Source of the DNA: Octopus sinensis | Lineage: Eukaryota | Assembly (NCBI RefSeq): GCF_006345805.1 | Contig: NW_021824384.1 | Coordinates: forward strand, 1 to 18,758 | Direction: 5' to 3' | Length of the DNA: 18,758 bases | Part shown: positions 1 through 18,758 of the stretch, piece by piece | How the letters are laid out: every line of letters starts with the position of its first letter | Position numbering within the stretch: the first letter of the stretch is position 1 | The notes under the pieces: model-generated | Databases searched by the model: none | What the model was told of the DNA's origin: nothing | Seen by the model: the letters and a program-made list of their open reading frames with translations, nothing else | Made by a program: the position numbers and the translations under genes

Positions 1-1620
1 CTTGATGATATGAGAGGTGAGTGAGATCGGACGGTAATTCACTGCAAGGGACTTGTTTCCCTTTTTGAAACTGGGACAAACAGACTGGGACAGAAGGTTT
101 TTTGGAATATAGCCAGCATCCAGTGAGTTTCTCCACAGATTAGCAAGGGGGAGATGCAAGTTGGTGTCGACACACCTTCAGGACACAAGCAGGGAACCTA
201 TCGGGGTCTACTGCTGATTGTGTGTTTTATTTCGTTTATCGCCGCTAAGACATCAGGGGCACTAAACGTTATGTCCGATATAGTGTGTTGGGGGTTGACA
301 TCACTGATACAGCCCAGATCGGCCATATCAGGATGCTGAAAACAGAGCAGTATTGTTTCTGCAGTATCTCGGCCATGGATTTGGCATTATCTTGGAGAGT
401 GCCAGTTCGTCAATTAGAGGGCCTACAGTGGAGACAGTGACCCTGCGTTTCCTCGCAAATGAAAAGAACACTTTAGGGTTGAGTTTGATTTTTTCAATGG
501 CCCACTTCTCCTCAGCTGATCTTTGGTTATGATGAAGGTCTTCATGCATTGTTGGAGGTTATATTTTTGGATTCAAGCAGTGCGATAGCCGTCGAATGGT
601 GTGTTGCTGTTGGCAGTACTTTAGTTTGTAATTTTTTGTTTGTTCTTTTTATTTTTCTGATAATGGTTTTTCTGTTGGGGGATTCTGCACTTTTTGTTCA
701 CAGGTCTGGTGGGAGTGTTTTGCACATATGTCTGTGACGGTGTCTACAAAGATCTGCCAAGATGTTTTATGGTTGGTGGAGATGTGTGTATGTGTAAAGG
801 ACCAGTCAACATGTGATAGCTCGTTCCTGATTGCTGCATCCAGTTGGCATTATGGAGATCCATGTTGTCAAATGGTGGCTGGAGGAAGGTCACCAGGATT
901 AGCTTTCGGCTGGTGGAATTTCATGTTACAGAGAAACCAGTCATGGTCTGAAAGAAGGGTTTTTTCCACTGTAACGTTATGTATAGTGTTAGTGTGGTTA
1001 CTAAACACTAGGTCCAAAATGTTCTGATGTCTTGTTGGTGCAAGGACAAGTTGGGACAAGAAAAACTCATTCGTAAAGTCGAAAAGTGACTCTGCTGCTT
1101 TTGTCAGCGGTTGAGGCGGGAGTGCTTGGTTTCAAACAGTTTGTAGTCCAGTCAACACAGGGTAGATTGAAGTCTCCCATCATGAGTATGTTGCTAGAAT
1201 GGCACTGTTGAATAAAGCACTTATGCTGTTGAGGCATTCTTTAAAGCACAGTATGGGTGTTTGGGGCGGCCTATAGAGCCCAATTACTGTCAGGTCATTG
1301 GCTTTGTTGTGCACGGTGACTGATTCACAGTAGCCGTTGGAGAATATACTATTTCCATCTGCCGTAAATGAATCATGCAGGAAAATGGCAGTTCCACCCT
1401 CCTCCTGCCGATACGATCCGCGCGGATGGTTGTGAAATTCTTCACTCTCACTTCGGCTTCCAAGTGGGAGTTGTCAAGGTGGGTCTCAGTGAGAATGAAG
1501 AAAGGGATGTGGTGTGAATGGTTACCAACCCAGTCTTCAATGAATTGGACCTTCCTTTTTGTGCATTTTGATGTAGATAAGGGCTGACACCTTGTGCATT
1601 GAGTAGGAATGTGGAGGTTA
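1..1620 (-). pseudogene. CR1-type ORF2 (APE endonuclease + start of reverse transcriptase), frameshifted
   Basis: Motifs read on the minus strand: FLLNAQG, ILTETHL, IRADR, GGTAIF, GLYRPP, MGDFNLP, PTRHQNILDLVFSN, LLSDH (endonuclease); IKLNPKVFFSFARK, MAEILQKQYCSVFS, DRFPACVLKVCRHQLASPL, FKKGNKSLAVNYRPISLTSHIIK (pre-RT/RT domain 0-1, ending at base 1). Confidence 0.92.
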
Positions 1621-2148
1621 GTGTAGTGGCTGGTTTTTGACTGTTGCAGGGGACTTGGATTTTTGTGTGTGTTAGTGGCAGCAATGTGGGGAATTGGTGC
1701 ACTGGGGTAATAGCATAGGATGGTGTTGAGTGATGGCTAGAATGTTTTTGTGTATCTCTTTTGCCATGTTCAACATGGCTAAAAAAGAATTTTCCTGCTT
1801 AGGGAGCAGTTTTGGCTGGAGGTGTGGTTGCACTGTGGATATGGGTTGTAGTTTCCACTTGTTGTTGTTGTTTTTGTGTCTTCCTGAAAAGACTGGACCA
1901 GCATTACTGCAGCATGGTGTGTTTCTATTTTTATTTTTATTCAGGTTGTGTGTTGGCTTGAAGCCCCGTTTCTGTTTGTGCGTCGGGTCCTGGAAGATGA
2001 GTGAAGGGACAGTCACTCAGCAGACATGTTCTCTCACGTTGGGAATACCGGCAGATTTTGGGACTCCGAGTTGTGTGTGTTTTGAATTTCGATTTACTAT
2101 TTGGTGGTGTTGATGTTATTGTGGGATGCGTGCTTTGGCCTTGGCCGG
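1621..2148 (-). pseudogene. C-terminal remnant of CR1 ORF1 with a CCCH-like motif
   Basis: Lies directly upstream of ORF2 on the same strand. Bases 2053-1997 encode CRYSQRERTCLLSDCPFTH (C-x8-C-x4-C-x3-H); ORF 1672..2016 supplies a downstream segment (NSFLAMLNMAKEIHKNIL). Confidence 0.55.
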
Positions 2149-2206
2149 TTATATATATATATATATATATATGGCCGGTATATATATATTATGGCCGGTA
2201 TATATA

Positions 2207-2264
<58 letters not shown>

Positions 2265-2364
2265 GATACATATGTACATACATATATATATATATATATA
2301 TACATATATACATATGTACATACATATATATATAATATATTATATTATATATATATATATATAT
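2143..2364. repeat. (TA)n microsatellite with three embedded GGCCGGT units at the CR1 5' junction
   Basis: GGCCGGT at 2143, 2173 and 2193 separated by TA runs, followed by TA/TACA repeats. Confidence 0.9.
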
Positions 2365-2710
2365 GCTGTGTGTGTGTTTTGAATGTATGTAGGGCAGATT
2401 TAACGCCATATTTCTGGCATGTGTGCGATTGACAAAAAAAAAAAAGAGATAGCAGAAAAATGAAACGAAGAAATTCTTCTCTTAAATGCCTCATTTAAAA
2501 AACACATCCACCCAGTAGCATCTCGATAATATCAATGAAACACACGCATACAGTATTCATATTGACTATTTTCATGACATACGTACATGTGCCCTCGTAT
2601 CATTACATAAATATGTAAATGTATGTAGGGCTGGAGAGGTTTCGTAAATGTTAGTTCAAGGAATTAATTAGTCCACCAAGTACAAGGCTGGAAACTGGAT
2701 ACTGAGAGTT

Positions 2711-2740
2711 TGTATCTATTTATCTATCTATGGATCTATC

Positions 2741-2784
<44 letters not shown>

Positions 2785-2815
2785 GAATATGTATTTATCT
2801 ATGTATATGTGTGTA

Positions 2816-2856
<41 letters not shown>

Positions 2857-2867
2857 TATATACATAC

Positions 2868-2940
<73 letters not shown>

Positions 2941-2956
2941 TATATATATATATATA
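2711..2956. repeat. Compound (TATC)n/(TA)n/(TACA)n microsatellite
   Basis: Direct reading. Confidence 0.95.
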
Positions 2957-3208
2957 CAACAACAATTAAGGATGGCCTTAATAGGCCATTCGGCCCACTA
3001 GAAGAAGCAGCCAGGACTCAAACCGCTAAGTAGTAGTAATTCAGAAATTAGGTGAAAATTTAAAAACATTTACCCTAATTCATCTTTAGACGATGCATCG
3101 TTTCGGTGTTTTTAAGGCAAACCAGCTTAAATTAAATTAAGTCAATCTACCAAAGGCTACACCTCATCAGTAAAGAGACCAGGAGAGACGGATATACACG
3201 AGGCATCC

Positions 3209-3412
3209 ATATATATATATATTTATAATTACACATACGCGTTATATATTTATGTGCATGACTGTCTATCTATTTATGCGTATGAGTACAATGCCTCATT
3301 TAAAAAACACATCCACCCAGTAGCATCTCGATAATATCAATGTATGCATCTCGATAATATGTATGCATCGTCTAAAGATGAATTAGGGTAAATGTTTTTA
3401 AATTTTCACCTA
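3209..3412. other. Patchwork of templated copies from four sites in this window
   Basis: 3209-3290 = reverse complement of 15366-15447; 3290-3342 = 2485-2537; 3346-3360 = 3323-3337; 3363-3412 = reverse complement of 3049-3098. All match exactly by eye. Confidence 0.9.
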
Positions 3413-3510
3413 TATATATATATAAATTATATATCATATATATCATATTATATATATAATATATAAAAGATATATATATATTCATATATATATATATTAT
3501 ATCATATATA

Positions 3511-3721
3511 TACTCTTTTACTCTTTTACTTGTTTCAGTCATTTGACTGCGGCCATGCTGGAACACCGCCTTTAGTCGAGCAAATCGACCCCAGGACTTA
3601 TTCTTTGTAAGCCTAGTACTTATTCTATCGTTCTCTTTTGCTGAACCGTTAATTTTCGGGGACGCAAATACACCAGCATCGGTTGTCAAACGATGTTGGG
3701 GGGAACAAACAGACACACAAG

Positions 3722-3761
<40 letters not shown>

Positions 3762-3841
3762 CGACGGGCTTCTTTCAGTTTGTGTCTACCAAATCCACTC
3801 ACAAAACTTTGGTCGGCCCGAGGCTATAGTAGAAGACACTT
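3511..3841 (-). mobile_element. Octopus-type SINE lacking its tRNA head, with an internal CA/TA microsatellite
   Basis: Minus strand carries the core GATAGAATAAGTACTAG...CTGGGGTCGAT...TCGACT shared with other SINEs here, a terminal hairpin CAGTCA-AA-TGACTG and a (GTAAAAGA)n-like tail. I recognise the family from memory of octopus repeats. Confidence 0.8.
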
Positions 3842-4319
3842 ATATATACATATACATATACATAACATATATATATAAATATACAAAATATACATATATA
3901 TATATACTACACACACACATACACACGCACAGTGTCTGCATTTAAAAAGATCTATAGGCAGTGTGGTTGGTCACTGATGAGCGATGTAACAACAGCAACA
4001 ACGACTGCTCTAGCCGCCATTACTGGTGCGATATAATCTCTCGCCCATCATCTCGCAATGTCCGCTCAGTCAAATGAAATCTATAACGTAAATTAGGAAA
4101 GTAGTTAAGAGTGTTTGTGTTAAATGACAGCTGAGACAATTATTCGTGTCACATGATGTATGTGAAGTGTTCACTGAACCAGCTTTTATTTTATTCATCG
4201 TCTCGCTATATTCCGTTTAGATAGAAGGACACCCAGTCATTCACGTGACGGTCATCAGTCGGCTTGGAGATCAAAAGCACAAGTGCAGACGATTTTAGCT
4301 ACCATGGAAACGCCTGCAG

Positions 4320-4321
<2 letters not shown>

Positions 4322-4357
<36 letters not shown>

Positions 4358-4550
4358 GCATACACATACAAATATGTATATGTATATATATATGTGTGTA
4401 TATGTGTGTATGTATATATACGTGTTTATGTGTGTAGATATATATGCGTATATGTGTATAGATATATATGACTGCGTGCGTATATGTTTGTAAACCGACG
4501 GCCAGTAATGCAGGCAATCAGATAGATAGATAGATAAATAGATAGAAAAT

Positions 4551-4631
<81 letters not shown>

Positions 4632-4700
4632 GGGCAGACATACATGCATGCATATGTGTGTGCATGCATGCGTATGTGTATGTGGTCTGCGTGTGTGTCT
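4322..4700. repeat. Compound (CT)n, (TA/TG)n and (GATA)n microsatellites
   Basis: Direct reading. Confidence 0.95.
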
Positions 4701-4704
4701 GTGT

Positions 4705-5925
4705 ACGTCTTTCCCAAGAAATTCATTGACATTGTATGACAGTGACGTATGGCATGTTGACCTCAGTCCAAAACAACAACGAAATATCTGAGCTAACCTT
4801 TTTCTCAAATGGGGTGAAGAAGGGTTATGTCCTTGCTCGTATTCTGTTCAGTCACATATCTTTAGCCATGCTAACGGATGCCTTCAAAGACACAGACACA
4901 GGCTTAGACATTGGCATTACATATCCACACTGATGGCTCAATCTTTAGCCTCAAGTGGCTTGAATCCAAAACTAAGTTTATCATCAATGACTTCCAGTTT
5001 GCTGGTGGTTGTGCCTCAATGCTGCCTCCGAAGGTGACATGCGGCACAATGCTGGGAAGTTCTCTTGGCATTGCAGCAACTTCAGCCTCAACCTCAACAC
5101 AAACAATACGGAAGTAGTGTATCAGCTGACATTTTAAAAGCCTTACACAAAACCCGCCATTACCATTAACGGGCAACGCCTGAATGCAGTGGATATGTTT
5201 ACACTCCTTGGGAGCACACTCTTCACAAATGTTGTCATTGATGACAAAGTAAAGGCTCGTCTCGCTCAAGTGAAAGTTGCCTTTAGCAGACGCCATATGA
5301 ATGTGTGAAACAGGAAAGGCATCACGAGAAACAAGGACCTACTAAGGCGGTGAGCTGGCAGAAACGTTAGCACGCCGGGAGGAATGCGTAGCCGTATTTC
5401 GTCTGCCACTACGTTCTGAGTTCAAATTCCGCCGAGGTCGACTTTGCCTTTCATCATTTTGGGGTCGATTAAATAAGTAGCAGCTACGCACTGGGGTCGA
5501 TATAATCGACTTAATCCGTTTATCTGTCCTTGTTTGTCCTCTCTGTGTTTAACCCCTTGTCGGTAGTAAAGAAATAGGTATTTCGTCTGCCGTTACGTTC
5601 TGAGTTCAAATTCCGCCGAGGTCGATTTTGCCTTTCATCTTTTTGGGGTCGATAAATTAAGTACCAGTTACGCAGTGTGGTCGATGTAATGGACTTAATT
5701 CCTTTGTCTGTCCTAGTTTGTTCCCTCTATGTTTATCCCCTTGTGGGTAATAAAGAAATAAGAAACAAGTATCTACTAACGTCATACAAGGAAACTGAAA
5801 CTCTTCCATACAACCCGCTTCAGAAAACTTCTTGGAAAAAAGTGGCAAGACAAAATCCCAGATACTGAATTGCTCGCCAGTCCTAGGTCATCAAGCATCT
5901 ACATCATCCTCATGCTCACCTGGTT
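4705..5925 (+). mobile_element. Degenerate RTE-clade LINE fragment (RT core and downstream region), interrupted by a SINE
   Basis: Translates as FPKKFIDIV, SNGVKKGYVLARILFS, AMLTDAF, DFQFAGGCA (catalytic FADD mutated), ITINGQRLNAVDMFTLLGSTL, IDDKVKARLAQ and, after the SINE, RHTRKLKLFHTTRFRKLLGKKWQDKIPDTELL. Contains in-frame stops. Confidence 0.88.
5346..5760 (+). mobile_element. tRNA-type SINE with tandemly duplicated body and 19-bp target-site duplication
   Basis: Head GGCGGTGAGCTGGCAGAA (A-box-like), B-box GTTCAAATTCC at 5420. Body 5394-5577 repeated at 5578-5760. TSD AGAAACAAGGACCTACTAA (5327-5345) vs AGAAACAAGTATCTACTAA (5761-5779), 17/19 identical. Confidence 0.92.
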
Positions 5926-5937
5926 AATTATTATTAA

Positions 5938-6150
5938 GGTGGTGAGCTGGCAGAATTGTTAGCACACCAGGAAAATTGTTTAGCAGCATTTCGTTCGTCT
6001 TTACGTTCTGAGTTCAAATTCTGCCGAGGTCGGCTTTGGCTGTCAGCCCTTAGGGGTCTATAACATAAGTACTAGTCGAGCACTAGTATCGATGTAATCA
6101 GCTCTACCAAACCTTCTGGCCTTCTACCAAAATATGAAACCATTATTATT
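5938..6150 (+). mobile_element. tRNA-type SINE, same head/core as 5346 but different tail, ending in (ATT)n
   Basis: GGTGGTGAGCTGGCAGAA...GAGTTCAAATTCTGCCGAGGTCG...ATAAGTACTAG...TCGATGTAATC, tail CTGGCCTTCTACCAAAATATGAAACC-ATTATTATT. Confidence 0.85.
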
Positions 6151-6222
6151 GGTGGTGGTGGTGGGGGGGTCGTTGTTGTTGTCGTGGTTGTTGTCGCCGT
6201 GGTTGTTGTTGCTGTCGCTGTT
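6142..6222. repeat. (GGT/GTT/GTC)n trinucleotide tract
   Basis: Direct reading. Confidence 0.85.
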
Positions 6223-6427
6223 CTTTGATTGAAATGGAAACGAAATGGCATCCAAAGAGAATTCCAATCCATTAACTGTCCGTTTCTACAGAATTTATTA
6301 CAGACAGCAAGTGTAATGTGTTAACATTAAGTGTAGCGCACTTCAGCTGCTTTTTTTATTTCATTTCATTTATTCTTTCTATTACTGATTGATTTCCCCA
6401 CAATTAATATACTATCTGCCTGTCCGT

Positions 6428-6765
6428 TTGTCAGTCCGTCTATCTATCTGTCTGTCTGCTCGTCCACTCTGTGCTTGTCAGTTCGTCTATCTATCTGGTC
6501 GTCTGGTTGTCTGGTCGTCCACTCTGTGCTTGTCAGTTCGTCTATCTATCTGGTCGTCTGGTTGTCTGGTCGTCCACTCTGTGCTTGTCAGTTCGTCTAT
6601 CTATCTGGTCGTCTGGTTGTCTGGTCGTCCACTCTGTGCTTGTCAGTTCGTCTATCTATCTGGTCGTCTGGTTGTCTGGTCGTCCACTCTGTGCTTGTCA
6701 GTTCGTCTATCTATCTGGTCGTCTGGTCGTCTGGTCGTCCATTCTGTGCTTGTCAGTCCGTTTAT
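6428..6765. repeat. 55-bp minisatellite, about 6 copies
   Basis: Unit TCTATCTATCTGGTCGTCTGGTTGTCTGGTCGTCCACTCTGTGCTTGTCAGTTCG starts at 6486, 6541, 6596, 6651 (identical) and 6706 (variant), plus a degenerate first copy. Confidence 0.95.
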
Positions 6766-7193
6766 CTGCCTATCTATCTGCTATTTTATATCTCTTTATT
6801 TGACTGCTTTTTCTGCATGTCTATATCAGCACATATTTGTCTCTGCTTATATTTGTCTGTCTACTTTCCTGAGTGTCTCTCTCACTGAAATAAACTCTCT
6901 ATGTTTGTACGTCTATCCGTCTGTTTTTGTTTCGTTGCCTTTCGTTGTGATTGTCTGTATTGGCTGTGGAATTAGTGCTAAACTATTTAATCCAGCGAAC
7001 ATTAAAAAGCTAATTAGGATCAATTATGCGGTTGGAATTACAAGCGTGAGAATTATGTGATGGGAAAAAAAGAATCATACTCCATTAAGCAATATAATTT
7101 CGATTCTTTTGGTAAATCGGGAGAGAATAATTCAAAGAATATAAATTATTCTTAGAAGTCATCTGCAGAGGCTTTATCTAAGTATATCTGCCA

Positions 7194-7244
<51 letters not shown>

Positions 7245-7306
7245 ATCTATCTATCTATCTATCTATCTGTTCTATCTATCTATCTATCTATCTATTCCTG
7301 TCTATC

Positions 7307-7373
<67 letters not shown>

Positions 7374-7402
7374 AATCTATCTATCTATCTATCTATCCAT
7401 CG

Positions 7403-7484
<82 letters not shown>

Positions 7485-7543
7485 GTTATGTATCTATCTA
7501 TCTATCTATCTATCTACCCATCCATCTATGTATCTATCTATCT
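7194..7543. repeat. (TCTA)n microsatellite
   Basis: Direct reading. Confidence 0.97.
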
Positions 7544-8750
7544 ATGACGGTGAACAGTTGTGGTCGCCGTTTTGTGGGCACGCTTTCCCGCAGCTCGTCT
7601 CCATGACCGAACTGCAGTCGTGGATCAAAAAGGCCGAGGAAGGGCGAATGGCACCGCGAGTGTCGCGTTGCTCTCAAGCAACTCTGCCGTCCTGGGTCGA
7701 CCTTAGTGACTTCAACACAACCAAAGCATTCTATAGGGGTTAGTGGAGGGGAGGTACGACGACGAGCTCGGGGCGAACCTGGACGTCGACGAGGAGTACC
7801 TGACCCGCCTGTTCGGGACGACTTTCGGGCCAGGGCCCATGGACAACTTCCAGAGATCCTGGCCTGGCAGTGCTACCGAGAAGCGCTACCGTTCGGATAA
7901 GCTCTACAGACACGGCTCGAGAAACACGGGGCCGACCTGCCCGAGATGCGGTCAGAGCGACGAAACCGTTCTGCACGCAATCGTTCAGTGTCCACAATTT
8001 CCGACCTGTGGGCTTATGTCGAACAACTGCTGTCACGTGTGGACGAGTCGGTTTATATCAGCTGAGTCTATCGTCAATATTGTCACGGCCTCCTCCTTCA
8101 AACGGGAAGGAAGAGCTATTTTCATCATCCTTGTGGCTATGGCGAAGAATGTATCTGGTGGACGCGTCTGAAAGGATTGGAGACAAACACTTTCCTCTCT
8201 GGTCAATCTCTCATCAACTCTTCTTCAAGTACCACTTGAAAAGGAAAGTGAGAGTAGAGAGGCAAGTTTTGTCTAGCGAATGTTTTTAAAAAAAGATGGG
8301 TGAATGTAGCAAGAATGGCACGTATGAATGACGAAGCCACCTGAGCATAGTCCTATGAACCCAGAAATCGAAAACAGAGAGTTGCTTATTTGCAAAAAAA
8401 AAAAAAAAAAAAAAGAAATATAAAATGTGACTTCATTGACCGAGGTTACCGTGGTCTTTTCCGTAGGCTTTTCTTTCCACGGGTAAACCTCACCTGTCCT
8501 CCCCTTTACACTTCATATTGACATTTCTGTGATAACGATCCCTATTGATCAATTTTTTTTTTTTTCCTCTCCCCCCTTTTTTTTTTTTTTTTTAACCCCC
8601 CCTTTTTTTGTCCTCTTTCTCTCCTTTTACGATCCCTTTTGATCGAAACTCCCCTTCCTTTTTTTTTTTTTTTTTTAACCCCTTCAAAGAAAAGCTCTAC
8701 CTTGTAATTTGTTCTATCTGTGTGCAGCCCTGTGTGGCTAATAAAGAAAC
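7544..8750 (+). mobile_element. Tx1/L1-clade LINE, 5'-truncated: ORF2 C-terminus plus 3' UTR
   Basis: Reconstructed across frameshifts: TTKAFYRGLVEG...MDNFQRSLAWQCYREALP.RDKLYRHG...TCPRCGQSDETVLHAIVQCP (CxxC..H..C knuckle of L1/Tx1 ORF2)...AKECIWWTRLKG...RWVNVARM, stop TGA at 8356-8358. The pyrimidine-rich 3' UTR ends GCTAATAAAGAAAC. GC-rich relative to flanks. Confidence 0.88.
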
Positions 8751-8845
8751 ATATCTATCTATCTATCTATCTTCTATCTATCTGTCTGTCTCTCTCTCTT
8801 TCTTTTTCTCTCTCTCTCTCTCTCTCTCCCTATCTATCTATTTAT
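8751..8845. repeat. (TATC)n/(TC)n microsatellite immediately 3' of the Tx1 copy
   Basis: Direct reading. Confidence 0.9.
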
Positions 8846-8995
8846 TTTCTACCTTCCAACCTAATCTATTTATCTGATTGCTTGTTAGTCTATCAATACG
8901 AGCGTTCGTTTGTTTGTCTCTCAGAGCTAAAAGCCCCACAACATTTAATCCTCCGGAGACGAGAGCGGGCAGATTCGTTACCGCGCTGGGTAAAA

Positions 8996-9060
8996 CACTG
9001 GGGTCGATGTAATCGACTAATCTCCTCCCACAAATTTTCAGGTCTTGTTTCTTCAGTAGA

Positions 9061-9063
<3 letters not shown>
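8996..9063 (+). mobile_element. 3' fragment of the same SINE core with a third tail type, followed by (ATT)n
   Basis: CACTGGGGTCGATGTAATCGACT, then TCTCCTCCCACAAATTTTCAGGTCTTGTTTCTTCAGTAGAAAG-TATTATT. Confidence 0.75.
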
Positions 9064-9095
<32 letters not shown>

Positions 9096-9508
9096 TATTA
9101 TTGTTATTGTTATTGTTGTTGTTATCATCATCATCATTCATCATCACCACCACCAACACCACCACCACCACCATCATCATCATCACCACCGTCATCATCA
9201 CCACCATCATCACCACCATCACCATCATCACCACCATCACCATCATCATCACCACCATCATCACTACCATCATAACCATCATCATCATCACCACCATCAT
9301 CACTACCATCATAACCATCATCATCATCACCACCATCATCACCATCATCATCACCATCATCATCATCATCATCACCATCATCACCATCATCATCATCATC
9401 ACCATCATCATCACCATCATCATCATCATCACCATCATCATCACCATCATCATCATCATCATCACCACCATCATCATCATCCATCATCATCATCACCATC
9501 ATCACCAC

Positions 9509-9559
<51 letters not shown>

Positions 9560-9656
9560 TATCATCATTATCATCATTATCATCATTATCATCATTATCA
9601 TTATTATCATCATTATCATCATTATCATCATTATCATCATTGTTATCATTATTACT
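9064..9656. repeat. Compound (ATT)n/(ATC)n/(ACC)n trinucleotide tract
   Basis: Direct reading; source of the spurious poly-I/T/H/D/M ORFs. Confidence 0.97.
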
Positions 9657-9797
9657 GCCTTTGCACAGCTTCTAACGCTGGAGATGTATTTACAGTGTCA
9701 GCTGTTCACTACCAGTGAACTAAGGTAACACCTCTTATTTTTTGAGCACCCTCCGGAATATTCGAACGGTTCCAAGTAGTGATGTTTTCTGCAAGTG
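9657..9797 (-). mobile_element. 3' terminus of an RLE-type non-LTR retrotransposon (R4/Dong-like)
   Basis: 9797-9738 encodes HLQKTSLLGTVRIFRRVLKK, stop TAA at 9737-9735. This matches the LQKxxLLGTxRIxRxVL end typical of R4/Dong-type ORFs. An ~80-nt 3' UTR runs straight into (TAA/TGA)n. Confidence 0.72.
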
Positions 9798-9970
9798 CTT
9801 AGCGATATTTCTTCCGATTTTACGTCCTGAGTTCAAATGTATCCAGGGCGTATTTTACTTTTCATTTTCTTGGGGTCGATATAATGAGTACCAGTTGAGT
9901 ACTGAAGTTGGTATGATCGACTAGCCACCCCTTTCCCGAAATTGCTGGCCTTGTACCAAAATCTGAAACC
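9796..9970 (+). mobile_element. 5'-truncated tRNA-type SINE
   Basis: TGCTTAGCGATATTTC...GAGTTCAAAT...GGGGTCGATATAATGAGTACCAGTTGAGTACTG...TGCTGGCCTTGTACCAAAATCTGAAACC; same tail as the 5938 copy. Confidence 0.82.
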
Positions 9971-10046
9971 AACATTTAGCCCTTCCTCCTACGATGTATA
10001 TTCGACCTTACCACTTGTTTAATTTTAATAATTAACAGTAACATAA

Positions 10047-10163
10047 GGCGGCGAGGTGGCGGAGTCGTTAGTATGCCGGTCAAAATGCTTAGCGGTATTT
10101 CGTCCGTCTTTACGTTCTGAGTTCACATTTTCTCCGAGGTTGATTGCCTTGCATCTTCTTGGC
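10047..10163 (+). mobile_element. 5' half of the same tRNA-type SINE
   Basis: GGCGGCGAGGTGGCGGAGTCGTTAG...AAATGCTTAGCGGTATTTCGTCCGTCTTTACGTTCTGAGTTCAC...CCGAGGTTGA. Confidence 0.8.
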
Positions 10164-10214
10164 TCACATAGTGTTAGCCGAGACCATAACAACCCAGGAA
10201 TATTTCGTCTACGT

Positions 10215-10587
10215 GGAGGCGCAATGGCTCAGTGGTTAGGGCAGCGGACTCCCTGTCGTAGGATCGCGGTTTCGATTCCCAGACCGGGCTTTGTGAGTGT
10301 TTATTGAGCGAAAACACCTAAAGCTCCACGAGGCTCCGGCAGGGGATGGTGGTGATCCCTGCTGTACTCTTTCACCACAACTTTCTCTCACTCTTACTTC
10401 CTGTTTCTGTTGTACCTGTATTTCAAAGGGCCGGCCTTGTCACTCTCTGTGTCACGCTGAATATCCCCGAGAACTACGTTAAGGGTACACGTGTCTGTGG
10501 AGTGCTCAGCCACTTACACGGGCAGGCTGTTCCGTTAATCGGATCAACCGGAACCCTCGTCGTCGTAACCGACGGAGTGCTTCCTTA
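10215..10587 (+). mobile_element. Distinct near full-length tRNA-derived SINE (resembles octopus tRNA-Arg-derived OR-type families) with 13-bp TSD
   Basis: A-box TGGCTCAGTGG (10225), B-box GGTTTCGATTCC (10268). TSD ATTTCGTCTACGT (10202-10214) vs ATTTCGTCTACAT (10588-10600). Family name is from memory and unverified. Confidence 0.88.
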
Positions 10588-11519
10588 ATTTCGTCTACAT
10601 ACAAAATTTCTTTGATAAATTACTCTGCACGTTCATAATATATAGAACTGACGCTATCATGCTTACGCACTTGAAATATAATCATCTCATAATGCACAAT
10701 ATACAAAGCTTGCTTGGCCAGACTTATGTACTTCACTGAATCAGCTTAACTATAAACTAATATATTATGAATACACTGAGCTAACTCGGCCATATTCGCA
10801 TACACAATCATTCTATCGTACTTTCTCTTTGATATTTTTTGGTTAATATATATACATTCATTTTAGTTTCTTCTTAGACTAAGTATCTGTCGCTATATTT
10901 TAGTTCATTGTTAGTGTTTTGGTACAGATATATTTTTTAGACGAATAGTGTGTTTATGTACGCGCTCGTGCATGTATGTATATATGTTATTAGATTATGT
11001 TTCATTTCTTTACGGATTCTCTAATCATTTCGTTTTCAATCGGAAGATTTAGAATCGATAAATTAAACGCTGAGATTACTGAATTTCTCAGGTCAATAAG
11101 TAAAGTGACGGTTTGGTTTTTGAGTGAGGCAGACGTTAGGATTATACGAACAAACATACACACTACCTACATACAACAAACATACACACATACATAACAC
11201 AACACAACCCACACATATATATACATATATATAATATAGATATTATATATACTATATATATATATATATATATATAAATGTGTGTGTATATGCATGAGTG
11301 TGTGTGTATATGCATATGTGTGTGTGTGTGTGTGTTTCTGTATGTCCTAGTAGAAATGCGGGTAACTAAGTAAATTACATGCAGACTCGTAGATTACGAA
11401 GTATTCTGTCAGCGATATTGAGTTGATACGACACAGATATAGTTCTAGTAACTGAAGTATACCTCCTTAATTCTCCCTCCACTTCCTTCTCCTCTTTCTG
11501 CCTGTCTGATATATATACG

Positions 11520-11591
<72 letters not shown>

Positions 11592-11971
11592 ATATATTAT
11601 GTCAGACAGGCAAAAAAAACGCACATACAGATTGCTTGTATGCATTGGTTTAGCTTAAAGTAATTTTATGTAAATACTTTTCAGTTCATCTGATAAGATT
11701 TTAAGTAAATCAGCCATCTTTCAAATACTTACCTCTATCTCTCCTTCTATCGTTATATTAACCACATAAGTCACACACACGCGCACACACACACACACAC
11801 ACACACACATGCACATGTTTCTGTCTGTGTGTAAGAAAAAAAAAAACAGACGGAGAGAATCGAGTTAGAAAACAGATCGATACACAGACATATGTATACA
11901 TGGATACTAAGTGGCTTGATAGCTAAACATACGTGCGTATTACAAAAGCATCTACATGGTTATATAGATGA

Positions 11972-12371
11972 CTAGCAGTATCGCCCGGCGTTGCTCGGGT
12001 TTGTAAGGGAAATAACTATATAAGCATTTTTAGAGAGTTATAGCCAAAAAATAGCAAAAAAATGCATTAAAAATGGAAAAAAAAATGATGGTAAATTTTT
12101 TTTTAAATCGTTGACTCATCGTAAACATTTTTAGAGAGTTACTTCCCTTATATAATAGCGAAAAAATGCATTAAAATGGAAAAAAATGATGGTAATTTTT
12201 TTTTTTAAATCGTAGACTCATCGTAGACGCGCGCTAATACCCAGAAGGGCTCGATATGAATTACGACTATAAGATACCCGGTTTTGGTTAAACTGCACCG
12301 CAAAATGTGGGAGTAGTTAGGAATCTAAATCGTAGGAGACAGACACACAACTTCACTTTTATATATAAAGA
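11972..12371 (-). mobile_element. Non-autonomous Helitron
   Basis: Minus strand starts TC (12371-12370), ends CTAG (11975-11972), carries hairpin CCCGAGCAACGCCGGG (11999-11984) just upstream of the 3' end, and sits between host A (12372) and T (11971) with no TSD. Internal ~100-bp direct repeat 12025-12123 / 12126-12225. Confidence 0.85.
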
Positions 12372-12634
12372 TATCTATTTGGGAGCAGCTGATGATTGAT
12401 TCACCGCGCTGGTACTCAGAGTTTACCACTACGTGTCGTCATCCAGGAGACGCCGTGCTGACAATGGAATGATAAAACACTGATTGGATCGTCTTTCATA
12501 GATCTAAATATGTCAGGTAAAGGATTGTGCCGTGTTCTAACGATGGATACTCGTTTGTTTACTTCTAATGTGTAAGAGACCACAGCTTTAGATTGTTCCT
12601 CGACTAAATGAACCATTTTGCTTGTATTTGAAAG

Positions 12635-12710
12635 GAGTCCAGCTTACCCGAAGAGAATAATCTATGAGTTCAAGGAGATGAAATCACGAACTTTATGTTC
12701 GATGATCTCG
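12635..12710 (+). other. Possible small internal exon
   Basis: Acceptor TTTTGCTTGTATTTGAAAG|, donor TCG|GTGAGT, one open frame (SPAYPKRIIYEFKEMKSRTLCSMIS). No recognisable protein. Confidence 0.2.
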
Positions 12711-13358
12711 GTGAGTGTTAAAGGAACTTGAATTTCTCAGATAAACACAAACTGCATCAACTGGTTCCGCGGGTATAGGTGGGTAGTCTGTACACGATAT
12801 TAAGACGGAGAGAAATCTTTTAAATTCCTATGCCGTTATTGTCTGCAAAGGTAGAATTATTTTTATATTTCGACCTAATTGAGTGTTATAATTATTTTTT
12901 GGATATCTAAAGCAAGAAAACAAATGTGATGTTACAACTATAATTGATTGTTAGTAAAAGTGAAAATACGTAAGATATACAAGATTCTCTACTTGAGGTT
13001 CGTTCCTAGATTGAACTTATGCGCACAATCGCCTGACATACACATATAGACTAATAAAACAATTGCTTGATATGCCTGTATACAGGAGTCATAAAACAAA
13101 CACACAGACACAACCTCAAGCGCACACACACTTGCGATAAAGACCTATTATAAGGAAACACGTATATATAGCCACCTAGATATGCGCACACATTAACTCA
13201 TATATTCACCATATCGTGAAACAGTCTCGATTCAGACAAAAACGGCTATTCACCATGCCAATGACCGACTTGAACTCGGTGCAAAGCTGAAATAAATCGG
13301 TAAATCATGGTACATGGGAACATACGGGAATACACTCACAGACACACAGACACACACA

Positions 13359-13451
13359 TATGTATGTGTATGTATGTATGTATGTATGTATGTATGTTTG
13401 TACGTATGTATGTATGTATGTATGTATGTATGTATGTATTTATGTATGTAC

Positions 13452-13482
<31 letters not shown>

Positions 13483-14425
13483 TGTATGTATGTATGTGTG
13501 TATGTATGTATGTATGTATGTATTTGTGTATGTATGTATGTATGTATTTATGTATGTATGTATGTATGTATGTATTTATGTATGTATGTATTTATGTATG
13601 TATGTATGTATGTATGTATGTATGTATTTATGTATGTAGTATGTATGTATGTATGTATGTATGTATTTATGTAGGTACGTTATGTGTATGTATGTATGTA
13701 TTTATGTATGTATGTATTTAGTATGTATGTATGTATGTATGTATGTATGTATGCATGTATGTATGTATGTATGTATGTATGTATGTATGTATGTATGTAT
13801 GTATGTATTTATGTATGTATGTATTTATGTATGTATGTATGTATGTATGTATGTATTTATGTATGTATGTATGTATGTATGTATTTATGTATGTATGTAT
13901 TTGTATGTATGTATGTATGTATGTATGTATGTATGTATTTATGTATGTATGTATGTATGTATGTATGTATGTATTTATGTATGTACGTATGTATGTATGT
14001 ATGTATGTATGTATTTATGTATGTATGTATTTATGTATGTATGTATGTATGTATGTATGTATGTATGTATGCATGTATGTATGTATGTATGTATTTATGT
14101 ATGTATGTATGTATGTATGTATTTATGTTATGTATGTATTTATGTATGTATGTATGTATGATGTATGTATGTATGATGCATGTATGTATGTATGTATGTT
14201 GTATGTATGCAGTATGTATGTCTGATTGATGTATGTATGTATGTATGTATGTATGTATTTATGTATGTATTATGATGTGTATGTATTGAGTTTGTATGTA
14301 TGTATGTATGTATGTATGTATGTATGTATGTATGTATGTGATGTATGTATTTATGTATGTATGTATGTATGTATGTATGCATGTATTTATGTTTGTATGT
14401 ATGTTTGTATGTATGTATGTATGAT
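13359..14425. repeat. ~1.07-kb (TATG)n microsatellite with TATT variants
   Basis: Direct reading. Confidence 0.97.
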
Positions 14426-14460
14426 GTTTGTATATATATATATACTAATATTTTTATATA

Positions 14461-14900
14461 CATACATACCTACATACATACATATACATAGTTGTATGTG
14501 TGTACATATATATTTATATACACACATACACGTATATATATATATACACACACACATATACATAGTTGTGTGTGTGTACATATATATATATATACACACA
14601 TACTCATATATATATACACACACATACATACATATACATAGTTGTGTGTGTACATATATATATATATACAGACACATACATATATACATACATACCTACA
14701 TACATACATATACATAGTTGTATGTGTGTACATATATATTTATATACACACATACACGTATATATATATATACACACTCATACATATACATAGTTGTGTG
14801 TGTGTACATATATATATATTATATATACAGACACACATATACATATATATATATATACACACACATACATACATATACATAGTTGTGTGTATGTACGTTT
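14461..14900. repeat. Higher-order ~76-bp repeat built from TA/CA microsatellites
   Basis: Anchor CATAGTTG at 14487, 14561, 14637, 14713, 14789, 14878. Confidence 0.85.
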
Positions 14901-15428
14901 AATGTATACGTACGTGAAGGAGCGTTCTTATGTTTAGAGATATCCGTGTGTATATTTATGATATAATAATTTCTTATTTGCCGAAATAATAACGGAGCTC
15001 TTGTTATTGACTTCATTCTTGCCATATCTGCGCCATTATCATCAAACGTTGCAAGCGCTGAACATCTGCTGCAACACTCACAACTTTCCAGAACGGTTCT
15101 ATACCAGTTCTTTAGTAAACAGAAGACATTTTATGTATTCTATATTTTATCTCTAAAAATACAAAGTGCAATGTCTCCTCCATCTCGATTTACATTTCTT
15201 AAATATCTCACGGCAGAGATAATTTTTTGCTACCCCGATCCGTCTATCTGTCTGCTGGTCTGCCTGTTAGCTTGTTGGTCTATCTGTCTGTATGACTCGC
15301 TTTCTCACTCCGTCTCTCTTTCTGTCTCCTTCTCTTTCTCTCCCTTTCTCCCCTCTCTCTCTCTGTGTACTCATACGCATAAATAGATAGACAGTCATGC
15401 ACATAAATATATAACGCGTATGTGTAAT

Positions 15429-15466
<38 letters not shown>

Positions 15467-15780
15467 CATAATACATATTTATATACATACACATTATATA
15501 TCTATATAAATATACGCATATATATATATATACTATATATATATACTATATATATATGCATATATATAAATAATTATATATATTTATATAATATATAAAT
15601 ATATATATAATCTATAATATATATATATATATGTATGTATATGTATGTGATCACATACACTCACACACACATGCACAAACATATACAACGGTAGTGTCGG
15701 TAGGCTTCGTCACACAGGCTATATATACAATTTAATCCCTAGTGTGTACGTTACTTTTCATATATATACACACATACATA

Positions 15781-15836
<56 letters not shown>

Positions 15837-16280
15837 ATATACATACACACACACAAACACTGCCACGCATTTACACCCTCTCATACATTTCACAAAACAC
15901 AGACACACTATGCACACATACGAACACGCACACACACACATGCACACACACATGCACACACATACACACTACACGCGCGCACAGAGACACGTACACATGT
16001 CGTCCGAGCTGTGTAATTTCTTAGAAAGTCAGCCATCTTTGAGTTAGGTTGTAGAGGACGGAGAAGTTTCTAGACACGTTGCAAGCAAGGGAGGAGACTT
16101 CGACATGGAGTGGAATTGACGATGTGCCTAAAGCAACAGGAGAGAGGATATACACGCTGAGTCTCCAGAGTCTGATAAGGAGTGTAGAATTATCATAATG
16201 TTTGGGAATATGCAGATACACACCCATTCGTTTACAAGTATGGACGTCTATCTGAGTGTGTGTGTGTGTGTGTTAATATA

Positions 16281-16326
<46 letters not shown>

Positions 16327-16497
16327 CGTATGCATGTATATATATATATACATATATATTTATGTATGTACGTATGCATGTATATATATATATATGTGTG
16401 TGTGTATGTGTCTATGTATATATACATACATATATATATATATACACGCACACATATATATATATGTATATATATATATATACATATATATGTGTGC

Positions 16498-16532
<35 letters not shown>

Positions 16533-16864
16533 ATTGCGTATGTAAATGTATATGTATGATAAGGTACGAACATATATATGTCTATGTGTTTGTTTCTGTC
16601 TATATGTATGTGTGTGTCTGTGTGTCTGTATGTATGCTTGTGCGGGTGTGTCTATGTATATGTTATAATATACCAAGTAGGCAAATATGGTTAATTTTCA
16701 ATAAGTTTATTTTTATCTAAATAGCGCATTCTTTGGAATATGATTGAAATGAGCTCACACAGACTCACACACTCATACACTCACACACACACACACACAC
16801 ACACATTCACATACACACATATGTACCCATATAAGCATACATTTTATTCATGCCTATACATCTG

Positions 16865-17138
16865 GGGAGAAAAAAAAGGGGTGGTAGGTTTTCAATCAAA
16901 AGGGATCGTAAAAAAAATAAACGAACAGTAGGGATCGTGTATCGTAGAAATGTCATGATGTAAAGTGTAAAGGGAGGAAACAGATAAGGTTTATCCGTTG
17001 AAAGAAAAGCCTACGGAAAATACCACGGTAACCTCGGTCAATAATCTCACATGTTAACACATTTATTTGCAAGTATGTAATTCTCTGTTATAAATTTTTT
17101 CCGGGTTCATAGGATTATGCTCAAAGTGACTTCGTCAT

Positions 17139-17139
<1 letters not shown>
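16865..17139 (-). mobile_element. Second, shorter copy of the Tx1 family (last ORF2 codons + most of 3' UTR)
   Basis: Reverse complement aligns to 8328-~8670: ATGACGAAGTCACTTTGAGCATAATCCTATGAACCC...ATTGACCGAGGTTACCGTGGT..TTTCCGTAGGCTTTTCTTTC...TACGATCCCTTTTGAT. Lacks the terminal ~60 nt of the first copy. Confidence 0.88.
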
Positions 17140-17226
<87 letters not shown>

Positions 17227-17254
17227 CAGAGAGAGAGAGAGAGAGAGAGAGAGG

Positions 17255-17286
<32 letters not shown>

Positions 17287-17382
17287 GCCAGACAGATAGA
17301 TAGATGATAGATAGATAGATAGAGAGATAGATAGATAGATAGATAGACAGACATACAGACAGAGAGATAGATAGATAGATAT

Positions 17383-17434
<52 letters not shown>

Positions 17435-17448
17435 GCAGACAGATGGAC

Positions 17449-17486
<38 letters not shown>

Positions 17487-17528
17487 CAGACAGACAGACG
17501 GACGGACGGACGGACGGACTGACGGACT
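17140..17528. repeat. Compound (GATA)n/(GACA)n/(GA)n/(GACG)n microsatellite
   Basis: Direct reading. Confidence 0.97.
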
Positions 17529-17593
17529 AACATGTTCTAACTGCAGTCACATCCAAGCTTTCCTATAGGTTTACAAATCTACAGACCTGAATT

Positions 17594-17751
17594 AAAATGG
17601 CAACTGAGTGGTTATTCAGCTGAGCGAGTAACAGCTTCCGGTCCGGAACTCAAATGTACATGAATTACCTGCTTTTATTAATTCTGTGCTCTTAATTCTC
17701 CAAACTACTATACTTCCGGTTGAAATGTTACCGGTAAAAGACCGCCATTTT
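17594..17751. promoter_or_regulatory. Candidate TATA-less, possibly bidirectional promoter (ETS + YY1 motifs)
   Basis: AAAATGGC (17594-17601), CTTCCGG-T-CCGGAA (17635-17648), ACTTCCGG (17712-17719), CCGCCATTTT (17742-17751) within 158 bp of unique sequence. Confidence 0.5.
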
Positions 17752-17894
17752 ATCCCGATGGAGTTTTGTTTTATATGTGTACAAATCTATTAGATTTAAA
17801 TTAAGGATTGATCGATATAAGTAGTAAGGGGATTCAGGGGTCAATTATGGCTACGTATTATGTAAATGCCTTTCGTTGTTTAGTTTATTCCGGT

Positions 17895-18068
17895 ATCATC
17901 ATCATCATCATCATCATCATCACCATCATCGCCAACATCGTGAACAAAGACGTTGAAATCACAGGCATTAGCAAAGCGATTGCCTTCGCTACCACCATCA
18001 CTGATATCAATATGAACCCTCTCAACAACACCATGACTACTACTACAACTACTGCTACTACAACTACA

Positions 18069-18124
<56 letters not shown>

Positions 18125-18449
18125 CACCATCAACACCTCACCACAATTACGATGAACTCCCTATCAACCTCATTTACCACAATGAGCACAACTGCTACTT
18201 TCACTATCACCACCACCACCACCACATTAACTCTATCATTACCACTGATACCATAAAAAGTACCACAAGCACCACCCCCATGATAAACAGCACCACTGCC
18301 GCCGCCATCATTATCATCGTAATCACCATCATCATCACCATCATCATCATCATCATCATCATCATCTTCTTCATCTTCATCATCATCATCATCATCATCT
18401 TCATCTTCATCATCTTCAACATCATCATCATCATCATCATCACAATCAC

Positions 18450-18481
<32 letters not shown>

Positions 18482-18758
18482 CAATCACCATCATCATCAT
18501 CATCATCATCAGCGCCATCTTCATCTTCATCATCATCACCATCTTCATCATCATCTTCATCATCATCGCTAACAGCAACACCTCTGCCACCAAGCCTTCC
18601 ACCGCCGCCATTAACACCACCACCACCAACAACAACAACAACAACAACATCAACACTACAAATACCCCCCTCCACCATCACCAACAACTACAACCACAGC
18701 AACAACGCAACCGGTACCACCATCGGTACCCCCCCCCACCTACCACCACCAAACCACC
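17895..18758. repeat. Compound (ATC)n/(ACT)n/(ACC)n/(AAC)n trinucleotide region
   Basis: Direct reading; interrupted by short degenerate stretches. Confidence 0.93.

What the first reader, a model, noticed from the sequence alone, without database searches (positions are those of the whole stretch)
3209..3412. 204-bp patchwork of four templated segments, one from 12 kb away
Seen: between two TA tracts the sequence is composed of 82 bp inverted from 15366-15447, 53 bp direct from 2485-2537, a 15-bp local re-copy (3346-3360 = 3323-3337) and 50 bp inverted from 3049-3098. The first donor starts in a TA repeat, and the first junction shares 1 nt. The last switch occurs at ATGCATC, which lies in the perfect palindrome CGATGCATCG (3091-3100). 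All copies look identical to their donors, so the event is recent. Established: serial templated insertions with microhomology are the signature of polymerase-theta end joining or MMBIR/FoSTeS. Inference: a break in a (TA)n tract was repaired by multi-template switching, and the 15.4-kb site was spatially close.
Basis: partly seen in the sequence, partly recalled or inferred. Interest (0 to 1): 0.75.

Follow-up and report, generated by a model that had tools for sequence, protein, structure and literature searches.

The report
Patchwork DNA-repair scar in an octopus TA repeat
A 204-base stretch beside a TA repeat in an octopus-like genome is stitched from exact copies of three other places in the same 19 kb, which looks like the scar of one copy-and-switch DNA repair event; this kind of mutation is already known, and here it has no apparent function.

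Summary
3209-3290 is the reverse complement of 15366-15447 (82 nt). 3290-3342 equals 2485-2537 (53 nt). 3346-3360 equals 3323-3337 (15 nt). 3363-3412 is the reverse complement of 3049-3098 (50 nt). All are 100% identical to their donors, and only TAT and GT are left unassigned.

Apart from a minisatellite, these are the three longest non-low-complexity exact repeats in the window, and all land in one 204-bp block. Their ends are sharp, with no diverged homology beyond them.

The window is octopus-like, repeat-dense, non-coding DNA. The right-hand TA tract abuts a truncated octopus SINE.

The best reading is one recent compound template-switch insertion at a TA tract. The long, error-free, distant segments fit MMBIR/FoSTeS/SDSA-type synthesis better than classical polymerase-theta inserts. 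The 30-nt core (3340-3369) does look like iterative microhomology re-priming.

New details: donor A starts in a 26-nt TA run and stops 1-2 nt before a pyrimidine tract. The palindrome is 12 bp and intact only at the donor.

I could not test read support, an empty allele or genome-wide copy number, because no octopus genome or reads were searchable. An assembly chimera and a repeat family therefore remain open but less likely. This is a new example of a known kind, of modest interest.

The parts
3209..3290 (.). Segment A: 82-nt inverted exact copy of 15366-15447. The first 14 nt are a TA run.
   Evidence: Exact match. Blastn shows no extension beyond it.
3290..3342 (.). Segment B: 53-nt direct exact copy of 2485-2537. 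It shares 1 nt (A3290) with segment A.
3343..3345 (.). Filler TAT. It is unassigned, or can be read as T plus the start of ATGCATC templated from the start of D.
3346..3360 (.). Segment C: 15-nt direct re-copy of 3323-3337 (equals 2518-2532 in donor B).
3361..3362 (.). Filler GT. It is part of the 11-nt repeat ATGTATGCATC (3340-3350 = 3359-3369).
3363..3412 (.). Segment D: 50-nt inverted exact copy of 3049-3098. With its donor it forms a perfect 50-bp stem with a 264-nt spacer.
   Evidence: Exact match. DNA fold: -66 kcal/mol, z = -9.75.
2485..2537 (+). Donor of B, embedded in non-repetitive sequence (2365-2712) between two TA tracts.
3049..3098 (+). Donor of D, embedded in non-repetitive sequence (2957-3208).
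3090..3101 (.). 12-bp perfect palindrome ACGATGCATCGT. Copy D stops or starts 3 nt past its centre. The palindrome is intact only here, not in the mosaic.
   Evidence: Self reverse-complement hit. Sequence.
15366..15447 (+). Donor of A.
15434..15459 (.). 26-nt perfect TA run in which donor A begins. The mosaic keeps 14 nt of it.
15296..15364 (+). Pyrimidine-rich tract (94% C/T over 69 nt; the last 34 nt are pure C/T) ending 1-2 nt from the end of donor A. It is a candidate polymerase block that triggered the A to B switch.
   Evidence: The triggering role is inference.
3411..3512 (.). Degenerate TA-rich tract to the right of the mosaic. It shares TA (3411-3412) with the end of D.
   Evidence: TRF..
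3513..3841 (-). Truncated octopus SINE whose end abuts the TA-rich tract. It is context for the break site.
   Evidence: 76-98% identity to 9 copies in 20 kb of Octopus vulgaris OX597840.1. Alignment.

Best explanation
The block is the scar of one recent compound template-switch insertion in the germline of an octopus-like animal.

Inferred sequence of events:
1. A break or a stalled, dissociated nascent strand arose in a TA tract next to a SINE end.
2. Its 3' end annealed to another (TA)n run 12 kb away, on the opposite strand, and copied 68 nt of unique sequence. It fell off 1-2 nt before a long pyrimidine tract.
3. It re-primed with 1 nt of homology 724 bp upstream of the break (800 bp upstream of where the copy now sits) and copied 53 nt.
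4. It made several short abortive re-primings between two templates that share GCATC.
5. It copied 50 nt in inverted orientation from 265-314 bp upstream, starting at the palindromic hexamer ATGCAT. This last step may have been a snap-back on the same strand.
6. It was captured by the other TA end through a 2-nt TA overlap.

The same product can be read in the opposite direction, or as both ends being extended and meeting at the 11-nt ATGTATGCATC.

What is shown: the segment identities, orientations, junction overlaps and the features flanking the donors. What is inferred: the break, the order of steps and the polymerase.

The long error-free segments point to a BIR/SDSA-type polymerase (MMBIR/FoSTeS). 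The 30-nt core resembles polymerase-theta-style iterative priming. The block has no evident function. It lies in non-coding, repeat-dense DNA.
For: - Four exact copies with five unassigned bases fill the block.
- They are the only long non-low-complexity exact repeats in the window besides a minisatellite and SINEs, and all fall within 204 bp.
- Copy ends are sharp, with no flanking diverged homology, unlike transposon copies (contrast the SINE hits).
- Junction overlaps: up to 14 nt (TA), 1 nt, GCATC or the ATGTATGCATC re-use, and 2 nt (TA).
- Donor A runs from a 26-nt TA run to a pyrimidine tract.
- The 12-bp palindrome is complete at donor D and truncated in the mosaic.
- All segments have 0 differences, so there is no staggered decay.
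- Known precedent: human germline insertions built from three templates, with 2-12 bp of microhomology (PMC8421209).
- Known precedent: single-nucleotide priming and reiterated priming (PMC5068794).
- Known precedent: AT/TA repeats form cruciforms that are cut by Mus81 (PMC12972899).
- The window has no N, and a 1.1-kb (TATG)n and a 0.5-kb (ATC)n array are assembled through. This implies long reads that would span the 204-bp block.
Against: - No reads, second haplotype, other individual or sister species could be examined, so neither the junctions nor an empty allele is verified.
- Two junctions have no clean microhomology unless re-read as overlapping tracts.
- Nearer TA tracts (2150-2364, 2817-2956) were not visibly used, and the choice of the 15.4-kb tract is unexplained.
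- Perfect identity could in principle be produced by short-read polishing with mis-mapped donor reads.
- Genome-wide copy number of the block and its donors is unknown.
Confidence: 0.68

Rival explanations
1. Assembly or sequencing artefact. A chimeric molecule or read (polymerase template-jumping in vitro), or a faulty local reassembly or polishing step in a TA-rich stretch, was fixed into the consensus. The animal's DNA has a plain TA tract here.
For: - TA-rich, microsatellite-dense context where aligners and polishers fail.
- Perfect identity to the donors is also what mis-mapped polishing reads would give.
- No independent sequence of this locus could be found.
Against: - Junction overlaps of 0-2 nt cannot come from a k-mer graph walk, so a physical chimeric molecule would be needed, and it would have to beat the consensus of the other reads.
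- The window is gap-free through kilobase microsatellites, which implies long reads that span the block and its two local donors together.
- The switch points sit at biologically meaningful features: a TA run, a pyrimidine tract and a palindrome.
- No other such patch occurs in 18.7 kb.
Confidence: 0.13
2. Several separate events at one fragile spot. Independent small duplications or insertions (A, B, C, D) accumulated over time at the same TA tract, rather than arising in one compound event.
For: - TA tracts are recurrent break sites (PMC12972899).
- The C region can be read as a later 19-bp tandem duplication, since 3340-3350 = 3359-3369.
Against: - All segments are 100% identical to their donors, with no graded divergence.
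- They abut with at most 3 nt between them.
- Three independent long insertions within 204 bp, and none elsewhere in 18.7 kb, is unparsimonious.
Confidence: 0.08
3. Dispersed repeat. 3049-3412 (or 3051-3410 with TA target duplications) is a foldback or MITE-like element with 50-bp terminal inverted repeats, or the 204-bp block is a unit of a repeat family. The 'donors' would then be fragments of that family.
For: - A perfect 50-nt inverted repeat pair bounded by TA on both sides.
- Octopus vulgaris has recently active Tc1-mariner and MITE families (PMC13282606).
- A 48-nt perfect inverted repeat also occurs in the sampled O. vulgaris locus, L001 4602-4714.
Against: - The TA at both ends is automatically part of any inverted repeat, so it is not evidence of a target duplication.
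- The interior would consist of local unique sequence plus exact copies of two other nearby loci, which a mobile element does not explain.
- The left arm is continuous with unique flank and completes a 12-bp palindrome across its supposed inner boundary.
- There is no further copy in the window or in 20 kb of O. vulgaris.
- There is none among the 5.8 billion predicted proteins searched with six-frame peptides.
- There is none in the metagenome contigs. All the searches outside the window are weak negatives.
Confidence: 0.05
4. Reverse polarity. The mosaic is the original sequence, and pieces of it were copied out to 2485, 3049 and 15366.
For: Sequence identity alone is symmetric.
Against: - It needs three separate insertions whose source boundaries happen to abut exactly.
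- The palindrome would have to arise by chance at the 3098/3099 junction.
- Donors B and D sit seamlessly in unique sequence.
Confidence: 0.03

Closest known systems
MMBIR/FoSTeS templated insertions (MMB-TI), including multi-template germline events in humans (Osia et al. 2021, PMC8421209)
   Same: An insertion composed of several abutting segments copied from nearby templates, in direct and inverted orientation, joined at short or imperfect microhomology. Such events persist as neutral germline variants.
   Different: The templates scanned for in that work lie within 100 bp of the insertion. Here they lie 9 bp, 265 bp, 724 bp and 12 kb away. One junction has only 1 nt of overlap, and two have 2-3 nt fillers. 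The host is a cephalopod and the site is a SINE-associated TA tract.
Polymerase-theta-mediated end joining templated inserts (van Schendel et al. 2016, PMC5068794; Kent et al. 2016, PMC4912351)
   Same: Single-nucleotide priming, reiterated prime-extend-dissociate cycles, overlapping templated tracts, snap-back inverted copies and a few untemplated bases. The 3340-3369 core and the ATGCAT-primed start of D fit this picture.
   Different: Typical theta inserts are under 25 bp (mean about 10, median 7). About 85% are primed within 10 bp of the break, about 3% come from distant sites, and errors run at about 1 in 30 nt. Here the segments are 50-82 nt, lie up to 12 kb away, and show 0 errors in about 200 nt.
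Short-range template-switch mutations, four-point model (Loytynoja and Goldman 2017, PMC5453318)
   Same: Segment D is an inverted copy of nearby sequence that creates a new perfect inverted repeat and hairpin, as that model describes.
   Different: That model covers a single switch-and-return that replaces sequence locally. Here there are at least four switches, two direct copies and one 12-kb donor, with a net insertion of about 190 bp.
Patchwork 'filler DNA' at plant double-strand breaks and transposon-excision sites (recalled from memory, not checked here)
   Same: Fillers assembled from several short stretches copied from sequences near the break. They are explained by abortive synthesis-dependent strand annealing.
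   Different: That case is not an animal germline.
MITE or foldback transposable element
   Same: A perfect 50-nt inverted repeat pair flanked by TA.
   Different: No family members were found. The interior is made of local sequence and copies of neighbouring loci. The left arm is continuous with its flank.

Membership tests
MMBIR/FoSTeS-type multi-template insertion | The insertion consists of two or more segments copied from other genomic templates, abutting one another, in direct and/or inverted orientation. | tested here: met
   Four exact segments (two inverted, two direct) and 5 unassigned bases.
MMBIR/FoSTeS-type multi-template insertion | Microhomology (typically 2-12 bp) or imperfect microhomology at the switch junctions. 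| tested here: inconclusive
   Overlaps are up to 14 nt (TA), 1 nt, 0 (filler TAT) or 5 (GCATC), 0 (filler GT) or 7-11 (ATGCATC / ATGTATGCATC), and 2 nt (TA). The values depend on how the core is parsed.
MMBIR/FoSTeS-type multi-template insertion | Templates lie in cis and nearby (same or neighbouring replication forks). | tested here: met
   Donors lie 9 bp, 265 bp, 724 bp and 11.95 kb from the block on the same contig.
MMBIR/FoSTeS-type multi-template insertion | The event arises from a collapsed fork or a one-ended break and depends on BIR factors (Pol delta, Pif1, Rev1 and others). | not testable with these tools
   This needs genetics. Only the TA-tract context and the literature on AT/TA fragility bear on it.
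Polymerase-theta (TMEJ) templated insertion | The insert matches flank sequence and is primed by at least 1 nt of identity. | tested here: met
   The criterion is from PMC5068794.
Polymerase-theta (TMEJ) templated insertion | Inserts are short (mostly under 25 bp) and the template lies within about 10 bp of the break. | tested here: not met
   A, B and D are 82, 53 and 50 nt, with templates 265 bp to 12 kb away. Only C (15 nt, 9 bp away) fits.
Polymerase-theta (TMEJ) templated insertion | Error-prone templated synthesis (about 1 error per 30 nt in inserts). | tested here: not met
   0 mismatches in about 200 copied nt. The caveat is that polishing could mask errors.
Polymerase-theta (TMEJ) templated insertion | Dependence on POLQ. 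| not testable with these tools
   This needs a mutant background.
MITE / TIR transposon | Terminal inverted repeats. | tested here: met
   50-nt perfect arms at 3049-3098 and 3363-3412.
MITE / TIR transposon | A target-site duplication distinct from the inverted repeats. | tested here: inconclusive
   TA lies at both outer ends, but it is palindromic and so belongs to the inverted repeat itself. The next bases differ (…AAAT on the left, TATA… on the right).
MITE / TIR transposon | Multiple dispersed copies of the whole unit. | tested here: not met
   None in the window, in 20 kb of O. vulgaris, in the metagenome contigs or in the protein collection. The sampling is very limited, and the source genome itself could not be searched.
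Assembly chimera | The junctions are not supported by independent spanning reads. | not testable with these tools
   No reads or alternative assemblies are reachable.

The most novel reading that the evidence does not exclude
Octopus genomes are unusually rich in TA and other microsatellites, many of them seeded at SINE ends. Breaks in these tracts may be healed routinely by multi-template copy synthesis. Patchworks like this one would then be common genome-wide, and would form a distinct mutational process that duplicates, inverts and disperses 50-100-bp pieces of unique sequence over kilobases. That process would create new inverted repeats and could shuffle regulatory fragments. The present block would be its first recognised instance.
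Probability: 0.15. Interest if true: 0.55.

Novelty: new member of a known kind. Interest (0 to 1): 0.3.

Why it matters
If it is real, this is an unusually clean natural record of a serial template-switch repair event. Every base but five is traceable, and the switch points sit at a TA run, a pyrimidine tract and a palindrome. It therefore shows which sequence features start and stop such synthesis in an animal germline outside the usual model organisms.

It also created a new perfect 50-bp inverted repeat, which is itself a potential fragile site. That illustrates how one repair scar can seed further instability.

It does not reveal a new mechanism, and it has no evident function. Its practical value is as a seed pattern for a genome-wide scan of cephalopod TA tracts.

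Tried and rejected
Searches for an independent copy of the locus or of the block all came back empty.
- The 120-aa ORF across the D/TA junction (3372-3734, minus strand) is not on record, and neither are nine other window ORFs.
- A homology search with that ORF hit only SINE-encoded octopus proteins.
- A 1273-aa concatenate of all six-frame peptides from 2957-3415 and 2365-2712 gave no hit at E<=1.
- Exact DNA scans for the unique left flank found nothing in the metagenome or prokaryote genome contigs.
- Scans for the D arm (metagenome contigs) and for the SINE (viral contigs) also found nothing.
- These collections hold essentially no octopus DNA, so the negatives are weak.

I fetched 20 kb of O. 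vulgaris (L001) and an ENA contig (L002). Only the SINEs match the window.

I looked for diverged homology beyond the segment ends, which would indicate a transposon origin. There is none.

I looked for other templated patches in the window. There are none.

tRNA and Rfam scans of the window were empty. Pfam gave only sub-threshold LINE endonuclease and zf-RVT hits.

I could not fix the direction of synthesis. Reading the top strand from the left end, the bottom strand from the right end, or both ends extended are all compatible with the junctions.

Full report
**1. The observation**

I read 2400-3600 and 15250-15560 and tested every claimed identity by exact string search. All of them hold.

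| Segment | Mosaic coordinates | Donor | Length | Orientation |
|---|---|---|---|---|
| A | 3209-3290 | 15366-15447 | 82 nt | inverted |
| B | 3290-3342 | 2485-2537 | 53 nt | direct |
| C | 3346-3360 | 3323-3337 (= 2518-2532) | 15 nt | direct |
| D | 3363-3412 | 3049-3098 | 50 nt | inverted |

There are no mismatches. A and B overlap by one base (A at 3290). Five bases are unassigned: TAT at 3343-3345 and GT at 3361-3362.

**2. Is it more than chance?**

The window is extremely rich in microsatellites (67 TRF rows), so I filtered exact repeats by periodicity.

- Of 4982 maximal exact repeat pairs of at least 20 nt, only 11 are not low-complexity.
- Four of the 11 belong to a 55-bp minisatellite (6453-6767) and four to SINE copies.
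- The remaining three are A, B and D. The picture is the same at k=15.
- So the three longest ordinary exact repeats in 18.7 kb all land, abutting, in one 204-bp block.
- A sensitive blastn (word 7, no dust filter) shows that each match stops dead. There is no weaker homology beyond any end, in the block or in any donor context.
- Transposon copies behave differently. The SINE at 3513-3841 matches nine places in 20 kb of Octopus vulgaris at 76-98% identity over hundreds of bases.

**3. Context**

The window is eukaryotic.

- The sequence from 3513 is an abundant octopus SINE. The best protein hit is an O. vulgaris hypothetical protein that the SINE encodes.
- The rest of the window is microsatellites, minisatellites, SINE pieces and degraded LINE fragments with sub-threshold Pfam endonuclease and zf-RVT hits.
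- There are no tRNA or Rfam hits, and I could identify no host gene.
- The TA-rich tract to the right of the mosaic (3411-3512) abuts the end of the SINE. TA-rich sequence sits at the same SINE end in two of four other copies aligned, so the tract may have grown from the SINE end.
- The 'left TA tract' is just 14 nt (3209-3222) and is itself part of copy A.
- The window has no N, and a 1083-bp (TATG)n and a 517-bp (ATC)n array are assembled through. I infer a long-read assembly.

**4. Anatomy of the junctions**

- **J0, left flank to A.** The mosaic has CATCC(AT)7TTATAATTAC. The donor, reverse-complemented, has GTGT(AT)13TTATAATTAC. The switch lies anywhere in up to 14 nt of TA.
- **J1, A to B.** There is one shared A. 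Past this point donor A runs straight into a pyrimidine tract: 15331-15364 is pure C/T, and 15296-15364 is 94% C/T. Such tracts are known polymerase blocks (my own knowledge, not checked here).
- **J2 to J4, the core at 3340-3369.** Its sequence is ATG TAT GCATCTCGATAATAT GT ATGCATC.
  - It contains ATGTATGCATC twice (3340-3350 and 3359-3369).
  - B (GTAGCATCTCGATAATAT) and D (ATGCATCGTC) share GCATC.
  - It can therefore be read as short abortive extensions that alternate between the B and D templates.
  - A simple B-D joint through ATG would have given CAATGCATCGTC. The observed sequence carries 20 extra nt there.
- **Start of D.** D begins at ATGCAT, the centre of a 12-bp perfect palindrome, ACGATGCATCGT, at 3090-3101. 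A 3' end finishing in ATGCAT can pair with ATGCAT on its own strand and copy leftwards. That yields exactly CGTCTAAAG…, so a snap-back in cis is possible.
- **J5, D to the right TA tract.** The two share TA.

D and its donor now form a perfect 50-bp stem with a 264-nt loop (DNA fold -66 kcal/mol, z = -9.75).

**5. Polarity and age**

Three arguments make the block the recipient.

- Three independent copy boundaries coincide inside it.
- The palindrome is whole only at donor D, while the mosaic has TGT in place of ACG.
- Donors B and D are seamless parts of unique sequence.

There are no differences across about 185 nt (A+B+D). The O. vulgaris repeat study gives calibration points of JC 0.065 at about 18 My, 0.09 at about 25 My and 0.2 at about 56 My (PMC13282606). 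That is about 3.6e-3 per site per My per lineage. A copy-donor pair would then collect about 1.3 differences per My, which puts the event under roughly 2 My (95% bound). This is inference. It assumes the rate applies to this species and that polishing did not homogenise the copies.

**6. Mechanism**

The best reading is one compound template-switch event at a TA tract.

Polymerase theta alone fits poorly.

- In C. elegans its inserts are mostly under 25 bp, with a mean of about 10.
- About 85% are primed within 10 bp of the break, and about 3% come from distant sites.
- Errors run at about 1 in 30 nt (PMC5068794).
- The median tract length for mammalian Pol theta is 7 bp (PMC4912351).

Segments of 50-82 nt, error-free, from 265 bp to 12 kb away fit processive BIR/SDSA-type synthesis with switching (MMBIR/FoSTeS). 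Human germline examples with three templates are documented (PMC8421209).

The core does show theta-like features: 1-nt priming, overlapping tracts, a few untemplated bases and a possible snap-back.

AT/TA repeats form hairpins and cruciforms that are cut by Mus81-Mms4 and repaired by recombination (PMC12972899). This makes a break in the tract plausible, but it is not shown here.

Switches that stayed inside TA tracts would be invisible, so four is a lower bound on the number of switches. I cannot say why the 15.4-kb TA run was used visibly rather than the nearer ones at 2150-2364 and 2817-2956.

**7. Rivals**

- **Assembly chimera (0.13).** It cannot be excluded without reads. However, overlaps of 0-2 nt rule out a k-mer graph artefact. 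Long reads would span the block together with donors B and D. The switch points also sit at biologically meaningful features.
- **Sequential events (0.08).** Uniform 100% identity and tight abutment argue against this.
- **MITE or repeat family (0.05).** The 50-nt inverted arms with TA ends resemble one. The TA is inherent to any inverted repeat, though. The interior is local sequence plus copies of neighbouring loci, and no other copy was found anywhere I could look. Sampling of octopus DNA was tiny.
- **Reverse polarity (0.03).**

**8. What could not be done**

No octopus genome, reads or second haplotype is reachable with these tools. Window ORFs are not in the protein collection. Six-frame peptides of the region hit nothing. 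DNA pattern scans of the viral, metagenome and prokaryote collections found nothing.

**9. Verdict**

Multi-template switching is the best explanation, MMBIR-like rather than purely theta-mediated, and validation in reads is pending.
- This is a new example of a known kind of mutation, in neutral-looking DNA.
- Interest is modest (0.3). It would rise only if a genome-wide scan showed that such patchworks are a regular product of octopus TA tracts.

Noticed in passing
window 3513-3841 (also 5344-5767, 5934-6099, 10037-10157): Copies and fragments of an abundant octopus SINE. The one at 3513-3841 is truncated at a TA/CA microsatellite. The piece at 5394-5760 is a 184-bp unit repeated twice in tandem at 87% identity. 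Nine copies occur in 20 kb of O. vulgaris (L001).
   Followed up: partly
window 6453-6767: A 55-bp minisatellite with 5.7 copies at 98% identity. It contains the longest exact repeats in the window (213 nt).
   Followed up: no
window 13359-14441 and 9124-9640: Very long microsatellites: (TATG) x about 274 over 1083 bp, and (ATC) x about 172 over 517 bp. Both are assembled without gaps, which suggests a long-read assembly.
   Followed up: no
window 7194-7545 and 17139-17483: An (ATCT)n array and a (TAGA)n array form a 187-nt inverted repeat, 85% complementary, with arms 9.8 kb apart.
   Followed up: no
window about 2161-2200: The TA tract is interrupted twice by GGCCGG, 19 bp apart (…TATGGCCGGTATATATATATTATGGCCGGTATA…). 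This is a small duplication inside a TA tract, possibly another minor repair or slippage scar.
   Followed up: no
window 328-1240 (- strand) and 7743-8171 (+ strand): Degraded LINE fragments. Pfam hits are sub-threshold: Exo_endo_phos_2 (E 0.003-0.006) and zf-RVT (E 0.007).
   Followed up: partly
window 12021-12225: An A/T-rich 101-bp unit repeated twice in tandem at 85% identity.
   Followed up: no
window 17895-18655: Coding-like trinucleotide arrays (ACT, CATCAT, CAA) that give long poly-Thr, poly-Asp and poly-His ORFs on either strand. No homologue was sought.
   Followed up: no
L001 4602-4714 (O. vulgaris OX597840.1): A perfect 48-nt inverted repeat with a 17-nt spacer in an unrelated O. 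vulgaris locus. Long perfect hairpins are therefore not unique to the mosaic site.
   Followed up: no
window 15366 / 15296-15364: The end of donor A lies 1-2 nt from a 34-nt pure (69-nt, 94%) pyrimidine tract. This suggests that the copying polymerase dissociated at a structure-forming purine/pyrimidine tract.
   Followed up: partly
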